From: an uncultured virus (IMG/VR IMGVR_UViG_3300042308_000967) | Taxonomy: Duplodnaviria; Heunggongvirae; Uroviricota; Caudoviricetes | Reading direction: 5' to 3' (one strand) | Length of the DNA: 64,000 bases | Virus record (IMG/VR): IMGVR_UViG_3300042308_000967 | Location: 1-64,000 of that record | Shown: positions 1 through 64,000 of the stretch, piece after piece | How positions within the stretch are numbered: position 1 is the first letter of the stretch | Layout of the letters: the number at the start of each line of letters is the position of its first letter | The notes under the pieces: model-generated | Told to the model about the DNA's origin: nothing | Seen by the model: the letters and a program-made list of their open reading frames with translations, nothing else | The model's database searches: none | Made by a program: the position numbers and the translations under genes

Positions 1-729
1 AACAGCAATTTTAAAGACAGTCGGAAGAGAGCAGAACGTCTGGCAAAGATGGGTATCCAATATATTGATTGTGGCACTAGCGGTGGTGTTTATGGTTTGG
101 ATCGTGGATACTGTCTTATGGTTGGAGGTGGAGATACTGCAGTCGCCACTTGTGCAAAGATATTTTCCGCCCTCTCCCCAGACATTCACTCCTGCCATAG
201 AACGGATCCAACATCTGATGTAACTTCTGCTGAATATGGATGGTTGCATTGTGGTGGTCCAGGTGCAGGACATTTTGTAAAGATGGTGCATAATGGTATT
301 GAGTATGGTATTATGCAAGCATATGCTGAAGGTTTTAATATTTTAAAGAACGCTAACGCAGGTTCTCGGTATGTTAAAGAAGGAGATGCTGAGGTTGCTC
401 CAATGGCAGACCCAGAAAGTTATTGCTATGATATTGATGTTGCTGAAGTGGCTGAGCTATGGCGTCGTGGTAGCGTGGTTGGTAGTTGGTTACTCGATCT
501 TACTGCTGATGTGTTACGCAGGGATGGTAGCCTTAAACAGTTCTCTGGAGGCGTATCCGACAGCGGTGAGGGTCGTTGGACTGTTTCTGCCGCTGTGGAC
601 TTGGGGGTTCCCGCTCCTGTTATTACTACTGCCCTATTTGAAAGATTTAACTCACGCAATCTCGGATCATTCGGAGCAAAGATCTTAAATGGAATGCGTT
701 ATATGTTTGGGGGTCATTTAACAAGATAA
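1..729 (+). CDS. gnd: 6-phosphogluconate dehydrogenase (decarboxylating), 5'-truncated by the window
   Basis: Frame is open from base 1 (NSNFKDSRKRAERL..). Motifs IDCGTSGG, GAGHFVKMVHNGIEYG, DSGEGRWT and MRYMFGGH are typical of the short-form Gnd, a known cyanophage AMG. Confidence 0.95.
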   Translation, partial: NSNFKDSRKRAERLAKMGIQYIDCGTSGGVYGLDRGYCLMVGGGDTAVATCAKIFSALSPDIHSCHRTDPTSDVTSAEYGWLHCGGPGAGHFVKMVHNGIEYGIMQAYAEGFNILKNANAGSRYVKEGDAEVAPMADPESYCYDIDVAEVAELWRRGSVVGSWLLDLTADVLRRDGSLKQFSGGVSDSGEGRWTVSAAVDLGVPAPVITTALFERFNSRNLGSFGAKILNGMRYMFGGHLTR

Positions 730-730
730 T

Positions 731-853
731 ATGATTAATCCTGAAACACCTTATAAACTTGCAGAGATCATTCGTGATACTTGGCCAGGTCTTTACAGAC
801 CATCAAAAGAAACTTATAATACAAAAAACAATAAGAAGAAAAAGAATGTATGA
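731..853 (+). CDS. small hypothetical protein (MINPETPYKLAEIIRDTWPGLYRP.., 40 aa)
   Basis: Read manually. ATG lies 2 nt after the gnd stop, and the stop overlaps the next start. Confidence 0.65.
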   Translation: MINPETPYKLAEIIRDTWPGLYRPSKETYNTKNNKKKKNV

Positions 854-1130
854 TTATTGGGTGGTGATAGATAAAACCACAGGTAGAGTAATTGCTCATT
901 GTGGTGAAGAAAATGATGCGCTTGCAATGATTGGTTTTGATCCAGACAAAAGAATTTATCGAAAGCAAAAGTTCATTATGGATCAAGTAATTACAGTTAC
1001 ATCAACAACAGATAAACAACTTCCTGGACAACAAGGATTGCCTGCTGCAAAAGAAGAACTGCCTCCAATAGAACTTCAACAGCAAGTGTGGCTTCCTGAA
1101 GGACAAGGAATTCCAGTAAACGCTAAATAA
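846..1130 (+). CDS. hypothetical protein
   Basis: ORF 759..1130. ATG 846 (MYDYWVVID) is the more likely start because it is coupled to the previous stop. Confidence 0.65.
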   Translation: MYDYWVVIDKTTGRVIAHCGEENDALAMIGFDPDKRIYRKQKFIMDQVITVTSTTDKQLPGQQGLPAAKEELPPIELQQQVWLPEGQGIPVNAK

Positions 1131-1150
1131 CTTTCAGTTTTATAAGAATT

Positions 1151-1387
1151 ATGAAGTTTACAGTTTATTCAAAAGACGGTTGCCCATATTGCACAAAAGT
1201 TCAACAAGTGCTAGAGTTGACGAAACTACAGCATGTAGTTTATAAATTGGACACTGATTTTACAAGAGAAGAATTCTATGCAGAGTTTGGACAAGGATCT
1301 ACTTTTCCTCAAGTGATTGTAAATGACCAACATATCGGAGGGTGTACCGATACAGTTCAATATCTAAAGGAGCAAAATTTAGTTTAA
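1151..1387 (+). CDS. glutaredoxin
   Basis: CPYC active site, TFPQV and IGGC motifs, 78 aa. Confidence 0.92.
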   Translation: MKFTVYSKDGCPYCTKVQQVLELTKLQHVVYKLDTDFTREEFYAEFGQGSTFPQVIVNDQHIGGCTDTVQYLKEQNLV

Positions 1388-1746
1388 TGAGCAGCACATT
1401 TCACGAAGTCTATGGCGATGTAGAAAAAGCTATTGACTATGCTTTTCAAGGACAGTTTGTCTTAAAATTTTATGATTACTTAAAAATTCGTGGAGCTAAA
1501 AAAGTAGAAGTTGAAGAATTTATTGAGAGTAATACAGCTAACGAAATCAGCAATTTAGTAATAGATTTGGATGATTATCTTGAGGGTGGATCTGATGAAA
1601 TTCATAGACAACTTCGTGAAGGGTATGGACATATTCCAAAACCACAAGCAAGAAAGATAAGAAATTATCTTTCTAATATACTTGAAGATGCTTGGAAGTA
1701 TAAACATGACAAGAGGCCAGGAAGACGAAAAAAGGAAACTAAATAA
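1387..1746 (+). CDS. conserved cyanophage hypothetical protein
   Basis: TAATG overlap with the glutaredoxin stop. Contains LREGYGHIPKPQARKI. Confidence 0.75.
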   Translation: MSSTFHEVYGDVEKAIDYAFQGQFVLKFYDYLKIRGAKKVEVEEFIESNTANEISNLVIDLDDYLEGGSDEIHRQLREGYGHIPKPQARKIRNYLSNILEDAWKYKHDKRPGRRKKETK

Positions 1747-1912
1747 ATCAGAACCTCAAATTAATCGAGGTGTTGAGTTACTACTTAGGAATAGGAGGAG
1801 AAGATCAGAAAAACCAAAAACTTTTCAAGTGAAGTTTGGTAAGATGATCTCTCTTTTCCGTAGAGAGTTTCATTTCTTTATAGAATTTCACTTTGATGTC
1901 AGAAGAAAATAA
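1706..1912 (+). CDS. small basic hypothetical protein (start uncertain)
   Basis: ORF 1682..1912, INRGVELLLRNRRR, fills the operon gap. Confidence 0.6.
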   Translation: MTRGQEDEKRKLNKSEPQINRGVELLLRNRRRRSEKPKTFQVKFGKMISLFRREFHFFIEFHFDVRRK

Positions 1913-1930
1913 ACTCTCTGGAGAAAACAA

Positions 1931-2161
1931 ATGGAAACAGCATATGTAATTACATTCTCTGTAATGTTCACGTTGCTCTTTTTTATGGTTGGAAGTATAA
2001 TAGGTTGGTTAACCTATAGGCACTTAGAAGAATCAAAACCTCCGTATTTACATCCAGAGTTTTTTGATGAAAATGGTCAGGTAATTCCTGACGAAATAGT
2101 ATCAGTAAGATTTGAAAACGAAAACTATTATGACTATGACGACGAGGAAGAAGACAGCTGA
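1931..2161 (+). CDS. small membrane protein
   Basis: GGAG RBS, N-terminal hydrophobic helix, HPEFFDENG motif, acidic tail. Confidence 0.75.
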   Translation: METAYVITFSVMFTLLFFMVGSIIGWLTYRHLEESKPPYLHPEFFDENGQVIPDEIVSVRFENENYYDYDDEEEDS

Positions 2162-2702
2162 AAAACCAATTGAAACTCTTCCGACAAATCCTTTTGTATT
2201 TGAAGTTCTAGAACTTGCTTCAAAACAAAAAAGTAATGCAAAAAAAGTAGAAGTTCTAAAGACTTATGAGCATGACTCACTAAAAACAATTTTTATTTGG
2301 AACTTTGATGAAAGTGTAATTTCTCTTCTTCCTGAAGGAGATGTTCCTTATGCAAGCACTGGAGAACAAACATCTTATAGTGGAACTCTTAGTGAAAAAA
2401 TTGAAGATGCTGTTTCTAAAATGAGCGAATTGGATTCAAAATCTCTTGGTTCTATGGATCAGGGAAAATCATCAATTAGAAGAGAATATACTATGTTTTT
2501 TAATTTTGTAAAAGGTGGCAATAATTCATTGAGTTCTCTTCGTAGAGAAACAATGTTTATTAACATTCTTCAAGGACTTCATCCTCTTGAAGCAGAAATT
2601 GTCTGTTTGGTTAAAGATAAAAAACTTACGAATAAATATAAAATATCTTTTGATATTGTGAAAGAGGCTTATCCAGATATTGTTTGGGGGGGACGCTCAT
2701 GA
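2130..2702 (+). CDS. conserved T4-like phage hypothetical protein
   Basis: LLPEGDVPY and RRETMFINILQGLHPLEAE motifs. Confidence 0.8.
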   Translation: MTMTTRKKTAEKPIETLPTNPFVFEVLELASKQKSNAKKVEVLKTYEHDSLKTIFIWNFDESVISLLPEGDVPYASTGEQTSYSGTLSEKIEDAVSKMSELDSKSLGSMDQGKSSIRREYTMFFNFVKGGNNSLSSLRRETMFINILQGLHPLEAEIVCLVKDKKLTNKYKISFDIVKEAYPDIVWGGRS

Positions 2703-3037
2703 CAGTAGTTGCAGAGGAAAAAAAGAAAATGGCAGAATATTCAAAAAAAGAAAAAAAAGTTCTGCCCCATGAATATGGATGCGAGGTCCTTTTAGAAAAG
2801 ACTACGATTGACAAAGCAAAAGATACTTCTTATCCTAATGATGCTTATTTGATCTGGTATAATGTTGATGATGAAGAACATCTTGATCTTGTAAGAGGAT
2901 CAAGAGTTCGCATTTTTGATATGTACTATGACAAATTTGGTCCAAAATCAATTCAAAAAATTGATTTTGGATACGGAAGAGCAAATCCTAAACTGTGGGG
3001 ATTGAAACAACCTGAAAAGAAAAAGAAAGGAAGATGA
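2699..3037 (+). CDS. hypothetical protein
   Basis: ATGA overlap with the upstream stop. Contains IFDMYYD..GYGRANPKLWG. Confidence 0.75.
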   Translation: MTVVAEEKKKMAEYSKKEKKVLPHEYGCEVLLEKTTIDKAKDTSYPNDAYLIWYNVDDEEHLDLVRGSRVRIFDMYYDKFGPKSIQKIDFGYGRANPKLWGLKQPEKKKKGR

Positions 3038-3219
3038 GTGAAGGTTTTAGTGAAGAAAAGATTGAAGTAGCAATCAATAAAGATGAAGTAAAAAAACTTC
3101 TAAAAAAATATAAAAAAGTTAAAAAGTATATGAAATCTCCTCTATTTGCAGTTAAGACTATGGATGGAACTGAGACCTATGTGAGTGAACTATTAAAACA
3201 ATCTGAGGGGAATGGGTAA
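3034..3219 (+). CDS. small hypothetical protein
   Basis: 61 aa ORF translationally coupled on both sides. Confidence 0.7.
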   Translation: MSEGFSEEKIEVAINKDEVKKLLKKYKKVKKYMKSPLFAVKTMDGTETYVSELLKQSEGNG

Positions 3220-3538
3220 GCATTATCTTTTAAATTTGTATGGATGTTCATTTGTTCTTTTGGACGATGAACGTTGTCTTATTGACTTATTAGAAAACGC
3301 AGCAGTTGCTAGTGGTGCTACTGTGGTTCAAACTATCTCAAAGAAGTTTGAACCACAGGGATGCACTATTATATCTCTACTTTCAGAAAGTCATATCAGT
3401 ATTCATACATGGCCTGAGGAAGGTAAAGCAGCAGTAGATGTTTATACCTGTGGAGATTGCAATCCAAAGATTGGTTGTGATATAATAATAGCACAATTAT
3501 ATCCACAAAGATATAAGTTAGAATTTATAGAAAGATAA
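3212..3538 (+). CDS. speD: S-adenosylmethionine decarboxylase proenzyme
   Basis: MGKH start, F.PQG, self-cleavage motif LSE|SHISIHTWPE, DVYTCG. Confidence 0.93.
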   Translation: MGKHYLLNLYGCSFVLLDDERCLIDLLENAAVASGATVVQTISKKFEPQGCTIISLLSESHISIHTWPEEGKAAVDVYTCGDCNPKIGCDIIIAQLYPQRYKLEFIER

Positions 3539-3565
3539 GTTTTGTATCTTATTTTACAAAAAAAT

Positions 3566-3594
3566 TTGCATATATAGATCGATGGGTCTATAAT
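3566..3594 (+). promoter_or_regulatory. sigma70-type promoter for the riboswitch leader
   Basis: TTGCAT (3566-71), 17 nt spacer, TATAAT (3589-94). Predicted +1 near 3601, at the first aptamer. Confidence 0.75.
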
Positions 3595-3601
3595 GACCTT
3601 A

Positions 3602-3695
3602 CGTTCATCCCAATGGGACGGAAGTAAGCCGACGCGGAACGGATCGTTCATTCGCTATTCGCAAATAGCGAACGCAAACGCCGACTGAAGGAACG
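3602..3695 (+). ncRNA. tandem glutamine-II (Downstream-peptide) riboswitch-like aptamers
   Basis: Two units of CGTTCA-[hairpin]-CG..CCGAC..GGAACG at 3602-3641 and 3645-3695, with P1 CGUUC/GAACG. They lie directly upstream of a YRG-motif peptide, the known context of this motif. Confidence 0.75.
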
Positions 3696-3728
3696 CTCTT
3701 TAACTTAAAAAACTAAGGAGAAAACCTA

Positions 3729-3866
3729 ATGTCTAAAGTAGTATATCGCGGTATTGAGTATGATACTCAAAAGCGCCTGGAGTATCAACAGCAAATGATG
3801 CAGCAACCCCAACAATACAACGAAACCTATCGTGGTGTTAAGTTTGTAAAGGAGGGACATAAGTGA
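3729..3866 (+). CDS. DUF4278-like small Gln-rich protein (45 aa)
   Basis: AAGGAG RBS. MSKVVYRGIEYD...ETYRGVKF has two YRG motifs. Read manually, below the ORF-track cutoff. Confidence 0.82.
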   Translation: MSKVVYRGIEYDTQKRLEYQQQMMQQPQQYNETYRGVKFVKEGHK

Positions 3867-3967
3867 TGAATACTTACTTCGTTCGTTATCTTAAGAGAAA
3901 AGCAAAGAAAGAAAAACTTCTTTATATTGCTCAAATTAATATGGCAAAGCAACCACAAGTTGCTTGA
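3866..3967 (+). CDS. small basic peptide (33 aa)
   Basis: TGATG coupling. MNTYFVRYLKRKAKKEKLLYIAQINMAKQPQVA, followed by a terminator. Confidence 0.6.
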   Translation: MNTYFVRYLKRKAKKEKLLYIAQINMAKQPQVA

Positions 3968-3970
3968 TAT

Positions 3971-4000
3971 GAGAGGGGACTTGACTCCCCTCTTTTTTTT
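3971..4000 (+). terminator. intrinsic terminator
   Basis: GAGGGGA-CTTGAC-TCCCCTC followed by T8. Confidence 0.88.
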
Positions 4001-4009
4001 GACTATAAT
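3981..4009 (+). promoter_or_regulatory. sigma70-type early promoter overlapping the terminator
   Basis: TTGACT, 17 nt spacer, TATAAT. Confidence 0.8.
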
Positions 4010-4032
4010 TACCTTTGTGAGGTTTAATCAAG

Positions 4033-4272
4033 ATGGATAAAGAAAAGCTTAAGTTAATCATCAGAAACCTTGAATCTCTTGTTGAATGTCTTAAATCAGA
4101 AGTATATTCTGATGTAGATGCATATAAACCAGAGATTCAGTATGAAGAAATAGCACCTTACATTGATGATTATGATGAGGTGTTCTATGATGAGAGTGAT
4201 GAACTAGCAGATTTAATGAGAGTGAATCAAAAGTACAAACTTACAAACGATGATGATGGAGATGGACTGTGA
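4033..4272 (+). CDS. hypothetical protein
   Basis: GAGG RBS. MDKEKLKLIIRNLESLVECLKSEVYSD, acidic C-terminus. Confidence 0.75.
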   Translation: MDKEKLKLIIRNLESLVECLKSEVYSDVDAYKPEIQYEEIAPYIDDYDEVFYDESDELADLMRVNQKYKLTNDDDGDGL

Positions 4273-5021
4273 AACCTATTAAAGCAAAAGACCTTCTTGA
4301 GAGGGATAAAAATCTTGAAGTAGTAATGCTTCAGTGCTATCCACTTCCGGAACAAGTAATTTATCAAGCAGGAAAATGTGACTATTCAGAAACACCAATT
4401 CACAGTCAAAAAATTCCTAAACCAAGTGAATGTGGAGAGTGGGTTGTTGAACGTCTTTTAAGCAACGAGAAAGGACACTGGGGACCTCTAGAACATCCTT
4501 CAATTACTTTTTCGGTATCTGGGTATGTTCACAACGTTGCAATGCAAGCAAGGACTCATAGAGTAGGTGTTAGTTTTGATGTTCAATCGCAACGATACAC
4601 TGGAAAAAGAGTCATTAAGGTTGCTAATGGAGAACTAAAACCAGAAGATGTATTTTATGTTCGTCCACCAGGATTTTATACTAATCGTTATGGTAAAAAG
4701 TATGATTGGACAGAAGATGATTATGTAGATGAACTCAACTGGATTGTAGAAGGATGTAAGCGTTATGCAGTAAAATATGAAAAAGGAATGTGTGAAGAAC
4801 ATATTCGTGACTATCTTGCACAGGCAATTCGTCAAAACTTTGTAGTTTCTTTTAATCTTCGTTCAGTTTTACATCTTTTGGATTTGAGAGCAAAAATGGA
4901 TGCTCAATTAGAAATTCAAGCACTTTGTGAACAAATTGCACCTCAACTTGAAAAGTGGTCTCCACATGTGTGGAAATATTATGAAGAGAAACGTCTTCAT
5001 AAAGCAAGACTTTCTCCCTGA
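4269..5021 (+). CDS. thyX: FAD-dependent thymidylate synthase
   Basis: GHWGPLEH, ThyX motif THRVGVSFDVQSQRY, NLRSVLHLLDLR..AQLEI. Confidence 0.92.
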   Translation: MKPIKAKDLLERDKNLEVVMLQCYPLPEQVIYQAGKCDYSETPIHSQKIPKPSECGEWVVERLLSNEKGHWGPLEHPSITFSVSGYVHNVAMQARTHRVGVSFDVQSQRYTGKRVIKVANGELKPEDVFYVRPPGFYTNRYGKKYDWTEDDYVDELNWIVEGCKRYAVKYEKGMCEEHIRDYLAQAIRQNFVVSFNLRSVLHLLDLRAKMDAQLEIQALCEQIAPQLEKWSPHVWKYYEEKRLHKARLSP

Positions 5022-5027
5022 GGTTTT

Positions 5028-5186
5028 ATGAAGAGTTGGTGTGTAAAAGACCATCTTACAAGACATGTATTTAAAGTCTTATTATCGGAAGAAGATTTTC
5101 AAAAGTTTCTTAAAGAAAATCCAGATATGGATGAATGTATTGATTGTGTAGAGTGCGATGATGCACCATCTATTACCATTGAATAA
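5028..5186 (+). CDS. small Cys-containing hypothetical protein (52 aa)
   Basis: GAGG RBS. MKSWCVKDHLT..FLKENPDMDECIDCVECDDAP. Read manually. Confidence 0.6.
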   Translation: MKSWCVKDHLTRHVFKVLLSEEDFQKFLKENPDMDECIDCVECDDAPSITIE

Positions 5187-5215
5187 ATACTCTCATATAA
5201 AATGGAGGAAACAAT

Positions 5216-5464
5216 TTGGCAACATATCCTGTTTATAATAAAGTAACTGGCGAACAAAAAGAAGTTACGATGAGTGTTCATGATTGGGACCAGTGGAAAA
5301 AAGATAATTCAGAATGGGATAGAGATTGGAGTGATCCTTCAACGTGTCCTAATTCTGGAGAAGTTGGAGAAATCTATGATAGACTTAAGAAGTCTCATCC
5401 AGGGTGGAATGATGTTCTTCACAAAGCATCAAAAGCACCAGGTTCAAAAGTAAAACCAATCTGA
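5216..5464 (+). CDS. conserved hypothetical protein
   Basis: GGAGG RBS with TTG start. MATYPVYNKVTGE..GWNDVL..APGS. Confidence 0.8.
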   Translation: MATYPVYNKVTGEQKEVTMSVHDWDQWKKDNSEWDRDWSDPSTCPNSGEVGEIYDRLKKSHPGWNDVLHKASKAPGSKVKPI

Positions 5465-5470
5465 TTTTAT

Positions 5471-6223
5471 ATGGCAAGAAAAAGAACGAACGATCAACCA
5501 ATTGGTGTTGGACTTACTGCTAAACAAATGAAGCGTAAGAAACCAATCAGTGCTGATTTAATGAGAGACATTGATCCTCTCACTGATAATCAAAAACTAC
5601 TTTACACGGCATACGAAGATCATAAAAATATTGTTGCTTATGGTGCTGCTGGTACAGGTAAAACCTTTATCACACTCTACAATGCTCTTCAAGATGTTTT
5701 AGATGAAAGAAGTCCTTACGAAAAAATCTATATCGTTAGGTCTCTTGTTGCTACTCGTGAAATTGGATTTCTTCCTGGTGATCACGAAGACAAGTCCTCA
5801 CTTTATCAAATTCCTTACAAGAATATGGTAAAGTATATGTTCCAAATGCCAGATGATGCATCTTTTGAAATGCTCTATGGTAATTTGAAACTACAAGGAA
5901 CAATTAGTTTTTGGAGCACTTCTTTTATTCGTGGTACAACTCTGGACAATGCAATCATTATCGTTGATGAATTCCAGAACCTAAATTTCCACGAACTTGA
6001 TTCTATCATTACTCGTGTTGGTGAAAATAGTAAGATTATGTTCTGCGGTGATGCTACTCAAAGTGATCTAATTAAGACCAATGAGAAGAATGGCATTATT
6101 GACTTCATGAAGATTCTACGTGTGATGCCTTCTTTTGATGTAATTGAATTTGGTATTGATGATATTGTTCGTTCAGGATTAGTTAAAGAGTATATCATTG
6201 CGAAGACGGAACTAAATCTATGA
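5471..6223 (+). CDS. phoH: PhoH-family ATPase
   Basis: GAAGTGKT Walker A, IGFLPG, FIRGTTL, IVDEFQN, GDATQSDL, DIVRSGLV. Confidence 0.95.
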   Translation: MARKRTNDQPIGVGLTAKQMKRKKPISADLMRDIDPLTDNQKLLYTAYEDHKNIVAYGAAGTGKTFITLYNALQDVLDERSPYEKIYIVRSLVATREIGFLPGDHEDKSSLYQIPYKNMVKYMFQMPDDASFEMLYGNLKLQGTISFWSTSFIRGTTLDNAIIIVDEFQNLNFHELDSIITRVGENSKIMFCGDATQSDLIKTNEKNGIIDFMKILRVMPSFDVIEFGIDDIVRSGLVKEYIIAKTELNL

Positions 6224-6900
6224 CATTCATTCATCATAATTACCTAGGTGATCTTGAATTAGAAAAAAAAGAAAAAAATGGCATCCGTCTCTATAACCTA
6301 CCAAGTGGAGCATGGGTGCCATCCATCACATCAGTGACTTCTTTTTATAATCGTGAGATCTTTGTTAAGTGGAGAAAGAGAGTTGGACTTGAAGAAGCAA
6401 ATCGTATTACTAAAAAGGCAACAGCAAGAGGTACTGATTTCCACCAAGTTTGTCAGGACTATCTTGAAAACAAAGAAATGAACTGGGATGATTATCAACC
6501 ACTAACAAAGTTCATGTTTCATCATGCTAAACCTTATCTTGACAAGATAAATAATATTCATGCAATTGAAAGAACACTTTACTCTGAGTATCTTGGACTC
6601 GCTGGAAGAGTAGACTGTATTGCAGAGTATGAAGGAGAACTAGCAGTCATTGATTTCAAGACATCAGAAAAAATTAAACCAGAGGAATGGATTGAAAACT
6701 ATTTTGTTCAAGAGATGTTTTATGCTGCTGCATATTACGAACTCACTGACATTCCTCCAGTCAAATTGATTACACTAATGGTCACTCCTGGAGGTGAGGT
6801 CAAAGTATTTGACAAAAGAAACAAATCAGACTATATTAAACTATTAGTTCGTTATATTAAAGAATTTGTATCTCACAATACTAGGCCAGATGGAGAATGA
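6220..6900 (+). CDS. PD-(D/E)XK exonuclease
   Basis: PSITSV, RGTDFH, AGRVDC, IDFKTS and QxxxY motifs. Usual position after phoH. Confidence 0.88.
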   Translation: MTFIHHNYLGDLELEKKEKNGIRLYNLPSGAWVPSITSVTSFYNREIFVKWRKRVGLEEANRITKKATARGTDFHQVCQDYLENKEMNWDDYQPLTKFMFHHAKPYLDKINNIHAIERTLYSEYLGLAGRVDCIAEYEGELAVIDFKTSEKIKPEEWIENYFVQEMFYAAAYYELTDIPPVKLITLMVTPGGEVKVFDKRNKSDYIKLLVRYIKEFVSHNTRPDGE

Positions 6901-7147
6901 ATTAGAGAAAGTACTAGAAAGTAAATTTTTCTGTCCATCACGATTTGCACAAGAAATTGAACATCTTGTGCAAATAAATGTGGAGATGAATTATATTGAC
7001 GCGATTATTCATTTCTGCGAACAAAACAATATTGATTTGGAATCAGTTCCTAAATTGATTTCCAAACCATTGAAAGAAAAACTTAAGTATGAAGCAATGG
7101 AACTTAACTTTTTAAAGAGGAGTTCCAGAGCGAAACTACCCCTTTGA
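6890..7147 (+). CDS. gp33: late transcription coactivator gp33
   Basis: YIDAIIHFCEQNNID..KLISKPLKEKLKYEAMELNFL. Synteny before gp59. Confidence 0.88.
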   Translation: MENELEKVLESKFFCPSRFAQEIEHLVQINVEMNYIDAIIHFCEQNNIDLESVPKLISKPLKEKLKYEAMELNFLKRSSRAKLPL

Positions 7148-7150
7148 TAA

Positions 7151-7168
7151 ATGATGCCGTTTGATTAA
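7151..7168 (+). pseudogene. orphaned original 5' end of gp59 (MMPFD*)
   Basis: ATGATGCCGTTTGAT-TAA matches GTGGTTCCATTTGAT at 7689 on the other side of the endonuclease. Confidence 0.7.
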
Positions 7169-7174
7169 CTCCTG

Positions 7175-7182
7175 TATAAATA
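7175..7182 (+). promoter_or_regulatory. T4-type late promoter
   Basis: TATAAATA 25 nt upstream of the endonuclease start. Confidence 0.75.
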
Positions 7183-7207
7183 TTATTAGATTTATTTTAG
7201 TTTAATA

Positions 7208-7702
7208 ATGTATTACTGCTATGCTTATTTGCGTGAAGATGGAACTCCATATTATATTGGAAAAGGAAGAGGGCAAAGAGCCTATTTAAAACATCCTCGC
7301 GCAAATGGATTAGATTTGCGTCCGAAAGATAAAAATAGAATAGTTATTCTTAAAGAATTTGAAGATGAGATTTCTGCTTATCAGTATGAAATGGAAATGA
7401 TAGAAAAATATGGACGCAAATGTGATGGAACTGGCATATTGAGAAATATGACTATTGGTGGTGAAGGAAATAAGTCTATTTTTAAAACTTATGAGCAAAG
7501 AAAACAAGCAGAAATTGAAAGAAAACGTAAATGGTATTATGATAATCAGGAACGTTTAAGGCAAAAAGCAGCAAAAATACTTGATGAAAACCGTGATGAA
7601 ATTAATCGCAAACGCAGGGAACGACGCAACACAGAACCATATCGTTCAGAATATCTTGCTCGGCAACGTGAGAGGAGAAATAAGAAAAGTGGTTCCATTT
7701 GA
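7208..7702 (+). CDS. GIY-YIG family homing endonuclease (free-standing)
   Basis: YYCYAY..PYYIGKG..R, conserved E, LRNMTIGGEG, basic C-terminal tail. Confidence 0.85.
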   Translation: MYYCYAYLREDGTPYYIGKGRGQRAYLKHPRANGLDLRPKDKNRIVILKEFEDEISAYQYEMEMIEKYGRKCDGTGILRNMTIGGEGNKSIFKTYEQRKQAEIERKRKWYYDNQERLRQKAAKILDENRDEINRKRRERRNTEPYRSEYLARQRERRNKKSGSI

Positions 7703-8285
7703 TTCTTATAAAACTTATCTGTCCTTGAAGAATCATTTCACCAAGGACAGTTATGATTATTTCAAATATTGTGGAAAGAGCCGCGCAACACTCCAATCTT
7801 TCTACAAACGTAAAGACAGGATGTGGTTCGAAAAAGTCTCCAGACAAAAGACAGATCAAGAGGTTATAGATTTTTTTGTTTCTAACTTCGTATCTTGTAA
7901 TGATCCAGAGACTCTTTGGATTGGTGAAATGATCAAAGAAGGAGAAGCAAGATATCAAAACTGGCAAAAGAAAATTCAATCACTTTCCTATATCTTCAAA
8001 GAAGAATCACAAAGTCTCTTTGAAGAAAATAAATTTGAGGATGTCTTTAAGTGTTCTAAAGGACATCCTATTCTTCTTAAAAAATTCCTGAATGGTAAAA
8101 TTAGCTTAGAAACACTAGTCATCTACGATAGAATTTTCCTGTTCGGGAATAAGTTTGATAAGAAACTTCAAGACCCGGTGTGGCAAACCGTCAGTCGTAG
8201 GATTAAAAAATATAATCCTTTTCTAAATATTGATGTATTTCGTTTTCGTAAAATCTTGAAAGAGATTGTTCTGGAGGATTCATGA
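7689..8285 (+). CDS. gp59: helicase loader gp59
   Basis: PFDSYKTYLSLKNHFTKDSYDYFKY..FYKRKDR, GHPILLK, ISLETLVI. GTG start with AGGAG at 7673-77. Confidence 0.9.
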   Translation: MVPFDSYKTYLSLKNHFTKDSYDYFKYCGKSRATLQSFYKRKDRMWFEKVSRQKTDQEVIDFFVSNFVSCNDPETLWIGEMIKEGEARYQNWQKKIQSLSYIFKEESQSLFEENKFEDVFKCSKGHPILLKKFLNGKISLETLVIYDRIFLFGNKFDKKLQDPVWQTVSRRIKKYNPFLNIDVFRFRKILKEIVLEDS

Positions 8286-8626
8286 GTTTCTTTAATTCTG
8301 AGGTTGTCCGTGCAGAGATGACCGAGATTGCAGAATTGCAAGAAGATGTTTATTCAAATGTCTTTAAGTTTCCTGCGATGTCAAAAGAACAGAAACTTCA
8401 ACATGTAGAACTTTTGGAAAAACTTCTTGATAAACAAAAAGTTCTTTATACAAGAGTGAGTTTGTCGGATGATCCAGAAGCAATTGAAATGAAAGAACGA
8501 ATTATGCAATCTGCTATTATGATGGGAATGCCTCCTGGCACTGACATGAATATCATTCTCAATAACATGTCTCAGATGCTTGAGGTGATGAAGCAGCAGA
8601 TTGACAAAACAGGTTCAGACCTGTAG
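8282..8626 (+). CDS. DUF1825-like conserved cyanophage protein
   Basis: MSFFNSEVVR..YTRVSLSDDPEA, located between gp59 and gp32. Confidence 0.75.
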   Translation: MSFFNSEVVRAEMTEIAELQEDVYSNVFKFPAMSKEQKLQHVELLEKLLDKQKVLYTRVSLSDDPEAIEMKERIMQSAIMMGMPPGTDMNIILNNMSQMLEVMKQQIDKTGSDL

Positions 8627-8629
8627 AAT
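8601..8629 (+). promoter_or_regulatory. sigma70-type promoter for gp32
   Basis: TTGACA, 17 nt spacer, TAGAAT. Confidence 0.8.
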
Positions 8630-8675
8630 AACGAGGTACACAAAAGCCAAATCCTAATTAATCCGAGGTAATCTA

Positions 8676-9617
8676 ATGTCTTTTTCAGATCTTAAAAAGC
8701 AATCTAAACTTGGTTCTCTCACTTCCAAACTTGTAAAGGAAGTTGAGAAGATGAGCAACACTTCTGGTGGCGCTGATGAGCGTCTCTGGAAACCTGAGAT
8801 GGATAAAACTGGAAACGGTTTTGCTGTTATTCGTTTCTTGCCCGCTCCCGAAGGAGAAGATGTTCCTTGGGCAAAGATGTATTCTCACGGTTTTCAAGGT
8901 CCTGGTGGTTGGTATATTGAAAACTCTCTGACCACTATGGGTCAGAAAGATCCTGTATCCGAACACAATCGCAAACTGTGGAACAGTGGTAGCGATAAGG
9001 ATAAAGAAACTGTTCGCAAGCAAAAGCGTAAACTGTCTTATTACAGCAATATCTACGTTGTAAAAGATCCTACAAATCCACAAAACGAAGGTAAAGTCTT
9101 CCTCTTCAAATATGGTAAGAAGATCTTTGATAAGATCATGGAAGCAATGCAACCTGAGTTTGAAGATGAAACTCCTATTAATCCTTTTGACTTCTGGCAG
9201 GGTGCTAATTTCAAACTCAAAATCGTAAAGAAAGATGGGTATTGGAACTACGACAAGTCAGAATTTGGTTCTGTTGAACCACTACTGGATGATGACGATG
9301 CTCTGGAAGCCATCTGGAAGAAAGAGTATTCTCTGGCAGCAGTAATTGCTCCTGATCAATTCAAGTCCTATGAAGAACTTGATGCACGTCTGAATGCTGT
9401 TCTTGGTCTTCAGACTCCTACTCGCTCTCGTGCTGTAGTTGAACAGGAAGACGATTTGGAGGAGTATACACAAACTCCTACCGCTCAGGATCGTGTGGTA
9501 GAAGAACTGGAGCAATCTTATGCTCGCTCTAAGTCTCCTTCACTGCCTACTATCAATTCTTCTGATGAAGATGAAGACGATGCGCTTTCGTATTTTCAAC
9601 GCTTGGCAGAAGATTGA
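8676..9617 (+). CDS. gp32: single-stranded DNA-binding protein gp32
   Basis: DERLWKP..GNGFAVIRFLP, WYIENSLTT, YGKKIFDKI, acidic tail ending YFQRLAED. Confidence 0.96.
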   Translation: MSFSDLKKQSKLGSLTSKLVKEVEKMSNTSGGADERLWKPEMDKTGNGFAVIRFLPAPEGEDVPWAKMYSHGFQGPGGWYIENSLTTMGQKDPVSEHNRKLWNSGSDKDKETVRKQKRKLSYYSNIYVVKDPTNPQNEGKVFLFKYGKKIFDKIMEAMQPEFEDETPINPFDFWQGANFKLKIVKKDGYWNYDKSEFGSVEPLLDDDDALEAIWKKEYSLAAVIAPDQFKSYEELDARLNAVLGLQTPTRSRAVVEQEDDLEEYTQTPTAQDRVVEELEQSYARSKSPSLPTINSSDEDEDDALSYFQRLAED

Positions 9618-10286
9618 TTAGGTATATAACCTAATATTATCTCCTTTCTTAAGGTTCTCGGAAACATATTGCTGAGAACCTTTTTTATATGGCATAATCT
9701 CTTCCATATCATTAAACACTACGTTTAGATATGTTGGTTTCAATATAAAAATATTTCTCTTATCATCTTGTAATTTCTGTTCATACTCAAAGTTAGTAAC
9801 TGCTCTAGTGAAGTTTCTTTGAGTTACTTGTCTTCCTAAAATATCATCATAATAAGTTGTTGTGAAGTTTGATGGAACTTGTAGACCAGCAGGAATAATT
9901 AAGATTCCATTCGTATTTTTAATTTCATTCGTTTCATAATGATGAACTGCATAGATCTGATCATAGGATCCATACTTTTCTAAAAGGAAATTATCAAATC
10001 CTTGTTGACTTAATGGCCATTCGGTTTGAACATTAAGAATGTTATTTGAGAGAAGTACAACCCAATCTAGAGTTTCGTCATCATAAACTTTGTATGCAAC
10101 ATTATCTGGTCTCTCGTTTCCAATGATTTTATATTTTGTGAAGAACTGTAGATTTCCAAAAATATCTTCACGTAGTTTTCCGCGCTTGAATAAATTCTTT
10201 ACGGTAATATAATCAGATATACTTTGTGAATTTGGTAATCTGCTGACGTACTGAAAATCTGGAACTTGACGGAAGTAACTTGCCAT
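9618..10286 (-). CDS. gp53: baseplate wedge subunit gp53
   Basis: YFRQVP, ERPDNVAYKVY..WVVLLSNNI..EWP, HHYET. Confidence 0.88.
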   Translation of the reverse strand: MASYFRQVPDFQYVSRLPNSQSISDYITVKNLFKRGKLREDIFGNLQFFTKYKIIGNERPDNVAYKVYDDETLDWVVLLSNNILNVQTEWPLSQQGFDNFLLEKYGSYDQIYAVHHYETNEIKNTNGILIIPAGLQVPSNFTTTYYDDILGRQVTQRNFTRAVTNFEYEQKLQDDKRNIFILKPTYLNVVFNDMEEIMPYKKGSQQYVSENLKKGDNIRLYT

Positions 10287-10287
10287 A

Positions 10288-11706
10288 TTAGAAACCTATA
10301 TCTCCTTTGTTTAATCCTGAATTGAAGTAATCGTCCTCATAGATTGGTTCAAGTTCGCCAAATCTTAGAGTTAGTTGATATGATGTCATTGTTTTTCCAC
10401 TATCATTGAATGTCATATAAGTTCCATCTGGCGTATAATCAACATCACATCCAAGAAGAGCACAATCTTTAATTCTATTTAATGACGGATGATCCTTTGA
10501 ACCAGAAATGTATTTTATTTGAAAGATGTTCGGTGCCTTTAAAAATACTGTAGTATTAGAAGTTTTGACCGACATTCCCTGTTTAAAAAACCTAATAATT
10601 TTTTTTACATTTTCTGCTTCTTTAGCACTTCTTGGTGAAAGTCTAAATGTAAAATTAAAATTTCTTAATGTTGGTCCATTAAAAAGTAATTCTAAATTTG
10701 GGTTTAAAATTGCTCCAGTTGTTCTTGATAATAATCCTTGAATACCGACTGCCTCTTGTGCTAAATATAATTTAAAAGCATTTTGCAAATCTTTATTATT
10801 TTTTAGTTCTTTTAAATTTTGAGAAACTTTTCCGAATATATCAGATGCCAAATCTGCTACACTACCATTTTCGTCCATAGCACCTCTTGCTATGGATGCT
10901 GCATATGCTTGAATTGGATTAAGTGGTGTTCCTCCCCATTCCACTCCATTACTATCACTAATAGAAGGTTGAATAGGTAGCGTAACTGTTCCTACTATTT
11001 CTGTCCCTCTTCTTGTAGTGGCACCGGGACCCGAAATTTTTGTATTTCCAATTGTTTCTTCTGATATTGCGCCTAGACTTCTGCCTACATATCTAAACAT
11101 CTTAAATTGAATACAATCTTGTGTATCTAAATTTAATTTGAAAGGATATCTTAAATCATCAATGCTTCCATAATTAGTTTCTATTTTTTCAGTATTATCT
11201 GATAGCTCTTTATTTCCATCATTTATTTCTAAATTTGCTGGATTGACGTTATCGAGATTAACCGATTCTTTAGTTGTAGTTCCTAGTGGTTCAGGTTGGT
11301 TTGGATCAGATCCTATAGGAGCTTTATTAGGTGCAACTTGTAAGATTTGTGTGGCTTGTTGTTTAGTTACTCCAGCAGATTTACTTAGTGCATTTGTTGT
11401 TGCATCATCTAAAGAAGTGGTTAAACTACTTGGACTATTTTCAATAAGTGCTTTTTGAAATCCAGTTCCAGCAGCAGGCGTAAAAATCCAATTATTTTTA
11501 TTTGTTACATCTCTTTCTCCTAAATTAGTCCAATTCGTTAAAGGAGTAAAAGGTTCTGGTCTATATTGAACAGTGTATCTAATTGGTGCTGTCGTACTTA
11601 AAGTTCCCTGAACTCCAAGTCCGGTTTGATATTCAGTTGCTGTTCTAACCTGATATTTTTTTCCTTCTATGGTTATTATTTTTTCTCCACTAAAAGCTGA
11701 TGCCAT
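10288..11706 (-). CDS. gp48: baseplate tail-tube cap gp48
   Basis: LRYP, NPNLELLFNGPTLRNFNFTF, PRSAKEA, VDYTPDG, LRFGELEP. Confidence 0.88.
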   Translation of the reverse strand: MASAFSGEKIITIEGKKYQVRTATEYQTGLGVQGTLSTTAPIRYTVQYRPEPFTPLTNWTNLGERDVTNKNNWIFTPAAGTGFQKALIENSPSSLTTSLDDATTNALSKSAGVTKQQATQILQVAPNKAPIGSDPNQPEPLGTTTKESVNLDNVNPANLEINDGNKELSDNTEKIETNYGSIDDLRYPFKLNLDTQDCIQFKMFRYVGRSLGAISEETIGNTKISGPGATTRRGTEIVGTVTLPIQPSISDSNGVEWGGTPLNPIQAYAASIARGAMDENGSVADLASDIFGKVSQNLKELKNNKDLQNAFKLYLAQEAVGIQGLLSRTTGAILNPNLELLFNGPTLRNFNFTFRLSPRSAKEAENVKKIIRFFKQGMSVKTSNTTVFLKAPNIFQIKYISGSKDHPSLNRIKDCALLGCDVDYTPDGTYMTFNDSGKTMTSYQLTLRFGELEPIYEDDYFNSGLNKGDIGF

Positions 11707-11768
11707 CAGAAATCTCTCCCGTTTACAAGGTGAGCCAGTATCTCAAGTTTTTGTAAAGTAAGAGACAT
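11706..11768 (-). CDS. possible 20-aa leader ORF coupled to gp48
   Basis: MSLTLQKLEILAHLVNGRDF*. TGATG overlap with the gp48 start, downstream of TAAATA late-promoter motifs. Confidence 0.4.
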   Translation of the reverse strand: MSLTLQKLEILAHLVNGRDF

Positions 11769-11785
11769 TTATAGATGTTTTTTAT

Positions 11786-12172
11786 TTATTTAGTTCTGAA
11801 TTTTGCATATTGAAGAGAACGAAAATAATCAATTTCATTTGGTTTGATTTCTAATAGTCTACTATTAACTTCAAACCAGGTGTAGTTTCTAACTGTTCCC
11901 CAATGAAAATTAAGACCACGAAATCCCCACTTTTCGATGGAAAGAGTTGCAATTAGTGGAAATTCGTCATATCTTAATCCTTTTGTTTTTGCTGAGTATA
12001 TGAAGGTATAATATTTTCCAACGTCAGGAACAAAGTCTCCTTCACGAAAGACTTCCATGATAGTCATCATAATATCATCAGGTTTGGTATATTTGTATTT
12101 CTTTAGTTTCGCTTTTAGTTCATTAACTCTTTTTGAACTTGATTCAATATATTGACCGAAACCTTTTGCCAT
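11786..12172 (-). CDS. gp2: DNA end protector gp2-like
   Basis: GKYYTFIYSAKT..YDEFPLI..GFRGLNFHW. Synteny with gp4. Confidence 0.75.
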   Translation of the reverse strand: MAKGFGQYIESSSKRVNELKAKLKKYKYTKPDDIMMTIMEVFREGDFVPDVGKYYTFIYSAKTKGLRYDEFPLIATLSIEKWGFRGLNFHWGTVRNYTWFEVNSRLLEIKPNEIDYFRSLQYAKFRTK

Positions 12173-12615
12173 TACTTAATACCTAGATTATCTTCTGTGA
12201 TAATTTTGAATCCTATCATTCTATCAGCACAAAATTCTTTTGCTGCCTCCCACTTTGCTTGATTGACTGCATAAGTTTTTGCTTCGTGTATGTATGATTT
12301 TGTCACTCTTGATTTTTTCTGTGGAGGAACAGTTTGTTTCTTTGGTTTTACTTCAATCACATAAGTTTTAATTTCGCCAGTTTGCTCTTTAACTTTGATA
12401 ATAAAGTCTGGAAAATACTTATGAACTCTATTATCAATTGGTGATATGTAAGGAATGTAAAATTCTTCACTGCCCCAAGAAATTATATGCTCACTTAAAT
12501 CGCACCAACGACAAAACTTTCGTTCCCAACTACTTCTACAAATAATATTGTTGGGATTCCCTTTGTATTTTTGAGGATACTCTGGTTTGTATTTGCTCTT
12601 AATACTTTCTGCCAT
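12172..12615 (-). CDS. gp4: head completion nuclease gp4
   Basis: KYKG..IICRSSWE, WGSEE, YFPDF, IEVKP, NQAKWEAA. Confidence 0.93.
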   Translation of the reverse strand: MAESIKSKYKPEYPQKYKGNPNNIICRSSWERKFCRWCDLSEHIISWGSEEFYIPYISPIDNRVHKYFPDFIIKVKEQTGEIKTYVIEVKPKKQTVPPQKKSRVTKSYIHEAKTYAVNQAKWEAAKEFCADRMIGFKIITEDNLGIK

Positions 12616-12645
12616 TATCCAGACTACATAATATATCAGTAGAAA

Positions 12646-12653
12646 TATTTATA
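12646..12653 (-). promoter_or_regulatory. T4-type late promoter for the gp4 operon
   Basis: TATAAATA on the minus strand, about 30 nt upstream of gp4. Confidence 0.7.
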
Positions 12654-12658
12654 GATAG

Positions 12659-13513
12659 ATGCCTTCGCCATCACCAAGACCTAGAACAGTATCTGAGTTA
12701 AAGTCATCTATATTAAATCCCGCATTAACTTCTCACTTTGAGTGCTCTTTTAATCCGCCGCAACCTGTAAGAGATTGGGTTAATTTGCATAGAAACAATG
12801 CGGGACTTGGAAATGGTTATGGATTTGAAATTAGTGGATCGTCTGCAGAGTTCTTTAACCTATCTTGTTCCGATGCATCATTACCTGGTTCTTCATTAGC
12901 AACTCATGAAATTAATAATGACTTCACCGGAGTAACTGAAAGGCACGTATACAGAAGACAGTATGATGATAGAGCAGACTTTACTTTCTATGTTGATCAT
13001 GATTATAATATAATTTTCTTTTTTGAGAATTGGATGTCTTACATTGTAAACGAACAGTATACTAATGTTGCGACTGGAGTTCCAAATGCAGGAATAGAAT
13101 TGCCTAATTTTAATTACAGAGTTAATTTTCCTGGATTAGGAGATGGTGATGGATATAAAACAACAATATATCTTAAAAAATTTGAGAGAGACTACACCGG
13201 AAGAGTATTGCAGTATAGATTTTTGAATGCATATCCAATTAGTATTAATTCAATGCCAGTTTCTTATGATTCATCTCAATTACTAAAATGCACTGTCTCC
13301 TTTAATTATTCAAGATATATTGTTGGTGGTGGTGATATTCTTGTTCCACCAAAACAAGAGCAAACTCCAACACAACAAGCTGAACAGCAAGCAGTACAAC
13401 AAGCACCTGCTTCTTCTCCAGGAAATCCAGTAGTTCCTGATGAATTAGTTGAGTATGGAGTATGGCCTAGACCGTTGACAAATTATGCTGGGCAACGTCT
13501 ATTTCCAGACTAA
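12659..13513 (+). CDS. tail tube-like / baseplate tube initiator (gp19/gp54 family)
   Basis: CSDASLPG, FTFYVD, FFENWM, NAYPISINSMPVSY..CTVSFNY. Confidence 0.75.
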   Translation: MPSPSPRPRTVSELKSSILNPALTSHFECSFNPPQPVRDWVNLHRNNAGLGNGYGFEISGSSAEFFNLSCSDASLPGSSLATHEINNDFTGVTERHVYRRQYDDRADFTFYVDHDYNIIFFFENWMSYIVNEQYTNVATGVPNAGIELPNFNYRVNFPGLGDGDGYKTTIYLKKFERDYTGRVLQYRFLNAYPISINSMPVSYDSSQLLKCTVSFNYSRYIVGGGDILVPPKQEQTPTQQAEQQAVQQAPASSPGNPVVPDELVEYGVWPRPLTNYAGQRLFPD

Positions 13514-13543
13514 ATAATCATACTGAAACTTCTATAGGTTATT

Positions 13544-14263
13544 ATGCCTTTACCAAAGATCTCTACGCCAACACATGAGTTGGAACTACCTTCTACTGGG
13601 CAAACGATTCAGTATCGCCCTTTTCTTGTGCGAGAAGAAAAACTTCTTGTATTAGCACTTGAAAGTGAGAATACCAAAGAAATTACAACAGCAATTAAGA
13701 ACGTTATTAAGAATTGTATTCAAACAAAAGGAGTAAAGGTAGAATCGCTACCTACTTTTGATATTGAGTATCTTTTCCTTAATATTCGCGGTAAATCTGT
13801 TGGAGAAGAGATTGAAGTTAATATTGTTTGTCCAGATGATGGAGAAACTTATGTTCCAGTGAAGATTGATATTGATGAAATTAAAGTGCAAAAAAATGAA
13901 GAGCATACAACTAAAATTCAAGTAGATCAATCTATCGTGATGGAAATGAAGTATCCGTCATTGGATCAATTCATTAAAAATAACTTTGATTTTAATGAAA
14001 ACAATTCAATGGATCAGTCATTTGATCTAGTTGCTTCTTGTGTAGACAAGATTTATAATGAAGAAGAAGTCTGGTCTGCTGCTGATGTAACAAAGAAAGA
14101 ACTGATTGAGTTTTTGGATCAAATGAACTCATCTCAATTCAAACAGATTGAAAAGTTCTTTGAAACAATGCCAAAACTTTCTCATACTGTTAAAGTCAAG
14201 AATCCAAATACTGAAGTTGAAAGTGAAGTTGTGTTGGAGGGTTTGTCCAGTTTTTTCGCATAG
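13544..14263 (+). CDS. gp26: baseplate hub subunit gp26
   Basis: MPLPKI..YRPFLVREEK, FDIEYLFLNIRGKSVGE, FFETMPKL, LEGLSSFF. Confidence 0.9.
   Translation: MPLPKISTPTHELELPSTGQTIQYRPFLVREEKLLVLALESENTKEITTAIKNVIKNCIQTKGVKVESLPTFDIEYLFLNIRGKSVGEEIEVNIVCPDDGETYVPVKIDIDEIKVQKNEEHTTKIQVDQSIVMEMKYPSLDQFIKNNFDFNENNSMDQSFDLVASCVDKIYNEEEVWSAADVTKKELIEFLDQMNSSQFKQIEKFFETMPKLSHTVKVKNPNTEVESEVVLEGLSSFFA
14236..14257 (+). promoter_or_regulatory. candidate -1 programmed frameshift signal
   Basis: Internal SD GGAGG (14236-40), 10 nt spacer, slippery T-TTT-TTC (14251-57). The -1 frame runs into gp51. Confidence 0.65.
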
Positions 14264-14280
14264 GACTTTGTTATATAGAT

Positions 14281-14436
14281 TTGGAAAATTATTACAAACT
14301 TAATTTTTCATTGATGCAATACCATAAATGGAGTTTATGGGAAATTGAAGGACTGATGCCTTGGGAAAGAGATGTTTATGTTTCTTTATTAAAAAATTAC
14401 TTGGAAGAAGAAAAAGCAAAACAACAGCAACAATAG
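14281..14436 (+). CDS. gp51: baseplate hub assembly protein gp51-like (no clear ATG start, probably reached by frameshift)
   Basis: DLENYYKLNFSLMQYHKWSLWEIEGLMPWERDVYVSLLKNYLEEEK. Read manually. Frame is open from the slippery site. Confidence 0.82.
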   Translation: MENYYKLNFSLMQYHKWSLWEIEGLMPWERDVYVSLLKNYLEEEKAKQQQQ

Positions 14437-14451
14437 TAATAATAATTTAAA

Positions 14452-15111
14452 TTAATTAATTTGAATTCTATTTGCAGGATCAATTCCTCTTTTTTTCTGG
14501 TATCTTGTTAATGGTCCCGCAGTGCTTATGAAATTACTTATGGTGCATTTATATTTTTTGCTATTTGTTATATTTGCACCTTTTATTCCGTCTTCTCTCA
14601 TTTGTTCTTTTGTTCTATCAAAATATCCAATTTTTAGATCTTTTACTTTATAACCACCACTTCTTCCATCTAATATTTTTTGGTTTTTATTTCTAGCAAA
14701 AATTCCTTTTTTTAATTTTTTTACTTTTTCTCCGGATTTTTTTCTTGCTTTTTGTTTTTCTTCTTCAGTTATTCCGTATATTCCTTTTTTTAAATTTAGA
14801 CTATTAAATCCATTCTTTCTTTTTGTATCTAGTGAAAAATTTCCACCGCATCCTTCATTCAAACACCAAGGATCATTAAGAACTGGTTTTATCAATCTAT
14901 CCTCTACCTTTCTACATTTTTCATAACCCTCATCAGAGTAATCAAATATCTCTAATATCTGTTTCTTTGGAGTATAAAGTTCCCAACCCCATTTGTTTGT
15001 TTTAGGTGAACCCCAGTACTCTTGATTATAATATTTTTCTTTTTTACTTCCATAGTAATAATACGGAACTTCTTCAAAGGTAATCTTATACGTATAGATA
15101 CATGGTTTCAT
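14452..15111 (-). CDS. GIY-YIG (Seg-like) homing endonuclease
   Basis: IYTYKITF..YYYYGSK, YWGSP, conserved E, CLNEGCGG, repeated basic C-terminal motifs. Confidence 0.8.
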   Translation of the reverse strand: MKPCIYTYKITFEEVPYYYYGSKKEKYYNQEYWGSPKTNKWGWELYTPKKQILEIFDYSDEGYEKCRKVEDRLIKPVLNDPWCLNEGCGGNFSLDTKRKNGFNSLNLKKGIYGITEEEKQKARKKSGEKVKKLKKGIFARNKNQKILDGRSGGYKVKDLKIGYFDRTKEQMREDGIKGANITNSKKYKCTISNFISTAGPLTRYQKKRGIDPANRIQIN

Positions 15112-15205
15112 AATTCTACTCTAGATGTCTGCATTTATATTTATAAAATAGAGGGAATTTCACCCTCTTCCTGAAGTTTGCAGACATCCAGGTATCGTTA
15201 TTTAT
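15109..15205 (-). ncRNA. structured leader / candidate antisense sRNA module of the endonuclease
   Basis: Minus strand order: ATAAATA, stem CCUGGA/UUCAGG, terminator AGAGGG/CCCUCU plus U-tract, TATAAATA, UGCAGACAUC (complement of the first loop), ATG. Confidence 0.55.
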
Positions 15206-15220
15206 GCTGTTGATAAATAT

Positions 15221-15268
15221 AATTATCTAGAAGAAGAAAAAGAAAAGCAGCAACAAAATGGGACCTGA
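15221..15268 (+). pseudogene. orphaned original 3' end of gp51 (NYLEEEKEKQQQNGT*)
   Basis: Recoded duplicate of NYLEEEKAKQQQQ* at 14395-14436, overlapping the next gene start. Confidence 0.7.
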
Positions 15269-17339
15269 CGAACTAGACGATCTACTGGCAAGTATTAGAG
15301 CGGAATCTAAAAGAGAATCCGCTTCAACTTTGTATGAAGGAACTGCAGAAGAGGATCTTGTAAACGAAGAAGTAGATGAAAGAGTTTTAACTTTACTTGG
15401 TCTTAATGAAGTTTTTGATATTGATTATGGAACTTATATCTCTCTTTTAAAAGAAAAATTAGTTGCGTCTAGAAATTTTGATAAAAAACTTTCCACTGAA
15501 GAAGATGAGTTATTAGTTGGAGAGTTTAAAAGAGTAAAAGGAAAAGTAGGTAAATTCAAATTAAAAAGAAAGAAAGTTACTTCGGATAATATTGGAGTAA
15601 CTGGTCCTATTCGTGTATCATCAGACAAGTTTTTATTGACTGGAAAGGCAATAGTTCCAGAAACTGCTCCAGCAGAAACTTCTAGTGACATCGTAGATAT
15701 TCAGAAAGCATTAGATAATATTCTAAAAAATCTTTCACTCCAAAATAAAGAAAAGAAAAAGGCGAGTGAAGATGAGAGAAAGAAGAGTGAAGATAGAAGA
15801 AGAAAAAAAAGAGAAGGTGATTTAGAAAAACCGCTTACACAACTAAAGGCACTTGCAAAGAAAATCATTGCACCCGCTCAAGGTATTCTTGATCGTATTT
15901 TCAGGTTTATTAAATTCACTTTACTTGGTTATGCTTTTAATCAGTTAATAAAATGGTTTAATGATCCTAAAAATGCTGACAAAATAAAAGTACTTGGTAG
16001 GTTTTTAAAGGATTGGTGGCCTTCATTACTTTCTGCTTATGTATTATTTGCAACTCCATTTGGTAAGTTCATACGTGGAACTCTTAAAATGTTAAGAGGA
16101 TTTATTCCTCAAATTGCAAGATTCATTGCGGCAAATCCAGTTTTGGTAGCAACTGCGGCAGCAGGAGTAGGTGCTTATGTAATATCTCAAAAAAATGAGT
16201 CATATAGAGAGGAACTTAAAAAAACCCAACCGTCTATTGTCACTCCAAAGGAAACTAAAGAAACTGGAAAGACGCCTGGAGTTCCTCAACTACAGCAAGA
16301 ACAAGTGTTCCAAAGAGGATTGGGTGGAGCATTTAAAGGTGGAGGTATTGTTCCTAGAATTAGAAAGTCTTTCTTTGGTGGTGGTTTAATCCAAAGAGAA
16401 ATAGATGCAAGAGATATTGCATTTGAAGGTGGTGGTGGAATTAGTGATGATACAGGTGTAAGAATTAAAGGTGCAGGTGTTGATACGCAACTGATTGCTG
16501 CAAGACCTGGTGAAGTCGTAATGTCAAAAGAAGCAGTTGACAAATATGGTGCAAACTTCTTCTTGGATCTAAACAAAAAAGGTGGTGGAACTGGTGTTCC
16601 AAGAATGGTAAACAATATTCAACTTGCTGCTGGAGGTGGATTAATTAAGAGAACAATTAAGTCCTATCAAGGTGGTGGAATGATTGGTTCTCTTGGTAGA
16701 GTTCTTCCTGGAACAGGAAGTGTTATGGCACCTAGAGGTATGAATCTTGGATATCAAAATAAGTTTTTAGGAATGAATGTTGGTGGAGTAAAAAATCTAC
16801 CACTCAATCAAACATATTCCCCAGATGCGGTCAAGAGATATAATGCAAATTCAAGTGCTCCAAGTTCTTTAGTTAAATTTGGAACTGGACCCCTTGCAGA
16901 AAGATCTGTAAGTATTCCAAAATCATCTTCATCTAAAAACTCTTTTGCAATACCACCAAGTAGTGTTTCTAGACCACCAATGTCAAAACCACCGACTGGT
17001 CTTAATTTGAATCTGAAGCAAAATATTCAAACCATTCGTGATGCTTCAAACAGACAAGAAAAGATGATGAGAGAACTTGGTGTTGAACCTGATGGATATG
17101 TAAATCTCCGTGGACAACCTCTTAATCTTGGTCCACAAAGTCGCTCTATGGCACCTCCAGGACCTCCTGTAATCTATACAAAGACAACTTATACAGTTCT
17201 TCCACCAATTAAAGCACCAACTAAGACGCCTGCAATTGCAAGAGGTTCTAAAATTCCAGAATTTTCAGTTTCAAGTGTCAATGATACACGCTCAAAAAAT
17301 GCTTCAATTTTAGGAATTGCTGATCTTATAGGAGCATAA
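15258..17339 (+). CDS. tape-measure-like / virion structural protein
   Basis: 693 aa with coiled-coil, amphipathic and Gly-rich blocks (GGG..DTQLIAARPGEVVM). Follows gp26/gp51. Confidence 0.65.
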   Translation: MGPDELDDLLASIRAESKRESASTLYEGTAEEDLVNEEVDERVLTLLGLNEVFDIDYGTYISLLKEKLVASRNFDKKLSTEEDELLVGEFKRVKGKVGKFKLKRKKVTSDNIGVTGPIRVSSDKFLLTGKAIVPETAPAETSSDIVDIQKALDNILKNLSLQNKEKKKASEDERKKSEDRRRKKREGDLEKPLTQLKALAKKIIAPAQGILDRIFRFIKFTLLGYAFNQLIKWFNDPKNADKIKVLGRFLKDWWPSLLSAYVLFATPFGKFIRGTLKMLRGFIPQIARFIAANPVLVATAAAGVGAYVISQKNESYREELKKTQPSIVTPKETKETGKTPGVPQLQQEQVFQRGLGGAFKGGGIVPRIRKSFFGGGLIQREIDARDIAFEGGGGISDDTGVRIKGAGVDTQLIAARPGEVVMSKEAVDKYGANFFLDLNKKGGGTGVPRMVNNIQLAAGGGLIKRTIKSYQGGGMIGSLGRVLPGTGSVMAPRGMNLGYQNKFLGMNVGGVKNLPLNQTYSPDAVKRYNANSSAPSSLVKFGTGPLAERSVSIPKSSSSKNSFAIPPSSVSRPPMSKPPTGLNLNLKQNIQTIRDASNRQEKMMRELGVEPDGYVNLRGQPLNLGPQSRSMAPPGPPVIYTKTTYTVLPPIKAPTKTPAIARGSKIPEFSVSSVNDTRSKNASILGIADLIGA

Positions 17340-17343
17340 TAAG

Positions 17344-20300
17344 ATGGCAACGATAGATTCTAGAAAACTATTACCATCAAGCACTAAAGGTAGTGCGATT
17401 GATAAACCAAAGTTTCTTGTTCCTATTAAAAATATTTCCACTAAAAAAATTAGTGGATCTGATTTAAAACCAATTGATAAAAAAACAGAAACTTCTGGAT
17501 CTCTTGTTGTTTTAAAGAAAAAGATTATCAAACTTGATAGTCTAATTCAAAATAATCTACTGATAGACCAAAAAGAAAGAACAAGAAAAAGAAAAGAAGA
17601 GGAAAGATCAAAGGTAGAAAAAAGAGAAGCAGATCTTGAAAAAGGAGTAAAGAAAAATAATGTAAGAATAAATTTAATTTCATCTATTCCTGGACAAAGT
17701 ATTCTTGATAAAATTAATCGTTTTATTGGATTTACTTTACTTGGTTATTTGTTCAACAAGTATGGAGAACTTCTTCCAAAACTTATGGAGTTTGGAAAGG
17801 TTCTAAAACCAGTTGCAGAGTTTGTTGAAAGTTTTGCTAAAAATCTTCTTAAAGGTGTAATTGATTTTGTTGAATTTGGTTATAAGGCATACGATAAGAC
17901 AAGAGATTTTGTTAAACAGATAGGCGGAGAAGGAGCACAAAAAACATTTGATGAGTTTTCAAAGCAGTTAAATCTTCTTTTGAATGGAGCTATAGCAGCT
18001 TCAATGTTGATTGCAAGTAGTAAACCCAAACCTACATCTACTGGTAGTGGTTCTTTCGGTGCAGGATACGCTTCAGGATATGCTGCTGGACTTTCTGCTA
18101 GTCGTGGAGGTAGACCTGGAGCTGGATTTAGAGATCCATCAAGATATCGTTCTCCTGGACAAGCAAGATCTGGCGGATTTGATCTGGAACAAACTAGAAG
18201 AATAAACACTCAAGCAAATAGTGCAGCACCAACTGGCCCAAAAGGACCTTTAGATAGGATTAGTCGTGGTATTAGAGGAGCGGGAGCACAACTTGAAACT
18301 GGAACTTTATTTAAAAGAGGTGCAGGACTTCAAAAATCTTTATATAATGCTCCAGGAAAAATAAAAAGTATATCATCAAAACTTGGTGGATTTGGTGGAA
18401 AGATATTTGGCAGAATTCCAATTATTGGTGGATTAATTAATTTTGCAATTAGTCTTGCTTTAGGTGAAGATCCCGGAAGAGCAGCGGCTAAAGCGGTTGG
18501 TTCTACTGCTGGCGCTGCCTTGGGGACATTTATTCCTGTTCCTGGTGTTGGAACTATTCTTGGTGGTATTCTTGGTGATATTGCCGGTGGAGCATTATAT
18601 GATACTCTAATTGGCAATAAACAAAAACCACAAGGTCGGGCAGAAGGTGGACAAGTAACTAGAGGCGGTCAATCGACAGTAGCACCTTCAAGAAGGATAA
18701 AAAAACCGGTAAGAAAAGCACCACCAAGAATTCAACCACAAAAAACACAACCAGGAAAAGATGTTGGTGGCAAATTAAAGATTGAAGAACTTTATGGTAA
18801 GGACGAACCAGGAAAGAGAAGTGCATTAAGAGCACTCCGAAAGAGTTCTGATGATGTTAAGAGGATGAAATCCATTAACGGACTTGCTGGTTCAATGTTT
18901 GGTGCTGGTATTGATATGGCACTTGGACAAAAGCCAGATAAAAATCTTTCAAAAAATCTTGGAAATATTTTTGGATCTGTGATTGCTTCTGCAGTTGATA
19001 TGGAACTTAATAACTCTCTTGGTGATATTTCTAAAACTATTGCGATGGCAAATGGTGGCGTAGTTCCTTCACGAGAGATTGGAAAGAGTTTGAGTATTGG
19101 TGAAAGAATAGGTAGTTTTATTTCAAGAGCACTTGCAGTTTCTATTGAGAGTTCCGCTTCAAAGATACTTCAGAATTTACGTAATGAAATGAATTTGGAA
19201 GGTGGTGCTCCTGGCACAACACCTTCCGACGGTGGACCTGGTGGTGGCGGTGGAGAAATTCCAGGCGATGCTCCACCAGAAGTTAAGGCAATGCTTGAAG
19301 CAATTTCTGCTGGGGAAGGAAGTTGGGATTCTGTAAATCCATCAACAACAGTACCTGGATTAAGTAATATGACAATTGCTGATGCTCGTAAGGCTGCAAT
19401 AGCAAAAGGTGTGGATCAACTTGGCGGATCTGGTGCGATGGGTAAGTGGCAGCAAATGCCGGCATTTATTCTTGAAAGAGCAAGAGATGTGGGGTTAGAT
19501 CCAAATAAAGATAAATTTAATCCAGAAAATCAAACCAAAATTGCTAGAATGTTGATGGCATCCGTTTATCCCGGAGGAGAATCACAATTAGTTAAAGATG
19601 CTCAGAGAGATCCAATGTCTGCTGCAGCAAAGTTGAGAGGAACATGGCCTTCTTTGCCTGGAGGAAGTCAAGCAAATACTAAAGAGAAGAAATTTAGAGA
19701 AAATTTTGCAAAAGCTTTGCAATCATACAAGTCTCCAAGTGCAGTTCTAACAAAAGGTTCTTTTGCATCAGTTCTTCCAAGAGGAAATCCACAATTTACT
19801 AGTGGTTTTGGTTCTAGATGGGGAAGAAACCATCAAGGTATTGATATTGGTGTTGATGCAAATTCTCCAGTTACTGCTCTACAGGATGGAAAGGTAGTTG
19901 CAATTTATAAAAACTTTGGAGGACATGGAGTAGGAATTGTTGTTCAGCATTCTGATGGAACTAAAATCGTTTATGGACACGTAAATGCAAATGTAAGAGA
20001 GGGAGATACAGTTAAAAAGGGACAAACAATAGCAACAGTTAAAGGTTGGTTTAACGCATATGGAAATAAAGATAATACGCACTTGCACCTAGAAAGATAT
20101 GTTGGTGGAGCTGCTACAGATCCAACAGGATATTTAAATTCACTATCTAAATCACAACCAGATACTCGTCCAGCATCCTCACCACCTTCTCAGGTTAGAA
20201 CTAAATTAACTAGAAGTAATCAGTGGGACCCTTCTAAGTCTGGACTTAAGTTTAATGAAAAAACTGGAATGTATGAAAAAGCATCACTTGCACCATCACA

Positions 20301-20412
20301 ATCCTCATCAGTTGCCTCTTTAAATAAATCTGGCATTTTAAAGGAGGATACATCCACAATGATTTACAATAATAATGCAGTTGCTATTCTTCCAATTGAA
20401 GTTACTGCGTAA
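17344..20412 (+). CDS. tape-measure-like protein with lysozyme-like and M23 peptidase domains
   Basis: Gly/Ala helical repeats. AISAGEG..AMGKWQ..FNPENQ..TWPSLPG is muramidase-like. HQGID..YGH..HLHLE is an M23 signature. Confidence 0.8.
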   Translation: MATIDSRKLLPSSTKGSAIDKPKFLVPIKNISTKKISGSDLKPIDKKTETSGSLVVLKKKIIKLDSLIQNNLLIDQKERTRKRKEEERSKVEKREADLEKGVKKNNVRINLISSIPGQSILDKINRFIGFTLLGYLFNKYGELLPKLMEFGKVLKPVAEFVESFAKNLLKGVIDFVEFGYKAYDKTRDFVKQIGGEGAQKTFDEFSKQLNLLLNGAIAASMLIASSKPKPTSTGSGSFGAGYASGYAAGLSASRGGRPGAGFRDPSRYRSPGQARSGGFDLEQTRRINTQANSAAPTGPKGPLDRISRGIRGAGAQLETGTLFKRGAGLQKSLYNAPGKIKSISSKLGGFGGKIFGRIPIIGGLINFAISLALGEDPGRAAAKAVGSTAGAALGTFIPVPGVGTILGGILGDIAGGALYDTLIGNKQKPQGRAEGGQVTRGGQSTVAPSRRIKKPVRKAPPRIQPQKTQPGKDVGGKLKIEELYGKDEPGKRSALRALRKSSDDVKRMKSINGLAGSMFGAGIDMALGQKPDKNLSKNLGNIFGSVIASAVDMELNNSLGDISKTIAMANGGVVPSREIGKSLSIGERIGSFISRALAVSIESSASKILQNLRNEMNLEGGAPGTTPSDGGPGGGGGEIPGDAPPEVKAMLEAISAGEGSWDSVNPSTTVPGLSNMTIADARKAAIAKGVDQLGGSGAMGKWQQMPAFILERARDVGLDPNKDKFNPENQTKIARMLMASVYPGGESQLVKDAQRDPMSAAAKLRGTWPSLPGGSQANTKEKKFRENFAKALQSYKSPSAVLTKGSFASVLPRGNPQFTSGFGSRWGRNHQGIDIGVDANSPVTALQDGKVVAIYKNFGGHGVGIVVQHSDGTKIVYGHVNANVREGDTVKKGQTIATVKGWFNAYGNKDNTHLHLERYVGGAATDPTGYLNSLSKSQPDTRPASSPPSQVRTKLTRSNQWDPSKSGLKFNEKTGMYEKASLAPSQSSSVASLNKSGILKEDTSTMIYNNNAVAILPIEVTA

Positions 20413-20436
20413 ATAGTAATACGGTAAATAAAAATT

Positions 20437-21717
20437 ATGTCAGGAAGTAAGGAAGCAGCAACAGCAAATCTATTTGAAATAATTTCTAACTCTGGTGGAT
20501 CATCTTTTGACGTAAGATCTGGTTCTCCAAGAATTGAGTACCGCGAGAGTATGATTGATGATACGATCAGACTTTCTGTTGCGATTGTTGATACTGGACA
20601 ATCTGGATTTTCTGCTGCAGAAGCATTGAAACTTCAAGGTGGAGAGAAAGTCAAATTTAAATATACTGATGGTTCTGGAAACTCTTTAGACTTTTCTAAT
20701 GGAGAATGGTTGCGTTTATCTCATAAAACTTTTGAAGTTAGATCTTTCAAATCTTCTAGTTTTATAGCGCAGATTGTAGCAAAAGAATTTTTAGATAATA
20801 AACTTTCGAAAAATAATGTTTTAAGATGTTATAAAGGAAAAATATCAGAGGCTGTTGAAAGTATTTTAAAGTATGATTTAAAAACTGATAAAAATTTATA
20901 TATTAGTGAAACTGTAAACACTATTTCTGATTGGGGATTAAGATTAAAACCATACGAAGTTATATTAGAACTTCAGCAAATTTCAATTCCAACGGTCAAA
21001 GGATCAAATGGAAAAACAGCAGGATTTTTCTTCTGGCAAACTGCAAAGGGATTTCATTTTAAGTCTGCTGATGAAATCTTTAATGGAAAACCAACTAAGA
21101 AATACATTTACAACTTTAAAGTAGACGATCAAATGCCAGTAGGTTATACTAATAAACTATTAGATTTCAAAGCAAAAAGAGTTATTGATGTGGAAAAGCA
21201 ACTTGATTATGGTACATATAGTACTGTTTCTGAATCTTTTAATCCAGCATCTCAAGAATATAAAAAAGATTCTCCTTTGGTCGCTGATGTTGATTCTAAA
21301 ATTTGGTCAGGAAAAGAACCACCAAATTATGGCGAATATTTTCAAAAACCATCTTCATATTTTGCAATGCCTGAATCAATAGGAAATGCATATGTAAATC
21401 CATCTGAAATAAATAACTTGCTTGAAAAATCAAAAGATCAAAACTTTAATGTAATGCAAACAATTCCGCAGGCAACGCAGAATTATAGGCAAAGATTGAA
21501 CTTTATGTATGAGGCTATAATACCGGGAGACTTTAGTTTGCACGCAGGTGATATTATTCAGTGTGATGTTCCTGAATTGTCTGATAAAACTACGCCAGTA
21601 AGAAGTCCCAAAGATAGTGGTATATATATGATATTAGAGTTATGTCATTACATATCTCCAACACAAACTTACACTGGATTAGTTTTAGTTAAAGATTCTT
21701 TTGGTGTAAAAGTTTAA
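20437..21717 (+). CDS. baseplate hub-like structural protein (gp27-like position)
   Basis: IEYRESM, FFFWQTAKGFHFKS, IPGDFSLHAGDII, SGIYMILELCH..LVKDSFG. Confidence 0.6.
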   Translation: MSGSKEAATANLFEIISNSGGSSFDVRSGSPRIEYRESMIDDTIRLSVAIVDTGQSGFSAAEALKLQGGEKVKFKYTDGSGNSLDFSNGEWLRLSHKTFEVRSFKSSSFIAQIVAKEFLDNKLSKNNVLRCYKGKISEAVESILKYDLKTDKNLYISETVNTISDWGLRLKPYEVILELQQISIPTVKGSNGKTAGFFFWQTAKGFHFKSADEIFNGKPTKKYIYNFKVDDQMPVGYTNKLLDFKAKRVIDVEKQLDYGTYSTVSESFNPASQEYKKDSPLVADVDSKIWSGKEPPNYGEYFQKPSSYFAMPESIGNAYVNPSEINNLLEKSKDQNFNVMQTIPQATQNYRQRLNFMYEAIIPGDFSLHAGDIIQCDVPELSDKTTPVRSPKDSGIYMILELCHYISPTQTYTGLVLVKDSFGVKV

Positions 21718-21728
21718 GGTAAACAACT

Positions 21729-21944
21729 ATGGAAAAATCACTCCAGCAACACATTAATGACGATCGTGATGAACTTGATAATCCAAATACAGGTAGTCAG
21801 CGCCGCCGTCATTTAGAAGATGAACTTGGTGCATTAGAGCAATATCAAGTAAATCATCCAGACGATGATCACGATCCGACATCATTAGAACTATATTGCG
21901 ATACGCATCCAGATGCTCTTGAATGTAGAGTCTACGAAGATTAA
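21729..21944 (+). CDS. cp12: CP12 Calvin cycle inhibitor (phage type)
   Basis: C-terminal LELYCDTHPDALECRVYED (C-x8-C CP12 motif) and QRRRHLEDEL. Confidence 0.92.
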   Translation: MEKSLQQHINDDRDELDNPNTGSQRRRHLEDELGALEQYQVNHPDDDHDPTSLELYCDTHPDALECRVYED

Positions 21945-21946
21945 TA

Positions 21947-24274
21947 ATGACAAATTATTTGTATGAAAATTATAGTTCCCAATCAATATTCATTGGTATT
22001 GGACAAATATCGGAAAAAACTTACAAAGATTTTGTTCCGAAAAACCAAGGGGATGAAAAGGGTAAGGAACCTAAAGGATGGTCTTCAAGATATCCAGTCC
22101 GTCTTTGTTTTAGGATGGATCCAAAAGAAAAAGATGAATTAGTTGCTTTATATGAAGGATCTTTTCCTTCGGGTCATGCTGGCATACAAATTTCGTTTCC
22201 ACTTGCACCGAATACTTTTGTAAATGTTTTTTGTAAAGCTTATAATGATCCAGCTGGACAACTTAAACCAATTCCTGGAGCATATTTCATTGGAAGTGTA
22301 ATTGGAAATACTCTATGTGCATTTTCTGATAGTAAAAATGCAGCTGAAGGGTGTGCTCCAAAATCTGGATTTATACCTGGCATTGGAGCACTTGGTTCGG
22401 TTCCTGCAAGTCACATATCAAAGGATGGTAAAGTAGCAAATGAAGCAGGTGCAGGAGCACCTTGTAAAATATCTCAGGCAGATGAAGATCTTCAGAAGTT
22501 AAATGAATATATTAATGTTCCGTCTGCTTGTAAACCATTTGATTCAAATGCAATTAATAATTCTCTAAAGAATTTAAAGAAAGATATTGAAGGTTTAAGG
22601 AGTCAATTAAGTGGTCCTAATAGTGCTCTTTCAAATGCAGAGAATTTTTTAAATCAAGCAAAAGAAAAAATAAGTGGAGTTGCTGATAAGATAACTGGAT
22701 TTGTGAAATGGTTAATTAATTTTATTAAAGAAAAGGTGCAGAGAGGCGTAAACTTCATCACGAATAAAGCAAAAGCCGCATTATATCTGAATCAAAGATT
22801 TCAACTACAAGAAAAAAAATCTACTGCACTTGATCTAATTCTTTGTTTGTTTAATAAAATACTGGATAATTTGAGTGGATTGGTAGATCAATTTTTAAAC
22901 TCTATTATTAATCGTTATGTAAATATGGCAACCTGTGCCGTTGAAAAATTTCTTACAGAGTTGGTTGGACAAATCATCGGACAAATATTATCTGCAGTAA
23001 ATGGAATTCTAAATGCTGTTTTAGGAACGATTGCTGGAATCAAAGGATTGATCGATTCTGTTCTTGATGCAATTAGTTCCTTACTTGATTTTCTATCTTG
23101 TGATGTAAAAGCAGAATGTCCTGATGTCACTGAATGGAACTTTATTGAAGGTGCTGCTCCTCCAGCTAAAATTCTAGATGTGAGTGGTATTATTAATTCA
23201 GCAAAGTCAATTATTTCCTCTGCAAAATCTATTGCAGATCCAAATAATTTCAAATTCAGTCTAGACATCAATTCAATGATTGCTGGCGTTGGTGATTCTT
23301 GTAATGTCGGTCCTATTTTATGTGGTCCTCCAAAGATTTCTTTCTGGGGAGGCGGCGGATCAGGTGCAACTGGAAACGCAGTTGTCAGTGCCGCAGGTGA
23401 TATTCTTGGAATTGATATTACTTCAACGGGATTTGGATATACTAAAGCACCATTTGTAACTATTGAGGATGCTTGTGGTAAAGGTAAAGGAGCACAAGCG
23501 GTTGCTGTCATAGGAAAGGTTCCTTATGTTCCACCTCCAGGAACTAGCACAGGTACTGCAACTGGTACTGCAACTGGTACTGGAACTGGTGGTGGAACTG
23601 GTACAGGCACTGGAACTGGAATTGGTCCAAAACCAGGAGATCTTGTGGATGGAATATCTAAAATTATTGTACTTGATAGTGGTGGTGGATACTTATCTAC
23701 TCCTGATGGAAGTCAAGGTGGTGATGGAAGAACTTGGGCTGATAGATGCCAATCCACCATTAGAAGAGCAGATGGAAATTGGGATTATCCATACAGTCCT
23801 GGTGAAGTTATGGACATTAAGGTTGGAGATCTTGTTCAACTTGCTGGAGAATCATCTTTCGTTGCCATTCAAGATGAAACAACGACAGCACCTCAGTGTC
23901 CACCAGAATCTCAACAAGGACAATATCCTTCAAACTCCGATGGAACTTATCCAGTAATTGTAGAGTTGATTGATACTGAAATCGTAGATCCTGGATTTAA
24001 CTATCAGGACGGAGATAAGATCGTGATTACTCCAGATAATGGAGCAATATTAACTCCGAAGTTTGGATACAATGGACAGTTGATTGGTATTACTGTTGAT
24101 AGAACTGGTCTTGGATTTAATGAGAACCCAGAAATTGGTATAGATAGTAATACTGGATATAATGCAGTTATTAAGCCAGTGTTTAGAACAATAAAAGACC
24201 CCAAACTAATTACGGACAGAGATTCTGCAACATCTGTCTTACAAGTTGTTGATTGTGTTGGTAAACCATTATGA
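21947..24274 (+). CDS. baseplate hub / gp5-like protein
   Basis: N-terminal IGQI..KGWSSRYPVR OB-fold-like segment, long helical region, GGGGSGATG..G.GY repeats, ends VVDCVGK. No lysozyme motif seen. Confidence 0.65.
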   Translation: MTNYLYENYSSQSIFIGIGQISEKTYKDFVPKNQGDEKGKEPKGWSSRYPVRLCFRMDPKEKDELVALYEGSFPSGHAGIQISFPLAPNTFVNVFCKAYNDPAGQLKPIPGAYFIGSVIGNTLCAFSDSKNAAEGCAPKSGFIPGIGALGSVPASHISKDGKVANEAGAGAPCKISQADEDLQKLNEYINVPSACKPFDSNAINNSLKNLKKDIEGLRSQLSGPNSALSNAENFLNQAKEKISGVADKITGFVKWLINFIKEKVQRGVNFITNKAKAALYLNQRFQLQEKKSTALDLILCLFNKILDNLSGLVDQFLNSIINRYVNMATCAVEKFLTELVGQIIGQILSAVNGILNAVLGTIAGIKGLIDSVLDAISSLLDFLSCDVKAECPDVTEWNFIEGAAPPAKILDVSGIINSAKSIISSAKSIADPNNFKFSLDINSMIAGVGDSCNVGPILCGPPKISFWGGGGSGATGNAVVSAAGDILGIDITSTGFGYTKAPFVTIEDACGKGKGAQAVAVIGKVPYVPPPGTSTGTATGTATGTGTGGGTGTGTGTGIGPKPGDLVDGISKIIVLDSGGGYLSTPDGSQGGDGRTWADRCQSTIRRADGNWDYPYSPGEVMDIKVGDLVQLAGESSFVAIQDETTTAPQCPPESQQGQYPSNSDGTYPVIVELIDTEIVDPGFNYQDGDKIVITPDNGAILTPKFGYNGQLIGITVDRTGLGFNENPEIGIDSNTGYNAVIKPVFRTIKDPKLITDRDSATSVLQVVDCVGKPL
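23540..23626 (+). repeat. Gly-Thr low-complexity linker
   Basis: GGTACTGCAACT twice plus GGAACT/GGTACT units, encoding GTSTGTATGTATGTGTGGGTGTGTGTG. Confidence 0.8.
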
Positions 24275-24885
24275 GTGATAATTTAAAAACTAGTTGGGAT
24301 TATTCTCGCCTTGGTACAACTCAAGGCGAATTGAAGTTTGGTGATATTTCTTTAAATAAAACTAGTCTTGCTGCAATTCTCCGAAATAATAATCCAGGAA
24401 AAGCATCTGATCATTTTATGGGATTTGCCAGTTCTGGTAAATTCAATGGATCTACTTGGAATCAGTGTCCTTCAACATATCAAATTATTTGTGGAGATAC
24501 TCCTGTTAATGGAGTTGCATTTGTAACTTATGCAAAGAATGGTGATGTTATTATTGGTGCTCCAAGTGGAAGAATCCGAATGTTTGCAAAGGATATTGAT
24601 TTAATTGCAAGCGGAACCGATAATAAAACTGGATATGTTAATATTGTAACTAATCAAAATATAGAATTAAATGCTGGAGCAGATATTAATGTCCAATCAA
24701 AAGCAAATATTAATATTGCTGCAGAAAAACAAGTTCAGGTTACATCTCCTGGAAACTTAAAAATCAGAGGTCCTGGAAATTGGTTGGAAGATTGCGACTT
24801 TGTATTTGGACCTATTAGCGGCGCAGTAACCCCACTGCAGTTTTTAGATGGTTTGAAGAAATTAATTGGTAGTTTAGGAGGATAA
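24271..24885 (+). CDS. gp5 C-terminal beta-helix-like spike protein
   Basis: AKNGDVIIGAPSGRIRMFAKDIDL and 8-residue NIELNAGA/DINVQSKA/NINIAAEK repeats. Confidence 0.55.
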   Translation: MSDNLKTSWDYSRLGTTQGELKFGDISLNKTSLAAILRNNNPGKASDHFMGFASSGKFNGSTWNQCPSTYQIICGDTPVNGVAFVTYAKNGDVIIGAPSGRIRMFAKDIDLIASGTDNKTGYVNIVTNQNIELNAGADINVQSKANINIAAEKQVQVTSPGNLKIRGPGNWLEDCDFVFGPISGAVTPLQFLDGLKKLIGSLGG

Positions 24886-24886
24886 T

Positions 24887-25915
24887 ATGCCTGATTTAGG
24901 AAATCTTTTAGTAGGTGGTCAATTTCAAGTAACAGCAGGTCTTCCTGGTGGTGTTCCTGGACCACCTGCAACTGCGTTAGGTGGCGGAGCAGGCACTCCT
25001 CCTGTAAACGGTAGTGCTTGGATTGAAGGTCCAATGTTGATTGGATCACCCATCTCATATCCATTACCAAGACCAGCAGCAACTTTGATGATTGGTAGAA
25101 CTAAAAACTACCTGGCACCAGAGACATCTGGTTTACCTATCATAATGGTTACGAGTAGAGGATTTGCACCTACTCCAACGGACTTGTTGATTGGAGATCC
25201 AAGTGGACCTGTTGGATTGACTGCAACTCTTGCACCTAAAGTTACTATTAATGTTCTTGGTAAGACGACTTATACCGCAGTTAAAACAACTGGACTTGGA
25301 ATTTTGTCTTGGGCTGGTAAAAAAATTACAATTGCAGCAAAAACATCTGTTACAGGAAAAACAACAGTTGGACCAAAGTTGACTGTTGCTGGTGTACTAA
25401 ATGTCACTGGTGTAATTAAAAGTCCTACGATTGATTCACTCAAAGCAAAGATAGCAACTAAAAAAAGTAAACCATTTGATATGGAACACCCAAATAAAAA
25501 AGGGTGGAGATTACGTCACGTTTGCATAGAAGGACCAGAAATTGCTGTTTATTGTAGAGGTAAAGTTCCTGAAGATGGTGTTATCAATCTTCCATCTTTT
25601 TGGGATGGTCTTGTAAATATTGAGGATATGTCCATCAGTTTGACACCTATTGGATGTTGGCAAGAACTCTTTGTTAAAGAAGTACTCTGGGGAAAGCAAG
25701 TTATTGTTCGCAATAATGCAGGTGGTCCTATTAATGCAGATTATTATATTGTAGCCCGCCGTCTTGATGATGATTTGGTAGTTGAATATGAAGGAGAATC
25801 ATATCAAGACTATCCAGGTGGTAATGAAGGATATTCCTTTGATTTTGAGAGTAATTATGTTGAGAGCTTAATCAAAGAGACAGTTCGCAATCATATTGAT
25901 AATAACTTGCAGTAA
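24887..25915 (+). CDS. virion structural protein with C-terminal chaperone-like domain
   Basis: Beta-rich Gly/Thr N-half. KPFDMEHP..RLRHVCIEGPE..LPSFW..SLTPIG..YYIVARRLD C-domain. Confidence 0.6.
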   Translation: MPDLGNLLVGGQFQVTAGLPGGVPGPPATALGGGAGTPPVNGSAWIEGPMLIGSPISYPLPRPAATLMIGRTKNYLAPETSGLPIIMVTSRGFAPTPTDLLIGDPSGPVGLTATLAPKVTINVLGKTTYTAVKTTGLGILSWAGKKITIAAKTSVTGKTTVGPKLTVAGVLNVTGVIKSPTIDSLKAKIATKKSKPFDMEHPNKKGWRLRHVCIEGPEIAVYCRGKVPEDGVINLPSFWDGLVNIEDMSISLTPIGCWQELFVKEVLWGKQVIVRNNAGGPINADYYIVARRLDDDLVVEYEGESYQDYPGGNEGYSFDFESNYVESLIKETVRNHIDNNLQ

Positions 25916-25941
25916 AATAAATATTCAAAAGTATTTTAAAG

Positions 25942-27300
25942 ATGGATCCGAGATATTATAGTGTTCTTAATGATGATTTGAGAACAAAATTAGAGCAATC
26001 AAATTCTTCAATTGAAGATTCTTCGGAAACAATTATAGAATTGGATGGCAAAAAGGCACCATATGATGATATTATTATTTCTTTAGATAATGATATTTTA
26101 ACTGAAGTAAATTCTGTTAATACCAAAATTATTGATGTAAGTAATGCTTATCAAGACCGAATTAATGTAGGTTGTAGGACAGATGTATTTTGGAGAAGAG
26201 TTGGTCTTGCAGGAACGGTTCATACTTTAGTTGCAACAAAACTTTCTCTTGCTGGATATGCAGGAACTTTAACTGATGTTGAGTATTTTGATGGTGTTGG
26301 GTTTGTAACATATGATAATTATGATACATTTGGATATACGACAGAGAATGCATATGGAATTAAATATTATGATGAACCAGTAACACAGGATATCGGTAAT
26401 ACGTTTGTTACTAGTTTTATTGGAACAATCAGTCCAGGAGAAAATAAACTTACGGTTCTTTCTGTTGTTGGATCTTCATCAACAACTGGAATTGCAACAG
26501 GACAACTAGTAATTTCTTCAAAAGATGGAGTTATTCCTTCTTCATCAAATATTATTGGAATAGGGACGACAGCATTATCAAGATCTGTTTTAGGAATTTC
26601 GACTGGCTCTATTGTTAGTATTTTGACATTAGATGCAACAGCAACTGGTATTGCATCCGCACCAGAATCTAATGGATCTTTTGTAACTTTTACAGTCTTA
26701 ACTTCCATAACTGAATTTGGGTTTGACGATTATGAAATTCAATCTGATAAAGATCCATATTCACCACAAACGATTGGTATTATGACCTCGGGTAATATTG
26801 CTATCGGTGTTTCTGTAAAATATGATAATTCTGGCAATGAACCAAATGTGATTTCTTGGGACCCTGATTTATTTGATGATGAAGATCCGAGTACATTTGA
26901 ACCAGAAGTTGGTGCAGGAGTTTATTACTTACCAGTCGGATTTACTTCATATCCAGTTTCATTGAGTGGACAAAGAGTTGCTGTTGGTTTTGCAACAACA
27001 GTCACAGATGCACAATTACCTACTATTCTAACTCTCGCCACATCTTGCCCAACAGAGGAAACAAACTTGACAAATGCTATTAACACACTAAATACTGCAA
27101 AGTCTGACATCTCTTCTGGTATTAGCACATTAAATTATAAAATTGATGTTGCTAATACTTTTAGAGAGCAGAGAAAAGAAATTCAATCTGAAATTTGGGG
27201 ACTATCACAACAGATCGCATCATATCGTGCTGATATTATCACTTATAATAAAGCACTTAATTATCTTGGAGTATCAACCGTCACGGATACAGTACTATGA
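25942..27300 (+). CDS. putative virion structural protein
   Basis: 452 aa, coiled-coil ends, Ser/Thr/Gly-rich core, ATAAATA upstream. Confidence 0.6.
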   Translation: MDPRYYSVLNDDLRTKLEQSNSSIEDSSETIIELDGKKAPYDDIIISLDNDILTEVNSVNTKIIDVSNAYQDRINVGCRTDVFWRRVGLAGTVHTLVATKLSLAGYAGTLTDVEYFDGVGFVTYDNYDTFGYTTENAYGIKYYDEPVTQDIGNTFVTSFIGTISPGENKLTVLSVVGSSSTTGIATGQLVISSKDGVIPSSSNIIGIGTTALSRSVLGISTGSIVSILTLDATATGIASAPESNGSFVTFTVLTSITEFGFDDYEIQSDKDPYSPQTIGIMTSGNIAIGVSVKYDNSGNEPNVISWDPDLFDDEDPSTFEPEVGAGVYYLPVGFTSYPVSLSGQRVAVGFATTVTDAQLPTILTLATSCPTEETNLTNAINTLNTAKSDISSGISTLNYKIDVANTFREQRKEIQSEIWGLSQQIASYRADIITYNKALNYLGVSTVTDTVL

Positions 27301-27629
27301 AAATTCAACATCCACTAGATAAAAATTATACACTTAATTATGTCTCACCTTTTGGAGATAAAAATTTAGTCTTCACTCAAGGAAGACTTACGAATCAAAA
27401 ATACATTCAACTGCCTGAAGAATGGGAGAAAATCGTTGATCTTCATCATGTATCAGTTCATCTAACACCAATTCGTGCCAATCAAAATTTATTTGTAAAA
27501 AGAATTGAAGGAACTAAAGTTCTTGTAGAGTCAAATGGTATGCCAATTGACTGCTATTACCTGGTGTTTGGTGAAAGAATTGATATTCCTCGCCTGGACA
27601 CGGCACAGACACTTGACAGCGGCACCTGA
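27297..27629 (+). CDS. hypothetical protein, paralogue of the C-domain of 24887..25915
   Basis: IQHP..IQLPEEW..VHLTPI..QNLFVK..PIDCYYLVFGERID. Confidence 0.65.
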   Translation: MKIQHPLDKNYTLNYVSPFGDKNLVFTQGRLTNQKYIQLPEEWEKIVDLHHVSVHLTPIRANQNLFVKRIEGTKVLVESNGMPIDCYYLVFGERIDIPRLDTAQTLDSGT

Positions 27630-27641
27630 CCGTGCTACTAT
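27613..27641 (+). promoter_or_regulatory. sigma70-type early promoter
   Basis: TTGACA, 17 nt spacer, TACTAT. Confidence 0.75.
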
Positions 27642-27666
27642 ACATAGGTAATCAACGGACGACCGA

Positions 27667-27849
27667 ATGAAAGACGAGTACCTGACACGATGCGTAGTTG
27701 ATCCCGTAAAGCGTACAGTGTATCTGTATTCTAATGAAGGATCAGAGAAAGAAGTGTCCTGTGAAACCGTAGAGGAGTTTATGAGTGTGCTAGACTTTGT
27801 TCGTAATACACTTGATGAAAGCACTCTGTCTTATGCAAGTCCACTCTGA
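27667..27849 (+). CDS. small conserved cyanophage protein
   Basis: EYLTRCVVDP..YLYSNEG..CETVEEFMSVL. Confidence 0.75.
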   Translation: MKDEYLTRCVVDPVKRTVYLYSNEGSEKEVSCETVEEFMSVLDFVRNTLDESTLSYASPL

Positions 27850-27926
27850 AACCAAAATCGACCTTTAATTCCATTTAGGTCGAAAAAAATCTCCCGGTAA
27901 AATTCTCACACGATACTTTTTTCAAA

Positions 27927-28133
27927 ATGAATCCTTATCGCATTAACTATAAAGCACTGAAACAAGAACCAGTGAAAACAACACCAGAGAATGTGAAGGA
28001 GGCAAATGAAAACCTGTTTTGTGCTCGTTGGAATTTGCCAACTGCTGCAAAGCACTGTGGAATGAGTGAAAAGGAAATGCGCTTGACATTCTTTGAGTAT
28101 CTGAAGTATAATGATGTAACTTACAAAGTGTAA
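27927..28133 (+). CDS. small hypothetical protein
   Basis: KTTPENVKEANE.LF..WNLPTAAKHCGMS, possibly helix-turn-helix. Confidence 0.7.
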   Translation: MNPYRINYKALKQEPVKTTPENVKEANENLFCARWNLPTAAKHCGMSEKEMRLTFFEYLKYNDVTYKV

Positions 28134-28141
28134 GTTTTTAT

Positions 28142-28423
28142 GGCGGTCTAGCCCAGCGGAAGAGGCAAACGACTTTAACAATTTGAGCACCACAGTTGGA
28201 AACTCTGTGCGTGAATCCTATCAAATTCGGGGAAACCTGTGAAATGGCAATCCCGAGCCAAGCAAGAGAAATCTTGAAGGTGTAGAGAGCAGTAGGTAGG
28301 AACCTAAATCCTTATGGATATGGTTAAGGGGTGCTCCAGACCACAAACAATCTTATGGTTGGTAGTGAAAACTATAGTGGTAAGAAAATCGTTCAAGGGT
28401 GGGTTCGAATCCCACGACCGCTA
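28142..28423 (+). tRNA. trnL: tRNA-Leu(UAA) interrupted by a group I intron (exons 28142-28175 and 28385-28423)
   Basis: Acceptor GGCGGTC/GACCGCT, D arm GCC/GGC, anticodon stem AACGA/TCGTT with spliced loop CTT|AAAA, T arm GTGGG-TTCGAAT-CCCAC, A73, no encoded CCA. Confidence 0.9.
28176..28384 (+). ncRNA. group I self-splicing intron (IC3-like), 209 nt, no ORF
   Basis: Exon 1 ends in U and the intron ends in G. P element AAATTCGGGGAAACC, Q element GGCAATCCCGAGCCAAG, P3 TCCTATC/GGTAGGA, P7 GAGAGCA/TGCTCC, IGS ATTTGAG. Confidence 0.9.
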
Positions 28424-28465
28424 TGAGGTTTATCCTCTAAATAAACAAAAGTAAAGGACTATTCT

Positions 28466-28735
28466 ATGAAATACAGAATAGATGCCAGATACGTTTGGTA
28501 CAATCGTGGGACTCAAATTATTCTCCTGTATTTTGTAAATCAAATTCCTTTTACTTTTGATGAACTCGACGACGAATCTTTATTCGACTTGGAGTTAATC
28601 AAATTAGCAGACAACGAAAGACGCTTTGAACCAGAGGATTTGTACCAATCTTCCTATTATCTTATGTTAGAAGAATGTCATCCTTTGCTTTATGAGTTAG
28701 ATCTGGAAAATCCAGAAATGTTGCCTGTTGATTAA
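28466..28735 (+). CDS. hypothetical protein
   Basis: AAGGA RBS, CTAAATA upstream, IPFTFDEL..YLMLEECHPL. Confidence 0.72.
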   Translation: MKYRIDARYVWYNRGTQIILLYFVNQIPFTFDELDDESLFDLELIKLADNERRFEPEDLYQSSYYLMLEECHPLLYELDLENPEMLPVD

Positions 28736-28740
28736 TTTTT

Positions 28741-28813
28741 GCTCCTAAAGCATTTAGTGGCGATGTACCTGACTTGTAATCAGGAGAGGATGGTTCAATT
28801 CCGTCTGGGAGCT
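28741..28813 (+). tRNA. trnT: tRNA-Thr(UGU)
   Basis: GCTCCTA/TGGGAGC acceptor, anticodon arm CCTGA-CTTGTAA-TCAGG, T arm GATGG-TTCAATT-CCGTC. Confidence 0.9.
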
Positions 28814-28833
28814 TGAGTTCTATAAAACTCCAA

Positions 28834-29004
28834 ATGTCATTAATTTCACAAAAAGACAGAAAAGTTGCTGTTGAAGCACTTGATTTTTACCTATTCAATA
28901 AGGGCACAGACTTTTCTCAAGAGAAAAGAATGGAAGTAAATGCTCTCCTTAATTGGATCAAATTAGAGATTGCTAAAAATGAAGATATCAATCTGGTACT
29001 GTGA
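28834..29004 (+). CDS. small hypothetical protein
   Basis: MSLISQKDR..ALLNWIKLE. ATG 28834 is preferred over the TTG overlapping the tRNA end. Confidence 0.65.
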   Translation: MSLISQKDRKVAVEALDFYLFNKGTDFSQEKRMEVNALLNWIKLEIAKNEDINLVL

Positions 29005-29152
29005 GTCTATGAATCAATGGAGGTGGACCCTCTGTGACTCCTCACGTCCTATTCGTAGGCAAGAATCTGGTCAAAGACCATTTATCCGTGATGCTATGGA
29101 AGACATTGCAAACACTATAGAATATATGTTAGAATGCAAACAAAGTGAGTAA
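28979..29152 (+). CDS. small hypothetical protein
   Basis: MKISIWYCESMNQWRWTL..QESGQ..AMEDIANTIEY. Confidence 0.65.
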   Translation: MKISIWYCESMNQWRWTLCDSSRPIRRQESGQRPFIRDAMEDIANTIEYMLECKQSE

Positions 29153-29161
29153 AAATACTCA

Positions 29162-29815
29162 ATGAAATCAGATTTTTATATAGATAGAGTAGGTAAGGAA
29201 GAAATCAAAGAACTTCTTTATACCTACCATTATCTTAAAGACGAATCAAAGGACTTCAAATCGCATTATAACTATGGCCTTTTCAGATCCTCGGTTTCTG
29301 ATATTTTGCGCGTTGGTGGTTGCTTGGGCAGTTGTATCTTCACTGGTTTACCCGTCCCAGAAATAGCCGTAGGTGCTTTTGGATTAGAAAGAAATCAACA
29401 AGAAGGAATATACGAACTCTCAAGACTTTGTATACATCCAGAAGTCCAGAAAGAAGAGTATAATATCACATCTTGGTTCGTCAGTCGTTGTATAAGGAGA
29501 TTTAGAAAAGATGCCCGCGTTTCTTGTATTCTTAGCTACGCTGATGCTAATCACCACCTTGGAACTATATACAGAGCTTGCAATTTTACTTATCACGGTC
29601 TAACAGATAAGAAATCTGACTTTTGGATTAAGCAACCAAATGGATCATTTATCAAACACTCAAGAGGTCCTATCAAAGGATTAGAAGGTGAGTGGAGAGA
29701 AAGAAGTAGAAAACACAGATACTTGATGATATTTGATAAGGAACTAAAGAAAAAGTTGACATGGGAAGAGCAGAAGTGGTATAATAATCAAGACGATACT
29801 GAATCGTTACAGTGA
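29162..29815 (+). CDS. Mom-like DNA modification protein (GNAT fold)
   Basis: YHYL, YELSRLC, SWFVSRC, ILSYAD..HLGTIYRACNF, KHRY, a Mom-family pattern. Confidence 0.7.
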   Translation: MKSDFYIDRVGKEEIKELLYTYHYLKDESKDFKSHYNYGLFRSSVSDILRVGGCLGSCIFTGLPVPEIAVGAFGLERNQQEGIYELSRLCIHPEVQKEEYNITSWFVSRCIRRFRKDARVSCILSYADANHHLGTIYRACNFTYHGLTDKKSDFWIKQPNGSFIKHSRGPIKGLEGEWRERSRKHRYLMIFDKELKKKLTWEEQKWYNNQDDTESLQ

Positions 29816-29833
29816 CCCAAAAAGTGTGACTTG

Positions 29834-29860
29834 AGAACCTCCCTTGTGGAGGTTTTCTTG
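29834..29860 (+). terminator. intrinsic terminator
   Basis: AACCTCC-CTTGT-GGAGGTT followed by TTCTTG. Late promoter ATAAATA follows. Confidence 0.7.
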
Positions 29861-29891
29861 TATGATAAATACCTAAAAAGTATCTGAAAAG

Positions 29892-31166
29892 ATGGGTATT
29901 CAAATAAACGGAACTACCGATACTATTTCTGCAACTGATGGTGGTTTGGTTGTTTCTGGACAACAACTGACTGGAGTAACCAATCTTCAGATTAGTGGTA
30001 TTACTACAGTTGGTGCTGGATCAACTAGTGCTCCATCAATAACTCCAACAGGAGACAGTAATACCGGAATATTCTTTCCTACTGCTGATACCATTGCATT
30101 TGTTGAAGGTGGCGTAGAGTCCGCAAGGTTTGATAGTAATGGTAGATTTGGCTTGGGAACTTCTGCGCCTAGCGCAACCTTGGATGTTGTCGCCCCTGCT
30201 GGACCTGGTGCCACAAACTTCCGATTTGCTGCTCCAGACAACCACATTCTTAGCTTGCAACGCATTGCTCCTGCTGCAAGCCCAGGTAATTTAAATTTCC
30301 AAGTGTCTACGTTTGGCGCTGGAAATATCAATGCCGATAACACTCTGACACTTCAATCTGGCACTAATACTTCGATTGTTTTTAATACCTCTGGAGCAAA
30401 CGAACGCGCCCGCCTCGACAGCTCCGGCAGATTGTTGGTTGGCGCATCTTCGAGTCGTGCTGTTTCAGACTCTTCAGGAAACGGTCCTCAAGGGCACATA
30501 CAAATCGAATCTGCAAATAGTGGCGCACTAATAAGCATCATCTCGGCTGGCACGGCTGATGCTTTCCGCGCTGGAACTTTAAGTCTCGGACGACACAGAA
30601 ACTCCACAGTAGGCGGCACACCAACAGTAGTTCAAAGCGGAGATACTTTGGGCGCTATTTGCTTTGCGGGCGGAGATGGAACCGACATGCTCGCAAATGG
30701 CGCGTCTATTGTTTGCCAGGTAGACGGCACCCCCGGCGCTGACGACATGCCGGGCAGGCTTGTTTTTTCTACGACGGCCGACGGAGCAAGTCTTCCTACA
30801 GAGCGGATGAGAATCGCTCAAAATGGTGTTATTACTATTCAAAATGGTGCTGTTGCTGTTATTGGTACATTGACTGATGGCGCAACAATTACACCAGATT
30901 TTGCTGCAGATTGTAATTTCACCGTTACGTTGGGTGGATCACGTACAATTGCTAATCCAACCAACATTACCGCCGGACAAAGTGGTAGTATTTTTATTGT
31001 CCAAGATGGAACAGGAAGTCGAACGTTGTCTTGGGGTAGTTCCTGGGATTTCCCTGGCGGCACTGCACCAACCTTAACGACAACTGCTAATGCTGTAGAT
31101 CGTGTCGATTATGTTGTTCGCACCTCTACTTCTATCCATACCGTTTTTACTGCAAACTACTCATGA
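29892..31166 (+). CDS. tail fibre-like protein
   Basis: GSTSAPSI..GDSNTGIFFP, ERARLDSSGRLLVG, PTERMRI modules. C-terminal NFTVTL..QDGTGSRTL..APTLTT domain. Confidence 0.75.
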   Translation: MGIQINGTTDTISATDGGLVVSGQQLTGVTNLQISGITTVGAGSTSAPSITPTGDSNTGIFFPTADTIAFVEGGVESARFDSNGRFGLGTSAPSATLDVVAPAGPGATNFRFAAPDNHILSLQRIAPAASPGNLNFQVSTFGAGNINADNTLTLQSGTNTSIVFNTSGANERARLDSSGRLLVGASSSRAVSDSSGNGPQGHIQIESANSGALISIISAGTADAFRAGTLSLGRHRNSTVGGTPTVVQSGDTLGAICFAGGDGTDMLANGASIVCQVDGTPGADDMPGRLVFSTTADGASLPTERMRIAQNGVITIQNGAVAVIGTLTDGATITPDFAADCNFTVTLGGSRTIANPTNITAGQSGSIFIVQDGTGSRTLSWGSSWDFPGGTAPTLTTTANAVDRVDYVVRTSTSIHTVFTANYS

Positions 31167-33553
31167 GTATCTTTCATAACAACAGTCTTATTGGATCCAG
31201 TGGTCAAGGTGGATATACTATTTCTAGAAGCCTGCGGTTCAACTCAGCCGACTCGGCTTTTCTCAGCCGCACCCCCGCATCAGCCGGCAACCGCAAGACG
31301 TGGACCTGGGCGGGGTGGATGAAGCGGTCCAGCTTTGCCACCTTTCAGATGATTTTCCAGGCTGGAAACGTAAACGCCAGCGAAATATTCCTGTATTTTA
31401 TTGATGGCACTCTGCGTCTTTATCAGGACACCTCAAGCAGCGTCAATTTCAGCGTTGCGACCACAGGCGATCTGAGAGATCCTTCCGCGTGGTATCACTT
31501 TGTTATTGCAGTTGACACAACGCAAGCGACCTCCACGAACAGGGTCAAGCTCTACGTGAATGGCGTTGATCGGACGAACACTGCCGACACGTTCCCCTCA
31601 CTGAACCTGGACACCTACATCAACTCCACGCAGCAGCATTTCATTGGGACTCGCGTCGCCCAGATTCAGTACCTCGGTGCTTACCTTGCCGACATACACT
31701 TCATCGACGGCCAAGCGCTAACCCCCACCAGCTTCGGTGAGTTCTCCGCCACCACCGGCGTGTGGGTGCCGAAGGCGTATACCGGCACCTATGGCACCAA
31801 TGGGTTCCGCCTGACCTTCGCGGACAACTCCGCAGCCACGGCCACCACGCTGGGCAAGGATGCCGCTGGCAGCAACAACTGGACGCCGAACAACCTATCC
31901 GTCACCGCTGGTGCAGGCAACGACAGCCTCGTAGACGTTCCCGTCAACGGCAGCGAGGTTGATACTGGACTCGGGGCGCAGGTGCGGGGGAATTACTGCA
32001 CGTTGAATCCCTTGGACAGAGGGACGGCCGGGGCCGTAGGTATTGTTTTATCCAACGGAAATCTTAACGCTGTTACTCCTTCTGATGCAATTACGAGTGT
32101 ACGTGGAACAATAGGTGTTTCATCCGGCAAGTGGTATTGGGAAGTAACACCAACTGTTGATGGAAGCACGGCGATGATTGGAGTTGGACTGATTTCTGCC
32201 AACTTGAATAGCTATGCAGGCGTAAACGCAAGTTCTTGGGGGTATTACGCCGATGGTAATAAGTACTTTCAAAACATTAGTTCATCCTACGGATCTGCTT
32301 ATGGTAATGGCGACGTAATTGGCGTCGCGCTAGATGTGGATTCTGGAGCTCTGACATTCTATAAGAATGGAGTTAGTCAAGGGCAGGCTTTTACTGGGCT
32401 TAGTGGAACTTTATTCCCAATGCTAGGCGATGGTGGTACAATTGCTGCAGTTGCATTAACCGCCAACTTCGGCCAACGCCCATTCGCCTACACCGCCCCC
32501 AGCGGCTTCAAGGCGCTCTGCACGGCAAACCTGCCCGCACCGACGATTACACAGCCATCCACGGTGATGGATGTGAAGCTCTGGACGGGGAATGGCAGCA
32601 CGCAGACTATTTCGGGATTGGGGTTTAGCCCGGACTTTGTGTGGCTAAAGGGGAGAAGTGTACCCTATCCACATGGCCTGCATGATACCGTTCGCGGAGT
32701 AAACAGATTCCTAATCTCATCAACAACAGATGCCGAGATAGTCAACGAGCAAGATGGCTTTATATCTGCGTTTACTTCAGATGGTTTTACGATCTCTCCG
32801 GGAAGCAGGTCTTCTGCCACTTTTAATCAGAACAGCGCTACCTATGCAGGCTGGTGCTGGGACGCCGGCAGCTCCACCGTCACGAACACACAAGGCTCCA
32901 TCTCTAGTCAGGTGAGGGCTAATGCAAGTGCGGGGTTCTCTATTGTTAAATGGAACGGAACCAGTGCGAACGCCACTATAGGTCACGGACTTGGGATCGC
33001 TCCGCAGTTGATTATTCGTAAATATACAAATGATACTGACGACTGGTACACCTACCATGTAAGCGCCGGCACCAATAAATACTTCAGCCTCAACCGAACC
33101 ACGGAAGCGCTAACAAGCACGAGTATTTGGCAGAATACAGCTCCGACATCCTCCATTTTCTATATCGGTGGCGGCAATAACAATAGCAATTCGATTGCTT
33201 ACTGCTTCGCCCCAGTAGCCGGGTACAGCGCGTTCGGCAGCTACACCGGCAACGGCAGCACGGATGGTCCGTTTGTTTATACAGGGTTTAGGCCGAGGTG
33301 GGTGATGATTAAACGCTCAGATAACGTAGGAAGTTGGGGCATTCTTGATACTGCTAGAAATACTTTTAACGTTCAAGATAAATTACTCTGGTCAAACCTG
33401 TCAGACGCTGAAGGCACATTCACTATTTTTGATGTTCTTTCCAATGGTTTCAAGCTCAGGGAATCAACTAACGGATACAACACGTCTGGTGGCACCTACA
33501 TCTACGCCGCCTTCGCAGAGTCGCCGTTTGGCCTCAACAACCGCGCCCGCTAG
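31163..33553 (+). CDS. ConA/LamG- and SPRY-like domain tail-associated protein
   Basis: SLRFN..KTWTWAGW..WYHFV (LamG-like) and SSGKWYWEV..GDVIGVALD..FYKNG..NFGQRPF (SPRY-like). GC-rich. Confidence 0.75.
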   Translation: MSIFHNNSLIGSSGQGGYTISRSLRFNSADSAFLSRTPASAGNRKTWTWAGWMKRSSFATFQMIFQAGNVNASEIFLYFIDGTLRLYQDTSSSVNFSVATTGDLRDPSAWYHFVIAVDTTQATSTNRVKLYVNGVDRTNTADTFPSLNLDTYINSTQQHFIGTRVAQIQYLGAYLADIHFIDGQALTPTSFGEFSATTGVWVPKAYTGTYGTNGFRLTFADNSAATATTLGKDAAGSNNWTPNNLSVTAGAGNDSLVDVPVNGSEVDTGLGAQVRGNYCTLNPLDRGTAGAVGIVLSNGNLNAVTPSDAITSVRGTIGVSSGKWYWEVTPTVDGSTAMIGVGLISANLNSYAGVNASSWGYYADGNKYFQNISSSYGSAYGNGDVIGVALDVDSGALTFYKNGVSQGQAFTGLSGTLFPMLGDGGTIAAVALTANFGQRPFAYTAPSGFKALCTANLPAPTITQPSTVMDVKLWTGNGSTQTISGLGFSPDFVWLKGRSVPYPHGLHDTVRGVNRFLISSTTDAEIVNEQDGFISAFTSDGFTISPGSRSSATFNQNSATYAGWCWDAGSSTVTNTQGSISSQVRANASAGFSIVKWNGTSANATIGHGLGIAPQLIIRKYTNDTDDWYTYHVSAGTNKYFSLNRTTEALTSTSIWQNTAPTSSIFYIGGGNNNSNSIAYCFAPVAGYSAFGSYTGNGSTDGPFVYTGFRPRWVMIKRSDNVGSWGILDTARNTFNVQDKLLWSNLSDAEGTFTIFDVLSNGFKLRESTNGYNTSGGTYIYAAFAESPFGLNNRAR

Positions 33554-33624
33554 TGCTCGTTAACCCGTCCTCGTAGTGAGCAACAATATAATGTTATCAT
33601 AAATACTCATAAAACTATAAATCA

Positions 33625-34116
33625 ATGTTTATATTAGAAGGAAAACCATTAGCATTGGATACTCCATTTACGACTTCAGATGGAACGCAATATCCAGCAA
33701 ATTGGTTAAGGTTATCTTCACTCGAAGAAAAAGAAGCAATTGGTATCACAGAACAAGCAGATTCTCCAGTTTGGGACCAAAGATATTATTGGGGATATGA
33801 TGCTGATGGTAATCTAATTCCCAAGCAACTTGAAGATGAAGTAGTGACGCCAGAAGGTGGAGAACCATATACTCAAACGGGACTTAAGACACTTCATATT
33901 CAGCAGACAAAAGAAACAGCAAATAAACTTCTTTTACCAACTGATTGGTATATTGTAAGAAAATTTGAAAGAAATATTAATATTCCTACTGATGTTGCAG
34001 AGTATCGTGCAGAAGTAATTGCAGTTTCAGAACAAAGAGAAACTTTAATTTCTTCAGTAACAGCAGTACAAGATTTGGAAAATTTAATTCTTCCCGATTG
34101 GCCACGATTTAATTGA
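33625..34116 (+). CDS. tail-fibre assembly chaperone-like protein
   Basis: YPANWL, LLLPTDWYIVR..YRAEV..WP C-terminus. Follows a fibre gene. Confidence 0.6.
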   Translation: MFILEGKPLALDTPFTTSDGTQYPANWLRLSSLEEKEAIGITEQADSPVWDQRYYWGYDADGNLIPKQLEDEVVTPEGGEPYTQTGLKTLHIQQTKETANKLLLPTDWYIVRKFERNINIPTDVAEYRAEVIAVSEQRETLISSVTAVQDLENLILPDWPRFN

Positions 34117-34146
34117 TATATAAATACTCCAAATTGATTTTTAGTT

Positions 34147-34347
34147 ATGACTGAACAACAAGAACATTTATCACAAGTCATTGAGCAACAAAAACAAGTC
34201 ATCAATGACATCAACAATTTGAATACTCAACTAAATGTAAAAAAAGAACTCCTATATAAACTTCAAGGAGTGATTGAATACCTAGAACAAGTAGGAGTTT
34301 CTCTTCCTCAAGAAGAAACTCCAGAAGAAGAAACAGAAGAATCATAA
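34147..34347 (+). CDS. small coiled-coil protein (paralogue of 50281..50511)
   Basis: MTEQQEHL..KLQGVIEYLEQ.GV.LP. TATAAATA upstream. Confidence 0.75.
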   Translation: MTEQQEHLSQVIEQQKQVINDINNLNTQLNVKKELLYKLQGVIEYLEQVGVSLPQEETPEEETEES

Positions 34348-34457
34348 ATAGTTGCACCTTAATTGACTCGCAATCTATAAGGTAAGAAAGGAAGCAGAAA
34401 TGCTTCCTTTTCTGCTATAATACTAAATAATGATGCGAGTCAATTTAAGTTTCAATG
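34344..34457 (+). ncRNA. structured leader / candidate antisense sRNA module of the HNH endonuclease
   Basis: Order: ATAAATA, stem ACCTTA/TAAGGT, terminator AAAGGAAGCA-GAAA-TGCTTCCTTT, CTAAATA, TGCGAGTCAATT (complement of the first loop), ATG. Confidence 0.6.
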
Positions 34458-35432
34458 AACTATCTAAAAATTTATTGTAACCTCATAAGAAAGCTGAAAA
34501 AAAGAGGTTATACTAAAAAGAAAGCAAAAGAACTTGGAGTGTATGTAGAAGGACATCATACATTTCCTGTGAGCATCTTTGGTAAAAATAAAGGAATTGT
34601 TTATTTGACAGCAAGAGAGCATTATATTGCTCATGCACTTTTGGAAAAAATTTGTATGCAAAGATATGGGTTGATTCATTGGAAAACTAAAAAGATGACA
34701 AATGCTCATATTATTATGGGTGGTAGAGGTAAATATTGCAATTCTTATCTTTATGAAGAATCTAGAAAAAGATATAGTAGAGATAGGTCTGGTGTTCCTA
34801 TGAAAGAATCTAGTAAAATTAAGTTAAGAAATTATAGACTTGGAGCAAAACAATCTGTGGAATCTATAGAGAGAAGAAGACAAAAAAATATCGGCAAAAA
34901 AAGGACGGAAGATCAAAAATCAAGAATGTCTAAAGCGCAGAAAGGACTGAAGAAGTGTTTATTGAAAGTTGAAGAATTAGAATTTAAAAATAAATTTATT
35001 GATACAGTAGAAACTTCAAAAACCAAAAAAGAAATTATAGTTAAATTGGGAATGAACCCAAACAATGGAAGTTCTTTTGAGTCTATTGATAAGTGGTGTA
35101 ACTTTTTGAATTTAGATACAACTCACTTAATTGGTGCTGGTATTAATAAAGATAAAAAACACACCGAAGAAACCAGAGAAAGAATGGTAATTTCGAGAAG
35201 GGGTAAATTAAAAAGTGAAGAACATAAAAAGAGTATAAAATTATCAAATTGCAAATACGTTTATACATTTACTTCTCCACAAGGAATTATATTAGAAACA
35301 GTATTGTATACTGATTTTTGTGAGGAAAATGATTTGAATAAATGTAAAATAAGAGAAGTTGCAAGAGGTGTCAGAACTCATCATAAAGGTTGGAGAGTTA
35401 CGAGAAGACTAATAACTAAAGACGATAAATAA
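34455..35432 (+). CDS. HNH homing endonuclease with NUMOD3-type repeats
   Basis: MNYLKIY, EGHHTFP..IVYLTAREHYIAHALL, KKRTEDQKSRMSKAQKG and HTEETRERM repeats, HHKGW. Confidence 0.85.
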   Translation: MNYLKIYCNLIRKLKKRGYTKKKAKELGVYVEGHHTFPVSIFGKNKGIVYLTAREHYIAHALLEKICMQRYGLIHWKTKKMTNAHIIMGGRGKYCNSYLYEESRKRYSRDRSGVPMKESSKIKLRNYRLGAKQSVESIERRRQKNIGKKRTEDQKSRMSKAQKGLKKCLLKVEELEFKNKFIDTVETSKTKKEIIVKLGMNPNNGSSFESIDKWCNFLNLDTTHLIGAGINKDKKHTEETRERMVISRRGKLKSEEHKKSIKLSNCKYVYTFTSPQGIILETVLYTDFCEENDLNKCKIREVARGVRTHHKGWRVTRRLITKDDK

Positions 35433-35460
35433 TTCATAACGGAATTTATAAGTTAATAAA

Positions 35461-38400
35461 ATGGGTCTTTCCAGATTATCAAATTTTTTGCGTAATACTA
35501 GAGGTGAGATTTTATATGTAGATCCTTCAAGTGCTGATTCTACAGATTCAGTAGAAAATCGTGGAAACAGTTTAACCCGCCCATTTAAGACAATTCAACG
35601 TGCATTAATTGAAGCATCAAGATTTTCATATCAACGTGGATTAGATAATGATAGATTTGGCAAGACCACTATTATGGTCTATCCAGGTGAGCATGTTATT
35701 GATAATCGTCCTGGATGGATTCCTTCAGATCCTAATGGTGGAACATTTAAATCAAGATCAGGAGAAACTGTAACTGATTTCCAACCTTTTGATCTAACCA
35801 CAAACTTTGATATTAATTCAGACAGCAATATCCTCTATAAGTTTAATAGTGTTCACGGTGGTGTGATTATTCCTCGTGGTACTTCATTAGTTGGTGTTGA
35901 CTTAAGAAAGACCAAGATTCGTCCAAAGTATGTCCCAGATCCACAAAACTCTAATATTGATAGATCTGCAATCTTTAGAGTAACTGGTATTTGTTATTTC
36001 TGGCAGTTCAGTATTCTGGATGCTGATCCAAATGGAACTTGTTATAAGGATTACACCTCAAATGCATATGTTCCTAATTTCTCTCACCATAAACTTACTG
36101 CATTTGAATATGCAGATGGAGTAAACAACATTGATATTGATGATGCATTCTTAAATTATTCTACAGACAAAACTGATCTTGATGTTTATTATGAAAAGAT
36201 TGGTATTGCTTATGGTCCTTCAAGCGGAAGAGAGATTCCACCCGAAGTTACAGGATCTCCACTAGATATTCAACCAAAGATTGATGAATATCGTATTGTT
36301 GGATCAACTGGCGGAAACGTAGGAATCACAAGTATTAAGGCAGGTGATGGTGTTGTAGCAACAAACGTTATTACTGTAACTTTAGAAGCAAATGCCCTAG
36401 GTCTTGATGTAGATACGCCAATTAGTATTGAAGGTATATCTGCTGCTGGTTATGATGGACAGTTTGTAGTTAGTGAAGTTCTAAGTTCAACACAAATTAA
36501 ATATCAAGTATCAAATCCACCAGTTAATGCACTTCCATCTGCAACTGGATCTAATCTTAGCATTACAACTGATACTGTAACTTCCGCATCTCCATACATC
36601 TTTAACATCTCTATGCGTTCCGTTTATGGAATGTGTGGACTACATGCTGATGGAAGTAAAGCATCAGGATTCAAGAGTATGGTTGTTGCTCAGTTCACTG
36701 GTATTGGACTGCAAAAAGACGATAATGCTTTCGTAAAATATAACACTTCTACGGGATTATTTGAAGATAACACTGTAAGTGGAAACGAAAATATTCATAG
36801 TGATTCAAGAGCAAGATTTAAACCTGTATATGAAAACTATCACATTAAGGCTTCTAATGAAGCATTTATTCAGGTAGTTTCTGTTTTTGCGATTGGTTAT
36901 GCACTTCACTTCGTTGCAGAGACTGGTGGAGACTTATCAATTACAAACTCCAACTCAAACTTTGGTGCTAAGTCACTTGCTGCATCTGGATTTAGAACCA
37001 CAGCATTTCCAAGAGATGATGTTGGTTACATCACTCACTTTATTCCTCCAAAAGAATTTGATACTACAGAGACAACACTTGAATTTACTGCAATTGATGT
37101 AAGTAGAACTGTTGGAATTGCATCAACGAATCGTCTTTATCTTTATAATGAAACTAATGCATCAATTCCACCTGACAACGTTATTGAAGGATATAGAATT
37201 GGTGCTAAATTCAATGATAAACTAAATGTTCTTTTATCGCAAAGTGGCATCACAACTCAGTACTCGGCAAGAATTATTATGCCAAGTACTCAATTTACTG
37301 GTAATGAACTAACTTCAGAGAAATCATATCGCGTTAATATTTCTGGAAGTTCAAATGCAATCTCAAGTAATATCATTACGCTGACAACAAATCATTCTTT
37401 AACTGATGGAGAAACTGTAAGAGTCATTAGTAGTAATGGACATCTTCCTGATGGACTTTCTCCAAATCAAGTTTATTATGCAATTACGACTGGAGTTTCT
37501 GGAAATCAACTGAAACTAGCACAAACTCTTAATGATGCACTTGATGGATCTGAAGTTACTCTGAATAATAAAGGTGGTCTATTAACGATTGTCAGTAGAG
37601 TTTCTGATAAGAATTCTGGTGATATTGGACATCCAATTCAATATGATTCAACCAACGGTCAATGGTATTTGAATGTTGGAACTGCATCTACTGATAATAG
37701 CCTCTATTCAGCACTTGTTGGATTTGGAACTGCAGTTCTTGGTACAGCAACTCCAAGAACATTTATTACTCGTAGATCTGATGTTCGTGCATTAAATGAC
37801 TCAATCTATAGAATTCGTTATGTCATTCCAAAGGATTCTGCAACAACTGCAAGACCTCCATCTGATGGATTTATCATTCAAGAATCAGGATCAGCACTTG
37901 GAACTACGGATACTGAAGTTGCTTATCAGTTCAATCCATCAACAGCAACTCTTGCAAATGTAACAAATCTAAGAAATCAAAGAGTTGTTGCAAATGCAAG
38001 TTGGGATGGAACAAGTGTAAATGTTATCACAGAACTTCCACATAATTTAACTGTTGGTTCTGAAGTTAATCTTGTAAACGTAACTAGTACTGGCAATCTT
38101 GCTGGTGCTGCAAACTCCGCATATAATGGAACATTTACAATTACTGGAATTAGCAGTTCAAAGCATTTCAGTTATGCATTGAGTTCAAATCCAGGAACCT
38201 TTACAAATAATATTACAAATCGTACAACATCACTTCCATATTTCCAAAGGAAGAAGTACAATAACACTTTCTTAGTCTATAGAACACAGGAAGTTCAGAA
38301 ATATATTAAGAATGAACAAGATGGTGTTTATCACTTAACTTTAATCAACTCATCTAACTCACCTAACGTATCCCCTTTCAACAACCTTAGATTCCTTCAA

Positions 38401-40917
38401 CCAGTAACAAATCTTTATTCACAAGTTAATAGAGACAATCCAAATTCAGATCCAGAACCAGCAATCTCTTATGCACTTCCTGAACCTATTGGCCAGGTTG
38501 TAATTGATGAGCCACAAAACAGTGCAACAAAAGAAACTGTACAAAAGGCAATTGCTGACTTTGGTGTTGGTATTGGAATTACAAATATTGTATCAAATTC
38601 TGCAGGAACCGCACATACAATCTTTACTTCTATTGATCACGGATTTAATAGAGCAACAGGTTTATCCATTGTTGCAGGTGGTGCTGGATATGGAACAGGT
38701 ATTGGTACAGAATACTTCTATAATGCAAAACTTGTCGGACAAACAGGCACTGGTATTAACGCAACTGCAAGAATTAAAGTAGATGCTGGTGTCATTACTG
38801 GCATCAAGGTTATGGATGGTGGTAGTGCATTTGGTATTGGTAATACACTTGCTGTTGTTGGTGTTGCAACAACTTCTGGATATTCTGTAGGTATTGTAAG
38901 TGTAACTTCAATTTATGATGATACGAATGAAATCGTAAAAGTTGCTGGTATTAGTTCTTTAGGATATAAGAATTATAATACTCTCTACCGTATTACTGGA
39001 GTTACTGCAGGTAATTTTAAGCAAGTTGAAGTTGCTTCCGTTTCTCCAGTAAGTCCTGCAGTACAAGGTGGACTTGGACAACTGATTACCTCAAATGCTA
39101 CTGCTGCATTAGTTGGTAAAGCAATCGGTGTATCTTCACTTACTTATAATGCTACAACTGGAATTGGAATTGTTACGACCACGAACAATCACGGTTTCCA
39201 AGTTGACAATGTTATTTCTCTAGGTGGAGCAGATAATTCACTTTATAATGGATCATTCATTATAAGACAAGTTAATAGTCTTACTTCTTTCTCTGTTAAT
39301 ATTGGAGTAGGAACAACTGCTCCTGTAGGATCTGGAACAATCTATGCATATCGTCGTGGAACTGCATCAAATGCAGGAAACGTTACGATCAATGATGAAA
39401 ACATTGGAGGACGTTTAGTTTCAATTTACGATAATGCAACTACAACACTCTCTGCTGCTGTTACTGGTCCGACTGTAGGAACAATTACAATTCCAGTTTC
39501 TGGATTAGACTTAAACATCGGTGATTATCTTGAAATTGGTGATGAGATTGTAAGAATCAAAACTACAGTTACAAGTGACACTATATCTGTTTATAGAGGT
39601 GTTCTAGGAACTCCAAGTGGAGCACATGCTTCCGGAACAACTGTAAGAAGAGTTAAACCAGTTCCTATTGAGTTCAGAAGACACTCTATCATTCGTGCAT
39701 CAGGTCATACTTTTGAATATGTTGGATTTGGTCCTGGTAATTATTCAACTGCATTCCCAGATCGTCAAGATCGTCAACTTTCCGCACAAGAAGAACTAAT
39801 CTCACAATCATATAAGAATGATGGTGGCATTAACTTCTTTACTGGAATGAATGACAAAGGTATTTCTTATTCTGGTAATAAGAAATTAAGTACAATCACT
39901 GGACAAGAAGAAATCTTTGATACTCCTATCCAAACCTTTACTGGTGAAGATATTTCAAATCAACCTGCAATTAATGTTATTAATCCAGTAGAAGGAAACT
40001 TTAGCAATGCAATTCGTGTTGAAGGTGGTCCTGATGGTAAGGTTCTTTCCAAGTTTGATGGTCCAGTAGTCTTTACCAATAAAGTAACTTCTACTTCCAC
40101 TAAAGGATTTGAGGCAAATTCAGTTTTCATTCAAGGTGATGCTACAATTTCTAGAAAGTATACTGTTGGAATTTCAACTCCAACAAATGCCGGAAACCCC
40201 GGAGACGTTGTTTATCAGGCAACTCCAGAAAGTGGTGGAACTCTTGGATGGGTTTACACTTCAGATAATAATTGGAGAAGATTTGGACCTGTTAGTACTT
40301 CTACGACTAGTATCAACTTGTCAGTTAATCAAATCTCTGGAAATTCCTTCATTGGTACATTCACTGGAGATGGTTCCGGATTAACAAACGTATCTGATAT
40401 CTGGAGAACAGATGCAGTTGGTGTTCATACTTCAACTCCTATTGGTATTGGTACAACAAGTGCTAAAGCGGGATTTGGATTATATGTTGAAGGAAGCACT
40501 TCAATCAACGGAACACTCAGAGTTTTTGAAATTATTGAAAAAGCAACGATTAGTTCTACAGTATTGAGTTCTGCATCTACGCAGAATATTGATCTTGGTG
40601 ATAATAATGTTTATTACTTTACGACTAATGCTACAGGAAACTGGACGATTAACTTTAGAGCAAATTCCACACAAACATTGAATAGTTTCTTGGAAGTTGG
40701 AGAATCCACAACAGTTGCTATTATGACCACACAAGGATCAACTCCTTACTATAACACCACTGTTCAGATTGATGGTGTAGCACAATCACCAAAATACTAT
40801 GGAGGAAATACAATTACTTCAGGAAATGCAAATTCAATTGATATGTACACCTATGTAATTCTTAAAACTGCAGCAAACACTTACACAGTTCTTTACTCAC
40901 AATCACAATACAGTTGA
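35461..40917 (+). CDS. large virion structural / tail fibre-base protein (1818 aa)
   Basis: MGLSRL..ILYVDP..GNSLTRPFKTIQRAL, SPYIFNISMRSVYGMCG, SIIRASGHTFEYVGFGPGNYST. Ser/Thr/Gly-rich. Confidence 0.8.
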   Translation: MGLSRLSNFLRNTRGEILYVDPSSADSTDSVENRGNSLTRPFKTIQRALIEASRFSYQRGLDNDRFGKTTIMVYPGEHVIDNRPGWIPSDPNGGTFKSRSGETVTDFQPFDLTTNFDINSDSNILYKFNSVHGGVIIPRGTSLVGVDLRKTKIRPKYVPDPQNSNIDRSAIFRVTGICYFWQFSILDADPNGTCYKDYTSNAYVPNFSHHKLTAFEYADGVNNIDIDDAFLNYSTDKTDLDVYYEKIGIAYGPSSGREIPPEVTGSPLDIQPKIDEYRIVGSTGGNVGITSIKAGDGVVATNVITVTLEANALGLDVDTPISIEGISAAGYDGQFVVSEVLSSTQIKYQVSNPPVNALPSATGSNLSITTDTVTSASPYIFNISMRSVYGMCGLHADGSKASGFKSMVVAQFTGIGLQKDDNAFVKYNTSTGLFEDNTVSGNENIHSDSRARFKPVYENYHIKASNEAFIQVVSVFAIGYALHFVAETGGDLSITNSNSNFGAKSLAASGFRTTAFPRDDVGYITHFIPPKEFDTTETTLEFTAIDVSRTVGIASTNRLYLYNETNASIPPDNVIEGYRIGAKFNDKLNVLLSQSGITTQYSARIIMPSTQFTGNELTSEKSYRVNISGSSNAISSNIITLTTNHSLTDGETVRVISSNGHLPDGLSPNQVYYAITTGVSGNQLKLAQTLNDALDGSEVTLNNKGGLLTIVSRVSDKNSGDIGHPIQYDSTNGQWYLNVGTASTDNSLYSALVGFGTAVLGTATPRTFITRRSDVRALNDSIYRIRYVIPKDSATTARPPSDGFIIQESGSALGTTDTEVAYQFNPSTATLANVTNLRNQRVVANASWDGTSVNVITELPHNLTVGSEVNLVNVTSTGNLAGAANSAYNGTFTITGISSSKHFSYALSSNPGTFTNNITNRTTSLPYFQRKKYNNTFLVYRTQEVQKYIKNEQDGVYHLTLINSSNSPNVSPFNNLRFLQPVTNLYSQVNRDNPNSDPEPAISYALPEPIGQVVIDEPQNSATKETVQKAIADFGVGIGITNIVSNSAGTAHTIFTSIDHGFNRATGLSIVAGGAGYGTGIGTEYFYNAKLVGQTGTGINATARIKVDAGVITGIKVMDGGSAFGIGNTLAVVGVATTSGYSVGIVSVTSIYDDTNEIVKVAGISSLGYKNYNTLYRITGVTAGNFKQVEVASVSPVSPAVQGGLGQLITSNATAALVGKAIGVSSLTYNATTGIGIVTTTNNHGFQVDNVISLGGADNSLYNGSFIIRQVNSLTSFSVNIGVGTTAPVGSGTIYAYRRGTASNAGNVTINDENIGGRLVSIYDNATTTLSAAVTGPTVGTITIPVSGLDLNIGDYLEIGDEIVRIKTTVTSDTISVYRGVLGTPSGAHASGTTVRRVKPVPIEFRRHSIIRASGHTFEYVGFGPGNYSTAFPDRQDRQLSAQEELISQSYKNDGGINFFTGMNDKGISYSGNKKLSTITGQEEIFDTPIQTFTGEDISNQPAINVINPVEGNFSNAIRVEGGPDGKVLSKFDGPVVFTNKVTSTSTKGFEANSVFIQGDATISRKYTVGISTPTNAGNPGDVVYQATPESGGTLGWVYTSDNNWRRFGPVSTSTTSINLSVNQISGNSFIGTFTGDGSGLTNVSDIWRTDAVGVHTSTPIGIGTTSAKAGFGLYVEGSTSINGTLRVFEIIEKATISSTVLSSASTQNIDLGDNNVYYFTTNATGNWTINFRANSTQTLNSFLEVGESTTVAIMTTQGSTPYYNTTVQIDGVAQSPKYYGGNTITSGNANSIDMYTYVILKTAANTYTVLYSQSQYS

Positions 40918-40928
40918 GGAGAAAATAA

Positions 40929-43900
40929 ATGAGTCCACTATTAGGTGCTTTAGGAGATTCCTCTGAATATGCTTATAGAGGAACTTTAGATGATATACCT
41001 ACTGATTTTTCACTCACAAATGTAACTGGAGCAGAACCTGGAGTTGCTTATACTACAGGCCCAGTTACAATTAATGGAATCAATAATACAGTTAGAGTAT
41101 CTGTAGGCACTGGAGCATCTATTGCAGTTAATAGTGGAATTTTTACAAGTGGTCCTGGATTTATAAGAAATGGTCAAACAGTTGCTGTTCGTATTCCAAC
41201 TACATCAGGATCTGATAATGATTTTGGAAAAACCTACAGTGCAACCTTAACTGTTGGAAGAACTTCAAAACAGTGGAGTGTTACGACGAGAACAAAAGAT
41301 TCTACGCCTGATGCATTTACTTTCACTAATTCAACTAATCAGAATTTAGGAATTACATCAACAAGTAATACGATTACAATTTCTGGATTAGATGCAACAA
41401 TTCCTTCAAATGCTGCAATTACTTCTGGTATTGGATCTTTCCGTAAAAATGGAGGAGCACCAGGAACTGCAACAACAATAGGAAATGGAGATACGCTTGC
41501 GATTGTATTAGCAGGTCCAACCGATTATTCCAAAACAAATTCTACTTCTATCACTGTTGGTGATTATACAACATCATATTCAATTTCTACAAGAGACTCT
41601 GATACTACTGTAAATCAATTTACATTTACTAATTTTACCAATGTTGGATTATCATCTGCATTTGACAGTAATTCAATTACTTTGAGTGGTGCAGATACTG
41701 ATACTGCAGCAGCACCTGTTCCATTAACTGCAACAGTATCTGGTGGATTTTTAAAAGTTGTAAGAGGTTCAACCACAGTCAGAGACTTTAGTGCATCTTC
41801 TGCAACGGTTTATAATGGCGATATTCTTACTTTAAGAGTTAATTCTTCTCCAAGTTATAGCACTTCAACATCGGCATCATTATCAATCACAGGAGCAAAT
41901 ACTCCAGTTGGTGTTGCAAGCACATTCACTGTCACAACAAGACCAATTGTAAGCGATACAATTCCAACACAATTCACTTTTGTTGACAAGAGTGGTCAAG
42001 GAAGAAACATTGCAACAATTAGTGATCCTATTACGATTGTTGGAATGACAACACACGCTGATGATTTTGGAACTGCTTTCATTACAACTACAACAGACGG
42101 TGGAGAATTTAGAGTTACTCGTGGAGGATCTGTTGTTAGAGGATTTGGTACAGAATCATATCAAATTAGAAATAATGACATTATTAATTTAAGGATTACG
42201 ACATCTCCTGCATCAAATGGATCAGTTCAAACTAGATTCAATGTAACAGGAAGTGATAATACTGATATTAATAACATTATCAATCAAACAATTAGTGACA
42301 CTTGGGTTGTTCAAAGTGCAGTTCGTAATTGTCCTTTAGTTGCTCCTACTTTTACATCAATTACTGGAGTAAATCCATCATCTTTACAATCAGTAACCTT
42401 CATACCTACAAGTTATGATAGTGACTGTGGAGTTGTTGTCAATACCTCAAATGCAAACTCATATCTAGATGTTAATGGTACAACTGGAAATAATATAGTA
42501 GTTCTTCCTGGTGTTGCCTGTACTGTTTATATGACAGCAGGTTCATTCTCTCAAACAAGATCAACGACAGTTACTCTCACTGCAAACAATAATCTTCCAT
42601 CACCAACTTCAACATCATCATCTTGGTCCGTATCTACAAGATCATCAAATGATCCAACTGTCACTTTAACTGCAAGTCCATCATCAGTTTCTTGTAATCA
42701 AAACACAACTTTAACTTGGTCTACGACTTCTGCAGTAAGTGTAACAACAAATGGGTTTACTGGAGTTGGAACTAATGGATCTTTGACTGTTGGACCATTA
42801 AAAGCAAATACTAGTTACTCAATTACTGCAACTGGACCTGATGGAACAACTGCAACTTCTTCCTCTTCAGTTGTAGTCAGTACAACTGCAGCAGCAACTT
42901 TAACAGCAAATTCTACAAGTATTGCGTATAATGGAAGTGTAACATTAAGTTGGTCAACATCAAATGCAAGTAGTGTTGTTTCAAACTTTGGAGCAACTGC
43001 AACATCAGGATCTATCACTTTAAATAATTTAAAATCTAGTCAGACTTATACACTTCGTGCAATATCTAATGGTGGATGTGCAGATTCACCAACTCAAACT
43101 GTAACTATTAATGTTGCTGCTTGTAGTGAAATTAGAGATGTTGATACTGGATATAGTGGAATTACATTAAATTATACTTATGCAAATCCAGGAAATGGTT
43201 TTGATTATTATTTTTCGGGTTTAAGTGGTGATGGAACAGCAAGAGCAGCACAAAGTTATGGTGATAGTGAATTTTGGTCTGGTTTTAGTCCTACTAGCCC
43301 TTGTACTTGTGGATGGACTGATCCGTGTCTGAATGGATCTAGTGGACCTAATAGTGATTTTTTTGTTATTCCTGCTGGAGTCACTTTCGTCACTATAATT
43401 GCAGCAGGTTCTGGAGGTGGAGGAGGTGGAGGAGGTCCAGCTCTTCCGGGTGGTAGTGGAGGAGGAGGAGCATATGTAATATTAGGTGTTTCTGTAAGTC
43501 CCGGTCAAAGATTTACTTGGAGTTTTGGTGGAGGTGGACAAGGTTCATATCCAAATGGTTCAGGAAACACTCCAAATAATGGTGGTGGTGGATGCTTTGC
43601 TGGTCCTGGATGGCCAACAAGAGTTTATAATAATAATGGAAGACAAATAATAGCTGCTGGCGGTGGAGGTGGTGGCGGAAGAAATATAAATGGACAACCT
43701 GGATCTGGAAGTGTTGATCCAGGAGGATCAGTATCTACTGGTGGTGCTGGTAATGGTGGGCGAGGTGGTGAGTTATCCTCTGCCGGAAGTGCCGGTGGTG
43801 CTGGATATGTTTCAATGTCTTTTACTGTAAATATTGAAGGTGCTTCTTGGAGTACCTTGATTACTGGTATTAACCAACAGTATAGATCATCGTTTAATCG

Positions 43901-44051
43901 TCCACCATCTGTAAGTGAAATGGATTATTGGATTAACGAATATTTAAGTTATAATGCAGATACTGTTGAACAATTGAAAGGATGGATTGCTGGAGGAAGT
44001 GCTTATAGATCATCCACTGGTGCAGTTACTTATTGTGGATCTACCTTATAA
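40929..44051 (+). CDS. Ig-like repeat, Gly-rich virion structural protein
   Basis: About 100-aa DxTPxxFTF repeats, TLTWST Ig-like repeats, C-terminal poly-Gly domain. Confidence 0.7.
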   Translation: MSPLLGALGDSSEYAYRGTLDDIPTDFSLTNVTGAEPGVAYTTGPVTINGINNTVRVSVGTGASIAVNSGIFTSGPGFIRNGQTVAVRIPTTSGSDNDFGKTYSATLTVGRTSKQWSVTTRTKDSTPDAFTFTNSTNQNLGITSTSNTITISGLDATIPSNAAITSGIGSFRKNGGAPGTATTIGNGDTLAIVLAGPTDYSKTNSTSITVGDYTTSYSISTRDSDTTVNQFTFTNFTNVGLSSAFDSNSITLSGADTDTAAAPVPLTATVSGGFLKVVRGSTTVRDFSASSATVYNGDILTLRVNSSPSYSTSTSASLSITGANTPVGVASTFTVTTRPIVSDTIPTQFTFVDKSGQGRNIATISDPITIVGMTTHADDFGTAFITTTTDGGEFRVTRGGSVVRGFGTESYQIRNNDIINLRITTSPASNGSVQTRFNVTGSDNTDINNIINQTISDTWVVQSAVRNCPLVAPTFTSITGVNPSSLQSVTFIPTSYDSDCGVVVNTSNANSYLDVNGTTGNNIVVLPGVACTVYMTAGSFSQTRSTTVTLTANNNLPSPTSTSSSWSVSTRSSNDPTVTLTASPSSVSCNQNTTLTWSTTSAVSVTTNGFTGVGTNGSLTVGPLKANTSYSITATGPDGTTATSSSSVVVSTTAAATLTANSTSIAYNGSVTLSWSTSNASSVVSNFGATATSGSITLNNLKSSQTYTLRAISNGGCADSPTQTVTINVAACSEIRDVDTGYSGITLNYTYANPGNGFDYYFSGLSGDGTARAAQSYGDSEFWSGFSPTSPCTCGWTDPCLNGSSGPNSDFFVIPAGVTFVTIIAAGSGGGGGGGGPALPGGSGGGGAYVILGVSVSPGQRFTWSFGGGGQGSYPNGSGNTPNNGGGGCFAGPGWPTRVYNNNGRQIIAAGGGGGGGRNINGQPGSGSVDPGGSVSTGGAGNGGRGGELSSAGSAGGAGYVSMSFTVNIEGASWSTLITGINQQYRSSFNRPPSVSEMDYWINEYLSYNADTVEQLKGWIAGGSAYRSSTGAVTYCGSTL

Positions 44052-44088
44052 CATTCATAAATAGAAAAAAGGTAGGCGCTCTCCTCCC

Positions 44089-46623
44089 ATGGCAGTACAA
44101 AAAAACTTTAGCATACGTAATGGTTTAGAAGTAAATGAAAAATTACTTGTTGCGGACTCTGTACTAGACAGAGTTGGTATTGGATCAACAACTCCAAAGT
44201 ATACTTTTGAAGTCATTGGTGGAATAGGCGCTACCGACATTAATATTCTTGGTATTAGTACAGTACTTACCGAGTTCAATGTGGGAACTGGTGGTACTGT
44301 AATTACTTCACTCAACACTGGACTCACTGGTTTTGGTACACAGTCTCCAGCGTATATTGTTGATATACGATCTCCAGTCTCTACGGGACAGACAGCACTC
44401 TATGTTCAGGGTGATGTCAGAATTACTGGTGATGTATATGCAGATGATATTAATCTCGATCAAGCAACATTTACTAATCTAGAAGTCACTGGCGTTAGTA
44501 CGATTGCGATTGGTATCATTACCACATTAAGTGGTTCTAACCTAAATTACAGTGGTATTGGATCTTTCGGAAGTGTTAATACTCCAACTGCAAGAATTAC
44601 TACTGGCATTGTTACGACGATTGATAATGCTAATTTAAGAGTATCCGGAATTGCAAGTATCAATACTGGTGTTGTAACGACTGCTTATATCAACACTGGT
44701 ATTGTAACTAATTTAAGTGGAACAAATCTTAATTATACTGGTGTTACTACTGTTGGTGATTTTTCATCAACAGGTTCTTTTGATTCTTATGCACCAACTT
44801 CAACATTCCACGGAAATGTAACCATTGACGGAAACGTTACAGTTGGTGGAACTTCAGGCATAATCAATGCTGTAGAATTAAGAATTGAAGACAAAGACCT
44901 TGTTCTTGGATTTACGACTACAATAACACCAACTGATGATACTGCAAATCACGGTGGTATTGCAATTGCATCAACAGAAGGAACTCCATTAGTTTCTTTA
45001 TATGCAGCAGGTATTAATACATTACCTGACACCTACAAGCAAATTATGTGGGTTAAGCGCAATACAATGGGCGCTGGAACCACTGATGCATTCTTATTTA
45101 ACTATGGTGTTGGTATTGGTTCAACACAAGTTCCTAATGGTGTTAAACTTTCTGTTGGATCAGTACATATTACTGATGATACTATCAATGCAACAAATGC
45201 AGTATTAACCAATTTAAATGCATCTGGTGTTACTACATCTAATTCTTATAATATTGGTGCAACTCAAGTTATTAGTTCTGGTAGACAACTTCAGAACATT
45301 GCTTCTCTTGATGCAACCACAACTGCAACGATTGAAGCAGCAATTGCGAATGCACCAAACACATTTACTGATATAACAGTCAGTGGTCTTTCAACATTTG
45401 TAGGTGTTTCGACATTTAACAGTGGTGTTTATGTTTCTGGTATTGCTACTTTCCAGAATAATGTAAGTCTTGCTGATAATGCAAATCTATACATTGGTAC
45501 TGGAAATGATTTAAGAATTTTCCATAATGGATCCAATAGTTTTATCCAAGATAATGGAACTGGAAATCTTTTCATTGACGCATCTAGTACTTATTATAGA
45601 GCATCTTCACATTTAATTCAGAATGCCAGTTCATCAGAAACTCTTGCAACCTTTACTGAAAACGGTTCAGTAGCACTTTACTTTGATAATGTAAAGGAAT
45701 TTGAAACCACAGGATATGGCGCAACTGTCTTTGGAACTTTACAAACACAGCAACTAAATGTTTCTGGTGTTTCTACAATAAGCACTACAAATATTAGCGG
45801 AGACTTAACATTTACTGGTAATAATGATCTTTACTTAAAAGATAGTGGGGTTATTAATTTTGGAGATAGTAATGATCTACAAATTTACCACAATGGTGTA
45901 TTAAGTGTAATTAGAGAAGGTGGAACCGGCGGATTATTAATTGATTCTAATAATGAAATTAAACTTGGTAAGAATGGAGCAGGAAATGATACTCTTGCGA
46001 TATTTACACCTGATGGTTCAGTAGAACTCTATTATGACAACGTAAAGGAATTTGAAACCACAGGATATGGTGCTACTGTTTATGGAACTTTACAAACACA
46101 GCAACTAAATGTTTCTGGTCTATCAACGGTTGCAAACTTTAGAATCACACCAATTGGTTCTGGCGCAACAGTTGGTAACTCTGGTATTGTTACTTACTAT
46201 GGTGATGGTTCTCAACTCTCTAATATCATTTCTGGTGTTGGAATTCAATCTGCAGGAACTTTAGTTGGTACTGGATTTACCACACTCAACTTCATTGGCG
46301 CAGGTAATACCTTTGCTGTCAATGGAACTACTATTGATATTAGTATTTCTGGTGGAGCAGGTGCTGGTGGTACTTGGACAACATATAATGCAGGTATTGC
46401 AACCAGTAAGTCTGTTGGTGTTCATACTTCAACGATTGATAATGCAAATCTCACTGGTGTTGGCAATTCATTCCAAGGACTTTATGTTGCTAATGGTATG
46501 ATTATCGTTGATAATCAACTCAATGGAGACCATTACATTGGTACTTCATATAATGGACTGATGGCAGGTCCTGTCACCATTAATGGAATATTGACTGTTG
46601 ATGGTAATTACGTAGTAGTCTAA
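44089..46623 (+). CDS. tail fibre-like protein
   Basis: KNFSIRNGLEV, VGIGSTTP, GIxT repeats, two copies of NDLxIxHNG..VxLYxDN.KEFETTG. Confidence 0.75.
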   Translation: MAVQKNFSIRNGLEVNEKLLVADSVLDRVGIGSTTPKYTFEVIGGIGATDINILGISTVLTEFNVGTGGTVITSLNTGLTGFGTQSPAYIVDIRSPVSTGQTALYVQGDVRITGDVYADDINLDQATFTNLEVTGVSTIAIGIITTLSGSNLNYSGIGSFGSVNTPTARITTGIVTTIDNANLRVSGIASINTGVVTTAYINTGIVTNLSGTNLNYTGVTTVGDFSSTGSFDSYAPTSTFHGNVTIDGNVTVGGTSGIINAVELRIEDKDLVLGFTTTITPTDDTANHGGIAIASTEGTPLVSLYAAGINTLPDTYKQIMWVKRNTMGAGTTDAFLFNYGVGIGSTQVPNGVKLSVGSVHITDDTINATNAVLTNLNASGVTTSNSYNIGATQVISSGRQLQNIASLDATTTATIEAAIANAPNTFTDITVSGLSTFVGVSTFNSGVYVSGIATFQNNVSLADNANLYIGTGNDLRIFHNGSNSFIQDNGTGNLFIDASSTYYRASSHLIQNASSSETLATFTENGSVALYFDNVKEFETTGYGATVFGTLQTQQLNVSGVSTISTTNISGDLTFTGNNDLYLKDSGVINFGDSNDLQIYHNGVLSVIREGGTGGLLIDSNNEIKLGKNGAGNDTLAIFTPDGSVELYYDNVKEFETTGYGATVYGTLQTQQLNVSGLSTVANFRITPIGSGATVGNSGIVTYYGDGSQLSNIISGVGIQSAGTLVGTGFTTLNFIGAGNTFAVNGTTIDISISGGAGAGGTWTTYNAGIATSKSVGVHTSTIDNANLTGVGNSFQGLYVANGMIIVDNQLNGDHYIGTSYNGLMAGPVTINGILTVDGNYVVV
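45691..46119 (+). repeat. 78-bp near-identical direct repeat (45691-45768 and 46042-46119)
   Basis: GTAAAGGAATTTGAAACCACAGGATATGG...TGGAACTTTACAAACACAGCAACTAAATGTTTCTGGT, copies 351 bp apart. Confidence 0.9.
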
Positions 46624-46651
46624 ATAGTAAAAAATAGGGGATAGTGAACCT

Positions 46652-48934
46652 ATGACTATCATAAGACCGAATAGTATATCTGGTATTACTTCGATTACCG
46701 CTCAGAGTGATACGATTAACATTTATAAGTCTGACGGAACACTGTCTGGTTTACAACTAAATGGAGTTAATTTTAATACAACATCAGGAATCAGTACATT
46801 TTCTAATGTTGTAGTTGCTGATGGATCTGCTTCCACTCCATCTTTAAAGTTTTCTTCAAGTAGCACAACTGGATTATATTCTCCAGGAGCAAATCAATTT
46901 GGTATTGCTACGAATGGAACAGCAAGAATTACAATAGATTCAAATGGAAATGTAACCATTGCAAATACTATTAATGTTCCTTTAGGTAGTGCATCTGCTC
47001 CTGCATTTAGTTTTACAGGTGATAGCAACACCGGCATCTACTCCCCCGGCGCAGACCAAGTAGCCATCTCGACTAATGGCACGGGGCGATTGTTTGTTGA
47101 TGCGAGTGGGAATGTTGGGATCGGAACGAGCGCCAATAACGTCCTCGATCAGATTTCATCTGCACGACCTTTGCTTGTCCAAAGTGCTAGTAGCAGTACG
47201 ACTATTGGCGGCAGTGCAAATGCGATCACAATTTGCAACTCAGATACCACTGCTTCTAACACATCGCAAATCAATTTTGCGGCGATATCTGGACCCAGCC
47301 CGCTTCAGTTCAGCTCGGCAATCATTAGTGCAATACACGGTGCGCGTACAAACGGACAGTACCCAACTGGGTCGCTTGTCTTCCTGACCAGCACAGCAAC
47401 AAACTCCGCACCTACCGAAAAACTTCGGATAACAAATGACGGCAAACTAGGTCTGGGGACTAGTAGTCCTGGCGTTTCTTTTGACGTTCAAGCTGGAGCT
47501 ACCTCTGACTGCGTTGCAATCCGAAGCACGTTAAACACAAATGCAGGTGCAGTTGGTGGCATTGCTCTCTACGGGGGTAATTCCTCTGGAACATCAGTTG
47601 CGTATGGCGGTTTCTATGGGAACATTCAGTCCAATACTGCCGGAAGCCATAGCGGTGGGCTGCGCTTCTATATCGCTGACTCTGGCTCATTCTCAGAGAA
47701 GATGCGCCTTACCCCAACTGGACTAGGGATTGGCACTACGAGCCCTAGCTTCAAGCTTCACTCATACGATACTGCCGCTGCTCAAGGTTTCTTTAACGGC
47801 TGGTCATCTGGCGGCACTTACGACGCCGCTGGAGCCATCCGGTTTGGAAATCAAACTGGGTACCAAGGTCGGGTGGATTACGATCCAAGCGGCAATACGA
47901 ACTTTATTTTTGAGAACAGTTACTCAAATGGGGCAATTAGCTGGAAAATATACGGTGGAGAAAAAGCTAGGCTAACGCCTACTGGGCAGCTTTTAGTTGG
48001 CACGTCTACTGCCTTTAGGTCGGATTCATTTATTCAAGTAAAAGGCGGAAACTCCAGCAGTGTTGGATCGCTTGCGCTGGCATCTACCTCCAATAACCCA
48101 ACTTCTGGCGCGGATCTTGGTTTTATCACCATTACAGACACCGGAGGAAACAGGGGCGCATCTATTGTTGCAACTGCAGACGGTAACTGGACTTCAGGTA
48201 CGAGTCAGCCAACGCGATTAGCGTTATCCACTACCGCCGCCGATGCGAGCAGTCCGACGGAGCGGATGAGGATTACGAGTGATGGGTATGTTTACATCGG
48301 AAAAACAACAGGAAGCACGTCTGTAGCTGGCACTGTGTTTTTGCAAAACTACGCAGTAATAACAAGCACTGCAACAAACAGCGGGGACAGATGCTTGATA
48401 CTTAACCGCCAATCGGCAGATGGAGACTTGCTTCAATTCTGGCAGGCCGATACTCAAGAAGGCGCAGTCTCTGTCTCCGGCACTACTGTGACCTACGGCG
48501 GCGGTCACCTTGCCCGTTGGTCGCAACTGCCAAATGCTGAAGACCCATCCACACTCCTTAAGGGCACTGTCCTGTCAAACTTGGATGAGATGTGCGAGTG
48601 GGGCGAGGAAGACAACGAGCAGCTCAACCGCACCAAAGTGAGCGATGTTGAAGGCGATCCAAATGTGGCTGGCGTGTATGTGTCAGCGTCGCCTACTGAT
48701 GATGGTCCGCTGGATTTTTGGTTGGCGATGACTGGCGACATGATCATCCGCATTGCTGAAGGTGTCACCGTACAGCGTGGCGACCTGCTGATGTCCGCTG
48801 GTGACGGCACCGCCAAGCCCCAAGACGATGACATCGTTCGCAGCAAAACCATCGCCAAGGTGACTTCCAACCACGTCACCTGCACCTACGACGATGGGAG
48901 CTACTGCGTTCCCTGCGTATTGATGGCTTGCTAG
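46652..48934 (+). CDS. tail fibre protein, GC-rich distal part
   Basis: NTGIYSPGADQVAISTNG, repeated EKxRxxxxGxLxxGT modules, C-terminal GHLARWSQL..CVPCVLMAC domain, possibly chaperone-like. Confidence 0.78.
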   Translation: MTIIRPNSISGITSITAQSDTINIYKSDGTLSGLQLNGVNFNTTSGISTFSNVVVADGSASTPSLKFSSSSTTGLYSPGANQFGIATNGTARITIDSNGNVTIANTINVPLGSASAPAFSFTGDSNTGIYSPGADQVAISTNGTGRLFVDASGNVGIGTSANNVLDQISSARPLLVQSASSSTTIGGSANAITICNSDTTASNTSQINFAAISGPSPLQFSSAIISAIHGARTNGQYPTGSLVFLTSTATNSAPTEKLRITNDGKLGLGTSSPGVSFDVQAGATSDCVAIRSTLNTNAGAVGGIALYGGNSSGTSVAYGGFYGNIQSNTAGSHSGGLRFYIADSGSFSEKMRLTPTGLGIGTTSPSFKLHSYDTAAAQGFFNGWSSGGTYDAAGAIRFGNQTGYQGRVDYDPSGNTNFIFENSYSNGAISWKIYGGEKARLTPTGQLLVGTSTAFRSDSFIQVKGGNSSSVGSLALASTSNNPTSGADLGFITITDTGGNRGASIVATADGNWTSGTSQPTRLALSTTAADASSPTERMRITSDGYVYIGKTTGSTSVAGTVFLQNYAVITSTATNSGDRCLILNRQSADGDLLQFWQADTQEGAVSVSGTTVTYGGGHLARWSQLPNAEDPSTLLKGTVLSNLDEMCEWGEEDNEQLNRTKVSDVEGDPNVAGVYVSASPTDDGPLDFWLAMTGDMIIRIAEGVTVQRGDLLMSAGDGTAKPQDDDIVRSKTIAKVTSNHVTCTYDDGSYCVPCVLMAC

Positions 48935-48968
48935 GGCAAGTAGTCCTACTCGAAAGTCATCATACACA

Positions 48969-48997
48969 TAGTGTGGTAATTACACCTTATCACACTA
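48969..48997. repeat. 11-7-11 inverted repeat upstream of the recombinase
   Basis: TAGTGTGGTAA-TTACACC-TTATCACACTA, arms match at 10 of 11 positions. Confidence 0.7.
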
Positions 48998-49039
48998 ATT
49001 ACTTTATGTTACAATATAGACTAATAAATCTACTAAATT

Positions 49040-49906
49040 ATGGCAAAAACATTGAAGAAACTGTGGAAGGAGTTTGTTAATGAAAGGAAAGTTTCTTTAT
49101 TTCCTACATCATTAACATCAGATTACAGTCAGGTTACTAAATGGATTTCTAGGTGTCCAATACAAGACATCAAAAAATCAAAAGAAATAATGAATTGGAT
49201 TTTGAGTGAGCAACCTGTTCTTTCTTCTAGACGAGTTGCAATGTACGTCAAATCTATGTATCGGTGGGCATCTGAAGAAGAAAATGGATATTTTAAAAGG
49301 AATCCATTACAAAATTTTAGAATGCCAAAGGCACCTCAAACTGATGAAGAAATTATAGTAATACCAAGAGATGAGATTGATATTGTAATTCAAGAATTAA
49401 GAAAGAAAAGAACCTATAAAAGTGTAAATTGGTCTTGGTATACAGAGTTCATGCTTCAAACTGCAATGAGAACAGGTGAAGTTCGTGCTTTAATGCGGAA
49501 AGATATTAAGGAAGATAAAATTCTTGTTCATCAAAATTACACACTTACTCATGGTCTTAAAAATAGCACCAAAACAAACAAAAAACGTTGGGTTCCATTA
49601 AATAAAAAATGTCTTGATATTTTGAATAACTTACCAAATCAAAATGAATTTATTTTTCCTTGGGATAGAATTGCATTTCAAAGTTACTTCAGAAAAAAAC
49701 TAAAACCTCTGTATGATAATAAAGTTATTAGTCATTTATATAGACCTTATGATTGTCGTCACACAGCAATTAGTCATTGGATAGAATCTGGAATTCCTAT
49801 TCCACAAGTAGCTAATTGGGCAGGAAATACTAGTGAAATTATTTTTAAACATTATTGCAATGTAACTCAAGATTATCAGATTCCTGAAATTAAGTATTCT
49901 AAATAA
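49040..49906 (+). CDS. tyrosine recombinase (integrase family, no obvious arm-binding domain)
   Basis: TAMRTGE (R), TKT (K), PYDCRHT (xxR), VANWAGN, KHY (Y). Core-binding domain ending ..RNP. Confidence 0.88.
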   Translation: MAKTLKKLWKEFVNERKVSLFPTSLTSDYSQVTKWISRCPIQDIKKSKEIMNWILSEQPVLSSRRVAMYVKSMYRWASEEENGYFKRNPLQNFRMPKAPQTDEEIIVIPRDEIDIVIQELRKKRTYKSVNWSWYTEFMLQTAMRTGEVRALMRKDIKEDKILVHQNYTLTHGLKNSTKTNKKRWVPLNKKCLDILNNLPNQNEFIFPWDRIAFQSYFRKKLKPLYDNKVISHLYRPYDCRHTAISHWIESGIPIPQVANWAGNTSEIIFKHYCNVTQDYQIPEIKYSK

Positions 49907-49926
49907 TTCTAAACATCAAAACTATC

Positions 49927-50229
49927 ATGACAACATATACATGGGGAATTGCAAATCTTGAAAGAGAAACTATAGATAATTATGTCTACACGGTTCATTG
50001 GACTCTAAGTGCATCAGATAATGAACATTCTTCTAGTTGCTATGGATCCATTGGACTTGAGAGACCAGAAGGAGAATTAATTCCTTTTGAAGAACTTACT
50101 CCAGAACTTGTAATTTCTTGGGTTCAAGATAAGATGACAGAAGAGCAAATTGAAACTATGAAAACTTCACTTGAGTCTCAAATTAATGAGCAGAAGACAC
50201 CATCAAAATCATCAGGTGTTCCTTGGTGA
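49927..50229 (+). CDS. small tail-fibre-associated protein
   Basis: YTWGIANLER..VHW..IPFEELT..VISWV..GVPW. CTAAATA upstream. Confidence 0.7.
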   Translation: MTTYTWGIANLERETIDNYVYTVHWTLSASDNEHSSSCYGSIGLERPEGELIPFEELTPELVISWVQDKMTEEQIETMKTSLESQINEQKTPSKSSGVPW

Positions 50230-50280
50230 TTGACTAAATACCACAAACCACTTATAATTCATTAGATACATAAAACAAAC

Positions 50281-50511
50281 ATGACTGATCAACAAAAACA
50301 TCTTCAACAAGTTCTTGAACAACAGAATCAAGTTGTTGCTGAAATCAATAATCTAAATAATCAACTAACTATAAAAAGAGAATTAGCACTCAAACTTCAA
50401 GGAGTTCTTGAATATCTTGAACAAACTGGAGTAACTCTTCCAACACCTGAAGAAATTGCAGAAGAAGAAAAAAAGGAAGAAGAAAACGTAGAAAGTCCAG
50501 AAAAACAATAA
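50281..50511 (+). CDS. small coiled-coil protein (paralogue of 34147..34347)
   Basis: MTDQQKHL..KLQGVLEYLEQ.GV.LP. Confidence 0.75.
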   Translation: MTDQQKHLQQVLEQQNQVVAEINNLNNQLTIKRELALKLQGVLEYLEQTGVTLPTPEEIAEEEKKEEENVESPEKQ

Positions 50512-50519
50512 ACGTCATT

Positions 50520-50545
50520 AAGTCTCTCTCGTAGAGACTTTTTTT
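50520..50545 (+). terminator. intrinsic terminator
   Basis: AAGTCTCT-CTCGT-AGAGACTT followed by a T-tract. Confidence 0.8.
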
Positions 50546-50591
50546 ATGCTTGGTTATAAATAGTTAAAAGTAGGGGGAGAGTGAACCCGAC

Positions 50592-51248
50592 ATGGCTGCA
50601 GAAATTAGAGTAGATACTATTACATCTAGGAGTGGTATTAACACTCTCAGCTTTACTGGAGACGGTTTTTCTTTCCTTACTAGTGTTGGTATTGGTACTA
50701 CCATCACTACAAATCCTGTAGGTGCATCAAATACATCTAAACTTGCAGTTGGTATTGTTACTGCAAACTATTATTATGGTGATGGTTCTAGACTTACAAA
50801 TATAATTTCTGGCGTAGGTATTCAATCTGGTGGAACTCTAGTTGGCACTGGATTTACTACCATTAACTTTATTGGTGCAGGAAATACTTTCTCTACTAAC
50901 GGTACAACGATTAATGTTAGTATTTCCGGTGGCGGAACTGAAATCAAAACTTTAGGTATTACAACAACTGCTGCAGTCGGTGTTGGTTCATTCGCAACAG
51001 GAACACATCGCTCTGCTGTAGTCACTGCTCAAATTGCACAAGGAACTAATTATCAAGTTGGTCGGTATTTGATGATACACGATGGTTCAACCGTAACAGT
51101 TGTTGAGCAAGCAGCAGTATCAACGGGAAGCACAATGCTTGGATCATTTACTGGTGCTATTAGTGGTTCAAATGCAGAATTAAGGGTTTTAATGGTTACT
51201 TCTGGAATTGCAACAGTTACGACCAAAATAGACACAGTAACTGTGTGA
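50592..51248 (+). CDS. short tail-fibre-like structural protein
   Basis: YYGDGS.L.NIISGVGIQS..NFIGAGNTF block shared with 44089..46623. Confidence 0.7.
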   Translation: MAAEIRVDTITSRSGINTLSFTGDGFSFLTSVGIGTTITTNPVGASNTSKLAVGIVTANYYYGDGSRLTNIISGVGIQSGGTLVGTGFTTINFIGAGNTFSTNGTTINVSISGGGTEIKTLGITTTAAVGVGSFATGTHRSAVVTAQIAQGTNYQVGRYLMIHDGSTVTVVEQAAVSTGSTMLGSFTGAISGSNAELRVLMVTSGIATVTTKIDTVTV

Positions 51249-51259
51249 GGTAAACTAAT

Positions 51260-52681
51260 ATGCCTGCTTTTAAAATTGGTTTTGGTTCAGACTTTACACT
51301 TGCCAATCAGTTAGTTGGTATTGGTACAACTACTGCTAGAAGAAAATTAGAAGTTGATGGTGTTCTCAAAGGAGACTTTAATGTTTCTGGAGTATCAACA
51401 CTCACGGTTTATGGTGGATTTGCATCACAGAAACAAAATGTATCTGTCGCATCAACAACTGGTTTCAGCACATCAGGTGTTGGAACATTCGTTCAAGTTA
51501 CTGAAAGTGAAACTGGATACTTAAGTCTTGTAGGAGAATATAATACAGTATCAGAAGATATTATTGTAGATGAAGGAAGAATCTTTGAAGTTTCTGTTGG
51601 TTCTACAGTCAGTCCTGGAACATTAGAAAGTGTAAGTATTCAGTCGCACTTCAGTGTTCCAAATGGTGGTATTAGTAGCAGACCAAACCAACCAACAGAA
51701 GGAATGGTAAGATTTAATGATGACCTGAATACACTTGAGTTTTATAATGGAATTGAGTGGAGACAATTTACAGTCTCTGGTGCAAGTGGTCGTGGTGTTT
51801 TTGGTGGTGGTGTTGGAGATGGAGCATCTAATGTTAGTGTGATTGATTCTATACAAATTTCAACTCAAGGAAATGCAGTAAATTTTGGAAATGCATCAAC
51901 AATATTTCAGCGATGTTCTGCAGTTTCATCTTCTATTAGAGGCGCATTTAATATTGGACAAACTCCAGCAATTGTTAATAATATTGAATATATAACAATT
52001 GCGTCCGAAAGTAATTCCATTGATTTTGGAGATTTGACAATAACGAGATTGGGTTCTGCATCATTTTCTTCATCCACTCGCGGAATTTTTGCTGGAGGAT
52101 TTAATCCGGCACCTGGTGGTTCAGATTCAAATGTAATAGACTATATTCAAATTTCTACATTGGGAAATGCATTAGATTTTGGAGATGCTTCTATAGGAAG
52201 ACATGTTGCATCTGGTTGTTCTTCATCAACTCGCGGAGTATTTGCTGGGGGAAATGTATCTCCCACTGTTACTGCAAGTATTGAATTTTTAACAATTTCA
52301 TCTACGGGAAATTCTGTAAATTTTGGAAATTTAAACAGCATATCTAGAGATAAAGGAAGTTGTTCTAATTCTATTAGAGGTTTATTTGCTGGAGGAAGAG
52401 TACCTGCATTTATAAATTCGATAGATTATATTACATTTTCCTCTGTAGGAAACGCACAAGATTTTGGAGACTTAACTGCACAAAAATGGGGAACTTTTGG
52501 TGCTTCCAATTCTATAAGAGGTGTATTTGCGGGTGGTTATGTTACTCCAAGTCATAATAATTCAATTGATTTTATTTCTATAAATTCATTTGGGAATGCA
52601 CAAGACTTTGGTGATTTAACTGTTGCTCGTTATTCTGGATTTGGTCTATCAGACTCTCACGGTGGTCTAGGAGGTTTCTAA
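51260..52681 (+). CDS. six-repeat kelch-like propeller protein 1
   Basis: GMVRFN..LEFYNG..W anchor, six RGxFxGG..IDY..GNAxDFGDL repeats, ends SDSHGGLGGF. Confidence 0.8.
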   Translation: MPAFKIGFGSDFTLANQLVGIGTTTARRKLEVDGVLKGDFNVSGVSTLTVYGGFASQKQNVSVASTTGFSTSGVGTFVQVTESETGYLSLVGEYNTVSEDIIVDEGRIFEVSVGSTVSPGTLESVSIQSHFSVPNGGISSRPNQPTEGMVRFNDDLNTLEFYNGIEWRQFTVSGASGRGVFGGGVGDGASNVSVIDSIQISTQGNAVNFGNASTIFQRCSAVSSSIRGAFNIGQTPAIVNNIEYITIASESNSIDFGDLTITRLGSASFSSSTRGIFAGGFNPAPGGSDSNVIDYIQISTLGNALDFGDASIGRHVASGCSSSTRGVFAGGNVSPTVTASIEFLTISSTGNSVNFGNLNSISRDKGSCSNSIRGLFAGGRVPAFINSIDYITFSSVGNAQDFGDLTAQKWGTFGASNSIRGVFAGGYVTPSHNNSIDFISINSFGNAQDFGDLTVARYSGFGLSDSHGGLGGF

Positions 52682-52682
52682 A

Positions 52683-54065
52683 ATGCCAACAAATCGTTTT
52701 CAATTCTCCGATGATTTTGTTCTCAACAACGGTAATGTTGGTATAAACTCATCATCACCACAAGAAAAATTAGATGTTGTTGGTGTTGTAAAAGGACAAG
52801 ACCTTAAAGTTACTGGAGTTTCATCTTTCACAACTTATGAAGGTTTTCTGAATTCCAATCAGAACATCATTGAAAATGTATCAATATCTAATGGTTCAGA
52901 GAGTGGTTCATTATCTGGTGAGATTATTGTAGGAACTGGAATCACAGTATCAGTTTCATCAGGGACAACAAGTTCTCAAGGTTATATTGATAGTCTGAAA
53001 GTTTATAATACTTTTACTGTACCGACTGGTGGAACTGTTGATAGACCATCAAAGTCAACACCAGGACAGTTGTTTTATAATAAAGACTTTAAGACGATTG
53101 AGTTCTGGGATGGTAATGTATGGAGACAGGTTGATAATACGACGCAGAGTGGAAGAGGTGTTTTTGGTGGTGGATTTGTTGGACCAAATTATGTTTATAC
53201 AATGAACTATGTGAATATTGCATCCACCGGAAACGCAATTAACTTTGGTAGTATGCAAGCAGTTAATTACAATTATGCTTCTTGCTCTTCTTCAGATAGA
53301 GGGTTATTTGCTGGCGGCGGTAATTATCCATCAGCAGCAGTAACAAATACAATAGAATACATTACAATTGCATCAGAAGGAAATTCTATTGACTTTGGAG
53401 ACCTTTCATCTGGTGGAGCAAGAGTAAGTGCGGGTGGATGTTCTTCATCAACTCGTGGAGTATTTGCCGGTGGTTATGGTCCATCACCATTTCCAAATAC
53501 AAATATTATTGATTATATTCAGATACAAACACTTGGAAATGCACTAGATTTCGGAGACCTAACGACTCCTACATCTGGTTCTGGTGGGTGTTCTTCATCA
53601 ACCAGAGGATTATTTTCTGGATTTTTAAATCCTGGAGGATTAATTGTATCAACAATAAATGCAATTACAATTTCATCCACTGGAAATGCTGTTACTTTTG
53701 GAAATTTAACTTCTGCTTTATTTGAAAATAGTGGTTTATCTAACCAAACTCGCGGAATATTTGCGGGTGGTAGAGCACAACCAGGAAGCACGGCAGTATC
53801 TAATACTATAGACTATGTTACAATTTCCACATTTGGTAATGCATCATACTTTGGTGATTTGACCACAAGAAGAAGTTATTTAAGTTCCACATCAAATTCG
53901 ATTCGCGGTTTATTTGGTGGTGGATATACACCAACTGCAACAAATGTAATTGATTTTATAACAATTTCTGCGACAGGAAATGCACAAGACTTTGGTGATT
54001 TAACTTCTGGGAGATATGGAGTATCTGCATTATCAGACTCTCACGGTGGTCTTGGTGGTTTCTAA
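52683..54065 (+). CDS. six-repeat kelch-like propeller protein 2
   Basis: Same architecture, ends SDSHGGLGGF. Confidence 0.8.
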   Translation: MPTNRFQFSDDFVLNNGNVGINSSSPQEKLDVVGVVKGQDLKVTGVSSFTTYEGFLNSNQNIIENVSISNGSESGSLSGEIIVGTGITVSVSSGTTSSQGYIDSLKVYNTFTVPTGGTVDRPSKSTPGQLFYNKDFKTIEFWDGNVWRQVDNTTQSGRGVFGGGFVGPNYVYTMNYVNIASTGNAINFGSMQAVNYNYASCSSSDRGLFAGGGNYPSAAVTNTIEYITIASEGNSIDFGDLSSGGARVSAGGCSSSTRGVFAGGYGPSPFPNTNIIDYIQIQTLGNALDFGDLTTPTSGSGGCSSSTRGLFSGFLNPGGLIVSTINAITISSTGNAVTFGNLTSALFENSGLSNQTRGIFAGGRAQPGSTAVSNTIDYVTISTFGNASYFGDLTTRRSYLSSTSNSIRGLFGGGYTPTATNVIDFITISATGNAQDFGDLTSGRYGVSALSDSHGGLGGF

Positions 54066-54095
54066 TGTCCAATAAATACTTAAAAGCACTATAAT

Positions 54096-55475
54096 ATGCC
54101 TAGCATCAGAATTGGTTTCTCAACTGATTTTAATTTAACCAGCGAACAGGTTGGAATCGGAACAACACTTCCATCTGCTCGTTTGGATGTTGCTGGTCAA
54201 ATTCTTTCAGACAATTCATCAGGTAGTGGTGGTCTTTCTACTATCACCAGATATGATGGATTTTTAGATTCAGAGCAAAGACTTTCAGATAATGTTTCAA
54301 TTGGTCAAACATCAAAAGGCAATCTAAACTCTCTATCAGGTGAGATTGTAATTGAAAATGAAATTACAGTCATTGATGGTACTCCACTTACAGGAGGACG
54401 ATTAGATAGTCTTACAGTAACTGGTAAGTTTGATTTACCTCACGGTGGAACAGAAGATAGAGAAGATACACCAGAGAAAGGAAGCACAAGATTTAACCAG
54501 GATTTAGGACAACTGGAGTTTTATACTGGAACTGAATGGAGAACTGTTGGATCTTATGATGGAAGTGGAAGGGGGAGAGGTGTTATAGCAGGGGGAGTAA
54601 ATGGTGCAGGTGCCGCTGGAGTTTATTCGGATATTGAATACTTGAATATTCAATCTCTAGGAAATACTCAAAGTTTTGGTGATTTAACAGTTAATAAATA
54701 TTCTGGTGCCTCAATGTCTTCATCTACAAGAGGAGTATTTGCTGGAGGATGGGCGGCTCCAGTAAATAGCTATGATATTGAATATATTACTATTGCAAGT
54801 GGAGGAAATGCAATAGACTGGACTCAAAATAATACTGGCGGATGGGGTGCTATGGGAGCATCAAGTTCTACCAGAGGATTGAGTGCTGGTGGAGATTATC
54901 CAACAGCAACAACAACTATTGATAGTATTCAATTTTCTACGATTGGGTCAAAAGAGGATTGGGGAGATATAACTGCTTTAAGAGGAAGAGGAACTGCGGG
55001 TTGTAACTCACCAACTCGTGCAATATTTTTTGGCGGATATGCTACTCCAGTACAAACAAGTAATATTGAATTTAAACAGACTGCATCAAATTCAAATACA
55101 GTATTTTTTGGAGATTTGTTGAATCTAACTAGCCTTACTGGTGGTGGTGGAAATTCTGTAAGAGGAATTATTTGTGGCGGACTTCAAAGAACACCAGCAA
55201 CATATCATAAAATTATACAATATGTAACTATTGCAACCACTGGTAATGCTCAATACTTTGGGGATTTGAGTGATACTAAATCGGGGTCATTTAGTGTTTC
55301 TGATCAAATACGAAATGTAAATTTTGGTGGTTATAATGGTTCATCGTATACAAATACTATTGAATATATTACTATTGCAACTGCAGGAAATACTCAAGAC
55401 TTTGGTGATTTATCAATATCAGGATATGAACAAATGGGTATTTCAGACTCTCACGGTGGTCTAGGAGGTTTCTAA
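54096..55475 (+). CDS. six-repeat kelch-like propeller protein 3 (most divergent repeats)
   Basis: Same architecture, ATAAATA upstream, ends SDSHGGLGGF. Confidence 0.8.
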   Translation: MPSIRIGFSTDFNLTSEQVGIGTTLPSARLDVAGQILSDNSSGSGGLSTITRYDGFLDSEQRLSDNVSIGQTSKGNLNSLSGEIVIENEITVIDGTPLTGGRLDSLTVTGKFDLPHGGTEDREDTPEKGSTRFNQDLGQLEFYTGTEWRTVGSYDGSGRGRGVIAGGVNGAGAAGVYSDIEYLNIQSLGNTQSFGDLTVNKYSGASMSSSTRGVFAGGWAAPVNSYDIEYITIASGGNAIDWTQNNTGGWGAMGASSSTRGLSAGGDYPTATTTIDSIQFSTIGSKEDWGDITALRGRGTAGCNSPTRAIFFGGYATPVQTSNIEFKQTASNSNTVFFGDLLNLTSLTGGGGNSVRGIICGGLQRTPATYHKIIQYVTIATTGNAQYFGDLSDTKSGSFSVSDQIRNVNFGGYNGSSYTNTIEYITIATAGNTQDFGDLSISGYEQMGISDSHGGLGGF

Positions 55476-55476
55476 T

Positions 55477-57126
55477 ATGGCAAACTTAAGAGCAAACAAT
55501 GTCTGTGGAACTGACGGAAGAAACGCAATCACTGGGTCTGTTGAGTTTGATGGCAATGACTACTTAACAGAAACATCAGGTGCAGGTGGATTTAATGCAT
55601 CGGAAGGAGACTGGACTATAGAAGCATGGATGTATTGCAATGATGCTTCTCAACCAGACATATTAGTTAATGGAACAACTTCATCTAGTGATAGATTTTA
55701 TATTCAGTTTATAGGACAGACAATTTATATTGGAGATAATACTAATAATATTATAGCAATTGGTGGAGTAAAACAAGTAAACAGTTGGTTTCATATTACA
55801 GTAACAAAAAATTCTTCAACATATAGAGCATTTATAAATGGTATTCAAATAGGTTCTTCTACAACTCCTTTAGCAAATTATAATTTAGATTCTTTGACAG
55901 TAGGTTATAGAGGAAGTCAAGGATATTATACAAAAGGTTTTATATCTAACCTTCGTATTATCAAAGGTACTGCACTCTACACACAAAACTTCATACCACC
56001 GACAAGAAAACTCATAAGACTTCCAGGTACTGTTCTCTTATGTTGCCAAGATAATGCTAGTGTTACAACAGAAGCAACAGGAAAGACGATTACTGCAAAT
56101 GGAAATCCAGCAGCAAGAAGATTCGTTCCACAAGTCGGTTCTGATGGTGGTTTAGTTTTTGATGGAACCACAAAGATAAACACACAAAACTACTTCTATC
56201 TTCCAACAGGAACGACAGAGCAACAGTTTCCAAACTTTGCTGGTGTTGATGCTGCAAGTGCTCGTGGAATTTTTGCGGGTGGATTTGCTACACCAGCAAA
56301 TTATAATACTGTTGATTATATAACGATTGAATCTACAGGAAATGCTTTTGACTTTGGAGATTTAACACAAACAAGAGGATATCTTTCTGCTTGTTCGTCG
56401 CCAACTCGTGGTGTTTTAGGTGGTGGTTATGTTGGAGCAACTGTAAACACAATTGATTATGTAACTATTGCGTCAACAGGTGATGCAAAAGATTTTGGAG
56501 ATTTGTTTACGGGAAGATATGGTTCTGGTGCTTGCTCTTCATCAACTCGTGGAATTTTTGGTGCTGGATATTTTACACCATCTATAGTAAACTCAATAAA
56601 TTATATAACGATTGCATCCACAGGAAATGCAAATGACTTTGGAGATTTAACTGAATCTAGAGGATATATTGGATCTTGTTCGTCAAATACTCGTGGATTG
56701 TTTGGTGGAGGCAATCCTATTGTTAATACAATAGACTTTATTACTATATCAACAACTGGAAATGCACAAGACTTTGGAGATCTCACAAATGCAAAATCTG
56801 CACTTTCTGCTTGTTCCTCTTCAACTCGTGGAGTATTTGGTGGAGGTTCTACTCCAACATTTTTAAATACAATTGATTATGTAACAATTGCATCCACAGG
56901 AAATGCACAAGATTTTGGAGATTTAACCACAACAAAATCTTTTAATTCTGCGTGTTCTTCAAATACTCGTGGAGTATTTGGTGGAGGTCAAAACCCATCT
57001 GGATTTACAAATGAAATTGAATATATCACTATATTAACACAAGGAAATGCACAAGATTTTGGTGATTTAACAGTAGTAAGACAAGCAACTGGTGCTTGCT
57101 CCAACGGTCACGGTGGTCTTGGATAA
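55477..57126 (+). CDS. LamG/ConA-like domain plus six-repeat propeller protein 4
   Basis: DWTIEAW..WFHI..FING..GFISNLRI, then six repeats, ends SNGHGGLG. Confidence 0.8.
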   Translation: MANLRANNVCGTDGRNAITGSVEFDGNDYLTETSGAGGFNASEGDWTIEAWMYCNDASQPDILVNGTTSSSDRFYIQFIGQTIYIGDNTNNIIAIGGVKQVNSWFHITVTKNSSTYRAFINGIQIGSSTTPLANYNLDSLTVGYRGSQGYYTKGFISNLRIIKGTALYTQNFIPPTRKLIRLPGTVLLCCQDNASVTTEATGKTITANGNPAARRFVPQVGSDGGLVFDGTTKINTQNYFYLPTGTTEQQFPNFAGVDAASARGIFAGGFATPANYNTVDYITIESTGNAFDFGDLTQTRGYLSACSSPTRGVLGGGYVGATVNTIDYVTIASTGDAKDFGDLFTGRYGSGACSSSTRGIFGAGYFTPSIVNSINYITIASTGNANDFGDLTESRGYIGSCSSNTRGLFGGGNPIVNTIDFITISTTGNAQDFGDLTNAKSALSACSSSTRGVFGGGSTPTFLNTIDYVTIASTGNAQDFGDLTTTKSFNSACSSNTRGVFGGGQNPSGFTNEIEYITILTQGNAQDFGDLTVVRQATGACSNGHGGLG

Positions 57127-57148
57127 ATACTGATAGAGGTATAAGAAT

Positions 57149-58126
57149 ATGTCCGCAATTCCATCAGGTGCAATGAGATTTAACTCCGACTCACAGAAGT
57201 TGGAGTATTGGGATGGTTCGCAGTGGGTTCAGGTCAGCACATTCTCTCCAAACCTGAATGGTGGTGCTCGTGGTGTTTTTGGTGGTGGTTATACACCAAC
57301 ATCTATTAATACCATTGAATACATAACAATCTCATCTACTGGAAACACAACTGATTTTGGAGATTTGCAATCCGCAAAACCATATATGGGTTCTTGTGCT
57401 TCTTCTACTAGAGGAGTGTGGGCAGGAGGTTCTCCTGGAATTAATACTATTGATTACGTAACTATATCATCTACAGGTAATGCGCAAGACTTTGGGGATT
57501 TATTATATACTGCAATATTTGTTGCTGGGTGTTCTAATACAACTCGCGGAATATTTGGAGGTGGAGAACCTGGACCAGGTTCTTCTACCAATACTATCAA
57601 CTATATCACTATCGCATCAACAGGTAATGCAGTTGATTTTGGTGATTTATTAGTTGGTGGAAATAGAACAGCATCTTGTTCATCATCAACTCGTGGTGTC
57701 TTTGCTGGATTTTTTGGAGCACCTTCAGTAAATACAATAAATTTTATAACCATAGCAACTCTTGGAAATGCTTTTGATTTTGGAGATTTAACATCAGCAA
57801 ACAGAGGTAGAGCAGGATGTTCAAATTCTACTCGTGGGTTGTTTGGAGGTGGAGATCCGGCACTTAATAACATAGATTTTATTACTATTGCAACCATTGG
57901 AAACGCACAAGACTTTGGCGATTTACTTCAAGCGAGACAATATCCAGGAGCATGTTCTTCACCAACTCGCGGTGTCTTTGGGGGTGGATACTCCGGTCCA
58001 GGTACAAAAACAAATATTATTGAATATGTGACAATATTAACACAAGGAAATGGAATAGATTTTGGAGACCTATCCTCTACAGCATCTTCTCCTGCAGGTC
58101 TCTCCAACGCTCACGGAGGTCTATAA
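57149..58126 (+). CDS. six-repeat propeller protein 5
   Basis: Starts at GAMRFNSDSQKLEYWDG, six repeats, ends SNAHGGL. Confidence 0.8.
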   Translation: MSAIPSGAMRFNSDSQKLEYWDGSQWVQVSTFSPNLNGGARGVFGGGYTPTSINTIEYITISSTGNTTDFGDLQSAKPYMGSCASSTRGVWAGGSPGINTIDYVTISSTGNAQDFGDLLYTAIFVAGCSNTTRGIFGGGEPGPGSSTNTINYITIASTGNAVDFGDLLVGGNRTASCSSSTRGVFAGFFGAPSVNTINFITIATLGNAFDFGDLTSANRGRAGCSNSTRGLFGGGDPALNNIDFITIATIGNAQDFGDLLQARQYPGACSSPTRGVFGGGYSGPGTKTNIIEYVTILTQGNGIDFGDLSSTASSPAGLSNAHGGL

Positions 58127-59283
58127 TGGGAATATTACGCACTAATACAATCTCTGGAATTGGGTCTACGGATGCGGGAACAGTCTTTCAGGGTGTCACA
58201 AGGTTTGATACACAAGGATACTTTGTTGCACCATCAGGAACGACAGACCAACGCAACGCTGGTATTACAACAACAGACGGAACTATTAGATTCAACACAG
58301 ACTCACAGAAGTTAGAGTTTTATGCTCAAAGTCAGTGGTGGGAGATGGTGATTGATACTCCTGCACTTGGTGTTGCTGCTGATACTGGTGCTGGTGCTCG
58401 TGGTGTTTTTGGTGGTGGATATACAACTACCCCAACATCTGCTAATTTAAATATAATTGATTATATTAATATCTCATCAACAGGTAATGGTCTAGACTTT
58501 GGAGACTTAACACAAATAAGATATGCATTAATATCATGCTCATCTAATACCAGAGGATTATTTGCGGGAGGATTTGTTTCAGCAATTGGTGTTGTCAACA
58601 CAATAGATTATATAACATTCTCATCAACAGGAAATGCTTTAGACTTTGGTGATTTAACAGTAGCAAGAAGGTATGGATCTGCTTGTTCATCGTCTACTCG
58701 TGGAATATGGGGCGGTGGAGGATATGCTCCATCTCCACAATCAAATGTATTAGATTATGTAACGATTGCATCTACAGGAAATGCTGTTACTTTTGGAACT
58801 TTAAGCGCAGCAAAATCTGGAACAGCTGCTTGCTCTTCATCAACTCGGGGAATATGGGCTGGTGGATATACTGGTCCAGCGGCATTAACTAATACTATTG
58901 ATTTTGTAACTATATCAACACTTGGAAATGCTCAAGATTTTGGTGACTTAACACAAATCAGAGATACTGTGAATGCTTGCTCATCTCCATTTAGAGGTGT
59001 ATTTGGTGGTGGTACAACTCCTACATCTGTATCTACAATAGACTCTATCATAATTGCAACACTAGGTAATGCTATTAGATTTGGAGACTTATCTTCATCC
59101 AGATCTCATGCTTCTTCTTGCTCATCATCTACTCGTGGTGTTTTTGGTGGAGGTGGGTCTCCTTACCCAAACATTATTGAATACATTACTTTTACAAATG
59201 CAGGAAACGCGGTTGATTTTGGAGATTTACAATTACCACGTGGATTGGGTGGTGCCTGCTCCAACGCTCACGGAGGTTTATAA
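58126..59283 (+). CDS. six-repeat propeller protein 6
   Basis: PSGTTDQR..GTIRFNTD anchor, six repeats, ends SNAHGGL. Confidence 0.8.
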   Translation: MGILRTNTISGIGSTDAGTVFQGVTRFDTQGYFVAPSGTTDQRNAGITTTDGTIRFNTDSQKLEFYAQSQWWEMVIDTPALGVAADTGAGARGVFGGGYTTTPTSANLNIIDYINISSTGNGLDFGDLTQIRYALISCSSNTRGLFAGGFVSAIGVVNTIDYITFSSTGNALDFGDLTVARRYGSACSSSTRGIWGGGGYAPSPQSNVLDYVTIASTGNAVTFGTLSAAKSGTAACSSSTRGIWAGGYTGPAALTNTIDFVTISTLGNAQDFGDLTQIRDTVNACSSPFRGVFGGGTTPTSVSTIDSIIIATLGNAIRFGDLSSSRSHASSCSSSTRGVFGGGGSPYPNIIEYITFTNAGNAVDFGDLQLPRGLGGACSNAHGGL

Positions 59284-59286
59284 AAA

Positions 59287-60387
59287 ATGACTATTTTACG
59301 CGCAAATACAATCTCTGGACTTGGAACTGATGGTCCAGTATTTGATGGAAGTTTAGAGTTTAATAGTCAGAACTATGTGATTCTACCAAAAGGAACCACA
59401 GGTGATAGAGTTGGTCTTGGTTCAACCGCAGGAGCATTGAGATATAATACTGATAGTAATAAGGTAGAACTTTGGGATGGAAACCAGTGGGTAGAAGTTC
59501 AGTCAAGTCGTCCAGATCTGAATGGTGGTGCTCGTGGTATTTTTGCTGGTGGTTATACACCAACAGTTGTCAATACTATTGATTATATCACTATCTCATC
59601 TACAGGAAATGCAACTGACTTTGGAGATTTATTTCAAGCAAGATTTTTTAATGGTTCTTGTTCTTCAAGCATTCGTGGAATTTTTGCTGGTGGTTCTACT
59701 CCTTCAAATGTTAATACAATAGACTTTATAACAATATCTTCAACGGGTAATGCCGCTGATTTTGGAGATTTAACTGAAATAAAACAGGCATTGAATGCTT
59801 GTTCTTCAAATATTCGTGGTATTTTTGCTGGCGGTTTTGTTACTCCAGTCAATACAAACACAATAGATTATATTACTATTTCATCTATAGGAAATGCAGT
59901 AGACTTTGGAGATTTAACACAAGCAAGAAGATATCCTGCTGCTTGCTCTTCTGCAGTTCGTGGTATTTTTGGAGGAGGTTATACTTCAACACAGATAAAC
60001 ACTATAGACTTTATCACAATATCAACTCTCGGAAATGCACAAGATTTTGGAGATTTAACATTGGCGAGAAGTAGTCTTTCTGCTTGCTCTTCTGCAGTTC
60101 GTGGTGTTTTTGGAGGAGGACTTTCAAATACAAACACGATAGATTATATTACTATATCAACACTAGGAAATGCTGCAGACTTTGGTGACTTAACACAAGT
60201 AAGACATAATCTTGCTGCGTGTTCCTCAAGTATTCGCGGCGTCTTCGGTGGTGGTTATGCTCCAGGAAATACAAACACAATAGATTATATTACAATAGCA
60301 ATACAAGGAAATGCAATTGACTTTGGAGACCTAACTCAAGCAAGAAGAGGTCTTGCAGGTCTCTCCAACGCTCACGGTGGGTTGTAA
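59287..60387 (+). CDS. six-repeat propeller protein 7
   Basis: PKGTTGDR..GALRYNTD anchor, six very regular repeats of about 47 aa, ends SNAHGGL. Confidence 0.8.
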   Translation: MTILRANTISGLGTDGPVFDGSLEFNSQNYVILPKGTTGDRVGLGSTAGALRYNTDSNKVELWDGNQWVEVQSSRPDLNGGARGIFAGGYTPTVVNTIDYITISSTGNATDFGDLFQARFFNGSCSSSIRGIFAGGSTPSNVNTIDFITISSTGNAADFGDLTEIKQALNACSSNIRGIFAGGFVTPVNTNTIDYITISSIGNAVDFGDLTQARRYPAACSSAVRGIFGGGYTSTQINTIDFITISTLGNAQDFGDLTLARSSLSACSSAVRGVFGGGLSNTNTIDYITISTLGNAADFGDLTQVRHNLAACSSSIRGVFGGGYAPGNTNTIDYITIAIQGNAIDFGDLTQARRGLAGLSNAHGGL

Positions 60388-60442
60388 AAACCGACCAAGC
60401 ATCCTATAATAAATAACACAGTTATAATAAAATTGAACTGAT

Positions 60443-61372
60443 ATGACGGAAAAAAGTTCTGCTATTACTTCTGTAGACATTACACCAGGCGCAGAGATTT
60501 CAGTTACAACGCTTAAGAAAGACCTAGCACAACTTGCATCTGGTCCTCTGCCACAAGAATACAAGGGAATGTTGACTCATATTGAAGAGACACTTCCTGC
60601 AACACAAGCAGCGTGTGATAATTTCTATAAGTCACACTCACAGATGATGACTGTGACTTTGGACATCACAGACCTTACACCAATTCGTAGCATCAAGCAT
60701 ACACTTGCAGCGATTGAAAGAACGAAGAGTGCTCTTGCAGAAGCACAAATCAATCGTCGCAAAAACGAAATCAAAATCAAAAAGAAGCAAAGAGAGATTG
60801 ATGCTTGTGAAGATGACCTAGACCGTGAGGAACTAGAGATTGATATGATTGAGTTGATGAACAATAATATGAATATTGAAAACTCAATGAAGGGTGCAAT
60901 TCGTAAGATGTCGTTCCTTATGACTCAATATCGTTCTGTCCTGGACCATATTGGTAAGGACCATATTACTGAAGAAGATTATGAACGTGAAGAGAAACGC
61001 TACCACGTTATGACTGCACTGAAGCAAGCACTGAACTCTGCACGTCCTCGTGGTGGTGTGATTGATGAAGGCAACTCTATCTACCTGTTTGATATTGGGG
61101 TGAATGTTGCACACGCACAAGCAGAAGTCTTCAATTATCTGAAGATTGAAAATGAACTGATTTCACAAGGACAAGCACCATCACACGAAATGACGATGGA
61201 GTGGTTAGAGAAGTGTGCTGATAAGTTCCAAGATTGTGCAGAACGTTTTGCAGAAAGTCGTGGATTTAAGGTTCTGGATGAGAAGTCTCTTGCTTGGCCT
61301 GAAGTTCCACCACTCCTTCCATCCACAGTTGACCAAGAGTTTGCTAAACTGAAAGCATCCGAAGAGGAGTGA
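60443..61372 (+). CDS. hypothetical coiled-coil protein
   Basis: 309 aa helical ORF. TATAAT and ATAAATA upstream. No recognised motif. Confidence 0.75.
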   Translation: MTEKSSAITSVDITPGAEISVTTLKKDLAQLASGPLPQEYKGMLTHIEETLPATQAACDNFYKSHSQMMTVTLDITDLTPIRSIKHTLAAIERTKSALAEAQINRRKNEIKIKKKQREIDACEDDLDREELEIDMIELMNNNMNIENSMKGAIRKMSFLMTQYRSVLDHIGKDHITEEDYEREEKRYHVMTALKQALNSARPRGGVIDEGNSIYLFDIGVNVAHAQAEVFNYLKIENELISQGQAPSHEMTMEWLEKCADKFQDCAERFAESRGFKVLDEKSLAWPEVPPLLPSTVDQEFAKLKASEEE

Positions 61373-61376
61373 TTTT

Positions 61377-62096
61377 ATGCATTTGGTAATTGGAACTCCG
61401 ATGTACGGAGGAATGTGTACAAGTGAATATACGCAATCAATGATTCACTTGTCTGAAGCAGCAAATAAGTCTAATGTAAAATTTACCACTATCTTTCTTG
61501 GTAATGAGTCTCTAATTCAAAGAGGTCGCAATACGATTGCTCATCACTTTATGAGTATTCCTGATGCAACTCATTTGCTCTTTATTGATGCAGACCTAAA
61601 GTTCCGCGTGGAAGATGTGGTGAAGATGATTAAAGCAGATAAAGGTTTAATCATTGGTCCTGTTCCTCTGAAAGGTTATAACTGGGAAGAGATTCGTAAC
61701 AGAGCACTTGCAGGAGAACCAGAGATTCATAGAACTGGTGGTGTATTCAATATCAATCATCTTCCTGGCATTGTTATGGAAGATGAAGAAACACCATTTG
61801 AGATTGAGCACGGTGGAAATGCAATGATGATGATTCGTCGTGATGTTTTTGAGGAACTTGCACCTCATACTGATTATTATACGAATGGTGGTGCATCACT
61901 ACCGGATGGTGTAGAAATTAAAGATTACTTCCGTGTTGAAGTAGACCCAGAGAAGAAGCATCTTCTTTCAGAGGATTATTTCTTCTGCCACTCATATCGT
62001 AAGATTGGTGGTAAGGTCTGGTGTGCTCCATTCGTTCAAGTTGGCCACTTCGGATCCCATCTGTTCAATGGTCATTATGCTCGTTCATATAAATAA
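61377..62096 (+). CDS. glycosyltransferase-like protein (GT-A fold)
   Basis: IGTPMYGG, ESLIQRGRN, LFIDAD (DxD), LSEDYFFC, VGHFG. Confidence 0.75.
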   Translation: MHLVIGTPMYGGMCTSEYTQSMIHLSEAANKSNVKFTTIFLGNESLIQRGRNTIAHHFMSIPDATHLLFIDADLKFRVEDVVKMIKADKGLIIGPVPLKGYNWEEIRNRALAGEPEIHRTGGVFNINHLPGIVMEDEETPFEIEHGGNAMMMIRRDVFEELAPHTDYYTNGGASLPDGVEIKDYFRVEVDPEKKHLLSEDYFFCHSYRKIGGKVWCAPFVQVGHFGSHLFNGHYARSYK

Positions 62097-62114
62097 CTAA
62101 AAAACTAGAGGATA

Positions 62115-62678
62115 ATGGCAGCACAACATCCAATTATTAAATATCGTTTAACCAGAGAAGGAAGAATTCCAGAGTATCTTTGCACTGATCCAAGAGCATT
62201 TGCTGGAATGTATGGTGTAGACACTAATACTCCTGGATTTATTCCTCGCTGGTTGTCACCACAAGAAACTCAATATCTTGGAATGGGTTGTGGTGAAATT
62301 GATCCAGAACAAGGTGCTCCTTCTGGTGTATCAGTAGTTGAAACCAAAGCAGAACTACAAACTTATATCACTGGAATCAGTACTGCTTGGACTGTAGATA
62401 CTCAAGTTCTTGTTGGTATTAAAACTGAAACCATTACTTCTTCTGGCATTACTACCTCACCAGAAGTTACTTTTGATCCAGGTCCAGGTGTAGTTGTTGG
62501 TGTTAATACTTCATATACTGATAGTGTAGAGAAGATTGATATTGATGGTAATGTTGCAATTACCACTCATAGAACTTGGAGAACAACTGATACACTGCAA
62601 AATCCATTTGATCCTGTTGCAGCGACTAATGAACTCTGGGGTATTTACGAAGTAGTAAACGGAATTACAACTGGTTGA
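62115..62678 (+). CDS. hypothetical protein
   Basis: GAGG RBS, ATAAATA upstream, IKYRLTREGRIPEYL. Confidence 0.7.
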   Translation: MAAQHPIIKYRLTREGRIPEYLCTDPRAFAGMYGVDTNTPGFIPRWLSPQETQYLGMGCGEIDPEQGAPSGVSVVETKAELQTYITGISTAWTVDTQVLVGIKTETITSSGITTSPEVTFDPGPGVVVGVNTSYTDSVEKIDIDGNVAITTHRTWRTTDTLQNPFDPVAATNELWGIYEVVNGITTG

Positions 62679-62687
62679 TAAAACTTT

Positions 62688-63482
62688 ATGAAAACTTATT
62701 ATTTTGATTGTGGGCTTCCACGTTCGGGGTCCACACTTTTGACGGCTTTGCTAAATCAAAATCCTCAAATACACGCAGGCACATTGTCTCCTGTATTTGA
62801 GGTTATGTATTATACGAACGACAGACTACAAGGAGAGCAAGCACAAGCATTTCCAAAACCACAAATCTTTAAGAAGATGGTTGGAGATGTCATTGATACT
62901 TATTATTCTGATGTAGAAGAACCTGTGGTCATTGATAAGTGTCGTGCTTGGCCTGCTCATATTGACTTAATCAAACAATACATCACACCAGAACCAAAGA
63001 TTCTCTGCACAGTCAGACATCCACTGGAGATACTTGCATCATTTATTGAACTGATTAACAACAGTCGTTCAGTATCTTTTATTGATAAAGCACTGTTACA
63101 ACAAGGAATGTTTATTACGGACGATACAAGATGTGAGTTTATGATGAATCCTGGTGGTATTGTATGGGAGTCAATGAATGCACTTGCGACTGCATTTAGA
63201 AACAATCAGACGCAACACATTCACTTTATTCAGTATGATGACTTGGTGAGTGACCCCAAGAGAGTAATGCAAGGTATTCATTCGTTCTTAAGAATGAAAC
63301 CTTATGAGTATGACTTTGAGAACGTAGAGAATAAGTATAGAGAGAAAGATAGTGAAGTTTATGGACTTCCTACGATGCACGAAGTTCGCCATAAAGTAGA
63401 GAAGAAGTCAAGACACTATTCAGAAGTATTAAGTGAGGAAGTGATAAATAAGTATAAGGATTTAGATTTTTGGAACAGATAA
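62688..63482 (+). CDS. sulfotransferase family protein
   Basis: GLPRSGSTLL (5'-PSB loop), IDKCRAW, VRHP..ILAS (3'-PB), YDDLVSDP. Confidence 0.85.
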   Translation: MKTYYFDCGLPRSGSTLLTALLNQNPQIHAGTLSPVFEVMYYTNDRLQGEQAQAFPKPQIFKKMVGDVIDTYYSDVEEPVVIDKCRAWPAHIDLIKQYITPEPKILCTVRHPLEILASFIELINNSRSVSFIDKALLQQGMFITDDTRCEFMMNPGGIVWESMNALATAFRNNQTQHIHFIQYDDLVSDPKRVMQGIHSFLRMKPYEYDFENVENKYREKDSEVYGLPTMHEVRHKVEKKSRHYSEVLSEEVINKYKDLDFWNR

Positions 63483-63485
63483 TAA

Positions 63486-64000
63486 ATGTCTGAAGCAAGG
63501 ATTAACCGAATATCTAATGAAAAGGGAGATGGTGGTCCTTCTATATCAGGAATCACAACTTTTTCTGGTTTAAACTATTTCGTACCACCAAAAGGAACCA
63601 CGGCAGAGAGACCTTCAGATTGTCCGCCTGGTTCCATTCGTTTTAATACTGATAGTGCTCATTTAGAATACTTTGATGGACTGCAGTGGTTAGAGTTTGA
63701 AGCATTCAATAATGAGTTAGGTGTGAATGGTGCTTTAGGAACTCGTGGCGTTTTTGCAGGAGGATATGGATTTACACCAACTCCTGCTATTGTAACCGGA
63801 ATAGAATATATAACACTTTCTACATTGGGGGATGGTATAACATTTGGAGAATTAACTGTAGGAACTTTTTTTGCGGGTGCAGGAGCATCATCAACTCGCG
63901 GAATATTTGGAGGTGGACGTGCAGCAGGACTGGGACAAAATGTAATCAATTACATAACATTTTCTTCAACTGCAAATGCATTAGATTTTGGGGATCTTAC
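63486..64000 (+). CDS. propeller-repeat protein 8 (runs off the window)
   Basis: Read manually: MSEARINRI..PKGTTAERP..GSIRFNTD..LEYFDG..TRGVFAGG..SSTRGIFGGG..NALDFGDL. Confidence 0.8.
   Translation, partial: MSEARINRISNEKGDGGPSISGITTFSGLNYFVPPKGTTAERPSDCPPGSIRFNTDSAHLEYFDGLQWLEFEAFNNELGVNGALGTRGVFAGGYGFTPTPAIVTGIEYITLSTLGDGITFGELTVGTFFAGAGASSTRGIFGGGRAAGLGQNVINYITFSSTANALDFGDL

Follow-up and report, generated by a model that had tools for sequence, protein, structure and literature searches.

The window, by which is meant the whole stretch of 64,000 nucleotides analysed here, comes from a 72.7-kb contig of a T4-like phage that carries gp32, gp59 and baseplate and tail genes. Its minus strand contains a free-standing gene at 14452-15111, the nearest named carriers of which are, in protein searches, the freshwater Synechococcus phages S-SRM01, B3 and B23 (Kyanoviridae). 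The product is probably a Seg-type GIY-YIG homing endonuclease. This label is given because its neighbours in the ESM Atlas are GIY-YIG/SegE proteins (score 0.95, TM 0.74-0.84) and because Tyr, Gly, Glu and Asn columns are conserved. Sequence searches of Pfam, PHROGs and the PDB gave no match for the protein itself, and one relative matches phrog_314 (E 0.002). Structure prediction from the single sequence reached a pLDDT of 33, with the N-domain still under 50-60 when 14 sequences were supplied, and Foldseek with this low-confidence model found no fold match. Comparison of the nuclease families by hhalign, on shallow alignments, gave no match either. Elsewhere in the window, a TTTTTTC run is present at the end of gp26 (14250-14260, plus strand), with the gp51 frame open from upstream; a tyrosine integrase/recombinase gene occupies 49040-49906 (plus strand) within this T4-like contig; and the region 30000-34000, which includes two tail-type genes (SPRY/DUF7483), has a GC content of 47-52% compared to about 35% elsewhere.

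The nuclease gene is preceded by a compact cassette (Table 1) in the order late promoter (P1), stem-loop and terminator of about 52 nt, second late promoter (P2), complementary leader and ATG. All elements claimed for it in the preliminary description were recovered base for base on the minus strand. The first stem is formed by CCTGGA (15192-15187) and TTCAGG (15175-15170), which enclose the loop TGTCTGCAAAC. The 13-nt anti-leader arm CTGGATGTCTGCA (15191-15179, minus strand) extends with its 3' end into this open loop, and pairs with the target over 13 bp, including one G-U. The terminator-like hairpin consists of AGAGGG (15168-15163) and CCCTCT (15155-15150) followed by ATTTT, so that its U run comprises only four U. 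The ribosome-site signal of the gene is weak, with only an SD-like GAG. A single weak sigma-70-like site on the minus strand (15451-15424) could feed read-through into the gene, and such sites are rarer here than in shuffled sequence (5 vs 12.9).

Table 1. Features of the window and of related loci; transcription starts are predicted.
Feature	Position	Strand	Basis or remark
Free-standing nuclease gene, 219 aa	14452-15111	-	reversed between gp51 and the next baseplate-region gene
Conserved purine-rich stretch, from duplex to ATG	15112-15120	-	sequence; ATG at 15111
Target TGCAGACATCTAG, -1 base plus first 12 nt of the nuclease mRNA	15121-15133	-	complementary to the arm
Proximal late promoter P2, TATAAATA	15138-15145	-	sequence; predicted +1 = G15132
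Terminator-like hairpin and short U run	15145-15168	-	terminator scan; predicted 3' end of a ~50-nt RNA
5' stem-loop of the predicted small RNA	15170-15193	-	fold
Distal late promoter P1, CATAAATA box (ATAAATA 15205-15199)	15199-15206	-	predicted +1 = A15193
Divergent late-promoter box	15213-15219	+	sequence; similar box upstream of P1 in all six filled alleles
Second cassette, other specificity class	34344-34457	+	sequence, fold
Second cassette, P1	34344-34350	+	+1 at 34356; arm to 34372
Second cassette, terminator	34386-34412	+	
Second cassette, P2	34423-34429	+	
Second cassette, target	34434-34449	+	ATG at 34455
HNH-type homing endonuclease (phrog_655)	34455-35432	+	profile match
7208 nuclease leader: single late promoter and 13-bp AU-rich hairpin over the ATG	7175-7211	+	fold
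Second scaffold	L270-L391 (viral contigs); W01 near 77631; G006 near 88425; G003 near 147181; L394 (Sf-CH5)		

The nuclease gene is optional at its site. Among 13 gp51 junctions, six are empty with the flanking genes abutting, six hold a reversed nuclease gene and one, truncated, is uninformative; the site is thus empty in six related genomes and filled in six. The filled junctions contain two nuclease families and three cassette classes, and each retains a full cassette: P1, stem-loop and complementarity are kept in all six, and no co-directional gene lies upstream of them. The junction is an insertion hot spot shared by two or more nuclease families. With these insertions comes a late promoter, placed back to back, for the native gene that they displace (the window, L001, L054, L067, L081 and L263); in the window, judged from its sequence and position, the divergent box probably serves the displaced downstream gene at 15258.

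A second cassette precedes the HNH gene on the plus strand. The shared architecture noted in the preliminary description holds, as the layout is identical and both modules start with ACCT and close with AGG. Relatives of this HNH gene adjoin nrdA or endonuclease II in T4-like phages. Its stop codon overlaps an ATAAATA box (35425-35431, plus strand), which likely drives the next tail-fibre gene, as it appears to do in relatives without the HNH nuclease. The endonuclease at 7208 had been described as lacking the cassette, and none is present. Most of the 5' arm of the hairpin found there lies upstream of the predicted late start, and by its sequence the 7208 leader is a classical T4-type mask. 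Such one-promoter masks, including that of gene 7208, coexist with cassettes in the same genomes. A further leader motif, AAAAGGTAGGCGCTCTCCTCC, follows a late promoter both before a tail gene of the window (44057-44091, plus strand) and before a GIY-YIG gene of contig G006 (near 39780).

The arm/leader duplexes of the two window modules have predicted energies of -24.6 and -20.3 kcal/mol, and neither value was reached in 2000 dinucleotide shuffles. The folds of the whole regions have z scores of -5.8 and -6.5, with none of 200 shuffles as stable in either case. In 11 phage genomes or contigs, picked for holding modules and scanned with nuclease profiles built from module-bearing proteins, late-promoter sites in front of nuclease-family genes have a duplex of -17 kcal/mol or better in 50 of 59 cases, and those in front of other genes in 6 of 331; three of these six exceptions are nuclease genes missed by the classifier. 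Over the 112 promoter pairs of the same set the duplex energies are bimodal with an empty bin from -16 to -14. Complementarity of this type is therefore not a common feature of shuffled sequence, a possibility that had been raised against the device when it was proposed.

Comparison of sequences identifies the cassette as a widespread unit of about 100 nt before free-standing homing-endonuclease genes of T4-like cyanophages. Loci with relatives of the window's two nucleases number 8 and 32, and most of them have the same layout with different arm/target pairs. The pattern of proximal promoter and leader alone occurs at no fewer than 121 viral loci, and the two-promoter pattern has a match in 27 of 31 larger records, with up to seven per record. 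Loci L001-L269 and G000, with a duplex of -15 kcal/mol or better required, yielded 232 physical and 143 distinct modules. These contain 69 nine-base cores, 67 of which enter the counts per core after two mis-anchored B3 modules were dropped. The downstream proteins form 13 clusters (136 of 143 modules assigned) and represent at least 12 nuclease families. Cluster representatives match GIY-YIG, HNH, endonuclease VII-like or homing-endonuclease profiles; of three atypical clusters, one is weakly PD-(D/E)XK, one matches only uncharacterised PHROGs and one has no match. None of the 143 distinct modules precedes a recognisable non-nuclease gene. The original proposal, a portable device for RNA control common to two nuclease families, is thus supported and was understated, given these families and 67 co-varying cores.

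Within the 11 module-bearing genomes, 50 of 69 nuclease-like genes have a cassette. Cultured carriers are S-SRM01 with six modules, B3 with three and the marine S-B68 with one, which occupies 44348-44426 on the minus strand of MK016664. Among seven records of marine or coastal phages, the looser type I pattern is matched in one (S-B68) and the stricter pattern in none; the six other named marine or coastal cyanophages, S-PM2 included, do not match the cassette pattern. Searches of 50,697 phage records by blastn with both window modules returned only short chance matches. Cellular genomes gave 20 pattern matches, namely one true module and 19 without an arm. The true one, L419, belongs to a lake bacterial MAG, and its contig of 1.1 kb is probably a phage fragment that was binned wrongly. 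At L403 and L407 the cassette is intact, but the downstream nuclease reading frame stops after 26 codons.

The T4 late box of 8 bp has its first base at -13 and spans -13 to -6 (PMC2988020). Because the T4 box starts at -13, +1 is taken as the sixth base after TAAATA, and the start sites of both promoters are accordingly predictions from T4 geometry. A T followed by a purine is found at the fifth and sixth base after the box in 124 and 137 of 143 modules for P1, and in 138 and 141 of 143 for P2. Of 91 arms from loci picked regardless of P1, 90 have TAAATA at a distance of 18-21 nt to the seed. The first paired base of the leader is -1 or +1 in 141 of the 143 modules and that of the arm +1 to +3 in all of them, so far as can be judged from sequence fixing the ends of the pairing to both predicted start sites. 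In all 67 cores, positions +1 to +5 of the mRNA are paired by Watson-Crick bonds; three or four types of pair occur at +3 to +5, and G-U wobble in the arm/leader duplex occurs only from +6 on. The -1 base is paired in 59 of 67 cores, and Watson-Crick pairing drops to 12 of 67 at -2; a T at -1 is paired in 130 of 143 modules, although it is predicted to lie outside the mRNA. Across cores, G-U/U-G combinations number 44 and A-C/C-A combinations 2, an asymmetry indicating that the sense RNA strand pairs and that the element is not a DNA palindrome. In a covariation test on a 15-sequence alignment, 97.9% of cells are paired and two-sided changes occur at 10 of 13 pairs, while sliding the arms lowers pairing to 31-39%.

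The RNA predicted from P1, folded alone, has the 5' stem in its minimum-energy structure in 141 of 143 modules, and the closing arms of this stem co-vary. The loop bases facing mRNA +1 to +4 are unpaired with a computed probability of 0.88-0.99. The 3' hairpin has an energy of -15.2 +/- 2.2 kcal/mol over the 143 modules, and in 113 of them five or more of the 8 nt after it are T. In 106 of 137 modules the extended arm/leader duplex stops 4-6 nt short of the AUG, a distance that lies within the ribosome footprint. On its own, the leader of the mRNA stays mostly open (0.65-0.77 unpaired), which makes activation by unmasking unlikely. In a continuous transcript, long-range pairing in cis is favoured over local folding by 12.9 +/- 3.1 kcal/mol, and a co-directional ORF precedes no fewer than 67 of the 143 modules. 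This count is a lower bound, since the upstream-context classifier left 37 modules unassigned and 23 were too short.

Specificity was assessed by cross-pairing. The two window modules are predicted to pair with each other's targets at only -4.6 and -4.8 kcal/mol, compared to -19.0 and -22.5 for their own. Over the 143 modules the mean duplex is -22.0 kcal/mol for cognate and -8.1 for different-core combinations, the cognate strength being in part by construction since duplex energy was the selection criterion of the set. For 130 of the 143 RNAs, the cognate target scores better than any target with a different core. The earlier term 'cognate-specific' is thus correct between the two window modules and does not apply at the level of the gene, as specificity follows the sequence class. 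Of the repeated cores, 20 of 32 precede two or more unrelated nuclease families, and the exact core of the 15109-15205 module occurs in front of GIY-YIG genes as well as HNH genes of two kinds, at sites next to tRNAs and at others. One insertion site houses three classes, one class spans many sites and contig G006 holds one class twice as an identical duplicate. Among 155 pairs of proteins that are 80-90% identical at the N-terminus, a common core is found in 12, and differences at three or more of the nine core bases in 130; on these sequences, cores change faster than the nuclease proteins. That the class does not follow the protein shows that the cassette is often swapped or re-keyed. Core matches outside modules are at chance level, with 53 found in 1.49 Mb and 52 +/- 11 expected, and as possible targets elsewhere other late-promoter leaders form only scattered duplexes of -13 to -17. 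Genomes show no avoidance of carrying one class twice, as near-cognate pairs amount to 3 of 210 within genomes, the identical G006 duplicate left out, and 63 of 2240 between genomes.

Among the closest known devices is the T4 mask, which covers the ribosome site in early read-through RNA and from which a nested late promoter frees the gene (PMC2988022, PMC2677866). Similar hairpins precede GOS endonucleases, and motif 1 in Fig. S4 of the same paper is a different, constant motif (PMC2677866). The masks of I-TevI, I-TevII, I-TevIII, segB and Aeh1 mobE resemble the cassette in gene class, in having TATAAATA between the arms and in an arm complementary to the leader. In both, the late promoter between the arms yields a late mRNA without the 5' arm, read-through RNA takes the same fold and the hairpin covers the ribosome-binding region in long transcripts. 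However, the cassette arm has its own late promoter, its own stem-loop and a terminator, it matches the very start of the late mRNA exactly, and there are dozens of interchangeable classes of it. The T4 late transcript escapes its mask, whereas that of the cassette would be caught in trans. Furthermore, the T4 mask gene is part of an early or middle polycistronic unit, which is not so for the gene at 14452-15111 but does hold at many family loci.

In its predicted action the cassette resembles RNA-OUT of IS10, which pairs first through its loop with the 5' tail of RNA-IN and prevents translation (PMC4737173, PMC1994261). Both are stem-loop RNAs of selfish elements whose loop pairs first with an mRNA 5' end, as predicted here for the cassette, and in both orthogonal pairs differ in the loop and 5'-end seed. 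RNA-OUT is an overlapping opposite-strand transcript, whereas arm and target of the cassette are separate copies on the same strand, so that each change of specificity requires two mutations or a swap of the cassette. The cassette also differs in the dozens of its natural classes and in its target, the endonuclease of a lytic phage. C4 of phages P1 and P7 lies upstream of its target on the same strand, pairs through loops and is re-specified by few base changes (PMC5320573). A same-strand upstream copy with co-varying specificity is likewise found in the cassette. C4, however, has three stem-loops and two recognition loops, is cut from a precursor by RNase P and serves temperate-phage immunity, while the cassette has one recognition loop and would control a nuclease of lytic phages. 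Rfam at its gathering threshold reported only a tRNA; up to E 10 both modules gave chance-level matches, with no match to C4. CfrI of S-PM2, about 225 nt long, is a cis-antisense RNA at the end of psbA (PMC12197685, PMC10690425). It is, like the cassette, a non-coding RNA beside a cyanophage homing endonuclease (F-CphI), but it is cis-antisense, and S-PM2 lacks a match to the cassette pattern. A literature search, which took in part of the supplements of PMC10690425, found no description of the cassette, and the candidate RNAs of that paper may include it. The cassette is predicted to work like RNA-OUT and is laid out like C4, yet it lacks a defining feature of each system compared, and it most plausibly descends from the T4 mask.

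The reading we consider probable is that the cassette specifies a separately transcribed antisense RNA acting in trans, combined with masking in cis. P1 would yield an RNA of about 50-60 nt that consists of the 5' stem-loop and the terminator. P2 would yield the nuclease mRNA, which over its first ~16 nt is complementary to the small RNA's own first ~16 nt. The open loop would capture the free 5' end of the mRNA through the seed at +1 to +5, strand exchange would then open the stem of the small RNA and the resulting duplex of 15-17 bp, ending 4-6 nt before the AUG, would block ribosome loading. Transcripts reading through the terminator would form the same duplex in cis and be masked as in T4, and because the read-through transcript folds this same duplex the cassette probably acts in both ways. 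Because two molecules have to meet, repression should become stronger with the accumulation of phage genomes and late transcripts. IS10 is known for multicopy inhibition. A stable small RNA that rises with genome copy number would give a short, capped pulse of nuclease, by which off-target cuts could be limited and homing kept; as both promoters share one temporal class, this benefit is put forward by argument only. For RNA-OUT, repression of a threshold type has been described (PMC1994261).

Four features of the sequence go beyond what a T4 cis mask has: P1 at its fixed distance in 90 of 91 arms, a separate 5' stem that co-varies and is not needed by a cis mask, the strict seed in an open loop and the reverse insertions at the gp51 junction. 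A mask of the T4 type alone is nevertheless the strongest rival, and we regard it as unlikely rather than remote. According to it, the cassette is an elaborated hairpin whose arm pairs with the leader in read-through transcripts only, the terminator insulates the gene, P2 frees translation late and the product of P1 is a by-product. The mechanism is established for I-TevI, I-TevII, I-TevIII, segB and Aeh1 mobE (PMC2988022), and classical one-promoter masks are present in the same genomes. A cis mask would in fact explain the complementarity at most loci, because of the energetic preference for the cis fold and the number of modules behind a co-directional ORF. No orphan small RNA was found in 11 genomes or among 10 true same-class loci, which also fits action in cis, and no orphan target with a partner elsewhere was found. 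In phage MC09 (L396, 260-297), a reversed nuclease has a late promoter and a target-like leader without an upstream arm; this leader has no complement elsewhere in that genome, and the locus is perhaps a cassette that lost its RNA. In addition, a second scaffold precedes the same nuclease families, with a single stem, a constant internal loop (GGGCAGCAA ... TTGCGTAAGTCCC) and the anti-leader in the loop. Of its distinct copies, 73 of 75 pair with their own leader and only 14 of 75 have TAAATA upstream, so that anti-leader arms can exist without P1, in agreement with a mask in cis. However, masking in cis leaves unexplained the fixed-distance P1, the conservation of a 5' stem that competes with the mask, the strict seed and the retention of the whole cassette in six reverse-oriented insertions, and possible feeders of read-through are scarce, with one weak sigma-70-like site upstream of the gene on the minus strand.

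The remaining rivals concern the site of action. That the RNA acts on transcription or decay instead of ribosome loading, by pairing with the non-template strand or nascent RNA at the open P2 complex or by marking the mRNA 5' end for cleavage or protection, seems improbable. The frequent pairing of the -1 base, a complement of exactly -1 to +16 and the cleavage of the RNA-IN/OUT duplex by RNase III (PMC4737173) agree with such a route, but in three of the four correctly anchored modules with A at -1 the RNA shows no compensating change, and the duplex is just 15-17 bp long, bulged and adjoins the AUG. Very improbable is the role of guide or cofactor that the preliminary description raised as an alternative for the short RNA, and in which it would name a DNA target. 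A variable segment of 11-15 nt within a constant scaffold beside a nuclease gene is what such a guide would look like; identical cores, however, precede unrelated GIY-YIG and HNH proteins, matches outside modules stay at chance, and neither sites nor classes correspond one to one. The suggestion found no support. In systems of the IscB, TnpB or HEARO type, the guide corresponds to target DNA at or close to the vacant insertion site, and a scaffold goes with a single protein family; neither property was found for the cassette, and assignment to this type was rejected. A feature at the level of DNA, that is, paired operators for autorepression by the nuclease or an inverted repeat or cruciform, is given as little credence. 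I-TevI does bind an operator over its own late promoter (PMC2988022) and the target adjoins P2, but the core is independent of the nuclease family, the wobble is strand-asymmetric and the RNA stems co-vary. Both guide and operator are disfavoured because the core class is independent of the protein and has no matches beyond chance.

Within the favoured reading of an antisense RNA acting in trans, the cassettes could be RNA 'incompatibility groups' among the selfish nucleases of lytic phages, an idea that we hold to be doubtful. A resident small RNA would silence an endonuclease of the same class in its own genome or in that of a co-infecting phage, and nucleases would escape by swapping or mutating both arms. 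If true, this would explain the dozens of fast-turning classes and the moves between unrelated nuclease families.

The cassette is testable in culture, as S-B68 (host Synechococcus WH7803) carries one and S-SRM01 (host KCZYC6) six. The set also provides, as a library supplied by nature, about 60 compact pairs of RNA and leader that are largely orthogonal. Should the RNA be real, lytic phages of the T4-like group own a family of trans-acting regulatory small RNAs on most of their selfish nucleases, as counted in the 11 module-bearing genomes, and the cassette would show how a T4 cis mask can become an IS10-like antisense RNA through the gain of a promoter and a terminator, with both forms present in one genome. 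This is relevant to the tolerance of phages for as many as nine homing endonucleases and to the question whether these elements compete during co-infection.
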